In this document: piece after piece, positions 1 to 64,000 of the stretch
Layout of the letters: the number at the start of each line of letters is the position of its first letter
How positions within the stretch are numbered: position 1 is the first letter of the stretch
Assembly: GCA_963808235.1 (NCBI GenBank)
Contig: CAWEEQ010000004.1
Coordinates: forward strand, 1,856,001-1,920,000
Length of the DNA: 64,000 nt
From: an uncultured delta proteobacterium
GTDB taxonomy: Bacteria; Desulfobacterota; Binatia; Binatales; Binataceae
Direction of reading: 5' to 3'
The notes under the pieces: model-generated
Seen by the model: the letters and a program-made list of their open reading frames with translations, nothing else
Database searches by the model: none
Told to the model about the DNA's origin: nothing
Made by a program: the position numbers and the translations under genes

Positions 1-97
1 CCGGATTTGATCCAGTCCCACGATGGCCTTTCGGCCTTCGACCACGTTCCGCTAGATCAATCACATTCATCGAAAAGGAAGGCTGCATGAGGCCTAT

Positions 98-163
98 ATG
101 TATCTTTCAGTTGGCGGAATCGTTTTAGTCGTGGTCGTCCTCTACTTGCTGGGCATCATCTGA
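98..163 (+). CDS. Small hydrophobic membrane peptide (21 aa, MYLSVGGIVLVVVVLYLLGII)
   Basis: Hand translation ATG98..TGA163. GAGG lies just upstream and the whole ORF is one transmembrane helix. It is too short for the ORF track. Confidence 0.55.
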   Translation: MYLSVGGIVLVVVVLYLLGII

Positions 164-231
164 GAAAGTGAGCATCCAACATGTCAGCTCGGATAGCGCC
201 AGGCGGGCGGTTAGTTCGTGAGCTATATGAC

Positions 232-1473
232 TTAGGCGGTAGCCGGGACTGGCTCTGCCGTCTGCCGCGATTGCTCTGATTCGAGTGAGCGACATGAGTA
301 GGTGACCGCGGCGCCGGCGAGGCACATCAGGACGAAGACTTCGAAGGCGAGCGTGTAGCTGCCGCTCAGATCGTAAATCTCGCCCGCGCCGACCGGACCG
401 ACGAAGGCGCCGAGGGTGTTGAAGATGCCGGTGATTCCGCCGATCGAGCCGAAGCGCTTGAGTCCGAGCGACTCCGCCACCAGCATCGGAACCAGGACCA
501 GCGGTGCGCCGAGCGTGAGTCCGAAGATCAGCACGAACGGGATCAGCACGGCAGTTCGCGCCGCGTCGAATATCAGGAGCATCCCGACGCATGCTGCGAT
601 GAAATTGACGGTCAGCGCGATTCGCGCGCTAACGCGATCGGCAAACAGGCCCATCGCAAGTTTGCCAAAACCGGCAAACACCAAAACCAGGCTCATCATG
701 CCGGCGGCGAATGACGGGGTGTACCCGAGTTCGGTGAGATAGGTGATCAGATGCAAGCCCGCGCCGGCTGCGACTGCGGCGAAGAAGAACTGCGCCGCCG
801 AAATCATCCAAAATGAACGCGTGCGCATCGCTTCGCTCATTTCAAAGCCGGGCAGTGCGTCGCTCGCCTGCGCCACGCTGACGCCCTCGGCCTGCGGCGG
901 CCGGGTCCGCACCACGATGATTATCAACGGGATAACGATGACGAACATCGGGATTGCGAGCGTGACGTAGCCTGCACGCCATCCGCCGTGCGCGATCGCG
1001 ACGTTGCCAACCATCGTCATAGCAGCGCCGCCGAGCGAAGTGCCCGCGAACGTGAGACCCATCGCGAGTCCGCGCCGCGCGCCGAACCAGTTCGCGATCA
1101 CGAGCGAACAAGGGAGCAGCGTCGATGCACCGATGCCGACGCCGAGCATCACATAGGCGCCGAACAGCGGGCCGAATGAATCGACGCGGCTAGCAATCAG
1201 AAAAGCGGATCCGGTCATCACGGCGCCGGCGACCATCACGATGCGCGCCTCGACGCGATCGAGAAGCCATCCGACGAGCGGAGCGCTGAGGCCCGCGGAG
1301 AGCGGCAGCGCGGCGCCCTGCAAGGTCGAGAGCCGGGCGCGCTTCCATCCGAAATATTTCAGCAGATGCGGGAAAAACAGGCCGCCGGTGTTGTAGCCGG
1401 AGCCGAACACGAAGACCAGCACCACGAAGAGGCTGGCGACGATGATCCATCCCTGTCGTTCTCTAGCCGTCAT
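232..1473 (-). CDS. MFS transporter (OFA/MCT-like)
   Basis: 413 aa, about 12 hydrophobic segments, motif A GWLLDRVEAR and GLFADRVSAR. Confidence 0.9.
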   Translation of the reverse strand: MTARERQGWIIVASLFVVLVFVFGSGYNTGGLFFPHLLKYFGWKRARLSTLQGAALPLSAGLSAPLVGWLLDRVEARIVMVAGAVMTGSAFLIASRVDSFGPLFGAYVMLGVGIGASTLLPCSLVIANWFGARRGLAMGLTFAGTSLGGAAMTMVGNVAIAHGGWRAGYVTLAIPMFVIVIPLIIIVVRTRPPQAEGVSVAQASDALPGFEMSEAMRTRSFWMISAAQFFFAAVAAGAGLHLITYLTELGYTPSFAAGMMSLVLVFAGFGKLAMGLFADRVSARIALTVNFIAACVGMLLIFDAARTAVLIPFVLIFGLTLGAPLVLVPMLVAESLGLKRFGSIGGITGIFNTLGAFVGPVGAGEIYDLSGSYTLAFEVFVLMCLAGAAVTYSCRSLESEQSRQTAEPVPATA

Positions 1474-1537
1474 CCGAAATACTCCCTTGGTGAAGACTTA
1501 TAGCGACAAGGACGCGGGATCGTCGAGAGCGAAAGTA

Positions 1538-2209
1538 CTACTCGAGAGCGCTGGTCGGGATGAAGCCTTCGAGTCCGCTCTTCATTTTGATTCTCATGTA
1601 GTTGAGCGCGACGCCTATGACATGCACGTTGTGGGTCTTGTGAACCTCGGCGAGTTTCTTGCCCCATCGGTTGGGCTTGTCGAGTACCGCCGCGTCGCGG
1701 GTGAGCACGAACACTTTGTCGGCCGGAGTGAAGAGCGAGACCGCTGACGGATCGAGATAGCCGGTCTCTCCGTCCTTGAGCCTCACCTGCAAGAAGTAGT
1801 GGGTCGAACCGGTCACGTTCACGAACTTATCTTTGACCACATGCTCGAGTTGTTTGGATTTTTTTGATGGTGCGGAATAGACCCACGAATCCTCTACCAA
1901 CTTGAGCCGGCCCTCAGCCGGTTCGACTTCGGGTGCGCGACTAGCCCGCGCCATCCGATGATGTGTCGAGGGCTTCGATTTCGCCGCGGGCGCGGTAGGA
2001 GTTACGACGCCGGCAGGGGCCAGAGTGCTCTCGGAGGACGGCGACTTGGCTGCGGCAGGCGCGCCCTCGCCACCGGAGGGAACAATCGATGTTGCGGGAA
2101 CGTCTTCCTCAGTGCCGGCGGCATACGTCGACGCTGAGATCGCCAGGGTTGCGATTGCCAGCAGGATCAATCCGGATGTTCTCGCACCGCTTAAGCCACT
2201 TCGAACCAT
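1538..2209 (-). CDS. Secreted protein with a Pro/Ala/Ser linker and two SH3b-like domains
   Basis: Signal-like LILLAIATLAISASTYA. Two repeats end in QVRLKDGETGYL and RIKMKSGLEGFI. Start placed at ATG 2209, after GAGGAG. Confidence 0.7.
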   Translation of the reverse strand: MVRSGLSGARTSGLILLAIATLAISASTYAAGTEEDVPATSIVPSGGEGAPAAAKSPSSESTLAPAGVVTPTAPAAKSKPSTHHRMARASRAPEVEPAEGRLKLVEDSWVYSAPSKKSKQLEHVVKDKFVNVTGSTHYFLQVRLKDGETGYLDPSAVSLFTPADKVFVLTRDAAVLDKPNRWGKKLAEVHKTHNVHVIGVALNYMRIKMKSGLEGFIPTSALE

Positions 2210-2249
2210 ACTGCTCCGCTCCTCTGCTTTCGCTTTCAACACGATCATT

Positions 2250-4001
2250 TTAACACGCTCCGCACACGGTGCATCTTTCGACGTCACAGGGCGGGCTCTG
2301 ATGCTCGTGATGCGCCTTCTTGCGCTCCGCGAGCAGAAACCATTTGAAGATGTGGTGATCGATAAAGTCCCACGGCAACAGCTCGTCATCGGCGTAGTGC
2401 CGGGTGACGAAAAAGTCGGGATCGGGTAAATCGGAATTTCCGTCTTCGACTTCGCGATGAATCTTCACCAGCTCATGCCAGATGGGACCGGCGCCGTCGC
2501 ATCCGGCGGCTTCGAGCCGTTCGAGGATAGCGCCGATACGACGATCGCCGCGGGAAACCATGGTCTGGAAATACGCCTCGCGCGGCGATTCGGCGTCGAG
2601 CTCGACCTGTCCCAGGCGCGTGAGCCGCGCGCGGAGGATCGCGACCTTGTGCTTGATCGATCGCGCGTCTTGCATCGGGTCCCACTGAAACGGAGTCCAC
2701 GGCTTGGGCACGAAGGGATTCAGCGACACGGTCACACTGCCGATGCGAGTGCGGCGGGCGCGGGCGCGTTCGAGCACCTTGGCAACGAGATCCGCGATCG
2801 CGAGCACGTCTTCGTCGTGCTCCTCGGGCAGTCCGATCATGAAATAAAATTTGAGATTGCCGACGCCCTCGCCGAGCATCACCTCGGCGGCGTGCAATAT
2901 CTCAGCCTCGGTAAGATTCTTGTTGATGACTTTGCGCATCCGCTCGCTGCCGGCTTCAGGAGCCACCGTCACACTCTGATTTCCGCCGCGAGCTAGCGCA
3001 GAAGCGAGCGCGGGAGATATGCAGTCGGCCTTCAACGACGATGGCGAAAGGCGTCCGCCGCGATCAACGACGGCCGAAGCGATCTCCGCGACTCCGGGCA
3101 CGCTCGCCATCTCGGCGCCGACTAGGCCGATCACATTTCGCTCGGTGAGACCGCGCTCGGCCTCGCCGATGAGATTGTTCGGCGCGCGATAGCGAATCGG
3201 CCGATACATGAAGCCGGCAGCACAGAAGCGGCATCCCCACTGGCATCCGCGGCTGGCCTCGACCAGGAACATGTCGCCGAAAACCGACTCCTCGGTGAGT
3301 ATCAGCGACGAAGTGGTGAAGCGGTTCAGATCGCGAATCAAGCGGCGATTCACCTGCTCGCGGCCGGGTCCAAGGTAGTTCACAGTCGCGAGGCGGCCGG
3401 CGTCGTCATAGACGGGCGCGTAAAATTCGGGAAGGTAGCTGCCCTCGACGGTTGCTAGTTCATGGAGTCGATTCGACGAGCCGCGGGTCTCGTTCCAGCG
3501 CGCGAGGAACTCGGGCACCATTTCCTCGCCCTCGCCAATGAGGAACAGATCGATAAAGTCGGCGATAGGCTCGGGATTCAGAAATACGGCGGAGCCGCCC
3601 GCGATGATCGTCGGAAAATTGCGGCCGGCGCGGTCGGCACGACGAGTCGGAATCCCCGCCATCTTGAGGACGCTGAGCACGTTCAGATAGTCAGTCTCGA
3701 AAGAAATAGAAAACGCGAGGATGTCGAAATCCGAAAGCGGACGACCGCGCTCGAACGAGACCAGGCGCTCGCCGGCGCGGAAATTCTCGCGCTCGTCAGC
3801 GTCAGGCAAAAATGCTCGATCAGCGGCAACACTCGGATCTGTTTCGAAGATATGAAAGATAGCCTGGAAGCCCAGGTTGGCCATCCCGAGCCGATAGTAA
3901 TTCGGATAGATGACGCAGACGGAGATGTCGCCGCCGGGGCTGCGCTCGTAGAGAACTTTTTCGCGCGCGATGCGCTCGAGGGCGCGCTTACGCGGATACA
4001 T
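2250..4001 (-). CDS. B12-binding-domain radical SAM protein (TIGR03960-like)
   Basis: EASRGCQWGCRFC (CxxxCxxC), N-terminal YPNYYRLGMANLG, APEAGSERMR, C-terminal CxxxxCxxCGAC. Confidence 0.85.
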   Translation of the reverse strand: MYPRKRALERIAREKVLYERSPGGDISVCVIYPNYYRLGMANLGFQAIFHIFETDPSVAADRAFLPDADERENFRAGERLVSFERGRPLSDFDILAFSISFETDYLNVLSVLKMAGIPTRRADRAGRNFPTIIAGGSAVFLNPEPIADFIDLFLIGEGEEMVPEFLARWNETRGSSNRLHELATVEGSYLPEFYAPVYDDAGRLATVNYLGPGREQVNRRLIRDLNRFTTSSLILTEESVFGDMFLVEASRGCQWGCRFCAAGFMYRPIRYRAPNNLIGEAERGLTERNVIGLVGAEMASVPGVAEIASAVVDRGGRLSPSSLKADCISPALASALARGGNQSVTVAPEAGSERMRKVINKNLTEAEILHAAEVMLGEGVGNLKFYFMIGLPEEHDEDVLAIADLVAKVLERARARRTRIGSVTVSLNPFVPKPWTPFQWDPMQDARSIKHKVAILRARLTRLGQVELDAESPREAYFQTMVSRGDRRIGAILERLEAAGCDGAGPIWHELVKIHREVEDGNSDLPDPDFFVTRHYADDELLPWDFIDHHIFKWFLLAERKKAHHEHQSPPCDVERCTVCGAC

Positions 4002-4079
4002 TCGGCGACTCCAGCATGACCATACAGAGTATCGCCGCGCCGATAGCACGCTCAAGAGGAGTGCCGAAGCCGTTGGGAC

Positions 4080-4889
4080 TCAGCGCTTCCACGCCATGTA
4101 CGCGAAAAACTCTGGTGGTTCTCCCTTGAGAATGCCGGACGGCTCGACGGCAAGAATCGCGGCGCGCAGGTCGCGCTCGAACGCGTCAACGCGGTCGCCG
4201 AGCACGCGCCGGCTGCAGAAGGACATCGAGTAGAGATTTCCGATGATCGAGTCGATGGTCCATTCGACATCGAAGGATTCCACGTAGCTGGCGACATCTC
4301 TGAAACGTGAACGCGCCAGGTATGCCTCGTGACGTTCCTCGGGTGGCGGATCGGGATGATCCCAGGACAGCCGGCGGTCGGGCAAATAGCGCTTCAGCAC
4401 CGTGTTGATCGCCGCGCGCCATCGCGTTGGAGGCGGAGGAGGAATCGGGGCGCCCTCGCCCACCACCGCGATGCCTCCGCCGTCCGTGACGAGATCGTAG
4501 AGTGCGTCGAGAGTGCGGGTGCGATCCATCCAATGAAACGAGTTGCCCATCGTGACGAGGCGGAACTGTCCCAGCGCGGGCGACAAATCTCTCGAGCCAC
4601 CGAATCGCCACTCGATATTGCCGATGCCGCGTTCACGTGCGATGCGCTCGCCCTCGGCGCGCATAGCATCATCGGGATCCATCGCGAGGACTTCTTCGAA
4701 GAGATGCGCCAGCGCAATCGCGACGGGACCGGGGCCGCATCCCAGATCGAGCAGCCTGCCGGTGCCGTCAAGTCGAAAACGGTCGCGCAGAATCCTGACG
4801 AGCGAGGGCGGATACTTGGGGCGATACCGCGAGTAATACCAGGCGGTGCCTTCGTAAATGGTCAGATCGTACTTGCCGGTTTCACTCAC
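4080..4889 (-). CDS. Class I SAM-dependent methyltransferase
   Basis: [18 protein letters not shown] motif I, SFHWMDR. Confidence 0.88.
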
Positions 4890-5768
4890 GCTGGAGGACG
4901 GCTCAAATCCGCGATTCGGTCGGGGCGGGTGTAGATGTTGAAGCTTCCGTCGCGGAGGAAGCCGATCAACGTGGTTCCGATTTCATCTGCCAGGTCGACT
5001 GCGAGCGACGATGGCGCCGACACCGCCGCCAGGATCGGCACGCCGCCTGCCGCCGCCTTCTGCACGATTTCGAAGCTCAGCCGTCCGCTGACCATCATGA
5101 TGTGGCGAGCTGAGCGGGAGCATCGCGTTGGTCAGCGCGTAGCCGACCAGCTTGTCGACCGCGTTGTGGCGGCCGACGTCCTCGCGGATGGCGCGCATCG
5201 TGCCGTCGAGATCGAAGATCGCGGCGCCGTGGAGTCCTCCGGTAGACGCAAACACGCGCTGGCCTTGGCGAAGCTGTGCGGCGAGCGCGAGCAGAGTTGC
5301 CGGCGTCACTCGCGCGGAGTCTGACGGGGGCATCACGCGGCGGCGAATCGAATCGATACTGGTCTTGCCGCATACGCCGCAGCTCGAGCTCATGACGAAG
5401 TTGCGCTTGAGCCGGGTGCGGAGGCCATCGGCCGGGACATTCAGAATGATGTCAATTGCGTTCGGTTCCGGAGCGCCCTTGCGCCCGCGCACGCGGCGAA
5501 TCTCGCCAAGCTCGCTCGCGTCATTGATAAAGCCTTCGGCGAAGAGAAATCCGGCGGCGAGTTCTTCGTCGTTGCCCGGAGTGCGCATGGTAAGCGTGAA
5601 GCGACGTCCGCCGAGGCGAATTTCCAGCGGCTCTTCGACGGCGAGCTTTTCGATGCGCTCGCGATCGCGCCGTCGCGCCATTTGAGCGCGCCTCGCTTCC
5701 CGGATCTCGTCGTGCGCTTCGCCGCTCGCCGGATCGGAGTCCGCGCCGTAAGTTGGATCGCTTTTCAT
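4886..5768 (-). CDS. fdhD: Formate dehydrogenase accessory sulfurtransferase FdhD/FdsC (frameshifted in this sequence)
   Basis: [31 protein letters not shown] and [12 protein letters not shown] are in one frame. [12 protein letters not shown]...SAPSSLAV continues in another frame after a 1-nt indel near 5108. Confidence 0.9.
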
Positions 5769-6014
5769 CCTTCGCCAACGTCTTCGGATTCGTCAGCGCG
5801 CACGCGCGGGAGCGCGAGAACCGCCTCGCGCACAAGGGGCTTGAGTTCGTCGCCACCGCGCGCGACGTAGCTGATGATCTCGTGGCGCATCCGCACTTCC
5901 CAGAAATTGCGCAGATGGTTCGCGATGCCGCCGACGGCTTCGTCGTGAGCCGGGTATCCGGCGAAGTATGCGCCGATATCGTTGGCCATCATGACGAGGT
6001 GGTCGAATGTCCGT
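5765..6014 (-). CDS. fdsD: NAD-dependent formate dehydrogenase delta subunit (start approximate)
   Basis: HLVMMANDIGAYF...IANHLRNFWEVRMR...LKPLVREAV. Confidence 0.85.
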
Positions 6015-6019
6015 GGTTT

Positions 6020-8831
6020 CGTGATCGTGACGGCCGCGACCGCCGGGCGCATGCGATTGCGCCGCGTACGGAGCGACCTGCACCGCAGTCACTTTGTATT
6101 CGGGGCAGTTGGTCGCCCAGTCCGAATGCTCGGACATCAGGTCATTGGTGCGCGACTCCGGATGATGAAACGTGGTGTAAACGACGCCGGGTTGCACGCG
6201 CTCCGTGACGAGCGCATGGAGACGCTGTTTCGCCGCGGCGGGCCCGCACTTGGAGCCAATCGCCGTCGCGAATGCCGCGCAGTTCGGCGTCATGCGGATG
6301 AATCTCGAGTCAGATCCTCCGCGTGCATCGCGCCATTCGGAGTGCGCCGCGTCTGAGTACCTACATTGTACTGACTGAGTATTCGGCCAGTAGTCAGAAG
6401 CAGTGGATATTCTGTATTAGTGCGCTCATCAGTGGGTATGTACTCGGTAATGGTGAATTTACCCTTGCCGCGCACGAACTCGCCGATATGCATGACCGGT
6501 GTTCCCTCCGGCGCGCGATCGTTGCACGGCCATTGCACTGAGCCCAATCGATCGATCTTGTCGTAGCTGACGCCGGAGAATGTCGGTGTCAGCCGCGCGA
6601 TCTCGTCCATGATTTCCGACGGATGCGAATACTTCATCGGATAGCCGAGCGCTGCCGAGAGTTCACAAGTGATCTCCCAATCTTCTTTCCCCGCGAGCGG
6701 CGCGGTGACCTTGCGGACCATCGAGATTCGCCGCTCGCTGTTGGTGAAAGTGCCGTTCTTTTCCAGAAACGACGAGCCCGGCAAAAACACGTGCGCGTAT
6801 TTCGCAGTCTCGTTCATGAACAAGATCCTGCACGATGACGCATTCCATCGCGCTAAGCGCGTTGGTGACGTGCTCTCCCCCGGGCTCGGATTGCGCAACG
6901 TCTTCGCCCTCGACGTAGAGGCCTTTGAAGGTGCCCTCGAGCGCCGCGTCGAACATGTTCGGGATGCGTAGGCCGGGTTCGGGATCGATCGCGCACGTCC
7001 CAGGCGTCGGCAAACGCTGCGCGAACCGACCGGATCGGAAATGTGGCGGTAGCCGCTCAGCTCATGCGGGAACGAACCCATGTCGCAGGAACCCTGCACG
7101 TTGTTCTGGCCGCGGAGCGGATTCACGCCGACGCCGAGCCGGCCGATATTTCCGGTCGCCATCGCGAGGTTCGCGATCCCTAGCACCATAGTGCTGCCCT
7201 GGCTATGCTCGGTGACACCGAGCCCATAGTAAATTGCGGCGTTCGGCGCGCTCGCGTACATCCGCGCGGCGGCGCGAATTTTGTCGGCGGGCACGCCAGT
7301 GATTTTCTCGGCTGCGTCGGGCGAGTTGCGCTCCTCGGAGACGAACTTTTTCCACGCATCGAACTCGTGCGGATCGCATCGCTCGGCGACGAACTCCTCG
7401 TCGGTCGAGACCCTCGACGACCACCACGTATGCGAGTGCATTGATCAGCGCAACATTGGTGCCGGGTTTGAGTTGCAGATGATACGACGCGGATACGTGC
7501 GGCAGTCGCACAATCTCGGTGACGCGCGGATCGGCGACGATCAACTTGGCGCGCTCGCGAAGCCGGCGCTTCATTTGCGCCGCGAATACCGGATGCCCTT
7601 CGGTGACGTTGGCGCCGATCACCAGGATGACGTCGGCATGCATCACCGATTCGAAGTCCTGGGTCGTCGCGGAAGTGCCAAACGCGGTCTTGAGGCCATA
7701 GCCGGTGGGCGAATGACAAACCCGCGCGCAGGTATCGACGTTGTTGTTGCCGAACGCTGCCCGCACCAGTTTCTGGACGAGAAACGTTTCCTCGTTGGTG
7801 CATCGCGAGGACGTGATCGCGCCCACTGCGCCGCGTCCGTGCTTTTCCTGGATGCGCTTGAACTCCGCGGCCGCGTATTCGATCGCCTCGTGCCATGACA
7901 CTTCCCGCCACGGCTGATCGATCGACCTGCGAATCATCGGGCTGCGTGACGCGATCGGGATGAGTCGCATAACCCCATGCGAAACGGCCCTTGACGCATG
8001 AATGGCCGTGATTGGCCTGCCCGTTGGGATTCGGAACCATCCGCGAAACGAAGTCGCCCTTCATCTCGGCGCGGAACGAGCATCCGACCCCGCAATATCC
8101 GCAGGTGGTGACGACGCTGTGCTCGGCCTGGCCGAGTTCGATCACTGATTTTTCCATCAGCGTCGCGGTCGGACAGGCTTGCACGCACGCTCCGCAGGAT
8201 ACGCATTCCGACGCGGCGAACGAGCCGTTCTGTCCCGGTGAAATTACCGAGCCGAAGCCGCGCCCGTCGATCGTGAGAGCGTAGGTGCCCTGGATTTCCT
8301 CGCACGCGCGGACGCATCGCGAGCACACGATGCATTTCGACGGATCGAAAGTGAAATACGGATTCGATTCGATCCTTGCTCCGCGTGCAGATGATTCGCG
8401 CCAGGCCGGTAGCGCACTTCGCGCAGTCCGACCGCGCCCGCCATGTCCTGCAACTCGCAATTGCCGTTGGCGGAACAGGTCAGGCAGTCGAGCGGATGAT
8501 CGGAAATGTAGAGCTCCATCACGCCGCGACGAAGCCGTGCGAGCGCGGGACTCTCGGTGCGGACTTTCATTCCCGCGCGCACGGGCGTGGTGCACGATGC
8601 CGGATATCCGCGCTGGCCTTCGACCTCGACCAGGCACAGCCGGCACGATCCGAACGGTTCGAGCGAATCCGTCGCGCAGAGTTTGGGGACGTGGATTCCG
8701 GCCTCGTCGGCGGCGCGAATCACTGAGGTGCCGTCGGGCACGGTGACCACACGCCCGTCGATCTCCAGCGAGACTGTGTTCGCGCCGGCGCGAAGCGGCG
8801 TCGCAAAATCGCTATCGGCTCGCGATCTCAT
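6020..8831 (-). CDS. fdsA: NAD-dependent formate dehydrogenase alpha subunit (Mo-bis-MGD, Cys ligand), broken into several frames; 3' end approximate
   Basis: Consecutive fragments: PKLCATDSLEPFGSCRLC; CIVCSRCVRAC, CVSCGACVQACPT, CGYCGVGC; DTCARVCHSPT; PLRGQNNVQGSCDMG; LTTGRILSQYNVG; DWATNCPEYKVTAVQV. Confidence 0.92.
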
Positions 8832-10428
8832 TGGTGCCACCAGTTGCGGACTGCGAAACTGTCAGGTCTTGCGCGATGAAGTCAACGTCAGCCGGTTTGA
8901 GACCGAAATCTTCGGGAAAAAATTTGAGTGCGCTCAGAACCGGCAATGGGGTCAGGCCGCCGAGCAGGCAGAGCGAGCCGAACTTCAGCGTGTCGCAGAG
9001 ATCGCGCAGGATTTCGAGGCTCTCGCGCACGCGGCGGCGGTTGATGATGTCCTCGATCACCTCGGCGCCGCGAATCGATCCGATTCGGCACGGCGTGCAT
9101 TTTCCGCACGACTCGATCGCGCAGAACTCCATCGCGTAGCGCGCCATCCGCGCCATATCGACGCTGTCGTCAAAGACAACAATTCCGCCATGCCCAAGAA
9201 TTCCGCCGCGCGCCGCCATCGATTCGTAGTCGAGCGTGGTGTCGAGCATCGAGGCCGGAAAGTACGCTCCGAGCGGTCCTCCGACCTGCACGGCGCGAAC
9301 TGTTTTGCCGCTCGCAGTACCACCACCGTAGTCGTAAACAATCTCGCGGAGCGTCACGCCCATCGAGGTTTCGATAAGCCCTGGCCGCTTCGAGTTGCCG
9401 GCAAGTTGAATCGGAATCGTGCCGCGCGAATTGCCGGTGCCGAAGTCGCGATAGAAGTCGGCGCCACGCTCGAGAATAATCGGCACCGTCGCGAACGAGA
9501 TCACGTTGTTGATGACGGTCGGTTTGCCGAACAGCCCTTCGAGCGCCGGAAGCGGCGGTTTGAAGCGAACCATCCCGCGCCGCCCCTCGATACTTTCGAG
9601 CATCGCGGTTTCCTCACCGCAAATATACGCGCCCGCGCCGAGCCGAATCTCCAGATCGTAGGCGTTTCCGGAGCCGAGCACATTCGTTCCGAGATAGCCT
9701 TTCGAATGCGCCGCCGAGATTGCTTCGGTTAGCGCGCGGTGCGCATGCGGATACTCAGATCGCAAATAAATGTAGCCGCGCGTCGCGCCGGCCGCGATCG
9801 CGGCGATCGTCATCCCTTCGATCAGCACGAAGGGATCGCCCTCCATGATCATTCGATCGGAGAACGTGCCGGAGTCGCCTTCGTCGGCGTTGCACACGAC
9901 ATACTTCGGCGTCGCCGGGGCGTCGGCCGCGGTCTTCCACTTGATGCCGACCGGGAAACCTGCGCCGCCCCGCCCGCGGAGGCCCGACGCGGTAACCTCG
10001 GCGATGACCTCTTCGGGACGCATCTCGAGCGCGCGCTTGAGTCCGCGATAGCCGCCATGCGCGACGAAGTCGTCGAGCGAGACCGGATCGGTCACTCCGA
10101 CGCGCGCAAACGTGAGCCGGTTTTGCGATTTGAGCCATGGAATTTCGTCGACGCTTCCGAGCCGTAAACGATGCTCGCGGCCCGCTATAAAATCCGAATC
10201 GAATAGCGACGCCACGTCGGCCGCCGTTACCGGTCCATATGCGATTCGTTCCGCACTGGTCGCAACTTCGACCATCGGCTCGTGCGAGAACATCCCACGC
10301 GATCCGTTGCGCACTATCTTCACGTCGAGCTTGCGACGCGCGGCTTCGTCTCGGATAGAACTCGCGACGGAATCCGCGCCAAGCGAGACGGCGCTGGAAT
10401 CGCGTGGAATGTAGACGCTGGTCGTCAT
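8812..10428 (-). CDS. fdsB: Formate dehydrogenase beta subunit (NuoF-like FMN/NADH-binding)
   Basis: GLRGRGGAGFP, CNADEGDSGTFSDR, GAGAYICGEETA, ESCGKCTPCR. Confidence 0.95.
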   Translation of the reverse strand: MTTSVYIPRDSSAVSLGADSVASSIRDEAARRKLDVKIVRNGSRGMFSHEPMVEVATSAERIAYGPVTAADVASLFDSDFIAGREHRLRLGSVDEIPWLKSQNRLTFARVGVTDPVSLDDFVAHGGYRGLKRALEMRPEEVIAEVTASGLRGRGGAGFPVGIKWKTAADAPATPKYVVCNADEGDSGTFSDRMIMEGDPFVLIEGMTIAAIAAGATRGYIYLRSEYPHAHRALTEAISAAHSKGYLGTNVLGSGNAYDLEIRLGAGAYICGEETAMLESIEGRRGMVRFKPPLPALEGLFGKPTVINNVISFATVPIILERGADFYRDFGTGNSRGTIPIQLAGNSKRPGLIETSMGVTLREIVYDYGGGTASGKTVRAVQVGGPLGAYFPASMLDTTLDYESMAARGGILGHGGIVVFDDSVDMARMARYAMEFCAIESCGKCTPCRIGSIRGAEVIEDIINRRRVRESLEILRDLCDTLKFGSLCLLGGLTPLPVLSALKFFPEDFGLKPADVDFIAQDLTVSQSATGGTNEIASR

Positions 10429-10946
10429 TGCGATTCCCCGATGCGCTGCGGAAGTGCGGAAATGATTTCGTCGAAGCGCTTAGGCGTGACGCGGCCATGA
10501 ATATCCGTGCCGACGACGATCGCGGGTGAGCACGCGCAATTGCCAAGACAGTAGACCGGCTCGAGTGTGTAGGCACCATCGACGCTGGTCTGCCCGAATT
10601 CGACTCCGAGACGCTTTTGAATGTGAGTGGCAAGCTCAACAGCGCCCATCGCCTGGCACGACTCGGCACGGCAGACGCGAATTATGTTTCTACCCGGGGG
10701 CGCGGTGCGAAAATCATGGTAAAAACTGATGACTCCGTGAACCTCGGCGCGCGAAAGGTTCAGCGCATTCGCGATCGCCGGCACCGCGTCCGCCGGCACA
10801 TAGCCCAGGCGGTCTTGCACTGCGTGCAGAACCGGCATCAGTGCATCGGGCTTGTCGCCGACGCTCGCCATGATTTCGCCGATAGCGACCTCGATCGCAG
10901 CGCGATTGGACTCTGCGTGGCCGTTATCCGAATGCCTTGCGCTCAT
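10425..10946 (-). CDS. fdsG: Formate dehydrogenase gamma subunit (NuoE-like 2Fe-2S)
   Basis: LNLSRAEVHGVISFYHDF, CRAESC, CLGNCACSP; 4-nt overlap with fdsB. Confidence 0.95.
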   Translation of the reverse strand: MSARHSDNGHAESNRAAIEVAIGEIMASVGDKPDALMPVLHAVQDRLGYVPADAVPAIANALNLSRAEVHGVISFYHDFRTAPPGRNIIRVCRAESCQAMGAVELATHIQKRLGVEFGQTSVDGAYTLEPVYCLGNCACSPAIVVGTDIHGRVTPKRFDEIISALPQRIGESQ

Positions 10947-11027
10947 CGCTATTCCCTAAGCTCGCTATACCATGATTCTAACAGGGCAGGCATAAAGCCC
11001 AAGGGTGCTGCGAGGCTTGATTGTAGC

Positions 11028-11044
11028 AGTTGCATATTGCAACT
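11028..11044. promoter_or_regulatory. Palindromic operator candidate AGTTGCA-TAT-TGCAACT
   Basis: Perfect 7-bp inverted repeat in the AT-rich divergent gap between fdsG and the NarM-like gene. Confidence 0.45.
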
Positions 11045-11090
11045 TAGACATACCTTGGCGGCGCGAAAACTCGTCGATTGGGACCTATAG

Positions 11091-11549
11091 ATGATTCGCA
11101 AATTCAAATTTGAAGATGAGATGCATGAGAGTTTGCAATGCGTTCCGATGGCGGTGCGGCGCAAGCTCGATCGGGTCGGGCTGAAGATTGGCCTTGAGCA
11201 ATGGAAGGCGCTCGATCGCGGCGAGCGGCTCGCGATTTGTCATATCCCAGTCGACTCGGGCGAGGAATGCGATGCGCTCGCGTACTTCATCCGCGAAACG
11301 ATGGTGCGCCGATTCGGCGTCGAGCCAAAGCAACTGTCCGACTCCGCACGCGCATCCGCGGAGCCGCCGACTGCGCCCCCTGTTCAACTCGTGGCGCATG
11401 CCCGAGGGTTGGGATTCGTTCTGAGCGACACGGCGTGGACGCGTCTCGACACCGACGAGCGATTCGCCCTCATGAAGATGGGCGACCTCGCCACGCCGAG
11501 CCACAACCTGGCCGCGGCACTCAAGGAATTTGGCGTGGCGGCCGTTTGA
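11091..11549 (+). CDS. Nitrate reductase-associated protein (NarM-like family)
   Basis: FKFEDEMHESLQCVPMAVRRKLDRVGLKI...W..LD..ERFALMK...PSHNL matches the family pattern I recall. Confidence 0.8.
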   Translation: MIRKFKFEDEMHESLQCVPMAVRRKLDRVGLKIGLEQWKALDRGERLAICHIPVDSGEECDALAYFIRETMVRRFGVEPKQLSDSARASAEPPTAPPVQLVAHARGLGFVLSDTAWTRLDTDERFALMKMGDLATPSHNLAAALKEFGVAAV

Positions 11550-11562
11550 CGAGGTTCGACGT

Positions 11563-12384
11563 TCAATCGCGGGCGAAGTGATCGAGGATCGCCCTACCGT
11601 TGCCTAGTTTGAATTGATGCTTCAGCGCGTTGGTCACGTATCGTTTCGCGCCGCGCACCGAATCCTCCAAACTTTTGCCGCGAGCTAGATACGCCGCGAT
11701 CGCCGCCGAGAAGGCGCATCCAGTGCCATGCGCTCCGCCGCCGGAGATGCGCTTGCTTGCCAGTTCTATAAATCGGCGGCCGTCGTAAAAGAGGTCCGCC
11801 GATTTTGCGTCGTCGGCACGCGCGCCGCTCTTGCGATGCCCTCCCTTGATCACCACCGCCCTCGCGCCCGTCGCGAGGATTTGGCGCGCCGCCTCACGCA
11901 TCGCGGCGCCGGTATCGATCCGAATCGACGTGATCGCCTCAGCCTCCCCAATGTTCGGCGTGACGATCAATGCCAGCGGAATCAGCAAATCGCGCATGGC
12001 GCGTTCGCCGGCCGCCTCGAGCAGGCGCGTGCCACTGCTCGATATGAAGACCGGATCGACAACCGGCGCAGGCATCGCGAGTTTCACGATCGCGCGCGCG
12101 ACTGCTTTGACGATCGCCGCGTTGCCGAGCGCGCCGGTCTTAAGTGCCCGCGGGACGCATTCAGCCGCGAGCGATTCAATCTGCTCGGTGACTGACGCCG
12201 GCGCGACCGGCCATGTCCGCCTGACGCGAGAACTATTCTGCGCGATCACGTCGGTGATCACCGAATATCCATACACGCCAAGCGCTGCGAAGGTCTTCAG
12301 GTCCGCCTGGATACCGGCGCCGCCGCTCGGGTCGCTTCCGGCGATTGTCAGTGCAACAGGATGTTTCGAATTGGGAGAGGCCAA
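11563..12384 (-). CDS. thiD: Hydroxymethylpyrimidine/phosphomethylpyrimidine kinase
   Basis: LTIAGSDPSGGAGIQADLKTF, VDPV, TPN, HGTGCAFSAAIAA. Confidence 0.93.
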   Translation of the reverse strand: MASPNSKHPVALTIAGSDPSGGAGIQADLKTFAALGVYGYSVITDVIAQNSSRVRRTWPVAPASVTEQIESLAAECVPRALKTGALGNAAIVKAVARAIVKLAMPAPVVDPVFISSSGTRLLEAAGERAMRDLLIPLALIVTPNIGEAEAITSIRIDTGAAMREAARQILATGARAVVIKGGHRKSGARADDAKSADLFYDGRRFIELASKRISGGGAHGTGCAFSAAIAAYLARGKSLEDSVRGAKRYVTNALKHQFKLGNGRAILDHFARD

Positions 12385-12439
12385 GAAGGGGCTCTCATGC
12401 GTTCCAATAATCTTATCGGACCGCGCCCGACAGTGATAG

Positions 12440-14224
12440 ATGGACGCTCAGTTGATCGATCATCGAACCGCGCGGTACCTTGGCGCAACGGATGGAAATT
12501 TTCGGGCGAATAAAATGCCGGTAAGAGGCGAATCGGAATTTCTCAACCTGCCATTCCAGGAAAAGCTGGATTTCCTGTACGGCCTGCCCGCGCGCCAGAA
12601 ACGCGATCTGATTCTTTCCGCACCCGAGGCCGAGCGCCTGGTTCAATCGTTCTCGCCCGAGACGCTTTTCTACACGCTGAAGGAAATCGGCAGCGCCGAC
12701 GCCGGCGACCTGCTCAGCCTCGCGATGCCCGAGCAGGTGAAGTCGCTGTTCGATCTCGATTGCTGGAACCGCGACCGCCCCAACGTGCATCGAATGCGCG
12801 AGTGGATCGAGGCGATGGCCGACGGCGGACGGCGCAAGCTCGCCGACGCGCTGATGGGCCTCGACATGGAGATGATGTCGATCCTGCTGCGCGGGTACAT
12901 CAAGGTGCATCGAATCGAAGATGCGGCGTCGTCGCCCGACGCGACCGCGAACCGCTTCGCACAGTACGACGAAAATTATCTGATCGAGTTCATCCGCCAC
13001 GACGCCATCTCGCAGCACATTTCAGATTTTATCGAAGAGGCTTTCGAGCGCGACTACAACTACTTCGCCGGCCTGATGGAAGAAATTTACTGGGGTGTCG
13101 AAGCCGAGCTCGAAGAAGAGGCCTACCAGTTCCGGCGCGCGCGATTGAACGATCGCGGCTTTCCCGATTTCTTCGACGCGCAAAGCGTCTTCGCGTATTT
13201 GAATCCCGCGCAGTTTCTGAAAATTCGCGAAGGCTACGAGCGCCCGAGCCGCGCCGACCTGCCCGACGACACCGAGATGGTGCCGCCGGAGATGGCGCCT
13301 GCGATTGCCGACGGCGACATCTCGCTGTTCAACACCGCGCTCACCGCGGGCTTCGCATCGCAGGGTAAACGTCAACTTCGCAGCGAGATGGCGATGGTCT
13401 CCAACCAGGTGCTGGTTGCCCGCGCGATCGACTTCGGCGACCTGGAGGAGGTCCGCGTCGCAGTCGAGATGACGCACAATTACCTGAATCTCGCGCTCGA
13501 GCATCTGGCGGGCGGCGACTTGCAAGCTGCAATCGAGCATCTGCGCGACACTCATCTGAAGCTGCTCTTTCGCCTGGGTGTGAGCCTGACAATCGATCTG
13601 CGAACTTCCGCCGAGTCCACGATCCGCAAACTCGGCCTATCGATCGGCAAGGTGCGAGAGATTTCTTACCTCGATTCACCGTATCGCGAGGCCCTTGCGG
13701 GTTTCATGGCGCGTCAGCCGCGATTCTACAGCGCGCTCGACGGCAGCGGCGGCGTCGATATGCGCGATTTCCGCACGATGCGCGACTTGCATCTTAGCTA
13801 CGCGATTCTCGATCAAGTGGATTCTGCCGCGGAGTTGTTCCGCGGGCTATTCAATATCGATATCGGATCGCCCAACTTCCGCGCCCAGGTTGCCGCGCGT
13901 GAGGTTCGGCTCAGCCAGATGCTCGGCACCGCGCTAGGGCGGCTCGGCCTCGATGGCCGGCTCTCGATCGAGCCGATCGAAGGCAGCCGGCTTACCGCGA
14001 TGCGCGCGGCGATCATGACCGGCGAGCCGGGGCGGCTAAGCGACGAGTTCCGCGCCACGCTGCATCATGCCCTCGCCGAGCGGCTCGACGACGGCGCGCG
14101 CAAACGCACCGCTGACTTCCTGAATTCATGCGTGAACCTGCTCGAGGAAGAATTCGCCAACCTGGGTGGCGAGCTTCGGATCGATCCGCGTTTTATCGAA
14201 AGTGTGCTGGTCCGCGAGGGCTAA
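12440..14224 (+). CDS. Conserved hypothetical protein (DUF6178-like); alternative start at 12515
   Basis: FDLDCW, ELEEEAYQFRRARLNDRGFPD, LFRLGVSL; typical high-GC codon use. Confidence 0.65.
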   Translation: MDAQLIDHRTARYLGATDGNFRANKMPVRGESEFLNLPFQEKLDFLYGLPARQKRDLILSAPEAERLVQSFSPETLFYTLKEIGSADAGDLLSLAMPEQVKSLFDLDCWNRDRPNVHRMREWIEAMADGGRRKLADALMGLDMEMMSILLRGYIKVHRIEDAASSPDATANRFAQYDENYLIEFIRHDAISQHISDFIEEAFERDYNYFAGLMEEIYWGVEAELEEEAYQFRRARLNDRGFPDFFDAQSVFAYLNPAQFLKIREGYERPSRADLPDDTEMVPPEMAPAIADGDISLFNTALTAGFASQGKRQLRSEMAMVSNQVLVARAIDFGDLEEVRVAVEMTHNYLNLALEHLAGGDLQAAIEHLRDTHLKLLFRLGVSLTIDLRTSAESTIRKLGLSIGKVREISYLDSPYREALAGFMARQPRFYSALDGSGGVDMRDFRTMRDLHLSYAILDQVDSAAELFRGLFNIDIGSPNFRAQVAAREVRLSQMLGTALGRLGLDGRLSIEPIEGSRLTAMRAAIMTGEPGRLSDEFRATLHHALAERLDDGARKRTADFLNSCVNLLEEEFANLGGELRIDPRFIESVLVREG

Positions 14225-15036
14225 GGCTGATTCAGCGTGACGACGCGGTTTGCGCCGCCGCGATTCAGCGTCAGCGTGACCGCACCGCCGCTCTTGAGCA
14301 CCGACGCGTTTCGGCTGAAATCGTCGAGCGCCGCAACTTTGGCGTCGTTCACCTTGATCACGATGTCGCCGCGCGCGACTCCCGCCTTCTGCGCCGCCGG
14401 CGAAACCTCCGATACCAGCACACCGCGATCGTCCGGCTCGTCGAAGTAGGTCGCCAGTTCCGGCGTCAATTGCTCGACGGTCAGGCCGAGCGCGCGCGCG
14501 GTGTCGGGAACTTTCCCGCCGCTGGCGCTGCTCGCGAGCGTCGATTCGAGCAGCTTCGAGTTCACGTAGATCGGCGCGTTCATGCCCATCGCAAGCGCGA
14601 TCGCGTCGCTCGGACGGCTGTCGATCGCGTAGCGTCCCTTGTCCATATAAATCTTCGCGTAAAAAATCTCGTCGCGCATTTCCGCGATCACGATGCGATC
14701 GACGCCGTTGCCGGTCTCCGAGATTATCGACCGCATCAGGTCGTGCGTGAACGGACGCGGCGGCTTGATTCCCTGCAACGAGAGCATGATCGCCTGGGCC
14801 TCGCTCTCGCCAATCATGATCGGCAGTTCGCGCGACTCGGAATCGTCCCGCAAAAGCACGAAGTGAGCCCCGGTCTCCTGGTCATAACCGACCTTGGCGA
14901 CCTGGACGCGGACCTCATCGCCGGAAATTCCCGAAGTTTGCGTTGAGGATGCCGTAGTGGAGCGGCCGCATGAGCATGCAGCCACGGTGGCTGCTAACAG
15001 CAGCAGGCACAGATGCCTTCCGCCCACAGCCTTCAT
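14221..15036 (-). CDS. Lipoprotein: DUF151 (bifunctional nuclease family) domain plus C-terminal PDZ
   Basis: Lipobox LLAATVAAC; LPIMIGESEAQAI, PRPFTHDL, IDSRPSDAIALA; PDZ GVLVSEVSPAAQKAGVARGDIVIKVN. Confidence 0.85.
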   Translation of the reverse strand: MKAVGGRHLCLLLLAATVAACSCGRSTTASSTQTSGISGDEVRVQVAKVGYDQETGAHFVLLRDDSESRELPIMIGESEAQAIMLSLQGIKPPRPFTHDLMRSIISETGNGVDRIVIAEMRDEIFYAKIYMDKGRYAIDSRPSDAIALAMGMNAPIYVNSKLLESTLASSASGGKVPDTARALGLTVEQLTPELATYFDEPDDRGVLVSEVSPAAQKAGVARGDIVIKVNDAKVAALDDFSRNASVLKSGGAVTLTLNRGGANRVVTLNQP

Positions 15037-15095
15037 AGTAAAACCTTACGCGCATGTCGCTGGTGACGCCAAGCCGCCTCGCAAGCGCATGCGGA

Positions 15096-15692
15096 TTACC
15101 GGCCGCGGAAATCGCGCGCGACGATGTACAGCTCCGACGAACCGGGGCGGCTCGCCTTGGTCCGAGTGACTTCAACGGTTCGGAAGTGCCGCTTGAAATT
15201 GTCGACCACCGGCTTGAAGTCCGCACCCATGAACAGCTTCACGACCATCGCGCCCCTTGGGGCAAGGATCTCCATCGCGAACGCGAGCGCCGCGTCGATA
15301 AGCTCTCTCGATCGCGCTTCATCGCGGGTGGCGATACCGGTCAGCTTGGGCGCGAGGTCGCTGGTCACCAGGTCGGCAGGTCCGTCAAGTTCGTTCGCGA
15401 CTCGCGCCATCACGGATGCATCGAGAATGTCGCCGACTATCGTGATCGCACCGGCCGGCGGATTTTTCACTTGCGCCAGGTCCACACCGACCACACGCCC
15501 ACCCGGACCAATCGCCGGTGCCAGGATCGCGAGCCATCCACCGGGCGCGCATCCCAGATCGACAACCTTCGCCGTCTTCGTCACCAGACGATTGCGCGCA
15601 AGGATTTCCTCGATCTTGAATGCGGCGCGCGATGGCAACCCCATCGCACGCGCCTTGCGGTAAAATTTATCGTGCGGTTCGTAAGTCGGCAC
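15096..15692 (-). CDS. rlmE: 23S rRNA (uridine-2'-O)-methyltransferase RlmE/FtsJ
   Basis: SRAAFKIEEI, VVDLGCAPGGW, SDLAP, KASRPGSSELY. Confidence 0.93.
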   Translation of the reverse strand: MPTYEPHDKFYRKARAMGLPSRAAFKIEEILARNRLVTKTAKVVDLGCAPGGWLAILAPAIGPGGRVVGVDLAQVKNPPAGAITIVGDILDASVMARVANELDGPADLVTSDLAPKLTGIATRDEARSRELIDAALAFAMEILAPRGAMVVKLFMGADFKPVVDNFKRHFRTVEVTRTKASRPGSSELYIVARDFRGR

Positions 15693-15799
15693 TGAAAATC
15701 ACCTGATCGTCGCCGGTTCGCTTTTCCGCGCGCGTCGTAGCGGGTATCTTGGATGAACTTCCGCGCGGCATCTCGCAACTCGTGCATCAGATGGTATCC

Positions 15800-17977
15800 G
15801 TGAGACTCGACGATTTGAATCCCGAACAGCGCGCCGCGGTATTGGCGCCCGACGGCCCGATCCTGATCCTTGCCGGCGCGGGCTCGGGCAAGACCCGCGT
15901 TTTGACTTACCGCATCGCGCATCTGCTGGCCGAGCGGGTGGCATCGGCCGGCGAGATGCTGGCGGTCACGTTTACCAACAAAGCGGCGAACGAGATGCGC
16001 GAGCGGGTCACGTCGATCGTCGCGGACGGTTCGCGAATTCCGTGGGTCAGCACTTTTCACTCGGCATGCGCACGAATCCTGCGCCAGGAAGGGCACGCGC
16101 TCGGCTACGATCGCAATTTCACGATCCTCGACGAAGGGGATTCGATGACCACGATTCGCCGCGTGCTCGAGGATGCGGCGCTGGCAGACTCGCCGCCGCC
16201 CGAGCTGGTCCGCGCGCGAATCGAGCAGGCCAAGAACGAGGCGGTCTCGCCCGAGGCGATGCTCGCGAGCGCCGAGCCCGGGCGCGATGCCACCATCGCG
16301 CAGCTATACCGGCTCTACCAGGAGCGTCTGCTCGCGATGAATGCGATGGACTTCAGCGATCTACAGCTCCAGACCTACGTTCTCTTCGAGCGCTTTCCCG
16401 AGGTGCTCGCGCGATGGCAACCGCGCGCGAAGCATCTGCTGGTCGACGAGTTCCAGGACACCAACCGGGTTCAGTACCTGGTCGTGAAGGCGCTGGCAGA
16501 GCGCTCGGGAAACCTGTGCGTGGTCGGCGACGAAGATCAGTCGATCTATCGATGGCGCGGTGCCGACATCCGCAACATCCTTGATTTCGAGCGCGACTAC
16601 CCCACCGCACAAACCTTCAAGCTCGAACAGAACTACCGCTCCACCAAAACTATCCTCGCGGCGGCCGGCGCGGTGATCCGCAACAACACCGAGCGGAAGA
16701 TTAAGAACCTGTGGACCGAAAACGATTCCGGCGAGCCGGTCACCTACTTTACCGGCGTGACCGAGCGCGACGAGGCGGATTTTATCGCGCTCGAAATCGC
16801 ACGGCTGACCGGCTCGGGCGGGATGAAGCCCGCCGACGTCGTGATCTTCTACCGGGTCAACGCCCAATCCCGCGTGATCGAAGAGGCGCTGGTGCGCCGC
16901 CGAATCCCCTACTACGTCGTCGGCGGCGTGCGCTTTTACGAGCAGCGCGACATCAAGGACTTGCTCGCCTACCTGCGCGTGATTGCCAATCCGGCCGACG
17001 CACTCAGCCTGGAACGGATGCTCGGCGTGCCACCGCGCGGGATAGGCGCGAAGTCCTTCGAGGCTATCACTGAAGTCGCGGCGCATGAGCAAATCTCGAC
17101 GTTCGAGGCGATGGGCCGGCTCGAGACTTACTCCAAAGTTGCGCTTCGCATCGCCAAGCAGGCAGGGATGCTTTACGGATGGATGCGCGATCTGATGGTG
17201 CGCGCGCCCGACATGGGAGTGCGCGCAATCCTCGACGAAGTGGTCGCGCGCAGTGGATTCGAGCCGTATCTCGACACGCTGGCCGACGCGCCCGCGCGCA
17301 AGCAGAATCTGGCCGAGATGCTCGCGGCGGCAAATGCATTCGACGCCGAGCATTCCGGCGGCGGCTTGCTCGAGTTTCTGGAACGAGTCGCGCTGGTCAG
17401 TGATACCGAGCAAATCGATTCTAGCGGAGGACGCGCGGCGCTAATGACGCTGCATACGTCGAAAGGCCTCGAGTATCCGGTCGTGTTCATTGCGGGGATG
17501 GAGGAGGGCCTGTTTCCGCATAGCCGTTCCGCCGATATCGACGCGGAAGTCGAAGAGGAGCGCCGGCTCTGCTACGTCGGGATGACCCGCGCGCGCCAAC
17601 TGCTGTATCTGACCAACACGCTCTCGCGCGAACTCTACGGAGTGCGCCAGGAATCGCGCCAGTCGCGATTTCTGCGCGAGGTCGATTCCGCGCTGATTCG
17701 ACGTATCGCGCCCGAGCGCAATTCTCCGCCGGTGCGCCCGCTGTCGCGCGAGCCGTACGTCGATTTCACCGATAGCCAGTTGCCTGACGACGAACCCGCG
17801 AGCGGCGGCGACGGTTTAGGCATCGGCGCGCGAGTGATTCATCCTATTTTCGGCCGCGGCATCATCCGTAAGCGCGAAGGGCGCGGCGACGGCGCGAAGG
17901 CATGGGTTAATTTCGAGCGCGGCGGAATAAAACAGCTGGTGCTGAAGTTTGCGAATCTGCGGTTGCAGGAGCACTGA
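15800..17977 (+). CDS. uvrD: ATP-dependent DNA helicase UvrD/PcrA
   Basis: LAGAGSGKT, VTFTNKAA, VDEFQDTN, LEQNYRST, TLHTSKGLEYP, EERRLCYVGMTRA; GTG start at 15800. Confidence 0.95.
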   Translation: MRLDDLNPEQRAAVLAPDGPILILAGAGSGKTRVLTYRIAHLLAERVASAGEMLAVTFTNKAANEMRERVTSIVADGSRIPWVSTFHSACARILRQEGHALGYDRNFTILDEGDSMTTIRRVLEDAALADSPPPELVRARIEQAKNEAVSPEAMLASAEPGRDATIAQLYRLYQERLLAMNAMDFSDLQLQTYVLFERFPEVLARWQPRAKHLLVDEFQDTNRVQYLVVKALAERSGNLCVVGDEDQSIYRWRGADIRNILDFERDYPTAQTFKLEQNYRSTKTILAAAGAVIRNNTERKIKNLWTENDSGEPVTYFTGVTERDEADFIALEIARLTGSGGMKPADVVIFYRVNAQSRVIEEALVRRRIPYYVVGGVRFYEQRDIKDLLAYLRVIANPADALSLERMLGVPPRGIGAKSFEAITEVAAHEQISTFEAMGRLETYSKVALRIAKQAGMLYGWMRDLMVRAPDMGVRAILDEVVARSGFEPYLDTLADAPARKQNLAEMLAAANAFDAEHSGGGLLEFLERVALVSDTEQIDSSGGRAALMTLHTSKGLEYPVVFIAGMEEGLFPHSRSADIDAEVEEERRLCYVGMTRARQLLYLTNTLSRELYGVRQESRQSRFLREVDSALIRRIAPERNSPPVRPLSREPYVDFTDSQLPDDEPASGGDGLGIGARVIHPIFGRGIIRKREGRGDGAKAWVNFERGGIKQLVLKFANLRLQEH

Positions 17978-18076
17978 ACGCGCCGGTATGATCCGGGGTC
18001 ATGGGACGCCCACCGGTCGCGCCGAAGCGAATGGCTGTCCTTCGATCTCAACTCTAAATTTCGCTCCTGGAAGTTC

Positions 18077-19171
18077 ATGAAGCGCTTCATCGACATCGCG
18101 ATTCGAATTGTTCCCGTACTTCTGCTCGCGGCCCTGGTGGCGATTCCCGTGCATGCCGGGTGGACCGAGGACGAGTTCGAACATCGCCCGCTGTTTGCTT
18201 ACCCGCTGCCGCGCGGCCAGGACGACATCATCGGCAACCTCCTCACCTACCAACTCCAGAAGGGCGACACCCTGCTCGATGTTGGGCGATGGTTCGGGGT
18301 GACGGCCAAGGAAATTTCCAACGCCAACGGTGGCATCGACTGGTGGTCTCCACCGGCTGGTAAGCAAATCGTTCTGCCTGACGAGCATATCCTGCCCGAC
18401 ACTCCGCACGTCGGAATCGTGCTGAACATCCCCGAAATGCGGCTGTACTATTATTTTCCGTCGCCGACCGGGCCGATTCATCGCAAGGGCAAGGAGGCGC
18501 CGGGCAAGGGCAAAGTCACTCCGGCCAAGTTTGTCACGGGCAAGTCCGTCACGGGAAAGAAGCATGCGACTGCCGCCGGTACGGTCGGACCGTCGGTGGT
18601 GTACACGTTTCCGGTCGGGCTCGGGCGCTTCGACTGGAAGACGCCGATTGGCGATTTCACCGTGCGCGGCAAAACCAAAAATCCAACCTGGGTAGTGCCG
18701 CAGGACATCTACGAAGAGCATCTCGAACGTGACGGAGAGGCCGAGCACGTAGTCTCCGGCGACGATCCTGACAATCCGCTCGGCCATTATCGAATCGAGC
18801 TGACGCTGCCGGAGTATGCTCTGCACGGGACCAACGTTCCGTGGGGCGTCGGGATGGAAGTCAGCCACGGATGCATCCGGCTATATCCCGAAGACATCGA
18901 GCGGCTTTTCAACAAGGTGAAGATCGGGACTCCAGGGATGTTCGTCTATCAGCCGGTCAAGTTCGGATGGCGCGGCGACGCGCTCTACGTCGAAGTCCAC
19001 GAGGATCTTTACGGCCGCTACGCCGGACTGTGGGCCTACGCGCAGAAGGAAGCCGCGCGCCTCGGGATCGAAGACCAGGTCGATATGCAGAAACTCGAGA
19101 GAGCCGTCGAACAGAAGACCGGAGTTCCGACCTACGTGATGCCGGGACCGGCGCCGGGCAGCGCGGGCTAG
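18077..19171 (+). CDS. L,D-transpeptidase (LysM + YkuD)
   Basis: Signal peptide, KGDTLLDV LysM, NIPEMRLYY, LHGTN...VSHGCIRL. Confidence 0.92.
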   Translation: MKRFIDIAIRIVPVLLLAALVAIPVHAGWTEDEFEHRPLFAYPLPRGQDDIIGNLLTYQLQKGDTLLDVGRWFGVTAKEISNANGGIDWWSPPAGKQIVLPDEHILPDTPHVGIVLNIPEMRLYYYFPSPTGPIHRKGKEAPGKGKVTPAKFVTGKSVTGKKHATAAGTVGPSVVYTFPVGLGRFDWKTPIGDFTVRGKTKNPTWVVPQDIYEEHLERDGEAEHVVSGDDPDNPLGHYRIELTLPEYALHGTNVPWGVGMEVSHGCIRLYPEDIERLFNKVKIGTPGMFVYQPVKFGWRGDALYVEVHEDLYGRYAGLWAYAQKEAARLGIEDQVDMQKLERAVEQKTGVPTYVMPGPAPGSAG

Positions 19172-20811
19172 CGCGCAGTCGGCGCGCTCAAGCCTTCGGG
19201 CGTGCGGCGCTTTTTCACCAGGTAAAAGTAGCGATGGCCGAGGCCGAATGGTCCCGGCGCTTTGAGCCGCCGCACGACTACCGAGCCTGCGATCGCTTCG
19301 CTCGCAATCGTGTATTCATCCACCTTCGGAGAAGTGATCATCGGGATTCCTGCTTCGAGCTTCATCGTCTCGACGCCGTGCTTCGGATACCGGTAAAGAT
19401 CCTCGCCGTTGAGCGAGTAGCCCGCGTCGATCGCTGAGCGCGGAATCCCTTCGCGCTCGAGCGCGTTTCGCGCCGCGAGCACCACGCCGAGTCCGCGCTG
19501 ATATGAATAGGTGCCACCGAGCGACATCAGGCCCATCGCGAAGATCATCGCGAACCCCGCGGACTTGACCAGCCGGGTCCGCGGCAGCGGCGCGAGTGCA
19601 AGCACGATCGCTCCAGCCGGCACCAGCACCAGGTAGTACCGATCGTTGAAGAACCAGAGCGGAAGCGTCGCAGCCCAATAGACCATCGCGCCGATCACGA
19701 TCGCCGCCGCTGCGCGCCGCATCCGCATAAAAATATCCGCGAACGCGACTATCAGTCCGGCCGCACCCAGGCTCGCGAGCACGAGAAAGGCGTATTGCCA
19801 GTTGCTCTCCCAGAGAAAACGGTTCGACATGCCGCGAAGCAGCAGCGTGTTGTGGGATCCGCCGAAGCAACTGTACTCGGGCGTGACCGGCATCGAATGG
19901 TCCGTCCACATCAGCAGGAGTGCCGATCCGGTTATTGCGGCGCTCATCACCAAAACCATCCGCCCTCGTCGCGTCGCGAGCTGCAAGAGTGCGATCGGCG
20001 CGAGCACTGTCCCAAGGTAGAGCGCGGGACCCAGGATGCCCGCGCGAAGATAGACTGCAAGCGGCACCCGGAAAATATAAGCGAACTGATCTTCGTCCAG
20101 CTGCAAAGACCACGGTTTCGGCCTCAGCACCGTGAGCGAAATCCAGAAAAGCGCGCAAACCCCCAGCGCAACTGCAAACGGCGCCAGCATCGCGAGCAGC
20201 TGCGCGCGGCCGATCGTACGCTTTCCTCTAAGCACTCCATCGTGGAGAAGAATCGCGCCTACGCACCCAGCAATCGCCATCGCGCCGAACGGGCGAATCA
20301 TGAAAGCAATCACCGCGAGCGCCGCCGCGAGCCAGAGCCACGGTCGCGAGCGCGCGGACCCGGCTTTGGCGAAAGCCAGGTAGGTCCCGACCAGCAATGT
20401 CAGGAAAGGAATCTCGGTCATGAATGAGAAACTGAGAAACGTGAAGCACGGATTGCAGACCAGCAGGCCGGTCGCCGCGAGCGCTTGCCATCGGCGCGCG
20501 CCGCACTTGAGCGCGAGCGCATGGAACATCACGCCGCACGCAATCGCGAGCGCAACCGTCGCGATCTCGAGCGATACCGCGTTCGCGCCGAATGCGCGTC
20601 CCCACGCGGCTCCGTAGATCACTTGAGCGATCGGCATCGCCTGCGTGTAGCCGGCAAACCTGATCTCGCCGGTACGAAGGTATCGCCGCACCGCCGATCC
20701 GTAGAGCCAGCTGTCGACGACCGCCGCGTCGGTCAACGGATACAGTATTGCCAGCGCGAACACGTACCATCCGGTGACCATCGCGGCCGCGGCCCATCCT
20801 GCGCGCCTCAT
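19168..20811 (-). CDS. GT-C fold membrane glycosyltransferase (GT39/ArnT-like)
   Basis: Multi-pass membrane protein with an N-terminal acidic D..VVDSWLY motif, FMTEIPF and DRYYL. Confidence 0.7.
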   Translation of the reverse strand: MRRAGWAAAAMVTGWYVFALAILYPLTDAAVVDSWLYGSAVRRYLRTGEIRFAGYTQAMPIAQVIYGAAWGRAFGANAVSLEIATVALAIACGVMFHALALKCGARRWQALAATGLLVCNPCFTFLSFSFMTEIPFLTLLVGTYLAFAKAGSARSRPWLWLAAALAVIAFMIRPFGAMAIAGCVGAILLHDGVLRGKRTIGRAQLLAMLAPFAVALGVCALFWISLTVLRPKPWSLQLDEDQFAYIFRVPLAVYLRAGILGPALYLGTVLAPIALLQLATRRGRMVLVMSAAITGSALLLMWTDHSMPVTPEYSCFGGSHNTLLLRGMSNRFLWESNWQYAFLVLASLGAAGLIVAFADIFMRMRRAAAAIVIGAMVYWAATLPLWFFNDRYYLVLVPAGAIVLALAPLPRTRLVKSAGFAMIFAMGLMSLGGTYSYQRGLGVVLAARNALEREGIPRSAIDAGYSLNGEDLYRYPKHGVETMKLEAGIPMITSPKVDEYTIASEAIAGSVVVRRLKAPGPFGLGHRYFYLVKKRRTPEGLSAPTAR

Positions 20812-20839
20812 CTCAAGCCCTCATCTCAAAGTCGCTGCC

Positions 20840-20869
20840 TTGCCCCGGTTTTGAGCTATCCCATATACT
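20840..20869 (+). promoter_or_regulatory. Putative sigma70 promoter TTGCCC-N18-TATACT
   Basis: Near-consensus boxes upstream of the DegT gene. Confidence 0.4.
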
Positions 20870-20923
20870 CCGAAATCAACTCGAAAAAATGGGACTGCGC
20901 TGATTTCAACCGAATCACACCCG

Positions 20924-22105
20924 ATGCGACAAGTAGCATTTCATCGTCCATCGATTGGACCCGACGAAGAGCGCGAGGTGCTGGAGGCGCTGCGCTCGGG
21001 ATGGATCACGACCGGGCCCAAAGCCAAAAGATTCGAGAAGGAATTCGCCGAATACGTCGGCGCCAAAAACGCGCTCGCGGTATCGCACTGCACCGGCGCG
21101 CTTCACCTGGCGCTGTGGGCGCTCGGCATCGGCCCCGGCGACGAAGTTATCACCACTCCCTTCACCTTCACCGCGACTGCGGAAATTCTCGGCTACCTCG
21201 GCGCGCGGCCGGTGTTCGTCGATGTGGATCCGGGCACCTTCAACATCAGCCCGGCCCGCATCGAAGAGGCGCTCGAGAACGGCGCGAACAAAAAAGTGCG
21301 CGCGCTTTTGCCGGTGCACTTTGCGGGTCACGCTTGCGATATGGATCGGATTCTCAAGATAGCGCGCGATTACAACCTGAAAGTCGTGGAAGACGCCGCG
21401 CACGCGGCCGGTTCCGCGCGCCACATGGATGGGCGTGGGATGGCCAAAGTCGGCACTATCGGCGACATCACCTGTTTCAGCTTTTACGCGACCAAGAATT
21501 TCACCACCGCCGAAGGCGGGATGATCACGACCGCCGATGACGCGCTGGCGGAAAAGATCTCCGTCGCAAGTCTGCACGGGATGAACAAGGACGCGTGGAA
21601 GCGCTACGACAGCAGCGGGTCGTGGTTTTACGAAATCCACGACATGGGCTTCAAGTACAACCTGTCCGACGTGCACGCCGCGATAGGACTCGCGCAGCTC
21701 AAGCGCGCCGACGATTTCATGCGCCGGCGCGCCGAGATCGCGCGCGCCTACAACGAAGCGTTTCGCGGCGACGAATGCCTGCAGGCGGCGTACTCCGAAC
21801 CGGGCATCGAGCACGCGTGGCATCTCTACGTGCTGAGGCTCCGTCCCGAACTCCTGAAGGTTGGCCGCAACCAGTTCGTCGAAATATTGCGCGAACGCGG
21901 CGTCGGATGCTCCGTTCACTGCATCCCGCTCCACACGATGCACTATTATCAGCGCAACTATGGGTACCGCGCCGGCGATTTTCCGGTCGCGGAAGACATT
22001 TACAGCCGATGCCTGTCGCTGCCAATTTACGCCGCGATGACTGACGACGACGTCACCTACGTAATCGAAACCGTGCGTGCGATCGCGCGCGAGAACCGCC
22101 GCTGA
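20924..22105 (+). CDS. DegT/DnrJ/EryC1/StrS PLP sugar aminotransferase (ArnB-like)
   Basis: SGWITTGPK, EDAAHA, FSFYATKNFTTAEGG, GFKYNLSD. Confidence 0.93.
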   Translation: MRQVAFHRPSIGPDEEREVLEALRSGWITTGPKAKRFEKEFAEYVGAKNALAVSHCTGALHLALWALGIGPGDEVITTPFTFTATAEILGYLGARPVFVDVDPGTFNISPARIEEALENGANKKVRALLPVHFAGHACDMDRILKIARDYNLKVVEDAAHAAGSARHMDGRGMAKVGTIGDITCFSFYATKNFTTAEGGMITTADDALAEKISVASLHGMNKDAWKRYDSSGSWFYEIHDMGFKYNLSDVHAAIGLAQLKRADDFMRRRAEIARAYNEAFRGDECLQAAYSEPGIEHAWHLYVLRLRPELLKVGRNQFVEILRERGVGCSVHCIPLHTMHYYQRNYGYRAGDFPVAEDIYSRCLSLPIYAAMTDDDVTYVIETVRAIARENRR

Positions 22106-22132
22106 GCGCGCGATGGCTCCAGGAGGAAGACT

Positions 22133-23075
22133 GTGCGTGCACTGGTAACCGGGGGCGCCGGATTTCTCGGCTCTCATCTATGCGAACGGCTGCTCCGCGA
22201 CGGCGCCGAGGTCATCTGCCTCGACAACTTTTTCAGCGGCAAGCGCGCTAACATTGCGCATCTGGCCGGCCCATCGCAATTTCGAATTTATCCGTCACGA
22301 TACCGTCGAGCCGATTCTGCTCGAGGTCGATCGCATCTTCCATCTCGCCTGTCCCGCGTCGCCGGTCCACTACCAGTACAATCCCGTCAAAACGATCAAG
22401 ACCAGCGTGATGGGCACGATCAACATGCTCGGACTGGCCAAACGCGTGCACGCGCGGATTCTGCTCACCTCGACCAGCGAAGTGTACGGCGACCCGGAAG
22501 AGCATCCGCAAACCGAATCCTACTGGGGCAACGTCAATCCGATCGGCGTGCGATCCTGTTACGACGAGGGCAAGCGCGTCGCCGAATGCCTGATGATGGA
22601 CTATCACCGCCAGAACAAGGTCGATACTCGAATCGTGCGCATCTTCAACACCTACGGCCCGCGGATGGCAATCAACGACGGGCGCGTGGTGTCGAACTTC
22701 TGCGTCGCGGCGCTGCGCGGCGAAGATCTCGAGATTTATGGCGACGGCAAGCAGACCCGGTCGTTCGCTTACGTCGACGACATCATCGACGCGATCGTGC
22801 GCATGATGAACCAGGACAATCACATCGGCCCGGTTAACATCGGCAATCCCGACGAATTCACAATTGTCGAACTCGCGCGGCTCGCGATCGAGCTTTCCGG
22901 CAGTGAATCGAGAGTAATCGTCAAACCGCCCCGCCCCGACGATCCGGTGCGCCGCAAGCCGAACATCGATCTCGCGCGGAAGTTGCTCGGCTGGGAGCCA
23001 AAGGTTCCGCTGCGCGCCGGGCTCGAGAAATCGATTCAACACTTTCGAGAAGTGCTCGGGTCTGGCAAGGCATAG
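22133..23075 (+). CDS. UDP-glucuronate decarboxylase (UXS family), 1-nt frameshift near 22270
   Basis: [13 protein letters not shown] in the first frame; [20 protein letters not shown] and RSCYDEGKR in the next frame; extra C in GGCCC. Confidence 0.9.
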
Positions 23076-23179
23076 CAAATCGCCGACTCGAGCAGCCCCG
23101 CTTTTTCTGTTGCGATAGGGAGCGACGGTGCGCAAAGATTAATTGATCAGTGGCACTCCTGACTCGGCGTCGTCTTGCG

Positions 23180-23464
23180 ATGGATCCAATCAAGCGACTG
23201 GTGGTGGCATCTACGGTACTCGCATGCGCGACCGCGCTTGCGTCATGCGCCGCAACTCCGCCACCCAAGCCGCCTGAGCCCGCGCCCTTCGCATGGGTGG
23301 CGCCCTCGCCTCCACCGCCGCCTGACGAGTGGAATATCTTTCCCGATCCCACCACCGGCCAGGTCGATGTCTATCACGAGGGCGAGTACGTCGGTGCCGT
23401 CACCGGCAAAGAACCGGCCGACGAAGATCCGCCAGTTCCACATCCGGTCGCGCCCGCGAATTGA
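23180..23464 (+). CDS. Small Pro-rich lipoprotein, hypothetical
   Basis: Lipobox ALASC followed by poly-Pro and a short globular motif WNIFPDPTTGQVDVYHEGEYVG. Confidence 0.65.
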   Translation: MDPIKRLVVASTVLACATALASCAATPPPKPPEPAPFAWVAPSPPPPPDEWNIFPDPTTGQVDVYHEGEYVGAVTGKEPADEDPPVPHPVAPAN

Positions 23465-23479
23465 TCGCGCGCACCGCGC

Positions 23480-24622
<1,143 letters not shown>

Positions 24623-24777
24623 CTTATTGTTCTCCCCGGTGGCTGCCGTGAATTGGTGTTAACCGACCGCGGGCCGGATGAAAAGAGCCGCGCCGCGCGT
24701 TTTCGATTCGCCTTGAAAAACCGCGCCGGTGCGAATACGACGGTAGATGAAATTCGATCATTCAAGGAGACCTGACA

Positions 24778-25077
24778 ATGGCGAAGACTGTTATCGCGAA
24801 ACTCAAGGTGAAGCCCGGCAGCGAAGCCGCGTTCGAAGAAGCCGCAAAAGCGATGATCGCAACCGTGCGAGCGTCGGAGCCGGGCACTCTGACCTATATC
24901 CTGCACAAGAATGAGAAGGACCCGACCGAATTCGTATATTACGAGGTCTACCAGGACCAGGCGGCGTTCGATTCGCACGGCAAGACCGATCACATGAAGG
25001 CATTCGGCGGAAAAATCGGCGGCCTGCTCGCGGGTCGCCCCGAGATCGCGATCCTGACCGAAGTAGCGCACAAATAG
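24778..25077 (+). CDS. Putative quinol monooxygenase (ABM family)
   Basis: KVKPG, EPGTLTY, FVYYEVYQDQAAFDSH...HM; AAGGAG RBS. Confidence 0.88.
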   Translation: MAKTVIAKLKVKPGSEAAFEEAAKAMIATVRASEPGTLTYILHKNEKDPTEFVYYEVYQDQAAFDSHGKTDHMKAFGGKIGGLLAGRPEIAILTEVAHK

Positions 25078-25101
25078 ACTTAAAGTAATCGTTTAAGTTT
25101 G

Positions 25102-26379
25102 ATGTCATCGAGTCCTGCGAGCTCAACCCTTGCTATTCTCGGCGGCGAACCGACGCGCACCCGCCCCTTCTCCAAGTGGCCGATCTTCGATCCGCGCGAG
25201 CGTGAGCAACTCGAAGACGTTCTCACTTCCGGGAGTTGGGGCGGCTTCCCGTCGCCCAATCGCAAGGCTGCCGAATTCTCCGCCGCATTCGCCGCCTATC
25301 ACGGCGCGCGCTTCGCGATCCCGACCACCTCGGGCACCAGCGCGCTCGAAGTCGCGCTTAAAGCGCTTGGCGTCGGACCCGGCGACGAAGTGATCGTGCC
25401 GGCGATTACGTTCGCCGCAACTCCGTACGCAGCGATCGCATGCATGGCGCGACCCATCTTCGCCGACGTGAGCGCGGCAACCGCCTGCATCGATCCCGCG
25501 TCGGTACAGCGGCTCATCACTCGGCGCAGCAGGGCGATCATCCCGGTGCATTACGGAGCATCGCTCGCTGATCTCGACGCCCTGATGGAAATCTCGCGCG
25601 CGCATTCGATCCCGATCGTCGAGGATTGCGCGCACGTGCCCGGCGCCCAGTGGCGCGAGCGCGGAGTCGGAACTCACGGCGCGCTCGGATGCTTCAGCTT
25701 TCAGAGCAGCAAGCCGATGACTGCTGGCGAAGGGGGGATGATCCTCGTCAATGACTCCGAGCTCGAACAGCGTTGCCAGTCGCTCATCAACTGCGGCCGC
25801 CGCCGCCCGACTGACACGTTCGAAGGCCCGCTGATGGGCGCGAACTATCGGATGACGGAATGGCAATGCGCGATCGCGCTCGCACAATTGTCGCGTCTGC
25901 CGGAACAGATCGAGCACAAGAGCAAAAACGCAGCGCGCTTGCGCGAGCGGCTTGGCGCGATCAGGGGCGTCAGAACGATCGCCCGCGATCCCCGCGTCAC
26001 CCGCGAGACAATCTACACGTTCGCTTTTCTGGTCGATGAAGGCGCACTTGGAGTGTCGCGCAATCGGTTTGTCCGCGCGATGCGCGCGGAGGGAATCCCG
26101 TGCGGCGTCGGCAATGAGCCCGTCTATCGGTCGCCGCTGTTCCCGCTTGAATCTGGCGAGTACCGCAAGGCGTGCGAACTTGCTGGTGCCAGCGGCAACC
26201 AGGCAACCAGCATTGATTGCCCAATCGCCGAACGGATCTTCGCGCATGAGATGGTCGCGATACCGCATGAATGCCTCCTGGGCGACGCGCGTGACATGGA
26301 CGATATTGTCGCCGCAGCCGTCAAAGTGGCTTCCAGAGCCAGTGAGCTTAGTCGAGCTACACTCGAGCACACGGTCTAG
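25102..26379 (+). CDS. DegT-family PLP aminotransferase (RifK/StsC-like subgroup)
   Basis: LAILGGEP, TSGTSALE, EDCAH, FSFQSSKPMTAGEGG, GANYRMTEWQ. Confidence 0.9.
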   Translation: MSSSPASSTLAILGGEPTRTRPFSKWPIFDPREREQLEDVLTSGSWGGFPSPNRKAAEFSAAFAAYHGARFAIPTTSGTSALEVALKALGVGPGDEVIVPAITFAATPYAAIACMARPIFADVSAATACIDPASVQRLITRRSRAIIPVHYGASLADLDALMEISRAHSIPIVEDCAHVPGAQWRERGVGTHGALGCFSFQSSKPMTAGEGGMILVNDSELEQRCQSLINCGRRRPTDTFEGPLMGANYRMTEWQCAIALAQLSRLPEQIEHKSKNAARLRERLGAIRGVRTIARDPRVTRETIYTFAFLVDEGALGVSRNRFVRAMRAEGIPCGVGNEPVYRSPLFPLESGEYRKACELAGASGNQATSIDCPIAERIFAHEMVAIPHECLLGDARDMDDIVAAAVKVASRASELSRATLEHTV

Positions 26380-26384
26380 GCATC

Positions 26385-27749
26385 ATGCGAGAACTCCTCG
26401 CCGGTGCGGCACGAATAAAACTGGATCCGCCGCTCGGTCTCGCGATGGCGGGATACGGCAATCGAGTCGGTCGCGCAAACGGCGTGCATGACGATCTCGC
26501 GGCGCAAGCGTTGGTGCTGAGCGACGGCGTCACCAAGGTTGCGATCGCCGGCGTCGACGTTCTCGCGATCGGCCAGCGCATCGCCGATGACATCCGCGAG
26601 CGCGTCGCCGCAAAGTCGGACATCGCCGCCGATGCGATCATGGTCTGTGCAACGCACACCCATTCCGGACCCGCCTTCAACATCTTCGCGACTCCGCGCG
26701 CAGAGGCAAAACCAGGCGAAGGCCGCAGTCTCCAATGGGAACGCACGCTGCCCGCAAAGATCGCAAGCGCAATTATTCGCGCCAATGAGACACTCGAACC
26801 CGCATCGCTTAGCGATGCCAGCGCGCGATTCACGCTCGGAACCAATCGCCGCCTGATGCGTCCGAATGGGCAGATTCAACTCGCCGCAAATTACCAGGGG
26901 GTGGCCGACGGCGAAGCTGGAGTCCTCGCGGTGTCCAACCGCAGTTCAAAGCCCATCGCATTCCTCTTGAATTATCCATGCCACGGCGTCGTGCTCTGCG
27001 AAGATAACCTGCTTTACTCGCGCGATTGGCCAGGCTTTGCCATGGACGAGATCGAGCGCGCCGCGTCTTCCGATCGCGGCAACCCGGCAATCTCAATCTT
27101 TGCGCAAGGCGCTACCGGCAACATCGATCCGCGCAGCCGCGGCAGTTTCGACGTCGCCGAAGAGAACGGCCGCTTGATGGGTCGCGCTGCGTTCGAAGCG
27201 ATCAGCCATGCGCCTGCGCTCTCAGATACTCGCATCTCGGTACGCAGAGTGCCGCTGAAGCTCGCGCTCAAGAGTCTCGACGGCTCACTGGCGAGCGCGC
27301 GCGATGGTGTCGCTCAGACTGAGACTTCGTTGAGCAGCCATCGCGGCGGTGACGGCTATCAGTTGAAGCGCCTGCGTGATCACCATGCACAATCGCTCTC
27401 CGCGCTCGCCGCTCTCGAGTTGCTCGAAGAGCAGAACCGCCGCGATCGGCGCGTCGACCTCGCGCGCCGCGAACTGTCAACCTCGATGACGATCGTCACC
27501 GTCGGCAAAATAGCGCTGGTCGGAATCCCCGGCGAGCTGTTTGTCGAACTCGGCCTGGCGCTCAAGTGCAATCCGCACTTCGCTCGCACCTTCGTGCTCG
27601 GCTACTGCAATGATCTGATCGGGTACATCCCGACTCGCGCGGCGTACGCAGAAGGTGGTTACGAAGTCGACACCGCCCGAATCGCCGCAGGGAGCGGCGA
27701 GAAAATTGTCGCGGTTGCGCTATCGACGCTTGAGGAAATGCACGGATAG
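26385..27749 (+). CDS. Neutral/alkaline ceramidase-like metal-dependent amidohydrolase
   Basis: MAGY, GVHDDL, ATHTHSGP, NYPCHG, QGATGNIDP, PGELF, GYIPT...GGYE. Confidence 0.85.
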   Translation: MRELLAGAARIKLDPPLGLAMAGYGNRVGRANGVHDDLAAQALVLSDGVTKVAIAGVDVLAIGQRIADDIRERVAAKSDIAADAIMVCATHTHSGPAFNIFATPRAEAKPGEGRSLQWERTLPAKIASAIIRANETLEPASLSDASARFTLGTNRRLMRPNGQIQLAANYQGVADGEAGVLAVSNRSSKPIAFLLNYPCHGVVLCEDNLLYSRDWPGFAMDEIERAASSDRGNPAISIFAQGATGNIDPRSRGSFDVAEENGRLMGRAAFEAISHAPALSDTRISVRRVPLKLALKSLDGSLASARDGVAQTETSLSSHRGGDGYQLKRLRDHHAQSLSALAALELLEEQNRRDRRVDLARRELSTSMTIVTVGKIALVGIPGELFVELGLALKCNPHFARTFVLGYCNDLIGYIPTRAAYAEGGYEVDTARIAAGSGEKIVAVALSTLEEMHG

Positions 27750-27752
27750 CCG

Positions 27753-28469
27753 ATGCGGCAGGTCGACCATCGTGAAGTGCTCGCGATGCGCTCGGCGGGC
27801 GCGCAAATCGTCGACGTGCTCCCGGCGCACGAATACAACCACACGCATATCAAAGACGCGGTTCATATCTCTCTGCCGCGAATTCTCAAAGACGCGCCAA
27901 CTATGCTCGATCCTTCGCGCCGGGTCGTCGTCTATTGCCGCGACTCGCTCTGAGATTTGAGCGCGCGGGCTGCGGCGCAGCTCGAATTCCTTGGGTTTCC
28001 GGACGTGGCGCACTACTTTCGCGGCAAGGTGGATTGGATGGTCCGCGGACTACCGACTGAGCCCGCACCGCCGCTTTCAGAGCGGATGCGCGCGCTTCGG
28101 TACTTCGTCAATAATCTTGCGCCAGGAATCCGTTCGGCGTGGATTCGCGCCTCGAATCGAACCACCGTGCGCGAGGCAATGCGCGACGATATTGCCCGCC
28201 TCCGTCCCGACGACGCTCTTCCGGCCGCGTCTGCGGGCTCGCCAACTCCGCGATCGGTGGTGCTGAATTCTGACGGCGTCCTGCTCGGCGCGATCGATAA
28301 TCCTGATGCCGCGCCGCGCGCGCACGAGTTCATGAACCCTGCGCCGCAGACCATTCGTCCCGATATGACGCCGCGGCTCGCGACAAAGCTGCTCGAATCG
28401 AATCCGTATCTGATTGTGACGACTGAGCACGGAAAATACCTGGGCCGCTACTCGCAGTCGCGCGGCTAG
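27753..28469 (+). CDS. Rhodanese-like plus degenerate CBS protein, probable selenoprotein (UGA at 27951-27953 read as Sec)
   Basis: Two in-frame ORFs join across a TGA as VVVYCRDSL-U-DLSARAAAQLEFLGF..V.HYFRGKVDW, giving one continuous rhodanese domain; a hairpin follows the UGA. Confidence 0.75.
27956..27986 (+). promoter_or_regulatory. Candidate bacterial SECIS hairpin
   Basis: TTTGAGC-GCGC-GGGCTGCG-GCGC-A-GCTCGAA folds by hand into an 11-bp stem with one bulge and a G-rich apical region about 14-16 nt after the UGA. Confidence 0.55.
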
Positions 28470-28478
28470 CGGTCGCAA

Positions 28479-28970
28479 TTATCTTTCGATCACTCCATCG
28501 CCAGAAATATCCAGGTGAAAACCAGCATCGCGCGCGCATTCCTCGGGATGCGCCCGATAGTGTTCAATCTGCGGCGCGCCGGTCATCGCACTCATTACGG
28601 CTGAAATGTCGACTGACTCGAAGCCGAGGCGCGCAAAGTAATCGTGCGCGTCCCGGGTCAACAGGTACAGATGGCGCGCGCCGCGAGTATGCGCGGCTTT
28701 GCGCGCCGCTGAGACCAGAGCCGCACCGATTCCGCGCCCGCGCATCGACGCCTTCACGTACAGCGAACGTATCAGCGCTGCGTCAAGCTTCGCTTCGATT
28801 CCGACCACTCCAATCGCCTGATCGCCGTCGTACGCGAGAAGGTAGCACGCCGCCGGCCACTCGATTCCATCGGTCATCATTCCCGCTTCCACTATCATGC
28901 CGCGTACCTGCGCCAGATCGCGCGTCTGCTCGATAGTCAGTTCGCCTTGGCGATGCTTCCGGAGAGCCAT
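28479..28970 (-). CDS. GNAT family N-acetyltransferase (ArsN2/ArgA-like)
   Basis: ALIRSLYV...RGRGIGAALV, LYLLT..A.DYFARLGF. Confidence 0.88.
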   Translation of the reverse strand: MALRKHRQGELTIEQTRDLAQVRGMIVEAGMMTDGIEWPAACYLLAYDGDQAIGVVGIEAKLDAALIRSLYVKASMRGRGIGAALVSAARKAAHTRGARHLYLLTRDAHDYFARLGFESVDISAVMSAMTGAPQIEHYRAHPEECARDAGFHLDISGDGVIER

Positions 28971-28993
28971 TGTTTACGGGACGATTTGAATCG

Positions 28994-29224
28994 CTATTTT
29001 TTTGGCGGCGGGAACAGTTGCACACCAGCCTCGTCCACCACTGTGATTGCTTTGACCGGGCACGAACGTGCCGCCGACAAGATCGACGCGTCGGGCGCTC
29101 CGCTGATATCGATGACCTCCGACTTGCCGTCGGCGTCGAGCTGAAAGACGGTTGGCGCGGTTTCCACGCAGTCGCCGCTGCCGATGCATCTCACTTTGTT
29201 TACCGTTACGGAAAGCTTGGCCAT
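28994..29224 (-). CDS. Ferredoxin (3Fe-4S/4Fe-4S single cluster)
   Basis: CIGSGDC...AP.VF...CPVKAI; GGAGG RBS. Confidence 0.9.
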   Translation of the reverse strand: MAKLSVTVNKVRCIGSGDCVETAPTVFQLDADGKSEVIDISGAPDASILSAARSCPVKAITVVDEAGVQLFPPPKK

Positions 29225-29333
29225 CGAAACCTCCGGCGCGAAAACGCTTATCGCAGCAACAATAGAATCCGCCACCGACTGGTCGCAAGAGTTGGAATTG
29301 AATCGGCACGCGTCGCGGCTATACTCATCGCCG

Positions 29334-29726
29334 ATGGCTCAAATCGCAGGGACCGGTATCGACGTTATCGAAGTCGATCGAATCGAGCGCGCGCTCACGC
29401 GCCCTTCGACCGGCGAGCGCTTTCGCGCCCGCGTTTTCACCGCCGGCGAGGTCCGCTACTGCGAGTCGCGCGGCCGCCCTCGCTACCAGAGCTATGCCGC
29501 GCGCTTCGCCGCCAAGGAAGCAACCATGAAGGCGCTCGGCACCGGATGGAATCGCAACGTCGGATGGAACGAGATCGAAGTCGTGCGCGAGCGCGGCAAG
29601 GCGCCGACTATCGCACTATCGGGGAAGGCGGCCGCATTCGCGCGCCGAAAGCAGATCACAGGATTTCACCTGAGCATCACGCACACCGCCAAAGAGGCTA
29701 TCGCGCATGTCATCGCGGAGTCGTGA
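29334..29726 (+). CDS. acpS: Holo-ACP synthase
   Basis: GTGIDVIEVDRI, AARFAAKEA, LSITH. Confidence 0.95.
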   Translation: MAQIAGTGIDVIEVDRIERALTRPSTGERFRARVFTAGEVRYCESRGRPRYQSYAARFAAKEATMKALGTGWNRNVGWNEIEVVRERGKAPTIALSGKAAAFARRKQITGFHLSITHTAKEAIAHVIAES

Positions 29727-29735
29727 ACGCGCGCG

Positions 29736-31142
29736 CTACTTGGCGACGTCGGGCTGTTTCGCCATGTAGAGCGGCGCAGGCTTGTTGAGCTGAGTGAAGC
29801 TGAACTCGCTGAGCGCGAACACCGCCTTACTCGCGCTGGAGGCCGCGTAAAACACGTTGCGCGGCCCCGCCGGCTCGCCCGGCAACGGCGCTTCAGTCTG
29901 CGCCACGCTCATCTTGGACGCCTTGATCGTGCCGAGATTCTTGCCGTCCTTTGCGACCAGGGTTATTTCGAGCGAAGGATTGTCGAGTCCGAACGGCTGA
30001 GCGCTAGGCATCGGATCGGCCACGATCGAACTGCCCTTCAGATTGCGCAACTGGCTGAGCAGCCGCTCGACCACCGGGATGTCGCCGTCGGAAGTCTTGC
30101 CCGCAACGATCACGCTCCACTTGCCACTTGCCGCGCGCCGCAGTGTGAACTCGCCATTGCTGTTCTTGATCTTGATGCTGTCCACCGCGGACGGATCGAA
30201 GCTGAAGACTGTGCGATCGCGATAATCGAGCCACGATTTATCAAGCGTGCTCATCACGTATTCCGGCACTGCATAAACGGGCGCGCGCTCGCCGCGGCGC
30301 ACGAAGATTCCGCTCTTGCCCTGCTCGCTCTGCTTGAACCCAAACATCAATGATTGCTGTTCGCCGTTGTCGAGCATCACGGCCGCAGTAAGATGCGGTT
30401 TTTCAAGCCCGTACTGGGTGACGTTGGCGGGCGCGTCCGCGACGAAATCCGAGGCCCTGGCGTTGACCATCGTGCTGAGCGCCTGGCGCACCTGGATATC
30501 ATCGGCTGGATACGCGGCCGGCTTGACCATTTTCCATTTGTCGCCGTCGCGATCGATTTCCACTGTCTGTCCGTTATCGCGGGTCACTATTAATTTCTTA
30601 ACCTGGTCGACTTTGAACGACATCAGGTCGCGCACGCGCATCTCATTGACGGTCTTGTTCATCCCCGACGGAAAAACCGACGAGGTCAGCATCACGGCCG
30701 GGCTGTTGCTCAGCCGCACATAAGCGTTGAAGCCAATCGGCGTCGCCCTGCCGACGTCGATGCTCGGCCAGGTCTTTTTGTCGAAGGTCGCGATCGTGAC
30801 GATGGTTTTCGGATGCTCGAGGTCGAATGCTTTCAGGTCGGCCGGCTTTTCCTCGACGGTTCGCTCGACCTTGCAGTCGGCAATCGCGCCCGCAAGATTG
30901 TTGGCCTCGCTTTGATCGGCATCGGCGCCAATTGGCTTCACGAGCCGCCATGGGCCACCCTTGTCGCGCTCGATTACGATGTCGCGATCGGGATATCGCA
31001 ATTCGATCTTCGCGATATCGTCCTTCTTTACGTCGAGAAGCTTTCGGTTGGTCTCGGTCTCGGAATAATGGCCGACGATAAACGCGTAGCCGCCCACGAT
31101 AGCGAACAGGACGAGCACGATGATGGTGTTGCGAAGACGCAT
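29736..31142 (-). CDS. DUF4340 domain protein (ABC accessory)
   Basis: N-terminal TM helix and three repeats with FDLEHP/YGLEKP/FGLDNP; last gene of the Gld-type operon. Confidence 0.8.
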   Translation of the reverse strand: MRLRNTIIVLVLFAIVGGYAFIVGHYSETETNRKLLDVKKDDIAKIELRYPDRDIVIERDKGGPWRLVKPIGADADQSEANNLAGAIADCKVERTVEEKPADLKAFDLEHPKTIVTIATFDKKTWPSIDVGRATPIGFNAYVRLSNSPAVMLTSSVFPSGMNKTVNEMRVRDLMSFKVDQVKKLIVTRDNGQTVEIDRDGDKWKMVKPAAYPADDIQVRQALSTMVNARASDFVADAPANVTQYGLEKPHLTAAVMLDNGEQQSLMFGFKQSEQGKSGIFVRRGERAPVYAVPEYVMSTLDKSWLDYRDRTVFSFDPSAVDSIKIKNSNGEFTLRRAASGKWSVIVAGKTSDGDIPVVERLLSQLRNLKGSSIVADPMPSAQPFGLDNPSLEITLVAKDGKNLGTIKASKMSVAQTEAPLPGEPAGPRNVFYAASSASKAVFALSEFSFTQLNKPAPLYMAKQPDVAK

Positions 31143-31157
31143 CGGAATCGCGCGCCG

Positions 31158-32720
31158 TCAGTTGCGCCGTTCGTACCAGACGACGATTCCGGCGATCAGC
31201 AGCAGCTCCGGCAGCAGCAGCACGGCAAAAGCGAACACGATTGAGAACTGATCGGTGGTCAGGCGGAAGCGCGACGCGCGAATCGAACGAGGCCGAATCG
31301 AGATCGAGTTTTCCTCGCCGGTGAGCCAGTCAGCGCTGTTGATAAAAAAATCGCGGTTGAAGAGCGTGCCCGAGTACTGATTGTCCGCAAATTCCGTGCT
31401 GCCATATGCGACCATTCGCGCATCGCCCTTGCCAAACCCAAGCTTCGCGAGATCGCCGTCCACCGCCATCACCACCGTGATTGGGCCGCGGGTGTCCTTG
31501 TCCGTGAGTTGCGCCTTCTGCTCCTTGTAGAGCAGGTCGAGATTGACTTCCGCCCAGGAGGTATCGCTGGTCTTCGCAACCGGCGTCACCGTCAAGCCCG
31601 CCTTCAGGTTGGGTTCGGCGGTGAGCGATCGCGACATCGGAAACACGGTGCGCTGTTTGAAGTCCTTGGTGATCGGATGGTCCTCGTAAGTCTGTACCAG
31701 CGGATTCAGCCCCAGCGCTGGACCCTCGAACAGCCGCACCACCTGGTCCACGACGATATCGTTGCCGACCTTGACGCCCCAGTCGCCGGCCAGTTTTATC
31801 AGCGCCGTTTCGTCGATCGAATTGTCCGGCGTCTGCGGACGGAACATCGCGATCACCCGCCCACCGCGTTTCAGATACGCGTTGAGCTGATCGATCTCAT
31901 GCCCGTCGAGCGCCTTGATCGGTCCCGCGATCACCACCAGGTTCACGTCGTCGGGGACCTTCGGCACCTGAGCGAGCAGCAGCTTGTGGATTTCGTAGCC
32001 CTCTCCTTCGAGGTCCTTCTTGATAAGGCCAAAGCCAATCGGGTTTTCGGTTTCGTCCGGATCCGCCTCGCCGTGACCGTCCAGGAAGTCGATCAACTTC
32101 TTGCTCTTCTTGGTCACCCGGATAATCGCGTTGGTCAGCCCTTCCTCGTTAAGCTCGGTGAGATTCGTCCCTTCGCCATTGTCGCCCCCGTATTGCAGAT
32201 GCGTGGTGCCCATCACGGAGACTTTGTAGCGCTCGGCGAGTTCGGGATGTTTGTCCGGATCGACGATCTCATAAGTGACCTTGGGCGAGTAGTACGCGAA
32301 GGTATCGTAAAGCTCTTGCGCCGAGGGATTGGTCCCGCCCTGGAAGAAGCCGTAGATCTTGAGCGGCTGCTTGAGCCCCTTGACCACGTTCACCGACTGG
32401 CTCGACAGGCTGTAGACTTTCTCCGCCGTTAAATCCAGGCGGGCATGATGAATAGACGAGATGTAATTGATCGCGACCAGCAACCCGATATACGCAAGCG
32501 AGTAGATGACGGCGTTGGCGCCGTAGCGCGCCGAGCGTCCGGTCGATATCGACGCGAGCGCCGAGCGGCTCGAAGTGATCCAGAGCACGATCGCGAACAG
32601 GCCACCGACCAGGTTGACCCACACGAACAGGCGAAATCCGCTCGCGATAAAGTAGTCGACCGCGCCGAAGATAAGCAGGACCAGGCCGAGGATTCCGTAA
32701 AGCGCCGCCGATCGCCGCAT
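31158..32720 (-). CDS. GldG family ABC-type auxiliary protein
   Basis: RLDLTAEKVYSLS, VDPD, FLDGHGE, HPITK, N-terminal and C-terminal TM helices. Confidence 0.88.
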   Translation of the reverse strand: MRRSAALYGILGLVLLIFGAVDYFIASGFRLFVWVNLVGGLFAIVLWITSSRSALASISTGRSARYGANAVIYSLAYIGLLVAINYISSIHHARLDLTAEKVYSLSSQSVNVVKGLKQPLKIYGFFQGGTNPSAQELYDTFAYYSPKVTYEIVDPDKHPELAERYKVSVMGTTHLQYGGDNGEGTNLTELNEEGLTNAIIRVTKKSKKLIDFLDGHGEADPDETENPIGFGLIKKDLEGEGYEIHKLLLAQVPKVPDDVNLVVIAGPIKALDGHEIDQLNAYLKRGGRVIAMFRPQTPDNSIDETALIKLAGDWGVKVGNDIVVDQVVRLFEGPALGLNPLVQTYEDHPITKDFKQRTVFPMSRSLTAEPNLKAGLTVTPVAKTSDTSWAEVNLDLLYKEQKAQLTDKDTRGPITVVMAVDGDLAKLGFGKGDARMVAYGSTEFADNQYSGTLFNRDFFINSADWLTGEENSISIRPRSIRASRFRLTTDQFSIVFAFAVLLLPELLLIAGIVVWYERRN

Positions 32721-32736
32721 CCGCCGCCCCTCTATC

Positions 32737-33510
32737 CTAACGCCAGCGCGCCGACTCGACCGATCGTTGGGTCAAGAACAGCGCCACGAAGATCAGGCTG
32801 AGAAAGTAAACGATGTCGCGAGTGTCGATAATCCCGGTCACCATCTGCGCGAAGTGATCGGGCAGCGAAAGATAATTCAGCAAGCCGAGGAATTGGCCCC
32901 CGCCCGCCTGCGCCGGCCATGAGATCACGAACAGGAAGAGCAGCGCTCCGAAGCAGCTTATCGCCGCGATGATCTGATTCTGAGTAAGCGAGCTGGTAAA
33001 CAGTCCGATCGAAACGAACGAAATCGCGAGCAGCGCGAGTCCCAGGTATCCGGAGAACATCACGCCGATTTCGGGATTTCCGAACGCGATCAGGATCAGC
33101 GGGAACATGCCCGCCAGCCCAATCATGATCAGCATGAATGCGGCGGCGGCAATAAATTTGCCCGCGACGATCTCGCCGGTGCGAATCGGCGCCGTCAACA
33201 GCAGCTCGTAAGTGCCGGTGCGCTTCTCCTCGGCGAAACTTCGCATCGTGATCGCCGGCACCAGGATAACCAGCACGATCGCGAGATTGTGCAGCATCGG
33301 CTCGATCACGCGCTCATTGAGATTCAAACGCTGCAGCACTTCCGGATTCTGCATCGCAGAGTACGCGCTGAGCGTGACTTCGAAATAGCGCAGCAGCGCG
33401 AAAAAGAAGAATCCGCCCAGGAGCAGAAACACCGTCATCACGACGTACGCAACCGGCTGCAGGAAGTAGCCTGCGAGCTCCTTGCCTGCGATAGTCAGCG
33501 AATTTTTCAT
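32737..33510 (-). CDS. ABC-2 permease (GldF-like)
   Basis: KELAGYF..PVAY, TMRSFAEEKRTGTYELLLT, SSLTQNQIIAA. Confidence 0.92.
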   Translation of the reverse strand: MKNSLTIAGKELAGYFLQPVAYVVMTVFLLLGGFFFFALLRYFEVTLSAYSAMQNPEVLQRLNLNERVIEPMLHNLAIVLVILVPAITMRSFAEEKRTGTYELLLTAPIRTGEIVAGKFIAAAAFMLIMIGLAGMFPLILIAFGNPEIGVMFSGYLGLALLAISFVSIGLFTSSLTQNQIIAAISCFGALLFLFVISWPAQAGGGQFLGLLNYLSLPDHFAQMVTGIIDTRDIVYFLSLIFVALFLTQRSVESARWR

Positions 33511-33528
33511 CGGTGCAGCTTCGGGCGC

Positions 33529-34296
33529 CTAGTTGCTGTGGCCCGCCCCAACCTCCTCCAGCTTTTCCTCCGCACTCGCGTCGTCATGGCGTTCCTTGGT
33601 GATCGCCGCGAGAAAGATATCTTCCAGCGAAGTCCCGCCCGGGAGCTGCTTCAAGTATTCCTCGAGCACCACGTGGCCGTCGGCGATTATGACGACCTTG
33701 TCGCAGATCTGGGAAACCTCGGGCAGGATGTGCGTCGAGAGCACCACCGTCCGATTCCCCGACAACTGATGAATCAGTCCGCGAATCTCATGGATCTGGC
33801 GCGGATCGAGACCGATGGTCGGCTCGTCGAGCACCAGCACCGGTGGATCGTGAATCAATGCCTGCGCGAGGCCGACGCGCTGCCGGTAGCCCTTGGACAA
33901 CTGTCCGCAGATCCGATGCGACATGTCGGTCAGGCCGCAAACCTCCAGCACATGGTCGAGCGCCGACTGGATCTTCGCGCGCGGCACGTCGCGAAGTCTC
34001 GCGACGAACCGGAGATACGCTTCGACCCGCATATCGAGATAGAGCGGCGGGTTCTCGGGCAGGTATCCGATCTTGCGGCGCGCCTCGAGCGACTGCGAAA
34101 AGATATCGAGGCCGTCGATCAGCACGGTGCCCGCGGTCGCCGGCATGTAGCCGGTGATGATCCGCATCGTGGTGGTTTTTCCAGCGCCGTTGGGGCCCAG
34201 GAACCCCAGGATAGAACCGCTTTCGGCTTTGAACGATACGTCCCTGACCGCGACAAAATCGCCATAGGCTTTGGTTAGGTTTTTAACCTCGATCAT
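33529..34296 (-). CDS. ABC transporter ATP-binding protein (GldA-like)
   Basis: GPNGAGKTT, LSKGYRQR, LDEPT, STH. Confidence 0.95.
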   Translation of the reverse strand: MIEVKNLTKAYGDFVAVRDVSFKAESGSILGFLGPNGAGKTTTMRIITGYMPATAGTVLIDGLDIFSQSLEARRKIGYLPENPPLYLDMRVEAYLRFVARLRDVPRAKIQSALDHVLEVCGLTDMSHRICGQLSKGYRQRVGLAQALIHDPPVLVLDEPTIGLDPRQIHEIRGLIHQLSGNRTVVLSTHILPEVSQICDKVVIIADGHVVLEEYLKQLPGGTSLEDIFLAAITKERHDDASAEEKLEEVGAGHSN

Positions 34297-34466
34297 TCAG
34301 TTGGCCCAGTCACGGCGCACCGAAGAAAGCCGCCGATTCAATCCCAATGACGAAAAGTCATTCCTGGTAATTCAAACAGTCTCGGAGCAACCGACTAATT
34401 AATCACAGCGACTCAAACTGTCAATACGACGATTCGAACTGGCGGATAGTCTCCGATTCACATTCG

Positions 34467-34514
34467 CGATGCTTTTGCATTGAGAACCGTATCGGCTAGT
34501 TTCGGTTTATGGCC
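34467..34514 (+). repeat. 48-bp direct repeat, copy 1 (duplicate of the polA promoter and start)
   Basis: CGATGCTTTTGCATTGAGAACCGTATCGGCTAGTTTCGGTTTATGGCC; 47/48 identical to 35313-35360. Confidence 0.95.
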
Positions 34515-34617
34515 CTTGGCTGAGTCGCATTCGCTCTGAGCAGGCCGGCGCAGAGGCTTGGCAAGGATGTTCTACGGTGCAGCCATAAGCTGAGATGACG
34601 AAAAAAGGAATCCGATC

Positions 34618-35268
34618 GTGACCCAAGACCATCGCTGGTCAGCACTCGACGAGCCGTGGCAGATGGCACTGACACTGGCGTGGGAGGCGTATGTCGGGGG
34701 TAACGTGGGCGTGGGCGCGGCGCTTACCGATCCTCCCGGGCGAGTTGTTGCTGTCGGAAGAAATCGCGTTTCGGACAAAGAAGCCCCGGCAGGAAGGCTT
34801 CGATCGACGTACATCGCCCACGCCGAGCTCGACGTTTTGGGACAATTGACGCCGGGCGATTACAGGGACCACACACTCTGGACGACGCTCGAACCCTGCC
34901 CACTCTGCACCATGGCCATCCTGACGAGCAACGTCGGAAGCGTCACGTTCGCAGCAAAAGATCGTCTCTGGGACGGGATATCTCGGCTAACTGAACTCAA
35001 CGAATTCATCGCAAGCCGCTGGCCTGTTCGGCGTGGACCGCTCGGCGGCCCGGTTTCTGTATTTTCTGAATTGCTTCCCTTGCTTTGGTTTCTGGAGCAC
35101 AAGCCTGATGGAACCGTCGTCGAGAAGTACGAAACGCAACACCCGCGACTTCTGGCGCTCGCCAGGAGTCTAAGCGGCGATGCCCGATTCGCCGACCTGA
35201 AGGCCCACCCTGCAAATGTGGCGCTGAATCAACTCTGGGCTGATCTTGCAGCGATCGAAGACGAGTAA
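34618..35268 (+). CDS. Zn-dependent nucleoside/nucleotide deaminase (TadA/guanine deaminase-like) with a C-terminal extension
   Basis: VGAAL, GRN, HAE, TTLEPCPLC; GTG start after AAGGA; codon use less GC3-rich than neighbouring genes. Confidence 0.88.
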   Translation: MTQDHRWSALDEPWQMALTLAWEAYVGGNVGVGAALTDPPGRVVAVGRNRVSDKEAPAGRLRSTYIAHAELDVLGQLTPGDYRDHTLWTTLEPCPLCTMAILTSNVGSVTFAAKDRLWDGISRLTELNEFIASRWPVRRGPLGGPVSVFSELLPLLWFLEHKPDGTVVEKYETQHPRLLALARSLSGDARFADLKAHPANVALNQLWADLAAIEDE

Positions 35269-35312
35269 TCGTCAGACGCATTTGGCTATGCGCCAAAGAG
35301 ATTCTTCTTCCT

Positions 35313-35360
35313 CGATGCTTTTGCTTTGAGAACCGTATCGGCTAGTTTCGGTTTATGGCC
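35313..35360 (+). repeat. 48-bp direct repeat, copy 2; contains TTGCTT-N16-TAGTTT-N6-ATG of polA
   Basis: CGATGCTTTTGCTTTGAGAACCGTATCGGCTAGTTTCGGTTTATGGCC. Confidence 0.95.
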
Positions 35361-37949
35361 GGTGAACGCAGGCAACTGATTCTCGTCGATGGTTCCGGGT
35401 ACGTCTTTCGCGCGTTTCACGCGTTGCCGCAGATGAACACTTCGCGGGGACTGCCGACCAACGCCACCTATGGATTCATCCGGATGCTACTGAAGCTGCT
35501 GAAGGACGCGCGGCCTACCCATATCGCGATTGTGTTCGACTCGCCGAAGAGAACTTTCCGCGACGACCTGTTCGAGGATTACAAAAAGAACCGCGTCGAG
35601 ACGCCGAACGATCTGCTGACGCAAATTCCGTATATCCATCGCGCCGTCGAAGTGTTTCGTATCAAGAGCATCGTGCATGAGGGCGTCGAAGCCGACGACG
35701 TGATCGGCACGCTCGCGAGGCGCGCGGCGCAGGAGCACTTCACCGTTACGATTGTCACCTCGGACAAGGACTTCATGCAGCTCGTGGGTCCTCACGTGAC
35801 GCTGTGGGAAACGATGAACGATCGGCGGACTGGAGTCCGCGAGGTCAGAGAGCGCTTCGGTGTCGAGCCGCCGGCGCTGGTCGATATTCAGGCGCTCACT
35901 GGCGATACGATCGACAACGTAAAAGGAGTCCCGGGAGTCGGCGAGAAAACGGCGTCTGCGTTGGTCCAGAAGTTCGGCAGCGTCAAGGGGATTTACGAAA
36001 ACCTGGAGCGAATCGAGGAGACGGGAATTCGCGGCGCGAAAAGAGTTGCGGCGCTTCTGCAAGAGCATCGCGCGGGCGTGGACCTCGCGCGCAAACTGGT
36101 TCGCATCGATACCGACGTGGCGCTCAGCGTCGCACCCCACGAATTCGCATGGGTGGGCGTCGACGAGAAGGCCGCCGCGGAATTGCTACGCGAGCTGGAA
36201 TTTCACTCGATCATCCGCGAAATCTCGCCTTCGCAGGTCGAGCTCCCGGGCCTCGAATCGGCCCGCGCGCCAGCCGCCGCGGTGGCGGGGGAAAGTCTGA
36301 TCGACGCACTCAAGCAGCTTAAAGGAGCGCCGCGAATCGCACTCGATCTCAGCAAGACGGCCGACGGAGTCGAGCAGCTGCAATTGGCCGGTGCGGAAGA
36401 GTCATTCGTCGTCGATGCGGAAAGTATAGCGAGCACGAAGGCTTTGCTCGAATCGGCCGAGCCGCCCAAATCATGCCACGATTTGAAAACTCATCTTGGC
36501 GCGTTCACTCGGCATGGAATCACTCTCAGGGGCGTGGATTTCGACACGATGCTGGCCGGCTTCCTGGTCAACTCGGGACAGGACGAGCCGACTTTGATCG
36601 ACTTGTACCACGAGTACCTGGCCCCGCTCGGCCGCGACGTTCCGCCCGGCTCGAACGCGCAATTGGTGACCCGCCTGCACGAGGCGTTGAGCGCGCGGCT
36701 TCAGGCCGACGGTCTTCGCCCGTTGTTCGATGACATCGAGATGCCGGTGGCGTCGATCTTGGCGGAGATGGAGGCCATCGGGATCAATATCGACGGCGAG
36801 GCGCTGAAGACCATCTCGAAGGAATTCGCCGAACAGATGAGCGGGCTCGAACGCGAATGCTACCAGCTCGCGGGCCGCGAATTCAATCTGAATTCGCCCA
36901 ATCAACTGCGCGAGGTGCTGTTCAACGACCTCAAGCTTACGTCGAAGGGCCTCAAGAAAACCAAGAGCGGATTCTCGACCGATGCCGACACGCTCGAAAA
37001 GCTCGCAGCGGTGCATCCGCTGCCGCGCAAGCTTATCGAGTACCGCACGATTTCCAAGCTCAAGTCGACGTACGCCGACTCGTTGTCTGAGGTGATTCAT
37101 TCGGGGACCGGCCGAATCCACACTACCTGGAACCAGGCCCAGGTTCCGACCGGGCGGGTCAGCTCCCACGATCCGAACCTGCAAAATATCCCGACCCGCA
37201 GCGAAGAGGGCCGCCGGATCCGGCGCGCGTTCATCCCCGCGGAGGGGAGCTTGTTCGTGTCGGCGGATTATTCGCAGATCGATCTTCGCGTGCTGGCTCA
37301 CCTGTCGGGCGACCAGACGCTCGTCGATGCGTTCAACCGCGGCGAGGATATCCACGTCCGGACCGCGACCGAGGTGCTCGGGATCACGGCTGACAAAGTC
37401 GACGCGGCCGGGCGGCGGCTCGCCAAGGTGATCAACTTCGGAATCATCTACGGGATGGGGCCGCAGCGACTGGCCGGGGAGCTCGGGATTGCGCTGACGG
37501 AGGCGTCGGACTACATCAAGCGCTACTTCCAACGTCTGCCCGGAGTGCGGGCCTGGCTGGACGAGACGGTCCGCAACGCGCGCGAGACCGGTTACGTAAC
37601 GACAATGTACGGGCGGCGCAGGTATCTGCCCGAACTTAACGCCCCACCCGGAGGAGCGCGGGCGCAGGCAGAGCGAATCGCCATCAACACCCCCATCCAG
37701 GGCACGGCGGCGGACCTGATAAAGCTCGCCATGATACGGCTTGACCGGGTGCTCCGCGGTCGAAAGCTCGAGGTGCGGATGATTTTGCAGGTACATGACG
37801 AACTTCTGCTGGAAGCGCGAAAAGACCAATGGAAAGAGGCCGGCGAATTTGCGAAACGCGAGATGGAGGGCGTCGCCGAGCTGAAGATTCCGCTCAAGGT
37901 GGAGCTGAAATCGGGGCCAAACTGGGCTGAGATGAGCCCCGCGGCATGA
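35355..37949 (+). CDS. polA: DNA polymerase I
   Basis: LVDGSGYVFRAFHA, EADDVIGT, GVPGVGEKTA, DPNLQNIP, ADYSQIDLR, AKVINFGIIYG, QVHDELL. Confidence 0.97.
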   Translation: MAGERRQLILVDGSGYVFRAFHALPQMNTSRGLPTNATYGFIRMLLKLLKDARPTHIAIVFDSPKRTFRDDLFEDYKKNRVETPNDLLTQIPYIHRAVEVFRIKSIVHEGVEADDVIGTLARRAAQEHFTVTIVTSDKDFMQLVGPHVTLWETMNDRRTGVREVRERFGVEPPALVDIQALTGDTIDNVKGVPGVGEKTASALVQKFGSVKGIYENLERIEETGIRGAKRVAALLQEHRAGVDLARKLVRIDTDVALSVAPHEFAWVGVDEKAAAELLRELEFHSIIREISPSQVELPGLESARAPAAAVAGESLIDALKQLKGAPRIALDLSKTADGVEQLQLAGAEESFVVDAESIASTKALLESAEPPKSCHDLKTHLGAFTRHGITLRGVDFDTMLAGFLVNSGQDEPTLIDLYHEYLAPLGRDVPPGSNAQLVTRLHEALSARLQADGLRPLFDDIEMPVASILAEMEAIGINIDGEALKTISKEFAEQMSGLERECYQLAGREFNLNSPNQLREVLFNDLKLTSKGLKKTKSGFSTDADTLEKLAAVHPLPRKLIEYRTISKLKSTYADSLSEVIHSGTGRIHTTWNQAQVPTGRVSSHDPNLQNIPTRSEEGRRIRRAFIPAEGSLFVSADYSQIDLRVLAHLSGDQTLVDAFNRGEDIHVRTATEVLGITADKVDAAGRRLAKVINFGIIYGMGPQRLAGELGIALTEASDYIKRYFQRLPGVRAWLDETVRNARETGYVTTMYGRRRYLPELNAPPGGARAQAERIAINTPIQGTAADLIKLAMIRLDRVLRGRKLEVRMILQVHDELLLEARKDQWKEAGEFAKREMEGVAELKIPLKVELKSGPNWAEMSPAA

Positions 37950-37992
37950 ATATTTCGCTGAATTTAGTCGGCTCGAGTACCGTCTATTCAAG

Positions 37993-38571
37993 TTGAGAAC
38001 GCCAGGCCGTCAGGACGGCGATGAAGCCGAACTAATCGAGCGGTCGCGCAAGGGCGATGCCGAGGCGTTCGGCGTTCTGGTCGAACGTTACCAGCGCCGG
38101 GTAATCGGAGTAGCACTTGCGGTCGTACACAACCAGGATGACGCCGTCGAGCTCGCACAAGAGACCTTCATTCGGGCGTACGAGAACCTCGGCAAGTTCG
38201 AATCGCGTTCCAGCTTTTCGACGTGGCTCTACCGAATCGCAGCAAACCTCGCGATCGATTTCTGGCGTCGCGAAGGCCGCCACGTGGTCTTGCACGGAGA
38301 AGATGCCGAGAGCGAAATCAGTAGATTGCCAACCACGCATGGAGACTCATTCAAGGAAGTCAGCCGCAGTCAACTCTCCGAGCGACTGAAGAAAGCGCTG
38401 GAGGAGTTGACGCCGGAACATCGCGCAGTGATACTTTTACGCGAAGTCGAAGGAATGTCTTACGACGAGATTAGTGAAGTTCTACAGTGTCCAAGAGGCA
38501 CGGTAATGAGCAGGTTGCACTATGCTCGCACCCACCTGCGGACCATCTTGAAGGACCTGGCCGGGAGTTGA
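37993..38571 (+). CDS. ECF sigma-70 factor (RpoE-like)
   Basis: AFGVLVERYQ, QETFIRAY, FSTWLYRIAAN, SYDEISEVL..PRGTVMSRLHYAR. Confidence 0.93.
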   Translation: MRTPGRQDGDEAELIERSRKGDAEAFGVLVERYQRRVIGVALAVVHNQDDAVELAQETFIRAYENLGKFESRSSFSTWLYRIAANLAIDFWRREGRHVVLHGEDAESEISRLPTTHGDSFKEVSRSQLSERLKKALEELTPEHRAVILLREVEGMSYDEISEVLQCPRGTVMSRLHYARTHLRTILKDLAGS

Positions 38572-38578
38572 TCGGGAT

Positions 38579-39130
38579 ATGGCTGAATGTAGTGAAATAG
38601 GCCTGATGCTCGGCGCGTTCGAGGACTCCGAACTCGAGCCGAACGAGATGCAGGAGGTCGCGTTCCATTTGGCGCGATGCGAGTCCTGCGCCGGCATCCT
38701 CTCCGACTACTCGACGGTCGGGCGAGAACTGAGATCGCTTGCCACGGTGCCCGCGGTGCCCGGCTTCGCGAATGCCGTACTCGCGCGTATCGATCGACTG
38801 CCGCAGCCATGGTTCAAGCGAATCGAGCGGTACTTCGGCCGCGGTACGGATTTCATCGGCTCAGGATTCGCGTGGGGCGGCGCGATCGCAGCAGTCGCCT
38901 TGCTGACCGCGATCATCCTCACTCCGTATGCAGAGCAGCTAGGTAATCGAGCCCCCGCAACCACTTTGGTCTCAACGCAGGTAGCAAGTGCGACACCGGA
39001 CGAGCCTGCGATGGCCGACAGCGATTCGCACGCGGACATCTCGCGACTCGAGTCCGGCAATTCCGCGGTGGCAGTATGGAGTGAGCCGCGCAAGGACACG
39101 ACGGTCATTTGGCTACCTGATCAGCCCTAG
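38579..39130 (+). CDS. Zinc-finger (HxxxCxxC) anti-sigma factor
   Basis: C...D.EL...HLARCESC followed by a single TM helix; directly downstream of the sigma gene. Confidence 0.85.
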   Translation: MAECSEIGLMLGAFEDSELEPNEMQEVAFHLARCESCAGILSDYSTVGRELRSLATVPAVPGFANAVLARIDRLPQPWFKRIERYFGRGTDFIGSGFAWGGAIAAVALLTAIILTPYAEQLGNRAPATTLVSTQVASATPDEPAMADSDSHADISRLESGNSAVAVWSEPRKDTTVIWLPDQP

Positions 39131-39136
39131 GTCGTC

Positions 39137-39658
39137 ATGACGCTACGCCCCGGTAGTCTCACCTTCCTAATCATCGCGATCACCGCTCTTGGAACGCCGG
39201 GCTTGTCCTGCGCTCAGACGGCTCCGCGGCAGGTCACCGTTTATATCGACACCGTACTCGCCGCCGACACTCACGAGGGCGTGGACAAGCGGCTGGTTCC
39301 GATGATGCCGAAACTCAACGGGCTGTTCAGTTTCTCGACTTATAGCCTGGTCAACCATCAGGAAGGCGAGACCGAGTGCGGCAAGATGATCGCGTTCACG
39401 ATTCCCGGCGGCAAGATTCTGCACGTTCAGCCGCGCGCCGTTGACGGCGACATGATCGCGATGGAGATCGTGCTGTTCGACGGAACCCGGCCGATGATGA
39501 CCACCGACCTGAAGCTCAAGAATGGGGGAACGTTGATCGTCGGCGGCCCGCGCTACGAGCAGGGGATGATGTTCATGTCGATCGGCGCGAGCACCGGGCC
39601 GCATCAAGTGGGTCCTGCGGAATCCAACACCACTCCCGCCGAAGCTAACACCCGGTAG
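39137..39658 (+). CDS. Exported hypothetical protein in the sigma/anti-sigma operon
   Basis: Signal peptide, 6-nt gap from the anti-sigma gene, beta-rich body ending TLIVGGP. Confidence 0.7.
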   Translation: MTLRPGSLTFLIIAITALGTPGLSCAQTAPRQVTVYIDTVLAADTHEGVDKRLVPMMPKLNGLFSFSTYSLVNHQEGETECGKMIAFTIPGGKILHVQPRAVDGDMIAMEIVLFDGTRPMMTTDLKLKNGGTLIVGGPRYEQGMMFMSIGASTGPHQVGPAESNTTPAEANTR

Positions 39659-39826
39659 GCTTGATTGGCGTCAGAGATCGCGCTCTGGGGTGGTCCAAGG
39701 CACTCTGACTGCGTCACTTTCCTGCTTTTGATTTTCTCGTAAAACGAGCAATTTATACCACCTGTTGGGAGTGTCTCAGTTTCATCCCTGGAATCCGGTC
39801 GAGATGACAGACAGCTGGCATCAGCG

Positions 39827-40687
39827 ATGAAGCTGATCCTCAGCCGCAAGGGATTCGACGCCACCCACGGCGGATGCCCGAGTCCGATTCTCGACGACAA
39901 CTTGCTTTGCTCGCTTCCGATTCCGGACGATCGATCGCCGACTGCTTATCGGGATATTTCATTCAACGGGTCAGGCGTTGCGGCGATAGTGGAGAGCCTC
40001 ACGCGCGGACGGATCGATGGCAGCGATGGCGCGCATCTCGATCCCGACTTGCGACGCGATGCGATTCGGCGGGCCAAGGATGGCTGCCGATCTTCGGCCA
40101 GGCGGGCGCCGCGCAGACGCATCTCGCACGGAATCGAGTGGGACCGGGCGACCTGTTTCTCTTCTTCGGATCGTTCCGCCGTGCGGAGAGAGACGGCGGA
40201 GCGCTTCGATTCGTTCGCGGAGCTCAGAACCTTCACGTGATTTTCGGATGGCTTCAGGTGGGAGAAGTGCGGGCAGTCGCCGATTCTCTCGCGAAAGAAA
40301 TGCCATGGACCCGGCGGCATCCACATCTGAGCGCGCCCGAACGTTTCAAGAACAACACGCTCTATCTCGCTAGCGAACGGTTGTCCTCGTGTAAGCTCGA
40401 TGCGTGCGGCGCCGGAATCTTCGAGCAGCTCCGGCCGGAGTTGACGCTCACCGCGACCGATCCGTACACCGGATGCTCGACGTGGAGGCTGCCACGATGG
40501 ATTCATCCCGGCGCGCAGCCCGCTCTCTTACCACGCCAAACTATCTCGATGGACTGCCTGCGAGACATCGGTTCGGCTGAAATCGGCATATCCGGGTCAG
40601 GAATTCGTGCTCGACCTCGATGAGTATCCGGAGGCATACGATTGGCTGCTGGGAATTTTCGCGCGGTCGGAAGCTGCGTGCGATTGA
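39827..40687 (+). CDS. Nucleotide modification associated domain 3 (Nmad3) protein, two compensating frameshifts (about 40077 and 40513)
   Basis: MKLILSRKGFD...GGCPSPI...SLPIP, HLDPDL | FGQAGAAQTHL..VGPGDLFLFFG.F, LHVIFGWLQVG, HPH, NNTLY | LSYH, GQEFV; the total of 861 nt stays a multiple of 3. Confidence 0.8.
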
Positions 40688-40717
40688 TTGCGGCGCGGCG
40701 GACAATTGCGCCGCAAT
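40687..40717. terminator. 10-bp perfect hairpin between convergent genes
   Basis: ATTGCGGCGC-N11-GCGCCGCAAT. Confidence 0.5.
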
Positions 40718-40720
40718 GGT

Positions 40721-40757
40721 CCCCCACCTTAACCCTCCCCGACAAACGTGGGAGGGA
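40721..40757 (+). repeat. REP-like palindromic element (CCCCCACC-TAA-CCCTCCC...GGGAGGG type)
   Basis: CCCCCACCTTAACCCTCCCCGACAAACGTGGGAGGGA with a CCCTCCC/GGGAGGG stem; resembles a widespread intergenic repeat class (from memory). Confidence 0.6.
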
Positions 40758-40775
40758 ATCAGGACCATACTGCAA

Positions 40776-41825
40776 TTAGCGGGCGGAGGTGCAGACTGAC
40801 CAGGCTGCGGTTGCCAGGGCGGGGACGCGGTCTTTCATGGTGATGAATAGGGGGTCGTCGGCTTGGCCTCTTACGAATCTTGAGTAGCTGCCTTCCATTA
40901 TGATCGCCAGTTTGAACAGGGCGAATGCCTGGTAGAAGGGGAACTCGCGCATTACGTAGCCGGTCTGCTCTTCGTAGAGCGCGATCATTTCGCGGCGGGT
41001 CAGCCATCCTGGGTCGGCATTCATGCTGGAGATCACCGAGGCTTTGTCGGTGGGATCGGGCCAATACGTGAGCATCCAGCCGAAATCCGCGAGCGGGTCG
41101 CCGATGGTGGACATCTCCCAGTCGAGCACCGCGATTGCGCGCGCAGTCGCCGGGTCGAACATCAGGTTGTCGAGCTTGTAGTCTCCGTGGACGATGGTCG
41201 GCGGGGGCGATTCGGGGATATGCGCGCGCAGCCATTCCTTGACCTGGTCCATCACGGGCAGCGGGCGGGTATGCGGAATGGTGCGTTCGAGCTGATCGGA
41301 CCATCGCTTGAGCTGGCGCTCGAGATAACCCTCGGAGCGGCCGAAACCTTCGAGTCCGGCGCCGCGCCAGTCTACTTTTTGTAGGGCCGCGAGCACCTCG
41401 ACCATCTGCCGGCTTACGCTCCGGCGGAGTTCCGGCGTTTTCACGAAATTATTGCCGTCGGCGCGAACGACTTCTCCGCGCATGTACTCCATCAGGTAAA
41501 ACGGCGCGCCAATGTAAGCCGGATCGTCGCACGACGCGTACACGCGCGGCACCGGCACGGGCGTGTCTTGCAAGGCTTTCAGGACTCGATACTCGCGCAT
41601 CATGTCGTGCGCGGTCGGGAGCAGAGGTCCACGTGGCGGGCGACGAAGCGCCCATGAGTGGCCGTCGAAGTGAATCAGGTGAACCTCGTTGGAATGGCCG
41701 AACGAGATGTTTTCGGAGCGCAGGCCCGCGGTATCGCCGAGCTTGCGCTCGTCGAGAAAGCGCTTCAGGCCTGAAAGATCAACGGTAGCCGAGGGTCCGG
41801 TTTTTTCCTGCGTCGAGTCGCTCAT
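40776..41825 (-). CDS. APH-family phosphotransferase (ACAD10/11 N-terminal-like)
   Basis: GHSN, LRRPP..LLPTAHDM.REYRVL, GAPFYLME, HGDYKLDN, LDWEMSTIGDPLAD. Confidence 0.92.
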   Translation of the reverse strand: MSDSTQEKTGPSATVDLSGLKRFLDERKLGDTAGLRSENISFGHSNEVHLIHFDGHSWALRRPPRGPLLPTAHDMMREYRVLKALQDTPVPVPRVYASCDDPAYIGAPFYLMEYMRGEVVRADGNNFVKTPELRRSVSRQMVEVLAALQKVDWRGAGLEGFGRSEGYLERQLKRWSDQLERTIPHTRPLPVMDQVKEWLRAHIPESPPPTIVHGDYKLDNLMFDPATARAIAVLDWEMSTIGDPLADFGWMLTYWPDPTDKASVISSMNADPGWLTRREMIALYEEQTGYVMREFPFYQAFALFKLAIIMEGSYSRFVRGQADDPLFITMKDRVPALATAAWSVCTSAR

Positions 41826-41980
41826 CGAGGGTACTGTTAACTGTTTTCGCAAATGTGCGCTGTGGTCAAGAGAAGGGTGTGGGCGAAATCGGTTTCCGTA
41901 TCGAAACCTAATCCGTTGCCATGGTCGAGTGGGTCGGAGATGCGTGGATGGTGTGGTGTCGTTTGCGTCGAGAGAGATCC

Positions 41981-42106
41981 GGAGTTCTTCGCTGCGCTCA
42001 GAATGACTCAAAGATAAACGACGGAGAGTGGAAATACAGGACGTCGCTTCGTCCTTCGAGAATACTCAGGGCAGGCTCCGGTCCCTCGACTTCGCTCGGG
42101 ACGACA
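41981..42106 (+). repeat. Tandem REP/MITE-like half elements (TTCTTCGCTGCGCTCAGAATGAC; CCTTCGA..CTCAGGGCAGG; CCCTCGACTTCGCTCGGGACGAC)
   Basis: Three related short hairpin units in the same orientation within 130 bp. Confidence 0.6.
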
Positions 42107-42125
42107 GAGGGAGAGCGGGTGAAGC

Positions 42126-42163
42126 AAATCGGGTAGTGTCTCGGTTTGCTGAGACACTACCCG
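42126..42163. repeat. Inverted REP-like doublet or bidirectional terminator
   Basis: CGGGTAGTGTCTC-GGTTTGCT-GAGACACTACCCG, a perfect 13-bp stem; partial relative GGGAGTGTCTCAGTTT near 39767. Confidence 0.65.
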
Positions 42164-42167
42164 CGAA

Positions 42168-42734
42168 TTAGCGGAAGGGGTGGGCGCGGCTGAGGCGCCA
42201 TGATTTCCAGCTCACGTAGAGTGGAGCGGCGAGCGCCATGGCAATGACTGCCAGCATCGCGAAGGCGAGGACTGCGACCGCCATGTTGAAGACGCCCGGC
42301 TCCGCCCTGAAGATCAAACGATCGCCGGTAACGGGGTTGACCGAGGCGTCGGCGATGTAACCGAGGACTTGATTGGACAACCATACTGCCGGCTCCCAGA
42401 CGATCTTCTCGCCTGAACCGACAAGGTCCGAAGCGGAGTTGGTGATATCGCTCGCCGCTGCGTTGAGCTCTGCCGCGGTATCGTCACTGAATGAGATGGG
42501 CGCCGCCGATCGAAGATTCGGAGCGGTGGCCGGTTGGGTCGAAGTGACCGGCCTCAGCCCTGCGCCGTTGCCTGGACGGCCGCGCTGGATGACGAATGCG
42601 AGTGCTACCGCGAAGCAGAGCACCAGGAACGCGAAGGTCGAGAATTCGCGCGGTCCGCCGATACGGCGCAAGTTGGATCCGACTTGCCTGCCGGGCTGCT
42701 CGCGGCGTCTAGCTGGCATTTCGAGTATTGCCAT
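42168..42734 (-). CDS. Hypothetical membrane protein (two TM helices)
   Basis: GGGAGG RBS and two hydrophobic segments; no recognisable family. Confidence 0.55.
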   Translation of the reverse strand: MAILEMPARRREQPGRQVGSNLRRIGGPREFSTFAFLVLCFAVALAFVIQRGRPGNGAGLRPVTSTQPATAPNLRSAAPISFSDDTAAELNAAASDITNSASDLVGSGEKIVWEPAVWLSNQVLGYIADASVNPVTGDRLIFRAEPGVFNMAVAVLAFAMLAVIAMALAAPLYVSWKSWRLSRAHPFR

Positions 42735-42970
42735 CGTTTTCAAGCCTCCCTTGGAACGCACGCGCTTGCGGTAACTCTCCGGTTCCCATCCGGTGGCGAC
42801 CTTTGATTTGATGCGTGCCGTCCGCTGCTTTCAGAGCCTACGGCTTGTAGCAAATTCAGTCAAGACGGCGTATCGAAGCGAATTTGCAGGCATTTCGGCG
42901 CACCGATTTCGTCTCAGTTGAGGCTCGGCGTCTTGCGACCGCGAAGTACGCACCTATACAAAGAAGTGCG

Positions 42971-43882
42971 ATGGGAACTGCGACTAAACTGCACAGCGAT
43001 GAGACGGCCGGCCCGATGGCCGCGATGATCCGGCTCGCGCGGCCGCATCAGTGGATCAAGAACACGCTGGTCGGGGCGGCGCTGATATTCAGCCGGCGGT
43101 TGTTCGATCCGCGCGATGTAGCCCTCACTGCGATTGCATTTGTGGCGTTCTGCGCGCTGGCGAGCGCGGGCTACGTGATGAATGACATCGTGGACCGGGA
43201 AGCCGATCGTCTCAATCCCGAGAAATGCGATCGTCCGTTGGCGCGCGGGGACCTGACGGTTGCGGCGGCGACCAGGATGGCGCTGGTGCTCGCGACGATC
43301 GCGATTGTTTTGAGCGTCGCGCTGGGATCGAGATTTGCGGGAATCGCCCTACTCTATGCGATCCTTCAGCTCGGCTACTCGTTCTGGGCGAAGCATCACG
43401 TGGTTATCGACGTGATCGCGGTTGCGATTGGCTTCGTGCTGCGGGCGTTTGCCGGGGGAGTCGCGATCCACGTCGAGGTGTCGCCCTGGCTGGTGTTCAT
43501 CACGTTCGTGTTGGCGCTGTTCCTGGTGCTGGCGCGGCGGCGTCACGAGCTGATCGCGCTTGGGGACAGCGCGACAGCGCATCGCAGCGCGCTCTCGCAG
43601 TACAGTGTCAGGCTGGTCGATCAGATGATCTCGATCGTCGGCGGCGCGACCCTGGTGAGCTACATGATTTACACGGCGTCGGTCGAAGTCGAAACGAAGC
43701 TGGGGACGCCGTACCTTTACTTGACGGTGCCGTTCGTCGCGTTCGGAGTCCTCCGCTACCTATATCTGATCGACGAGCGCAATGAGGGCGGCGACCCGGC
43801 GCGGATGCTGCTGCAGGATCGGCCGCTGATGTTTGCGGTCGTGCTCTGGATTCTTACCGATATCGCGCTGCTGTACTTTTAG
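42971..43882 (+). CDS. UbiA-family prenyltransferase (decaprenyl-phosphate phosphoribosyltransferase-like)
   Basis: RPHQWIKN, YVMNDIVDREADRLNPEK..RPLARG, GFVLRA..G, GVLRYL. Confidence 0.9.
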   Translation: MGTATKLHSDETAGPMAAMIRLARPHQWIKNTLVGAALIFSRRLFDPRDVALTAIAFVAFCALASAGYVMNDIVDREADRLNPEKCDRPLARGDLTVAAATRMALVLATIAIVLSVALGSRFAGIALLYAILQLGYSFWAKHHVVIDVIAVAIGFVLRAFAGGVAIHVEVSPWLVFITFVLALFLVLARRRHELIALGDSATAHRSALSQYSVRLVDQMISIVGGATLVSYMIYTASVEVETKLGTPYLYLTVPFVAFGVLRYLYLIDERNEGGDPARMLLQDRPLMFAVVLWILTDIALLYF

Positions 43883-43919
43883 CTTTTGACGTTCAAAACC
43901 GCGCGGGCCGGCGCGACGG

Positions 43920-46493
43920 CTAATAGCGCGGCAGCACGCCGGTAGTCGATCCCGCAAGCCCGTTTTGGGTGAACGGATTGCGCCCGAACGGACTCTGCCC
44001 GACCGAGCCGAGGCCGCCGAGGGTAAGCTGAAACTGAAACTGGACTTCGTTCGGATTGTACGACTCGGTGATCCCGAAGTCCGCCGCCCAACAGTCGCAT
44101 GGCGACTTGAGCCGTACCCCGTACTCGGCGTCGAGCAGCCTGCGCGCCGCAAAATCGTAGTCGGGCGCGAAGTACAGGCCCAAGCGATCGAATACGTCGG
44201 TGTAGGCGCGCGCGCTTATCGACTCCGCGCCGTTGCGATTGGTAGGCGTAAAGACCGTGTTGCGCCCATTCGTATAGTTGTAACCGATTTGGAAGAACGA
44301 GCCCTGCAGCGCCCTGCCCATATAGACTCTCGACGTGGCGTTGGACCATGGCGGTTGAATGTCCACCAAGGCGGTGGCGTAGGTAATCCCGGCATGGCTG
44401 CGCGGATTGTAGTCGAGCTGCGAACTGAAGGACGCAATCGTGGTTGGATAGACATTGAAGATGCCTTCGATGTCCGACACATGCGACCCGTCGAGCGCGA
44501 CTTCGTGCGAGGTATCATAAGCCTGTTGAATGGTGACCTGCGCAAGCTCGCGGGAACGAACGTCGCCCCGGTCAATCGACGCACCCTGCGGCCGCCCCTC
44601 GTCCGCCGGCACCGGCTCTTCATGAAACGGACCCACGGTCGAGTCGTCGGACGACAATTCATTGGTGGTTTCGGTCGAGGTATCGGTGGGCTGCTCTGGC
44701 TGCGGCAAGTCGCTGAATTTGCCGTAGAGCCGGGTGGTGACTCCATAAGTGATAAGGCTGCGCGGATCGAGGCGGTCGAACTGATCGAACAGAGGACGAT
44801 TGCCCTGGAATATGCGCGGTACATAGGCGTAGTTAACGAACGGCTCGATGGTGTTCTTGAGCTTGTCGATCGAGTGCCATCCGGTGTTGTAGACCCGATC
44901 CAGCAGGGTCGAGACGCCGGTCTTGAAGTATGGCACCGCGCTCTCGTGCATGCCCCCAGGGGTCAACTGCGATTCGAGCGTGAGACCATTGTTAAAATTA
45001 AGCCCCTCGGTCCCGACCGGAACGACGTTGACCTTTTGGCCGCCCGAGCTGTACACGGAGCCCTGCGAGCCGACGGTGGCGTAGCCGGTCAGATAGTCGC
45101 CGAAACGCCACGGCAAGGTGACCCGCGGGTCGACGTTAAATCGCCATCCCTGGTAACCCTTGTAGCGGTAGAAATCGACGGCCTGGGCGTCGTAATCGGC
45201 GAACATCAGGTTGTTGAACAATTCCTGGCGGCCAGTGAGAGTCAGATCGGGCAGGCGCTGCAGGGCAAACTGCTGGGGCTGAATGAGGTCCTGATTCCAG
45301 GTGCCTTGCAGGCGCACGAACGCGTTCTGGAATTCATCGAGCAGCCCGAAAGTGGAAATCGCGTTGCGCATCGAGCCGAAGCTGTTGCCGTAGCCGCGCG
45401 ACAGCGTCCAGACGTCCATCTCGCGCAGATAGAGGCTGTCGCTGACCGAAATCGCGTTACCGTAAGCGATCAGGTTGTCGGTGATGTGCTCGCGGGTCAT
45501 CGCGATCAGCCCGCCGCGATCTACCGGGATGTGCGGGTCGGCGATCTGCGGGTCCGCGATATCGGAGAGACGATTGTGCTCCGATCGGATGGATTCATCG
45601 TAAAACGCGCCGTTGCCCCACAGGTAGTCGTCCTCGCCATTGGTCAAACGATACTCGGCGAGTCCGCCGACTCGCTGCGAGGTCTCGACGTTGAGCGCGA
45701 AGGTCGCGTCGGAACTCTTGTTAATCGCGAGATAGTACGGCTGAAGCCACTGAACACCGCGCAATCCCGACTCACCCTGGCGGCCGGCCAGGAAGCCGCT
45801 ATGGCGGGTCGAATCGGCGGGAAACTTCGCGAAGGGAAGCGGAATGATCGGTTGGCCGAGCACGTCGAACTTGGCATTGTGCGCAGTCCCGCTGGTGCCG
45901 ACATTGACGTCCATCGTGTCGGCGCTGATCGACCAATCGGGCGCGCCCTTCTGACATGCGCAGGTGGTAAAGAAGCCGTCCTTGACCTGGTAGTTCTGGC
46001 CCTTGACCTTGATGATCCGCTTGCCTTCGAGATGGTAAGTATTTTTCTTGGCGAGAATCTTGGCGTTGTAGAGGTCGAACGTTTCATCGGTCAAGTTGAG
46101 GGTGGCGTCGGTGGCCCACATCTCGATTTCAGGATCGATCAAATGGACGTGGCCGAATGCGTGAGCCTCGCGGCGCGCGCGCATCACGTCGATCTCGTCG
46201 GCCTTGAGCACGCTGCCGCCCTGGGTCATGACGGCGTCGCCCTTTACGAAAAAGGTATCGGTTTTGGAGTCGTAAATCGTTTCCTTGCCGGTGACGTTGA
46301 TCGGTTCATGGTGCTCCTCACGAACCGGGGCAGGGACTCCGGAGCCACGACGGGACTGCGGGGACTGCGAGGAACTCGAACTGGGGGAAGGCGGCGAAAC
46401 TGTGTCGGCGAATGCGATTGCGGGCGCGAGCATCACTGCGCACAATCCCGCGATCGCAATTCTTTTAAGCGCCGGCTTCAGGAAACAACCCAC
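43920..46493 (-). CDS. lptD: LPS assembly protein LptD (start approximate)
   Basis: Signal peptide, OstA-like N-terminus (LKADEI), FTTCAC..PDWSI, RHSGFL, NTIEP, C-terminal beta-barrel with CDCW. Confidence 0.88.
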   Translation of the reverse strand: MGCFLKPALKRIAIAGLCAVMLAPAIAFADTVSPPSPSSSSSQSPQSRRGSGVPAPVREEHHEPINVTGKETIYDSKTDTFFVKGDAVMTQGGSVLKADEIDVMRARREAHAFGHVHLIDPEIEMWATDATLNLTDETFDLYNAKILAKKNTYHLEGKRIIKVKGQNYQVKDGFFTTCACQKGAPDWSISADTMDVNVGTSGTAHNAKFDVLGQPIIPLPFAKFPADSTRHSGFLAGRQGESGLRGVQWLQPYYLAINKSSDATFALNVETSQRVGGLAEYRLTNGEDDYLWGNGAFYDESIRSEHNRLSDIADPQIADPHIPVDRGGLIAMTREHITDNLIAYGNAISVSDSLYLREMDVWTLSRGYGNSFGSMRNAISTFGLLDEFQNAFVRLQGTWNQDLIQPQQFALQRLPDLTLTGRQELFNNLMFADYDAQAVDFYRYKGYQGWRFNVDPRVTLPWRFGDYLTGYATVGSQGSVYSSGGQKVNVVPVGTEGLNFNNGLTLESQLTPGGMHESAVPYFKTGVSTLLDRVYNTGWHSIDKLKNTIEPFVNYAYVPRIFQGNRPLFDQFDRLDPRSLITYGVTTRLYGKFSDLPQPEQPTDTSTETTNELSSDDSTVGPFHEEPVPADEGRPQGASIDRGDVRSRELAQVTIQQAYDTSHEVALDGSHVSDIEGIFNVYPTTIASFSSQLDYNPRSHAGITYATALVDIQPPWSNATSRVYMGRALQGSFFQIGYNYTNGRNTVFTPTNRNGAESISARAYTDVFDRLGLYFAPDYDFAARRLLDAEYGVRLKSPCDCWAADFGITESYNPNEVQFQFQLTLGGLGSVGQSPFGRNPFTQNGLAGSTTGVLPRY

Positions 46494-47776
46494 TACGCCC
46501 CCCACGGGCCAGGAAGTACGCGTAAACTTCGCCGATAAGATACACCGAACCGGTAACAAGCGCCACGTCGTCGGACGCCATTTCCGACACGACTCGGTCC
46601 ACAGCGCGAAGTGGATCGCGCTCGACGCGCGCCGGCACATGAGGCGCGAAATGATCCAGCAGCATCTCGGGCTCAAGCGGGCTCTTCGGTTTGGCGCGGG
46701 TCAGGGTGACGTCGTGGACTCGCGGCGCGAGCATCGCGGCCATCTTGGGCCAGTCCTTGGCGGATTGGCAGCCGAAGATCAGTCGAGGTTTCACGACGGG
46801 GCCGAGCTCGACCGTCATGGTCTCCAACAGCGCGGCGATGCTCATCTCATTGTGAGCGCAATCGAGGATGACCAGCGGGCGTTTCGAGACTATGTCGAAG
46901 CGGCCCGGCCAGTAGATGTCGCGCAGGCCGCGGCGGACCGCATCTTCCTCGATACGCCAGCCCTGGACGCGAAGGTCTTCGAGCGTTGCGACCGCGATTG
47001 CGCCATTCTCATGCTGAAAAGGACCGGCGAGTCCGATTTCGAGATCGCGCAGTTCGAGGCCAAGTCCGTGATAGTCGAATCGATGCGCCGGGGCGTGCGA
47101 TCGGTAAGTGAAGTCGCGATCGATGAGTCGCACCGCGCTTTGCCGATTCGCCGCGATCGAGGTCAGCGCGAGGCGCGCGTCGGGCTCGCGCGCGCCGATT
47201 ACGACCGGCACCTCGTTCTTGATTATTCCGCCCTTCTCGCCGGCAATCGCAGCGATCGTGTGGCCTAGATATTCCATGTGATCGAAACCGATCGGCGTTA
47301 TCACACTCAGAATCGGGGTGATCACGTTGGTCGAATCAAGCCGCCCGCCGAGGCCGGTTTCGATTATGGCGATATCGACGCGCGCGTCGGCGAAGTACGC
47401 GAACATCATCGCGACGGTGAACTCAAAGAAGGTCGGCGCGAGTCCGGCGGAATCGAAAATCGCGCGCAGCCGCTCGATGTAGTCGAGCATCAGGGAGGCG
47501 GAAATTTCCGCGCCGTCGATTCGGGTGCGCTCGGCAAGGTTCACCAGGTGCGGCTTGGTGTAGAGGCCAGTGCGATAACCCGCAGCGCGGAGGCAACTGT
47601 CGAGCATCGCGGCAACACTGCCTTTGCCCTTGGTGCCCGCGATATGCACGGCGCGAATGACGATGATGCGGATTGCCGATCAGCGCGAGCGCGGCGTCCA
47701 TGCGCTCGAGCTTGTAAATCTCGCCGCGCGATTCGAGCGAATAGAGCCAGTCGATAGTTTCGCTTAGCCGGTCCAT
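46465..47776 (-). CDS. folC: Folylpolyglutamate synthase/dihydrofolate synthase, 1-nt frameshift near 47660
   Basis: MDRLSETIDWLYSL...LIGNPHH in one frame; HIAGTKGKGS, ETGLGGRLDSTN, LDCAHN and TGSVYLIGE in the next. Confidence 0.92.
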
Positions 47777-47838
47777 GACTCAGGAGGCAGTTTAACGAGT
47801 GGGATGCGGATGCGGAAGATTCGTGGACCCGCCGACGC

Positions 47839-48705
47839 TTACTTCTTGTGCCGGCGCAGACCTGCGCCGCGGTTGGCGCGCGGTCGGGTCAGCATCGCGA
47901 GCAGACGCGCGAGCGTGAAGCGCATCTGATGGCGCGGGACGATCGCGTCGAGCATCCCGTGGGCGAGCAAAAATTCGGAGCGCTGGAAATCGTCTGGGAG
48001 CTGTTGATTGCTGGTCTGCTCGGTCACCCGGCGGCCGGCAAATCCGATCAGCGCGCCGGGCTCGGAAATATTCAGGTCGCCAAGCATCGCGAACGACGCC
48101 GCAACGCCGCCCGTGGTCGGATCGCAGAGCACGGAAATGTAGGGAAGGCGCGCGTCGCGAAGCCGTGCAATCGCCGCCGACACCTTCGCCATCTGCATCA
48201 GGGAGAGCGCTCCCTCCTGCATGCGCGCGCCGCCTGACGCGGCGAACACGATCACCGGCAGTTTGCGCTCGCAGGCGAGATCGAAGAGGCGCGCGAGTTT
48301 CTCGCCGACCACGACTCCCATGCTGCCGCCCATGAATTCGAAATCCATAACGCCCACGGCCACCGGGCGATTCTCAATCTTGCCGATGCCGACGACTACC
48401 GCGTCGTTGCGGCCGCTCTTCGCACGCGCCTGCTCCATCCGCGCCGGATATGGGCGCGAATCGACGAAGCCAAGCGGATCGCCGACGGCCATCCCGGCCA
48501 TCAGTTCCCGCCAAGTGCCGCGATCGACGCTGATCGAGAGGCGTTGGGCGACGGTGAGGCGAAAGTGATGCCCGCACTTGGGGCAAACGTTCAGGTTACG
48601 TTCGACTTCCTTGCGAAACGCGATCTCCTTGCACGACGGACACTTCGACCAGATGTCGTCCGAAGGAGCCTGCGCGCTGCTTGCGAGTGGTTCGCGTTCA
48701 GCCAT
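47839..48705 (-). CDS. accD: Acetyl-CoA carboxylase carboxyltransferase beta subunit
   Basis: WSKCPSC...VCPKCGHH, FMGGSMG, SGGARMQEG, PTTGGVAASF. Confidence 0.96.
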   Translation of the reverse strand: MAEREPLASSAQAPSDDIWSKCPSCKEIAFRKEVERNLNVCPKCGHHFRLTVAQRLSISVDRGTWRELMAGMAVGDPLGFVDSRPYPARMEQARAKSGRNDAVVVGIGKIENRPVAVGVMDFEFMGGSMGVVVGEKLARLFDLACERKLPVIVFAASGGARMQEGALSLMQMAKVSAAIARLRDARLPYISVLCDPTTGGVAASFAMLGDLNISEPGALIGFAGRRVTEQTSNQQLPDDFQRSEFLLAHGMLDAIVPRHQMRFTLARLLAMLTRPRANRGAGLRRHKK

Positions 48706-49549
48706 TTGTATTACCTGCCGATGCGGCGTTTTGAGAGCTACGCGCCGCCCGCATCGCATCTTTCATCGCGGCGACCAAGTCGCCGACGGCCGCGATGACG
48801 TCGCCGGACTTGATGTGCGCCTCCACCAGCAGAGAAATTGCGCTGCCCACCACGACCGCGTCCGCAATCGTTGCGACCTCGGCGGCTTGCGCCGGCGTCG
48901 AGATTCCGAATCCTACTCCGAGCGGCAAGTCGGTCACACTTCTGAGCTCGCGGATATGTTCGGCCAAGCCAGAGTCGAGATGCGTTCTCGCGCCGGTCAC
49001 TCCGGTCACCGAGACATAGTAGAGAAAGCCGCTCGCGGAGTGTGCGATTTTGCGGCTCCGCTCAATCGGAGTCGTGGGTGCGAGGAGTTGAATGATGTCG
49101 AGACCGTTTGCGCGTGCGGGACCCTTCAGCTCGCCGGCTTCCTCCAGCGGCATGTCTATGACCAGCAGCGCGTCGATTCCCGCGCGCGCGGCGTCCGCGC
49201 ACAGCCGCTCGCATCCGTAGTGAAAAATCGGGTTGTAGTAGCCGAACAGGATCAAAGGAATCTCGGTCTCTTTGCGGAGCTCGCTCACCATCGAGAGAAT
49301 CGCGGCCAGCGACGCGCCCGCGCCGAGTCCGCGCGCAAGTGCGCGCTGGTTCGCCGGTCCATCGGCCATCGGATCGGAAAATGGCACGCCCATTTCGATC
49401 AAGTCTGCGCCGCGCCGTTCCAGCTCGAGTACCAGGCGTCGAGTCGTGTCGAGATCCGGATCGCCTGCGACGATAAACGGGACCAGCGCCGCCTCGCCGC
49501 GCGCGCGAAGTTCTTTAAATTTCCTTTTGATGCGTCCCTGTGATGCCAT
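48698..49549 (-). CDS. trpA: Tryptophan synthase alpha
   Basis: AGDPD, GVPFSDPMADGP, YYVSVTGVTG, GFGIS, VVGSA. Confidence 0.96.
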   Translation of the reverse strand: MASQGRIKRKFKELRARGEAALVPFIVAGDPDLDTTRRLVLELERRGADLIEMGVPFSDPMADGPANQRALARGLGAGASLAAILSMVSELRKETEIPLILFGYYNPIFHYGCERLCADAARAGIDALLVIDMPLEEAGELKGPARANGLDIIQLLAPTTPIERSRKIAHSASGFLYYVSVTGVTGARTHLDSGLAEHIRELRSVTDLPLGVGFGISTPAQAAEVATIADAVVVGSAISLLVEAHIKSGDVIAAVGDLVAAMKDAMRAARSSQNAASAGNTNG

Positions 49550-49557
49550 CGCGAACC

Positions 49558-50751
49558 TCAGAGCGTCACGCCGAACGCCTTGGCGACGGACTGCATGTCT
49601 TTGTCGCCGCGTCCGGACAGATTGACGATCATGATTTGCTCCTTGGGAAGTTGCGGCGCGAGCTTGATTGCGTGCGCAACCGCATGCGAACTCTCGAGCG
49701 CCGGAATTATTCCCTCGGTCTCGGAGAGCAGTTTCAACGCGTCGAGTGCTTCACTATCGGTGACCGAGGTGTATTCGGCGCGGCCGACGTCGTGCAGCCA
49801 CGAATGCTCCGGGCCGACGCCGGGATAATCCAGTCCTGCCGCTATCGAATGCGTCTCGCGAATTTGCCCGAGCTCGTCCTGCAGCAGATAAGTTTTGTTG
49901 CCGTGCAGAACGCCGACGCTGCCCGCGGTGATCGTGGCCGCATGATGCGGTCCGCTGAGGCCGAGGCCGGCCGCCTCGACGCCAACCATCTTAACCCCCG
50001 TATCTTTGATGAACGGGTAGAAAAGTCCGATCGCGTTCGAGCCGCCGTTGACGCATGCGACCAGCACGTCAGGCAAACGTCCTTCGTGTTTGAGAATCTG
50101 TTTGCGTGCCTCGCGGCCGATCACGGCCTGGAGGTCGCGCACGATCATCGGGTACGGATGCGGCCCCGCGGTCGTGCCGATCAGGTAGTAGGTGTCGCGC
50201 ACGGTCGCGATCCAATCGCGAAGTGCCTCATTCATAGCGTCTTTCAGGCTCTTGCTGCCCGACTCGACCGGCGTAACCTTCGCGCCTAGCAGCTTCATTC
50301 GAAAGACGTTCAGCGACTGACGCTCGACATCGACCGAGCCCATGAAAACTTCGCACTCGCGTCGAAAGAGCGCGGCCATGGTGGCAGTGGCGACGCCATG
50401 CTGGCCGGCGCCGGTCTCCGCCGTGATGCGCGACTTATTCATCCGGACCGCCAGCAGCGCCTGGCCGAGCGTGTTGTTCACCTTGTGTGCGCCGGTGTGG
50501 CAAAGGTCTTCGCGCTTCAGATAAATCTTCGCGCCGCCGAGCTGCGAAGTAAGATTCGCGGCGAGGTACAGCGGCGTCGGACGTCCCACGAACTCGCGCG
50601 AACGATTTTCGAGCTCCTCGCGAAACTTTGGGTCGCGGCGCGCCTCTTTGTACGCTCGCTCGAGCTCGAACAGCGCCGGCATCAGCGTTTCCGCAACATA
50701 TTTTCCGCCGAACTGGCCGAAGTGGCCGCGGCTATCGGGTACGTTTTGCAT
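49558..50751 (-). CDS. trpB: Tryptophan synthase beta
   Basis: [50 protein letters not shown]. Confidence 0.97.
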
Positions 50752-51340
50752 TGGCGACAAAGCTCCTGACTTTAGCGTGATCCTTGATCCCCGGCGACGA
50801 CTCGACTCCGCTGGCGCAATCGACGCCATATGGTAATAGAGCGGCGACCTCGCCGACATTATCGGGCGTGAGGCCGCCCGCGACGAAAAGGCGGCTCGTG
50901 TCGAGACTGCGCAACTGCGCGAGCGAGATGCGGCATCCGGTTCCGCCGTAAAGTTGCGAATCGAAGGAATCGACGAGGACAAAATCCGCGCCGCGCATCC
51001 CGACCCGGCCCGTCTCGCCAATCTTCAATCGGTAGGCCGCGATCACTGGCACCGGCCATCCGGTGAGCATCGAATCGTCCTCGTCGCCGGAGAATTGGAT
51101 CAGGTCGAGGCTGAGCGCGCGGCGCCGCTCATCCACATATTCGCGCGCGGCGTTCACAAACACGCCGACGACCTTGACGCGCGCTCCGATTGCGTCGCGC
51201 ACGACGCGGGCGCGGTCGATCGACAGATAGCGCGGACTTGGCTCGAAGAAGTTCAGGCCAATCAGGTCGGCGCCCGCGTCTATCGAGGCGCGCGCGTCAT
51301 CGGCGCGAGTGACGCCGCATATTTTGACCATGACCGTCAC
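50732..51340 (-). CDS. trpF: Phosphoribosylanthranilate isomerase
   Basis: [38 protein letters not shown]. Confidence 0.95.
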
Positions 51341-52143
51341 TTTGATTTGCTCGACGCGCCACCCTCGAACGCGTTTATCAGTTCGCTGAGTCTTGCTCCT
51401 GGAGCCGCTGTGCGCAGCAGACTCTCGCCAATCAGAAATGCACCCGCGCCAGACGCATCGAGCCGGCGCATGTCGCCGGCGGAATCAATTCCGCTCTCGG
51501 TAACGATCAGCGCCTCACCTTTGTAGCCATCGAGAAGGCGCTCGGTCACCGCGATGTCGGTTTTGAAAGTATGCAAATCGCGATTGTTGATGCCGATAAG
51601 TCCGGTGGCGATTTTTTCGGCGATTTGAAATTCGCTTTCGTTATGCGATTCGACCAAGGTCGCCATCTTGAGTTCGCGCGCCAGCGCTGCCAGCGAGCGG
51701 AGCTGGCCTTCTTTCAGCATCGCAACGATCAGCAAAATACAGTCCGCACCCGCCGCACGCGCTTCATACACCTGGTACGGATCGAAAATGAAATCCTTGC
51801 GCAGAATCGGGAGATCGACGGCGGCGCGGACCGCGCGCAAATCGTCGAGTGAACCCTTGAAGTGTTTGTCGGTCAACACCGAAATCGCCGCGGCGCCCGC
51901 CTTTGAATATTCAGCGGCCACGGACGCGGGATCGAGCCCGTGGAAAATGTCGCCCTTGCTCGGCGACGCGCGTTTGATCTCAGCAATGATCGCGGGCCGG
52001 CGCGAGCGGATCGCCCCAATAAAATCCTTCGGCTTCGGCGCGCGGCCTGCCGCGGCGACGATCGCAATCGGCGAGATCGCTTCGCGCTGGGCCCGCAGTT
52101 CGACGCGCTTGGCGGCGTAGATATCGTCGAGAATCGAGTTCAT
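51337..52143 (-). CDS. trpC: Indole-3-glycerol phosphate synthase
   Basis: IAEIKRASPSKG, LRKDFI, GINNRDL, ESGI, LIGESL. Confidence 0.96.
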   Translation of the reverse strand: MNSILDDIYAAKRVELRAQREAISPIAIVAAAGRAPKPKDFIGAIRSRRPAIIAEIKRASPSKGDIFHGLDPASVAAEYSKAGAAAISVLTDKHFKGSLDDLRAVRAAVDLPILRKDFIFDPYQVYEARAAGADCILLIVAMLKEGQLRSLAALARELKMATLVESHNESEFQIAEKIATGLIGINNRDLHTFKTDIAVTERLLDGYKGEALIVTESGIDSAGDMRRLDASGAGAFLIGESLLRTAAPGARLSELINAFEGGASSKSK

Positions 52144-53162
52144 TTCAGTCCATTGCTGGCGCGCCGTATTTTTTCGATTACTTCGAGTGCCCTGCGCGAC
52201 GCGATTATCGCGCGAGCCGTATCGACGCCTTCTTTCAGCGAGTCCGCTTTGCCGCCGATGTAGATAGCGGCGCCGCCGTTGAGCGCGAGCACATCTTGCG
52301 CCGGCCCCATGCCGCCATCAAGCGCGCTCCGCAGCATCCGCACCGCGTCGTCGAGGTTGCTAATCATCAGCGCGCGTCGATCGCCGCGCTTCACTCCGAG
52401 ACTCTCAGGCGTGACGTGGTACTCGCGCAATTCACCGTCGGCGCGAAGCTCCGCAACCATCGTGGGTCCGCTTATCGATATCTCGTCGATTCCGTCCGCG
52501 CCGCGCACGACCATCGCGCGTCGCGTGCCCAGCGCCTTGAGCGCACGCGCCATCGGCCTTATCAAATTGTCTTCGGCAACTCCGAGCAGATGATATCGAG
52601 GGCGGGCCGGGTTGCCGATTGGGCCCATCAGGTTGAAGATCGTGCGGATTTTGAGTTCACGCCGGAGCGGAGCGAGCCGTGCGAAGCCCGGATGATACGC
52701 GGGCGCGAAGACGAGACAGCATCCCGCGGCGTCGAGGCATCGCTCGAGTCCCTCGTAATCGCAATCGACTTTGACTCCGAGCGCTTCGAGCACGTCGGCA
52801 GTTCCGACTTTTCCGCTGATCGCGCGATTGCCGTGCTTGGCGACCGGCACACCGGCGGCAGCCGCGATCAGCGCCGCGCCAGTGGAAATGTTGAAAGTAT
52901 CGGCACCGTCGCCGCCGGTTCCGCAGGTGTCGAGCACCTCGCGATCGCGCAAATTCAGCAGACGCGCGCGACTGAGCATTGCGCGCACGCCGCCCGCCAA
53001 CTCTTCGGCCTCGGCAGTTTTGATCTTCAGCGCGACCAGGAACGCGCCGACGACTGAATCGGGCGCACCGTCCATCACTTCGCCGATCGCGGCTTCAGCC
53101 TCGGCGTCGGTGAGTGAGCGCCCGTCGAGGAGCGTTACCAGTGCGTCGTGAAGTGCATTCAT
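52140..53162 (-). CDS. trpD: Anthranilate phosphoribosyltransferase
   Basis: DTCGTGGDG..TFNIST, AKHGNR, RTIFNLMGP, DEIS. Confidence 0.96.
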   Translation of the reverse strand: MNALHDALVTLLDGRSLTDAEAEAAIGEVMDGAPDSVVGAFLVALKIKTAEAEELAGGVRAMLSRARLLNLRDREVLDTCGTGGDGADTFNISTGAALIAAAAGVPVAKHGNRAISGKVGTADVLEALGVKVDCDYEGLERCLDAAGCCLVFAPAYHPGFARLAPLRRELKIRTIFNLMGPIGNPARPRYHLLGVAEDNLIRPMARALKALGTRRAMVVRGADGIDEISISGPTMVAELRADGELREYHVTPESLGVKRGDRRALMISNLDDAVRMLRSALDGGMGPAQDVLALNGGAAIYIGGKADSLKEGVDTARAIIASRRALEVIEKIRRASNGLK

Positions 53163-53764
53163 TACGCGTTTCCGTTCCGATCGACTCGGTCGAGAAAGTT
53201 TTTCAGCAGATGCTTTCCTTCGCCGGTCAGGATCGATTCGGGATGAAACTGAACGCCTTCGACCGCGAGTTCCTTGTGTCGAAGGCCCATGATTTCGTTT
53301 TCGGCGGTGCGCGCGCTGACTTCGAGCGTCGGCGGTATCGACGCGGGATCGACAATCAGCGAATGATACCGCATCGCGTCGAAGGGACTCGGCAAGCTGG
53401 CAAAAATCGTCTTGCCATCGTGAATCACCGGCGAAGTCTTGCCATGCATCAGTCGCGTCGCGCGCACTACTTTTCCGCCGAACGCCTCACCGATGCACTG
53501 ATGGCCCAAACATACGCCGAGAATCGGCACCTCGCCCGCCATCTCGCGCAGAATCTTGAGCGAGATTCCCGCTTCGGCGGGCGTGCAGGGTCCCGGCGAG
53601 ATCACGATTGCGCGCGGCCGGAGAGTGCGCACGCCCGCGATATCGATCGCGTCGTTGCGCTTCACGGTGACGTCGGCGCCGAGTTCGCCCAAGTATTGCA
53701 CGAGGTTGTAGGTAAACGAATCGTAGTTATCGATCATCAGCAACCGAACTGGTTTCTTTTGCAT
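53162..53764 (-). CDS. trpG: Anthranilate synthase component II (glutamine amidotransferase)
   Basis: [34 protein letters not shown]. Confidence 0.95.
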
Positions 53765-53770
53765 CGCGGT

Positions 53771-55276
53771 TTACCTTTTCGCCGCCGCTTCGAAATCGCG
53801 CGCGGCTTGGAGAGCGCGGACCATCGCGCGCGCTTTGTTAACAGACTCTTCGAATTCCGCGCCGGGATCGGAATCCGCGACGACTCCTCCGCCCGCCTGG
53901 ATATAGACGCGGTTGTTCTTGATCAGCAGCGTGCGCAGCGCGATCGCAGTGTCGGTGTTGCCGGTGAAGCTGAAGTAACCGACCGCGCCGGCGTAGACGC
54001 CGCGCCGCACCGTCTCCAACTCGTCGATAATTTCCATCGCGCGAATTTTCGGCGCGCCCGAGACCGTACCCTGCGGAAAGGTCGCCGCGAATGCGTCAAA
54101 CGCGTCGCAGTCCGGGCGCAGCACGCCGGTCACGTTCGACACGATATGCATTACGTGCGAATAGCGCTCGACGACCATCAGCTCGGTAACCTTCACCGAT
54201 CCGATTTCGGAGACCCGGCCAACGTCGTTGCGGCCGAGATCGACAAGCATGACGTGCTCGGCGCGCTCCTTCGGATCGGCGAGCAGTTCCTGCTCAAGTT
54301 CGCGATCTTCGGCCTCGGTCACCCCGCGCCTTCGCGTTCCCGCGATCGGTCGAAGCGTAATCTCGCGCCCTTCGACCCGGACCATCACCTCAGGCGACGC
54401 TCCGACCAGCGTGTGATCGCCCAGGCGCAGGTAGAACATGTAGGGCGACGGGTTAATCGTGCGCAGGCTGCGATAAATGTTAAACGGATGCGCCGTGAGC
54501 GGCGCTTCGAAGCGCTGTGAAGGGACGACCTGGATGACGTCGCCAGCCGCGATATATTCCTTCGCCGCCGAAACCATCGCCATGTAACCTTCGCGGGTCT
54601 GATTCGAGGTGATCGTGGTGTCGTTGACCACCGCGTTAGTCCCGCCTTCCAGAAAAGGCGGCACCGCCGGGCGTTTCAGGCGCTCGATTATCTCGTCGAT
54701 TTTCACTCGCGCACTTTGATACGCGGTGTGCACCGACGCGAATTCCTCGACCGGCACGTTGGCGATTATCTTGAGGGTTTGGCGCACGTTGTCGAAGCAC
54801 AGCACCGTGTCCGTAAACATCAGATGGAAGTCGGGGGTGCCGAGATCGTCGTGCGCGGTTTCGGGAATCTTCTCGAAGCATCGCACGATATCGTAAGCGA
54901 GAAATCCAACCGCGCCGCCGAAGAATCGGGGCAGGTTCGGCAGCTCCGGGGTGCGAAATCGCTTGACCTCGGCGCGCAACTCATCGAACGAGTTGGCGAC
55001 CGAGCGCACTTCAACGCCGCGGCCGGGCCGGATAATGTCCATCCGGTTTTTTCGTGCGCGCATCACGACCGACGGCTCCGATCCAAGAAACGTATAACGC
55101 CCCCACTTCTCGCCGCCGCGCACGCTCTCGAGCAGGAAGGAGTAGTCGTCGCGCGCGATCTTCAGAAAGGCGGAGACCGGAGTCTCGAGATCGGCGGCAA
55201 CTTCCTCGAAGACCGGGATCAGGTTGAATCCCTGCGCCGCCAGTTGTTCGAATTCGCGTTCACTCGGTTGCAGCAT
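53771..55276 (-). CDS. trpE: Anthranilate synthase component I
   Basis: FLLESV..GE.WGRY, NPSPYM, PIAGTR, EHVMLVDLGRND, SGAPKIRA. Confidence 0.96.
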   Translation of the reverse strand: MLQPSEREFEQLAAQGFNLIPVFEEVAADLETPVSAFLKIARDDYSFLLESVRGGEKWGRYTFLGSEPSVVMRARKNRMDIIRPGRGVEVRSVANSFDELRAEVKRFRTPELPNLPRFFGGAVGFLAYDIVRCFEKIPETAHDDLGTPDFHLMFTDTVLCFDNVRQTLKIIANVPVEEFASVHTAYQSARVKIDEIIERLKRPAVPPFLEGGTNAVVNDTTITSNQTREGYMAMVSAAKEYIAAGDVIQVVPSQRFEAPLTAHPFNIYRSLRTINPSPYMFYLRLGDHTLVGASPEVMVRVEGREITLRPIAGTRRRGVTEAEDRELEQELLADPKERAEHVMLVDLGRNDVGRVSEIGSVKVTELMVVERYSHVMHIVSNVTGVLRPDCDAFDAFAATFPQGTVSGAPKIRAMEIIDELETVRRGVYAGAVGYFSFTGNTDTAIALRTLLIKNNRVYIQAGGGVVADSDPGAEFEESVNKARAMVRALQAARDFEAAAKR

Positions 55277-55352
55277 GTCAGTCTCTCACTCCGAAGAAGT
55301 CGGTTTCTCTCTCGATACCCATCACTTCGACCAAGCCTGCTTCAATTCCCTC

Positions 55353-55392
55353 AAAAGAAAGAAAAGGGCCGCAGGTGTTGCCTGCGGCCCTT
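55353..55392 (-). terminator. trp attenuator terminator
   Basis: On the minus strand: AAGGGCCGCAGG-CAACA-CCTGCGGCCCTT followed by TTCTTTCTTTT. Confidence 0.9.
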
Positions 55393-55415
55393 CAGAAATC
55401 GGTTTTGCGATGAAT

Positions 55416-55496
55416 TTACAAAGCCGGCGCGCAGGCGGGTGCATCAAGGTGCCAACGCCACCATCCCGCGCAAACATTTCGGCTCTTCAATTCCAT
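55416..55496 (-). CDS. trpL: trp operon leader peptide (26 aa, MELKSRNVCAGWWRWHLDAPACAPAL)
   Basis: Hand translation shows WWRW control codons. GCCTGCG in the leader can pair with CGCAGGC of the terminator 5' arm (antiterminator). Confidence 0.88.
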   Translation of the reverse strand: MELKSRNVCAGWWRWHLDAPACAPAL

Positions 55497-55503
55497 CGTT
55501 GAA

Positions 55504-55535
55504 TTAATAATCCACACGTGACGACAGCTTGTCAA
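55504..55535 (-). promoter_or_regulatory. Putative sigma70 promoter of the trp operon
   Basis: Perfect TTGACA (55535-55530), then a 17-nt spacer and the AT-rich GATTATTAA. Confidence 0.6.
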
Positions 55536-55555
55536 TGCAGGCGCCGGGCCCTGCC

Positions 55556-56200
55556 TCAATGCGAGGTCGTATACGCCTGCCTGTATTGCTGGCGAAGTTT
55601 TTCCTGAGCAGCCGCTGCCTCTTGCGCAGAACCGTAGGGTCCCACGCGGACGCGATACCAGGTTTGCCCGCTGAGCGTCGTCGGCATTTCCTGCGCGTTG
55701 TAGCCGAGCTTCCCCAGCCGCGAGACCATCTCATCGGCGCCGCTCTTGTCCATCACGGCTTCGATTTGAATATTGAACGGATGGCGCATTGGCGCTGGCG
55801 CGGCAACGGCTGGACTCGTAGCCGGCGTGGAGTCGGCCTCTTCTTCCTCGGGCGCGGCGTCTGACGCCGATGGATTCGACGATGTCGCGGGCGCGGGAGG
55901 TTTAAGGCGCGCGACGGTGGCTGGCGCCGGGCGCAACGGCGGCGGCATCGCCGCGACGCGAGGTGGAGCGGTCGAGGACGCGCCCGCCGGTGGAGACATC
56001 TCGGCTATCGGGGCAGGCTTCGATTCGTCGGTCGGAGCACTCGGCAGAGGATACGTGGTCGAAGTTTGACTCACGTCGGGCTGGTTCTGGCGGGCCATCT
56101 GGTAACCGGCGACCAGGCCGAGCGCAAACACAGCGCCCGACAGGCCGATCAGAGCGACCAGGATTAGAAACGCGCCGCCGGTTCTGATTTCGAATCGCAT
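55556..56200 (-). CDS. SPOR-domain cell division protein (FtsN/DedD-like)
   Basis: N-terminal TM helix, Pro/Ala linker, WYRVRVGPY; located downstream of argS. Confidence 0.88.
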   Translation of the reverse strand: MRFEIRTGGAFLILVALIGLSGAVFALGLVAGYQMARQNQPDVSQTSTTYPLPSAPTDESKPAPIAEMSPPAGASSTAPPRVAAMPPPLRPAPATVARLKPPAPATSSNPSASDAAPEEEEADSTPATSPAVAAPAPMRHPFNIQIEAVMDKSGADEMVSRLGKLGYNAQEMPTTLSGQTWYRVRVGPYGSAQEAAAAQEKLRQQYRQAYTTSH

Positions 56201-56210
56201 CTGCCCGCCC

Positions 56211-57887
56211 TCACATCCGCTCTGGTGCGCTAACGCCCAGCAATTCCAGTCCGCCGCCGATCGCCGACTTCAGAATTTCCGCCATAAACATTCGGGCCAC
56301 GCTCAATTCCCGATCCGGCCCGATTATACGGTTAGTTGGCTTGTTGTAGTAGCGATGGAACTCGCCGGCAAGCTCGAGCAGATAAAATGGTATCCGATGG
56401 GGTTCGAGCGCCTCCGCCGCCGCGGTCATCACCTGTGGAAGTCCGACCGCGCGCTTGGCGAGATCGAGTTCTTCGGCATCGAGCAGGTTGAGATCGATCT
56501 TTGAGGTATCTTCAGGCAAGCGAAGCCCTACTTTATCGCCCTCGCGAAAAATACTGGCCAGGCGCGCGTGCGCGTACTGGACGTAGAACACCGGATTTTC
56601 GGGCGCCTGCTTTTTGGCGAGCTCGAGATCGAAATCAAGCTGACTGTCCGACTTGCGGAACAGAAAAAAGAATCGCACCACATCGACGCCGACTTCGTCG
56701 ATGAGCTCGTCGAGCGTCACGTAAGTCGCCTTGCGGGTGGACATCTTGACCTTCTCGCCGCCGCGCGTGAGCGTGACGAACTGATAGATGATCGCGCGAA
56801 TCGGCGTAGTGTCGTAGCCGAGCGCTTTTACCGCGGCAACGACCTGCTGATGCTCTCCGATATGATCCGATCCAAATACGTCGACGATCAAGTCGAACCC
56901 GCGCTTGAGCTTCTCGATATGGTACGCGATGTCGGGCGTGCGATAGGTTGGCTGCCGATCGGGGCCGGAGCGCACCAGGACCGCGTCCTTCGGCAATCCT
57001 AGCGGCTCGCCGCGGAGCCACAGCGCGCCATCTTTTTCGACCACCAGATCACGCTTGCGAAGCTCGTCGAGGACCGCGTCGACCAGTCCCGCGTTCAGAA
57101 GATCCAGTTCGTTGGTGTAGACGTCGAAGCGGACTCGCAGGCGCTCGCACGTCTGCTTGATCTCGCCCATGATGGCTTCCACAGCGGCCGTGCGGAATAT
57201 GTCGAGCTCAGTGACATTGACCAGCTTGTCGCCCCGCTCGACCTTCAACGCTCGTGCGATATCGCGAATATATTCGCCCTGGTAACCGTCGGGCGGAAAC
57301 TCGATCTCGATCCCATGCTCATGCAGGTAGCGGACGCGGACCGACTCGCCGAGCAGTTTCATCTGACGCCCGCCGTCGTTGAAGTAGTACTCGCGAGTCA
57401 CGTCGAATCCGGCCGCTTCGTACAATCGCGCGATCGCGTCACCGAGCACGGCGTTGCGGCCATGGCCGACGGTGACGGGACCGGTAGGATTCGCGGAAAG
57501 AAATTCGACCTGCACCTTGCGCCCAGCACCCGGCCTAATCTCCCACGCGGCGGGCTTCCAAAATGTCTTCCCCGCGTTTGCCGCGCGCCGCATTTCGGAA
57601 TGCCAGTACTCGGGCGCCATCCTGAAATTGATAAATCCCGGCCCCGCGACTGTGACTTCGCTCACCTGGACCGGCAGCACGATCTGTTTTTGGATAATCT
57701 CCGCAATGGCGCGTGGCGATTTGCGCTCCGGCTTCGCGATCGCGAGCGCAACATTCGATGCCACGTCGCCATGCGCCGGGTCGCGCGGAGCTTCAACGCC
57801 TATCGATGGAGCCGTGGAAACAAGCTCGCCCGCAGCGCGAGCCCGCTCGATTGCAGCGCTAATAATTGAAACGATCAGATCTTTCAT
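56211..57887 (-). CDS. argS: Arginine--tRNA ligase
   Basis: HGDVASN, AGPGFINF, SANPTGPVTVGHGR, KMSTRK, NPVFYVQYAHAR, LGVSAPERM. Confidence 0.97.
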   Translation of the reverse strand: MKDLIVSIISAAIERARAAGELVSTAPSIGVEAPRDPAHGDVASNVALAIAKPERKSPRAIAEIIQKQIVLPVQVSEVTVAGPGFINFRMAPEYWHSEMRRAANAGKTFWKPAAWEIRPGAGRKVQVEFLSANPTGPVTVGHGRNAVLGDAIARLYEAAGFDVTREYYFNDGGRQMKLLGESVRVRYLHEHGIEIEFPPDGYQGEYIRDIARALKVERGDKLVNVTELDIFRTAAVEAIMGEIKQTCERLRVRFDVYTNELDLLNAGLVDAVLDELRKRDLVVEKDGALWLRGEPLGLPKDAVLVRSGPDRQPTYRTPDIAYHIEKLKRGFDLIVDVFGSDHIGEHQQVVAAVKALGYDTTPIRAIIYQFVTLTRGGEKVKMSTRKATYVTLDELIDEVGVDVVRFFFLFRKSDSQLDFDLELAKKQAPENPVFYVQYAHARLASIFREGDKVGLRLPEDTSKIDLNLLDAEELDLAKRAVGLPQVMTAAAEALEPHRIPFYLLELAGEFHRYYNKPTNRIIGPDRELSVARMFMAEILKSAIGGGLELLGVSAPERM

Positions 57888-58008
57888 TTGTGATGCGGTG
57901 AATTGGCCCTGCAATGGTGTCAGATAGACGCCGCGATGTTAAGGCACGCGCCGCGGCTTGACCCTCCTCGCGTGGCGGTGCGAACCTCCGGGCTGGAGGC
58001 GCGATGCG

Positions 58009-58795
58009 ATGGATTTGGGACTCGGCGGCAAGGTCGCGATTGTAACCGGCGGCAGCAAGGGAATCGGGCGCGCGACGGCGATCGCCTTCGTCGAAGAAGG
58101 CGCCTCGGTGATGCTGTGTGCGCGCGGAAAAGAGGCGCTCGATGAAACCGCCGCGCTCGCATCGACGCGCGGGAAATCGGGCGACCGCGTCGAAGCAGTG
58201 CAGGCCGACCTCGGCAAGCCAGATGATTTGAAGCGGGTGGTCAAGCGATGCGTCGAGGCATTCGGCAAAATCGACATCCTCGTCAACAACGCGGGCAGCG
58301 CCCGGCCCGGAGATTTTCAGAAACTTACCGACGACGAATGGCTCGCGGACTGGAATCTCAAATTTTTCGGCTACGTGCGGATGGCGCGCGAGGTGCTCGC
58401 GCAGATGCGGGTTCAGGGGCACGGCGTCATCGTGAATGTGATCGGCACCGGCGGACTGATCCCGACCGGCGGTTACATGATCGGTGGCTCCGCAAACGCC
58501 GCGCTCAACCATTTCACCAAGGCGCTGGCGAACGAGGGTTCGAAGCACGGCGTGCGCGTGGTCGGAGTAAATCCGGGCCCGATTCTTACCGAGCGGCTAC
58601 TCTCGATGATGAAGCAGCGAGCGGCAGGCCGCGATCTCAGCGACGTGCTCAAGAGAAGCACCCCGCTCGGAACGTCCGGGCCGTCCCGAGGAGGTCGCCG
58701 ACCTGGTGATGTTCCTGGCATCCGAGCGCGCATCGTTCATTCATGGCGCGAACATCACGATCGACGGCGGCGCCAACCCAGGTCTAATCGGCTAG
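58009..58795 (+). CDS. Short-chain dehydrogenase/reductase, 1-nt frameshift near 58672
   Basis: [19 protein letters not shown]; the C-terminal [29 protein letters not shown] is in a shifted frame. Confidence 0.9.
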
Positions 58796-58807
58796 GGAGC
58801 GGCCCCC

Positions 58808-59257
58808 CTACTCTTTTTTCTTGAGCTGCGCCGGACCGCTCGCGAGAGTTGGATAGCCCGAGCCCAACTGGATCAGCACTCCGTGCGCGGCGCGCGGCGA
58901 GATGAACGCCTCGTAGGACGTCGGCGACCACTCGGTCTCATCGACGATGCGCACGCCTTGCTCTTTCAGCTCGGCGGTTTTGCGCTTTGAGTCGGGCACG
59001 TTGAAGGTCAGGTGATGCATCCCCTCGCCGCGCTTTTCGAGAAACTTGTGCAGGAATGAATTTGCGCCGAGCGGCTCGAGCAGCTCGATCGTCAACCCGT
59101 TGAGGTCGAGTTCCGCGAGTTTGTATCCCGCCGCTTCGTTGGCGCCTTCGGTCATGAAGCTCGCGCCGAGGATGTCTTCGAAAAACTTGCGCGCCTCGGC
59201 GACGCTTTTTACCGCGATCCCGATATGGTCGAGTTTGCCGATTGGTCGATTGGCCAT
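58808..59257 (-). CDS. VOC family protein, methylmalonyl-CoA epimerase-like
   Basis: LDHIGIAV, IELLEP, FLEKRGEGMHHL, GVLIQL. Confidence 0.85.
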   Translation of the reverse strand: MANRPIGKLDHIGIAVKSVAEARKFFEDILGASFMTEGANEAAGYKLAELDLNGLTIELLEPLGANSFLHKFLEKRGEGMHHLTFNVPDSKRKTAELKEQGVRIVDETEWSPTSYEAFISPRAAHGVLIQLGSGYPTLASGPAQLKKKE

Positions 59258-59316
59258 CGCTACTTGCTCCAAAGTTGTTTGACTTGGCTCTCGAATATGA
59301 TCGAATAAGAGCGCGT

Positions 59317-59817
59317 ATGCCAGCGAACGCATGGAAGCTGCCGCCGATCGTTAAAGTGTACGAGGCGCTCGGCGCGATTGGCGATGGCCGCGTCCGAATC
59401 GAGGACGGACGCCGCGCGTTCGTCACTTCGTCCGACGCCGCCAAAACCTACGAGGTGGAAACTTCCGACGACGGCCGCGAAATCGCGTCGAACGACAACG
59501 CGTCGTATTGGCAGGGCTACCTGGGCTATCCGGCGATCGCGGTGTTGCTCGCGCGCGGGTTTTATCGGCCGCCGGCCAACGTGACCGACGCGCTGGCGGG
59601 AGTCGCGTGGAAGGAACTCAATCGCAAGTTCAAAAACGATTACGCAAAGACAATCGCGGAAGTCGAGAAGCAACTCGAGCAGAGCGGGCACGATCCCGAC
59701 GCGGTCCGGTCGGAGGCTGACGCCGTGCTCAGCTTCCTCGGCGCACTCGGACCGGTTCGCGGCAAGCGTACTCGCCCTCCGGCGGAGAAGCCGATCGCAA
59801 AATTACACTCGCGCTAG
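59317..59817 (+). CDS. Conserved hypothetical protein
   Basis: WKLPPIVKVYEALGAIGDGRV...SNDNASYWQGYLGYPAIAVL...WKELN; coherent codon usage. Confidence 0.7.
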   Translation: MPANAWKLPPIVKVYEALGAIGDGRVRIEDGRRAFVTSSDAAKTYEVETSDDGREIASNDNASYWQGYLGYPAIAVLLARGFYRPPANVTDALAGVAWKELNRKFKNDYAKTIAEVEKQLEQSGHDPDAVRSEADAVLSFLGALGPVRGKRTRPPAEKPIAKLHSR

Positions 59818-59835
59818 CGTAAAGACCGTGCCTTG

Positions 59836-60144
59836 CTAACTGCAGGTGCCGCTCACCGACACGGTGTAGTACTGCACGATAAGAAAATCGCGCATGTTCA
59901 GTTCAGTTGCGACTCCCGACACTTTCCCGGTGGCGCAATTGCCAAGCAGATTTGCCAATGCGGCTTGAGTGAGCCCGGACGGCGTAACCAGGTACACGTA
60001 TCCGTAGTCGCTCGCGCTGCCGGATATCGACGCGCCTGCGCCGGTGCGATCGGAAATCGCGCTGGATCGGATGAACACGCATCCCGAAGTCGACACGCAT
60101 ATCGCCAGTAGCGACCCGAGCAGGATCGCATTGATTTGTTTCAT
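59836..60144 (-). CDS. Small lipoprotein, hypothetical
   Basis: Lipobox TSGC, two additional Cys residues, GGAGG upstream. Confidence 0.65.
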   Translation of the reverse strand: MKQINAILLGSLLAICVSTSGCVFIRSSAISDRTGAGASISGSASDYGYVYLVTPSGLTQAALANLLGNCATGKVSGVATELNMRDFLIVQYYTVSVSGTCS

Positions 60145-60200
60145 CGTTTGACGAGCCTCCGGTTTCTGAGCCGCACGAATAGTATATCATTGCCAGCGAT

Positions 60201-60833
60201 ATGGCGGACTCGATAACTCCATTTTTTTCCATTTGGACCGAACCGCGCGCGACGATCCGGCGCATCGTGGATTCGGATCCAACCCGCAACGTGCTGGCGC
60301 TGGCGGCGATCGCTCCGGCGCTGAACTCCCTGGTTGGCCAATGGTCTAGCGCGATGAATGGAACCGCCAGCCAATCGGTGCTGTGGCCTCTGTTAGTTGC
60401 GGTCGGCGTCGCGTTTCAAGCGGGATTGGGAATTCTTGGCCTCTACATTTCCGGCGCCGTCATAAGATGGTCGGGCGGCCTGCTCGGCGGCACCGCGAGC
60501 AGCGTGGAGGTGCGCGCCGCTCTCGCATGGGCGCAAATACCTGCGATCGTTACGGAGATCGTTTTGCTGCTCGCACTATTTGCCGGAGTGCCGATGCCCA
60601 AGATGCCGCCCGGGCACTTTCCTCAAATCGATCCGGCGTTCTACAAGGTCATGCCGGTAGTGGCCGTGCTGGGAATCTGGGGCTTCATCGTCGACCTCAA
60701 ATGCATCGGCGAGGTGCATCGATTTTCCGCGTGGCGTGCCTTCGGCGCGATCCTGATACCGGGGCTCGTCTTGATAGCCGTCGTTGGGCTCGGGGTATTC
60801 CTGTTCGCGTCGATCGCAGGCGGGAATCACTAA
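60201..60833 (+). CDS. Yip1-family membrane protein
   Basis: SIWTEPRATIRRI, LGGTAS...RAALAWA.IP, EVHRFSAWRA. Confidence 0.8.
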   Translation: MADSITPFFSIWTEPRATIRRIVDSDPTRNVLALAAIAPALNSLVGQWSSAMNGTASQSVLWPLLVAVGVAFQAGLGILGLYISGAVIRWSGGLLGGTASSVEVRAALAWAQIPAIVTEIVLLLALFAGVPMPKMPPGHFPQIDPAFYKVMPVVAVLGIWGFIVDLKCIGEVHRFSAWRAFGAILIPGLVLIAVVGLGVFLFASIAGGNH

Positions 60834-60876
60834 TGCGACCCGGGCTGAATAGCTGGTCCAATAGCAAGTCGAATAG

Positions 60877-63072
60877 CTAGTTGACGTGCAGGCGCGCCGC
60901 AAGGCGCGAGAAGCGGCGCCGCTCATCCTGGTTGCGCACCGCCTGCTGCAGCGCACTCCGAGTCCCGACCAGCACGCAGACCCTCTCCGCGCGCGTGATC
61001 GCAGTGTAGAGCAGATTGCGCCGCAGCATCACGTAGTGACTCGAATGTATCGGCATCACGACCGCCGGGTACTGGCTGCCCTGGCTCTTGTGCACCGATA
61101 TCGCGTAGGCGAGCGCCAGCTCGTCGAGTTCCGCAAGCTCGTATTCGGCGTGAGTTTCCTCGAATGCGACGTTGATCCGCGCCTTCGCGGTGTCGATCGC
61201 GAGTATCCGCCCGATCGATCCGTTGAAGACGCCCTTGTCGTAGTTGTTGCGCAGCTGAATGACCCGATCCCCCTCCCGAAATATCCGGTCGTTCGCGCGG
61301 ATTTCGCGTCCAATTGGATTGAGCAGGTTTTGCAGCTCGCGATTGAGCGTGTGGGTGCCGAGCGGACCGCGATTCATTGGGGTCAGAACCTGGATCTCGC
61401 GCGGATCGCTGATTCCGAAACGGCCGACCAGGCGTTGTTGCACGAGCTGTTTGATGGTCGCGACCACGTCTTCCGCCGCGTTGCGCTCGAAGAAGAAAAA
61501 GTCGCCCTCAGGGTCGTTGGAAACCTGCGGAAACTCGCCGCGGTTCAGACGATGCGCGTTCGCGACGATTAGACTCTGGCGGGCCTGCCGATAGACCTCG
61601 CGCAGTTGCACAACCGGCACGAAGTCAGACGCGATCACGTCTTTGAGCACGCTGCCGGGACCGACCGACGGAAGTTGATCGCGATCGCCGACCAGGAGCA
61701 ATGAGCAATTCGGCATCAGCGCGGAGAGCAAGCTCGAGGCGAGCTCGAGATCCATCATCGAGGCTTCGTCGATGATGAGATAATTGGTGCGCAGCGGAAA
61801 TTCCTTGCCGCGGACGAAGCCGCCGCTCTCCGGCGCGTATTCGAGTAGCCGATGGATTGTCTTCGCGTCGCGGCCCGAGGCCTCCTGGAGCCGTCGCGCG
61901 GCTCGTCCGGTGGGAGCGGCTAGAGTCGGCTTCAGCCCGACTTCGCCGAGGGCCACCAGCAGCGAGCGCAGGAGCGTGGTCTTGCCGGTCCCGGGACCGC
62001 CGGTGATCACGGTGACGCGGCTCAAGAGCGCGCATCGAAGCGCACTCTTCTGCTCGGCTGACAGTTCGAGGTCCGAGGATTTTACCGCCGCCGCAACCGC
62101 TCGATCGACCAAATCCTTGTTCATCGCGCGGCCCGCATTGAGCTCCGCGATTCGGCGCGCGACGTTGACTTCGGCCGCATGAAGCCGCGTGAGATAAACG
62201 GCGGTGTGAGCACCGGACTCGTGGTCCTCGTGCCCCGCAGCATTTTCGACGATCACATCGCCACTCGCAGCGAGTTCGCTCACCGCATCGCGGGCGAGAT
62301 CGGGTTCCATTTCCAGTGCGGTGCGGAACTGGCCCTCGAGGTACTCGAAGGGCGCGTAAACGTGACCTTCGTCGGCCATGCGCTCGAGCAGATACAGAAC
62401 CGCGGCGCGGGCGCGCTGGATCGAGTTGCGCGCGATCCCGAGTTTTTCTGCGATCGAGTCGGCGGTGCGAAATCCGATACCGTGAATCGTCCGCGCGAGC
62501 ACGTACGGATCCTGCTTGACGACTTCGAGCGCTTGCTTGCCGTAGAACTTGTGAATCCGGCGCGCATGCGAGCCGCCGAGTCCGTGCCCGCGCAAGAAGA
62601 CAGTGACCTCGCGCAGACCCGACGAGTCGCGCCAGGTGGCCGCGATCAGCCGCGCGCGCACCGCGCCGATACCCGGGACCTCGCGCATCCGTTCGGGAGC
62701 ATTGTCGAGCACCTCGCCTAGTTCATCGCCGAAGTGCTCCGCGATTCGACGCGCGAACGCGGGCCCGACGCCTTTTATCTCCGAGGCGAGATAGCGTTCG
62801 ATCGCGACCGATCCCGCGGGTCGCAGGGTTTCGAAGTCGACGACATGAAACTGCTCGCCGAAGCGCGGATGCTTTTCGTACCCGCCTTCGGCCCTGATGG
62901 TCGAGCCAACTTCGAGCCCCGAGAGATTTCCGACCACCGTGACGCGGCGGAAATCCCCATGCTCGCCCGCGACGACGACGACCGCGACCGAGTAGCCGTT
63001 GTTGTCGTTTACGAACAGGACCTGGTCGAGGATGCCCTCAACGGTCTCCGTCGCGTGTTGAGTCTCAGCCAC
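60877..63072 (-). CDS. recD2: ATP-dependent RecD-like DNA helicase RecD2
   Basis: HhH IKGVG, GIGFRTAD, TGGPGTGKTT, APTGRAA, DEASM, QLPSVGPG, SVHKSQGSQY, YTAITRA. Confidence 0.95.
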   Translation of the reverse strand: MAETQHATETVEGILDQVLFVNDNNGYSVAVVVVAGEHGDFRRVTVVGNLSGLEVGSTIRAEGGYEKHPRFGEQFHVVDFETLRPAGSVAIERYLASEIKGVGPAFARRIAEHFGDELGEVLDNAPERMREVPGIGAVRARLIAATWRDSSGLREVTVFLRGHGLGGSHARRIHKFYGKQALEVVKQDPYVLARTIHGIGFRTADSIAEKLGIARNSIQRARAAVLYLLERMADEGHVYAPFEYLEGQFRTALEMEPDLARDAVSELAASGDVIVENAAGHEDHESGAHTAVYLTRLHAAEVNVARRIAELNAGRAMNKDLVDRAVAAAVKSSDLELSAEQKSALRCALLSRVTVITGGPGTGKTTLLRSLLVALGEVGLKPTLAAPTGRAARRLQEASGRDAKTIHRLLEYAPESGGFVRGKEFPLRTNYLIIDEASMMDLELASSLLSALMPNCSLLLVGDRDQLPSVGPGSVLKDVIASDFVPVVQLREVYRQARQSLIVANAHRLNRGEFPQVSNDPEGDFFFFERNAAEDVVATIKQLVQQRLVGRFGISDPREIQVLTPMNRGPLGTHTLNRELQNLLNPIGREIRANDRIFREGDRVIQLRNNYDKGVFNGSIGRILAIDTAKARINVAFEETHAEYELAELDELALAYAISVHKSQGSQYPAVVMPIHSSHYVMLRRNLLYTAITRAERVCVLVGTRSALQQAVRNQDERRRFSRLAARLHVN

Positions 63073-63145
63073 GCAATCAGGATTACCCGCGCCGCGCGTC
63101 GCGTCCAGTTGGCGATGCTCGAAACGTCAACAGAGCATCTGGGAT

Positions 63146-64000
63146 TCAATTACCAGGAAGGAACTCCAGCGCGTCCGCCCACGTAGTCGGGGAGTTCAGA
63201 ATTCCGAGATGAGCCGTGCCGAGGAACGGATCGAACTGCCCCTGTCCAACGAGGTCGATCGATGGAGCACCCTCCAGTAGTGCGCTATCCGAGAAGTCGT
63301 GAGGGTTGCCGTTGCGATCTTCGGGCGGAAGGGGTCCGAAGACGGGGCCATCAGCCGCCCCGCCGATATACACGAAGTCGCCGCTCTCGGGCGACGCCTG
63401 GAAGACATTTCGGATGACGAGATATTTTGTCGGACCCGGAGTCTCGCCGCTCGCGTTCAGCGTGGTGAGGAACTGCGTCGTCGCGGCGCCGTACTCGTCG
63501 CAAATCGCGCTATTGGGAGTAAAGCCACCATTGGCGGGCACCTGGAAATAGTTGCCGCTCGACGGCGAGCAGTCCACAATCCCGTGGTTGGGCCCGTCGA
63601 TCGCGACCAGCGACCTGACCACGTGGTAGGCCTGGTCCTGAAGCATCCATTCGCGCGCGACCGTCACGCCGAGACTATGCGCGACGATATCGACGCGATG
63701 CGCTCCGGTATATGCGAGGACCGCGGCGACGAACGCACGCAGCATCGGCACAGCGGCTGCAGTGCTGTGCGCGATTCCCGAGCGCAAAGTCGGATCCGTC
63801 AGCAAGTCGCATTGATCGCCCTGATATCCAAGCGCCCAAAGCTCGCTCGGCTGATATCCGTTTTGCGCGAAAAACTGGGCGAAACTGTGAACGGCGCCGT
63901 AGGGATTGCATGCGGTCGGAAAAGGCGTGTCATTGTTTCCGTGTAGGAAGATGACCGGGACGCGATTGACCTTTCCTTGCGCGCCAAATCCGATCACCGG
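63146..64000 (-). CDS. Lipase class 2 / alpha-beta hydrolase (5' end lies beyond the window)
   Basis: PVIFLHGN, VDIVAHSLG nucleophile elbow, GPNHG. Confidence 0.85.
   Translation of the reverse strand, partial: PVIGFGAQGKVNRVPVIFLHGNNDTPFPTACNPYGAVHSFAQFFAQNGYQPSELWALGYQGDQCDLLTDPTLRSGIAHSTAAAVPMLRAFVAAVLAYTGAHRVDIVAHSLGVTVAREWMLQDQAYHVVRSLVAIDGPNHGIVDCSPSSGNYFQVPANGGFTPNSAICDEYGAATTQFLTTLNASGETPGPTKYLVIRNVFQASPESGDFVYIGGAADGPVFGPLPPEDRNGNPHDFSDSALLEGAPSIDLVGQGQFDPFLGTAHLGILNSPTTWADALEFLPGN

Follow-up and report, generated by a model that had tools for sequence, protein, structure and literature searches.

Rhodanese domains that carry selenocysteine (Sec) are a known kind of selenoprotein. 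The lists published for the Sargasso Sea (PMC1088965) and GOS (PMC2398784) name rhodanese sulfurtransferases in the parts concerned, without a C-x4-U motif, and the text of a 2022 review distinguishes three rhodanese forms (PMC9312934). The main text of a 2026 inventory raises the number to five, with the motifs UxxS, UxxG, CxU (NF041203), UxxG and UxxxxU (TsoB), while neither "CxxxxU" nor "CBS" occurs in that main text (PMC13188914). The available text of the deep-Sep paper does not mention rhodanese (PMC12013277). Among the papers listed by a literature search combining Binatota with selenoproteins none treats both; with a ranking dominated by unrelated papers, this is weak evidence of absence.

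The locus described here was found in a 64,000-nucleotide stretch of genomic DNA (the window) of Candidatus Binatus. Positions 27753-28469 (+ strand) very probably constitute one gene for a 238-residue cytoplasmic rhodanese-CBS selenoprotein, in which the UGA at 27951-27953 is decoded as Sec. The protein shares with the five forms, as the inventory's main text describes them, a bacterial rhodanese domain, a UGA-encoded Sec in or at the active-site loop and the existence of Cys homologues. In forms 1, 2 and 4 of that text the motif starts with Sec, whereas here the rhodanese Cys is retained and Sec follows five residues on. Form 3 (NF041203, motif LYCAU) differs in spacing, C-x-U rather than C-x4-U, and its profile gives 19.5 bits against a cut-off of 115. 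TsoB (NF045694) likewise has a pair of chalcogen residues in its rhodanese domain, again with x4 between them. Residues 13-107 match profile positions 58-161 of TsoB weakly, at 23.6 bits where the cut-off is 805. TsoB extends over about 572 positions and has a DsbD-like part and two Sec residues, whereas the present protein lacks a DsbD part and combines a single Sec and a single Cys with a CBS pair. No NCBIfam model reaches its cut-off on the read-through protein, the profiles of TsoB and form 3 being the nearest among those for selenoproteins. The C-x4-Sec rhodanese-CBS form thus lies outside NCBIfam and the main text of the 2026 inventory; the supplements of the latter, the TsoB paper or Deng et al. 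(2026) may list the family.

What sets this form apart is the combination of a retained rhodanese Cys, a Sec five residues later, an enlarged acidic loop and a CBS fusion. It is widespread in uncultured soil bacteria, under the labels Binatia, Actinomycetota and Anaerolineales, and would offer a defined Cys/Sec pair for studying why selenium is used in the rhodanese loop at a position other than the canonical one.

Gene layout, fold and neighbourhood

The sequence-only reading had described two open frames parted by a TGA alone, which read through as YCRDSL[U] within a complete rhodanese domain, and this description is borne out. The first frame (27753-27953, + strand) begins with ATG and encodes 66 amino acids before it is closed by TGA 27951-27953; past this codon the same frame stays open as far as the TAG at 28467-28469. 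Translation of the whole gene from ATG 27753 gives 238 residues containing ...VVVYCRDSL[U]DLSARAAAQLEFLGF..., in which Sec is residue 67. A start codon stands at the position homologous to 27753 in all 36 orthologous loci. The Pfam Rhodanese model (PF00581; cut-off 22.2 bits) scores 50.2 bits with E 3.6e-13, and as its match runs from residue 8 to residue 95, over the TGA at residue 67, neither half is a whole domain.

The product comprises a rhodanese domain of about residues 1-105 (27753-28067, +), a linker formed by a helical hairpin, residues 108-134 (28074-28154, +), and a probable CBS pair or Bateman module of about residues 136-235 (28158-28457, +). The first of these rests on the Pfam match and on the top Foldseek matches, 3NHV, 3O3W and 6MXV. 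An AlphaFold2 model built on a 34-row alignment of the family (A2; mean pLDDT 91.9, pTM 0.89) shows, in this order, a strand at 58-61, the active-site loop at 62-68, a helix at 69-79, the helical hairpin at 108-134 (helices 108-122 and 124-134) and a beta/alpha C-terminal module. The linker is absent from distant orthologues, where A2 has a gap (rows L051-L056). The C-terminal part had been read as a degenerate CBS pair. The model and the structural matches favour this: against the PDB, the A2 profile aligns residues 136-234 with 9sr9_H at E 8.7e-7 and gives weaker CBS proteins besides, and Foldseek finds the CBS structures 5ks7 and 4gqy at a TM-by-target of 0.56-0.57; PF00571 is also precomputed on many homologues. 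The Pfam CBS model, on the other hand, stays below its cut-off on the 238-residue protein (19.5 bits against 24) and covers, of the two tandem beta-alpha-beta-beta-alpha motifs of such a pair, only the second, residues 192-231.

The active-site loop consists of residues 62-68, C-R-D-S-L-U-D (27936-27956, +), as placed by the model, A2 and the PDB alignments. Cys62 directly follows strand 58-61 in the model, and PDB rhodaneses match this model at a probability of 1.00; the canonical single-domain sulfurtransferases, among them PspE (2jtq), YgaP (5hbl) and the 6mxv and 1yt8 domains, are folded alike and have their Cys where the central strand ends. Sec67 lies five residues past this invariant rhodanese Cys in the pattern YC-x-D-x-x-U-D, and the proposal that Sec occupies the place of the second Cys of a YC-x4-C loop was correct. 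The canonical sulfurtransferase loop has six residues, C-R-x-G-x-[R/T], and is cationic. The present loop is two residues longer, carries Asp at +2 and +6 (residues 64 and 68) and has no loop Arg, and hence differs from the canonical active site of a thiosulfate sulfurtransferase. In the alignments the canonical rhodaneses 6mxv and 1yt8 show a two-residue gap exactly at U67-D68, and the loop Arg of 6mxv stands opposite Leu69 of this protein. Within A2, residues Y61, C62, D64, U/C67, D68, R72 and A73 are invariant, and the motif VYC[RFY]D..[U/C]D[LM][SG].RA is retained down to 33-35% identity.

The closest known structure is BH2092 of Bacillus halodurans (3NHV, 3O3W), the best match both by sequence (E 7.7e-13 and 1.2e-12) and by fold (Foldseek E 1.1e-7, TM-by-target 0.70). 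Its loop YCWGPACNG aligns with YCRDSLUDL without a gap, so that in BH2092, too, the loop is enlarged and its Cys residues are spaced as C-x4-C. BH2092 is a structural-genomics rhodanese of unknown function which differs from the present protein in having Cys instead of Sec and in lacking both Asp residues and the CBS pair. The papers listed by a literature search on BH2092, 3NHV and rhodanese-CBS fusions mention none of them.

Upstream, a gene for a DegT/DnrJ/EryC1-type aminotransferase (25099-26379, +) is followed head to tail, after a gap of 5 nt, by a neutral/alkaline-ceramidase-like gene (26385-27749, +; Pfam PF04734, E 5.2e-21). The stop of the latter lies 3 nt ahead of the selenoprotein ATG, so that these two genes are probably co-transcribed, and the three genes from 25099 onward look like an operon. 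By tblastn the ceramidase-like gene was found in 25 of the 36 loci L022-L057, namely in 24 of the 25 loci L022-L046 and in L050, and was not found in L023, L047-L049 and L051-L057. Genes for a GNAT protein, a ferredoxin and AcpS occur in most of L022-L047. The neighbours differ in distant Binatia, where they include a TPP enzyme, a metallophosphoesterase, an FAD oxidoreductase and an ABM monooxygenase. Beyond Candidatus Binatus, 8 of 32 loci (L131:630-1283, L135:294-929 and six others of L116-L148) have a gene for an ArsR-family HTH protein beside the one for rhodanese-CBS, in a search in which many of the ORF clusters are frames that overlap the rhodanese-CBS gene. The distant members have no conserved partner gene in common, and in the non-Binatus loci the ArsR-family gene alone recurs.

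Possible functions of the Cys/Sec loop

What might a rhodanese loop with both Cys and Sec do? In bacterial selenoproteins, Sec is usually found in a redox-active site opposite Cys. The motif lists in the main text of the 2026 inventory place it likewise, in a redox site with Cys (PMC13188914). In the present family neither Cys62 nor the chalcogen residue at 67 (Cys or Sec) varies, and a single loop, at the N-terminal end of a helix, holds both. As the favoured reading, though one that falls short of probable, Cys62 and Sec67 may act as a redox couple on sulfane sulfur or a similar electrophile. In such a mechanism, either Cys62 or Sec67 would take up sulfane sulfur or another electrophile, the partner residue would resolve the adduct via a selenenylsulfide bond, and a thiol reductant would re-reduce this bond, while the CBS pair would sense an adenosyl ligand or transmit the redox state. 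The loop, with its two Asp residues and no loop Arg, is unlike the loop of those sulfurtransferases that bind anionic sulfur donors, and these features argue against a classical thiosulfate sulfurtransferase.

The same acidic loop without a loop Arg keeps alive another reading, in which Cys, Sec, Asp64 and Asp68 bind or sense a metal or metalloid and the protein is a sensor or chaperone with the CBS pair as its output or regulatory module. The two acidic residues that flank Cys/Sec are invariant, the canonical loop Arg is missing, rhodanese and CBS are both typical regulatory modules, elsewhere in the genus a K+ channel carries the same C-x4-[U/C] rhodanese domain as a fusion, and ArsR-family genes are neighbours in 8 of the 32 non-Binatus loci. 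However, these neighbours are also consistent with the sensing of persulfide, no metal-handling genes are conserved nearby, and BH2092, as the closest structure, lacks both Asp residues. A metal or metalloid site is rather unlikely.

The strand-helix loop of seven residues (62-68), compared with the six of sulfurtransferases, also recalls oxyanion reductases or phosphatases of the Cdc25/Acr2 type, in which case Sec67 would be the resolving residue for Cys62. Cdc25B (2a2k) appears at rank 48 in Foldseek, and the ArsR-family neighbours would suit this reading as well. The loop motif of the Cdc25/Acr2 type is C-x5-R, with Arg at the loop end. This defining Arg is absent here, its position (+6) is taken by an invariant Asp that would repel anions, and the top matches in structure are single-domain rhodaneses that resemble sulfurtransferases. 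An activity of this type is distinctly improbable.

Decoding of the UGA codon

The case for Sec at UGA 27951-27953 (+) begins with the corresponding column of other genomes. In 36 orthologous loci, this column holds TGA in 27 and TGC (Cys) in 9; one of the TGA loci (L026) comes from the unpublished genome G023, without which the count is 26 of 35. A further locus, L058, with a CASLTC loop in a frame of 1059 aa, encodes a different protein and was left out of the count. When 61 relatives were searched in six frames, 34 of the 36 genomes that represent the rest of the genus had matches at E ≤ 0.001, some 30 of which are strong and represent near-full-length or fragmented orthologues. Extension of the search to 301 genomes of the class brought in four more genera of the family at 54-57% identity and eight more distant genomes at 34-43% (one of these being L058, later dropped). 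Three orthologues are in pieces or have several stops (G032:C13:228008-228694, with four TGA and one TAA; G004:C4:249340-250042; G025:C16:60720-61421) and may be decaying copies or assembly errors.

Among 80 loci retrieved from genome contigs, a set that overlaps the genomes just counted and is not additive to the 36, the column holds TGA in 61 and TGC in 15; it is not aligned in three and misaligned in one, L111, L112, L115 and L126 giving no alignment at this position. TGA is present in 28 of the 33 distant loci L116-L148, whose record titles, which are labels of metagenome-assembled genomes, assign 25 of these 28 to Actinomycetota (Solirubrobacterales, Thermoleophilia, Miltoncostaeaceae and Acidimicrobiales), two to Binatia and one to Anaerolineales. 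All five tested genomes of the distant TGA forms have a SelB-family match, in two of the five over the cut-off.

On a tree of the 34 A2 rows, calculated with the Sec column masked, the Cys forms are nested among Sec forms. At least four Sec/Cys changes are needed, of which only two are forced by well-supported branches. To judge from these sequences, the pattern fits an ancestral Sec in this clade, with Cys as a later replacement. L043 (G251:C2:901129-901830), a TGC form that stands beside a Sec form on the tree, has kept all eight pairs of the hairpin described below and looks like a recent Sec-to-Cys replacement.

Downstream of the UGA lies a putative SECIS hairpin at 27966-27984 (+), in which GGC (27974-27976) forms the loop between the two arms of the stem, 27966-27973 and 27977-27984. 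The earlier reading placed a stem-loop 2 nt after the UGA. A longer stem from about 27955 is indeed possible in the window, but the hairpin that is conserved across genomes has a stem of 7-8 bp which begins 12 nt after the UGA, its loop lying 20 nt after the UGA; all TGA forms have it, the 5' arm starting 15 nt on from the U of the UGA. The 27 TGA loci form all eight pairs in 22 cases and seven in the other five, with none at six, while the nine Cys loci form eight pairs in one (L043), seven in five and six in three. Across the 27 sequences 97.7% of the cells are paired, against 20-49% when the 3' partners are slid, and with 28 TGA forms of other phyla added (55 rows, 54 distinct) the figures are 97.1% and 22-39%. 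RNAalifold independently gives the same stem. Compensatory change is found at one stem pair only (C-G in 30, U-A in 21, A-U in one and G-U in one of the 54 distinct sequences), and as these changes mostly separate a few clades they represent few independent events; the hairpin moreover lies within the coding sequence of a conserved peptide, ARAAAQL, which is itself a constraint on the bases.

According to a figure legend of the 2026 inventory, the bSECIS model requires a loop of 3-9 nt, G[G|U] at the loop start, a spacing of 16-37 nt and an MFE of -7.5 kcal/mol or lower (PMC13188914, Fig. 2 legend). The hairpin lies within all these limits, with GGC or C-GGC-G as its loop, a spacing of 20 nt and -12.9 kcal/mol, and the loop has GG or GU at the consensus positions. 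The gain over shuffled sequences is modest for the hairpin alone (z -2.1; 10 of 200 shuffles fold equally well). The 76-nt region 27945-28020 folds no better than shuffled sequence (z 0.11), and the fold of this whole region was rejected as a signal; only the short conserved hairpin is meaningful. With an E limit of 10, an Rfam search of 27700-28200 gave four matches, none of which comes close to its gathering score. A conserved hairpin that satisfies the bSECIS model thus stands downstream of the UGA, as the earlier reading required, and as part of the best explanation of these sequences it would direct Sec insertion, SelB with Sec-tRNA(Sec) decoding UGA 27951-27953 under the direction of 27966-27984.

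The machinery for such decoding is encoded in the same genome (4 contigs, 4.59 Mb). The sequence-only reading had made its case depend on selA, selB, selC and selD, and all four are present, each over its curated cut-off: tRNA-Sec with 72.2 bits (gathering score 47; called SeC(tca) by ARAGORN), selB with 371.5 bits, selA with 569.9 bits and selD with 378.2 bits. The selD gene has an in-frame TGA of its own, as a Sec-type SelD; it lies on the - strand (L018, G000:C4:3730297-3731223) and adjoins selB at C4:3731555-3733447.

Selection acts with equal strength on both sides of the codon. Over 136 pairs from 17 TGA forms of the genus, dN/dS has a median of 0.22 before the TGA and of 0.21 after it; the equally low value downstream indicates that this part is translated in this frame. 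The codon itself is present in contigs of two soil-metagenome runs from two studies, which span 27951-27953 with no difference listed there (X1, record 3, 27687-28000; X4, record 16, 27473-27978). The runs were compared as DNA contigs, some parts of the gene being without cover in single runs, and X1 may be the sample from which the window was assembled; with this proviso, the TGA withstands the comparison with independent sequence that had been proposed for it.

The prediction that standard annotation would split the gene is confirmed by the databases. In this genome a C-terminal piece of 143 aa (P0022) is recorded as the product, and among the best 120 matches in the protein database 28 have at least 200 aa while 92 are short products, from which it follows that gene callers split the gene. 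The 25 commonest start strings of the short products, accounting for 67 of the 92, all lie downstream of the TGA column. The 28 full-length proteins have Cys at the Sec column in 27 cases and Trp in one. A profile search of 1.84 billion protein representatives yielded 98 proteins at E ≤ 1e-30; scored with the strict motif YC-x-[DNHG]-x-x-C-D, the best 150 representatives have Cys in 70, Ser in three, Trp in one and Arg in one, the 75 without the motif including fragments and multi-domain proteins. The Protein Atlas clusters of a Cys homologue (P0007) are all named "CBS/Rhodanese-like domain-containing protein". Two database proteins, P0009 and P0166, have Trp at the Sec column (SLWD), probably from a pipeline that translated TGA as Trp. 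Systematic mis-annotation thus turns members of the family into truncated "CBS domain" or "hypothetical" proteins, and recognition of the family would correct many database entries and add one family to the selenoproteomes of soil phyla.

Could the TGA nonetheless be a true stop, marking a broken gene, or a 66-aa N-terminal peptide followed by a separate CBS protein with an internal start? Gene callers give exactly such pieces, P0022 and the 92 short products being examples. Some termination at UGA is also expected under selenium limitation. Against this stand the retention of TGA in 27 of 36 loci and under three phylum labels, purifying selection equal on both sides of the codon, a domain that spans it, Cys in other homologues, the SECIS hairpin and the full Sec machinery, and we consider a true stop very improbable indeed. 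A sequencing or assembly error, or a reassigned code with TGA as a standard sense codon, could appeal to the Trp found at the column in one of the 28 full-length matches (P0009) and in one of the best 150 representatives, which suggests only that some pipelines translated TGA as Trp, and is regarded as refuted, because independent assemblies and contigs of two studies keep the TGA and because TGA is the ordinary stop of 4 of the 13 Pfam-supported genes in the window, so that the code is not reassigned.

Other rhodanese architectures in Candidatus Binatus

The C-x4-Sec rhodanese domain occurs in three architectures in Candidatus Binatus: with the CBS pair, with a K+ channel and as a probably secreted single domain. 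In the channel architecture (L065, G000:C4:943843-944175, - strand, and L149-L152), a rhodanese domain with a similar loop is fused to a K+ channel with the filter TATS[LIV]GYGD. The copy of the same genome, L065, is a Cys form (YCGKLTCDLS), and four relatives have YCG[QK]FTUTR with TGA. About 20 more matches of the channel type were found in relatives, with one TGA each and frames of about 150-512 aa. The channel fusion may be a selenoprotein ion channel.

It is conceivable, if doubtful, that the C-x4-Sec rhodanese is a portable selenium-based redox or persulfide switch and not a transferase, in which a Cys-Sec selenenylsulfide formed in the enlarged loop would gate the channel or the Bateman module. 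If so, the protein described here would act as a sensor based on selenocysteine, and the channel fusion would count as a selenoprotein ion channel.

The single-domain architecture is represented in the same genome, outside the window, by a second C-x4-U rhodanese of about 150 aa (L066:1261-1731; G000:C2:180169-180639, + strand), with a hydrophobic, signal-like N-terminal segment and the loop FYCADLHUTAS. A search of 31 relatives for this type gave 17 matches at E ≤ 1e-15, of which 13 have one in-frame TGA, three have none (one of these from the unpublished genome G018) and one has TAA.
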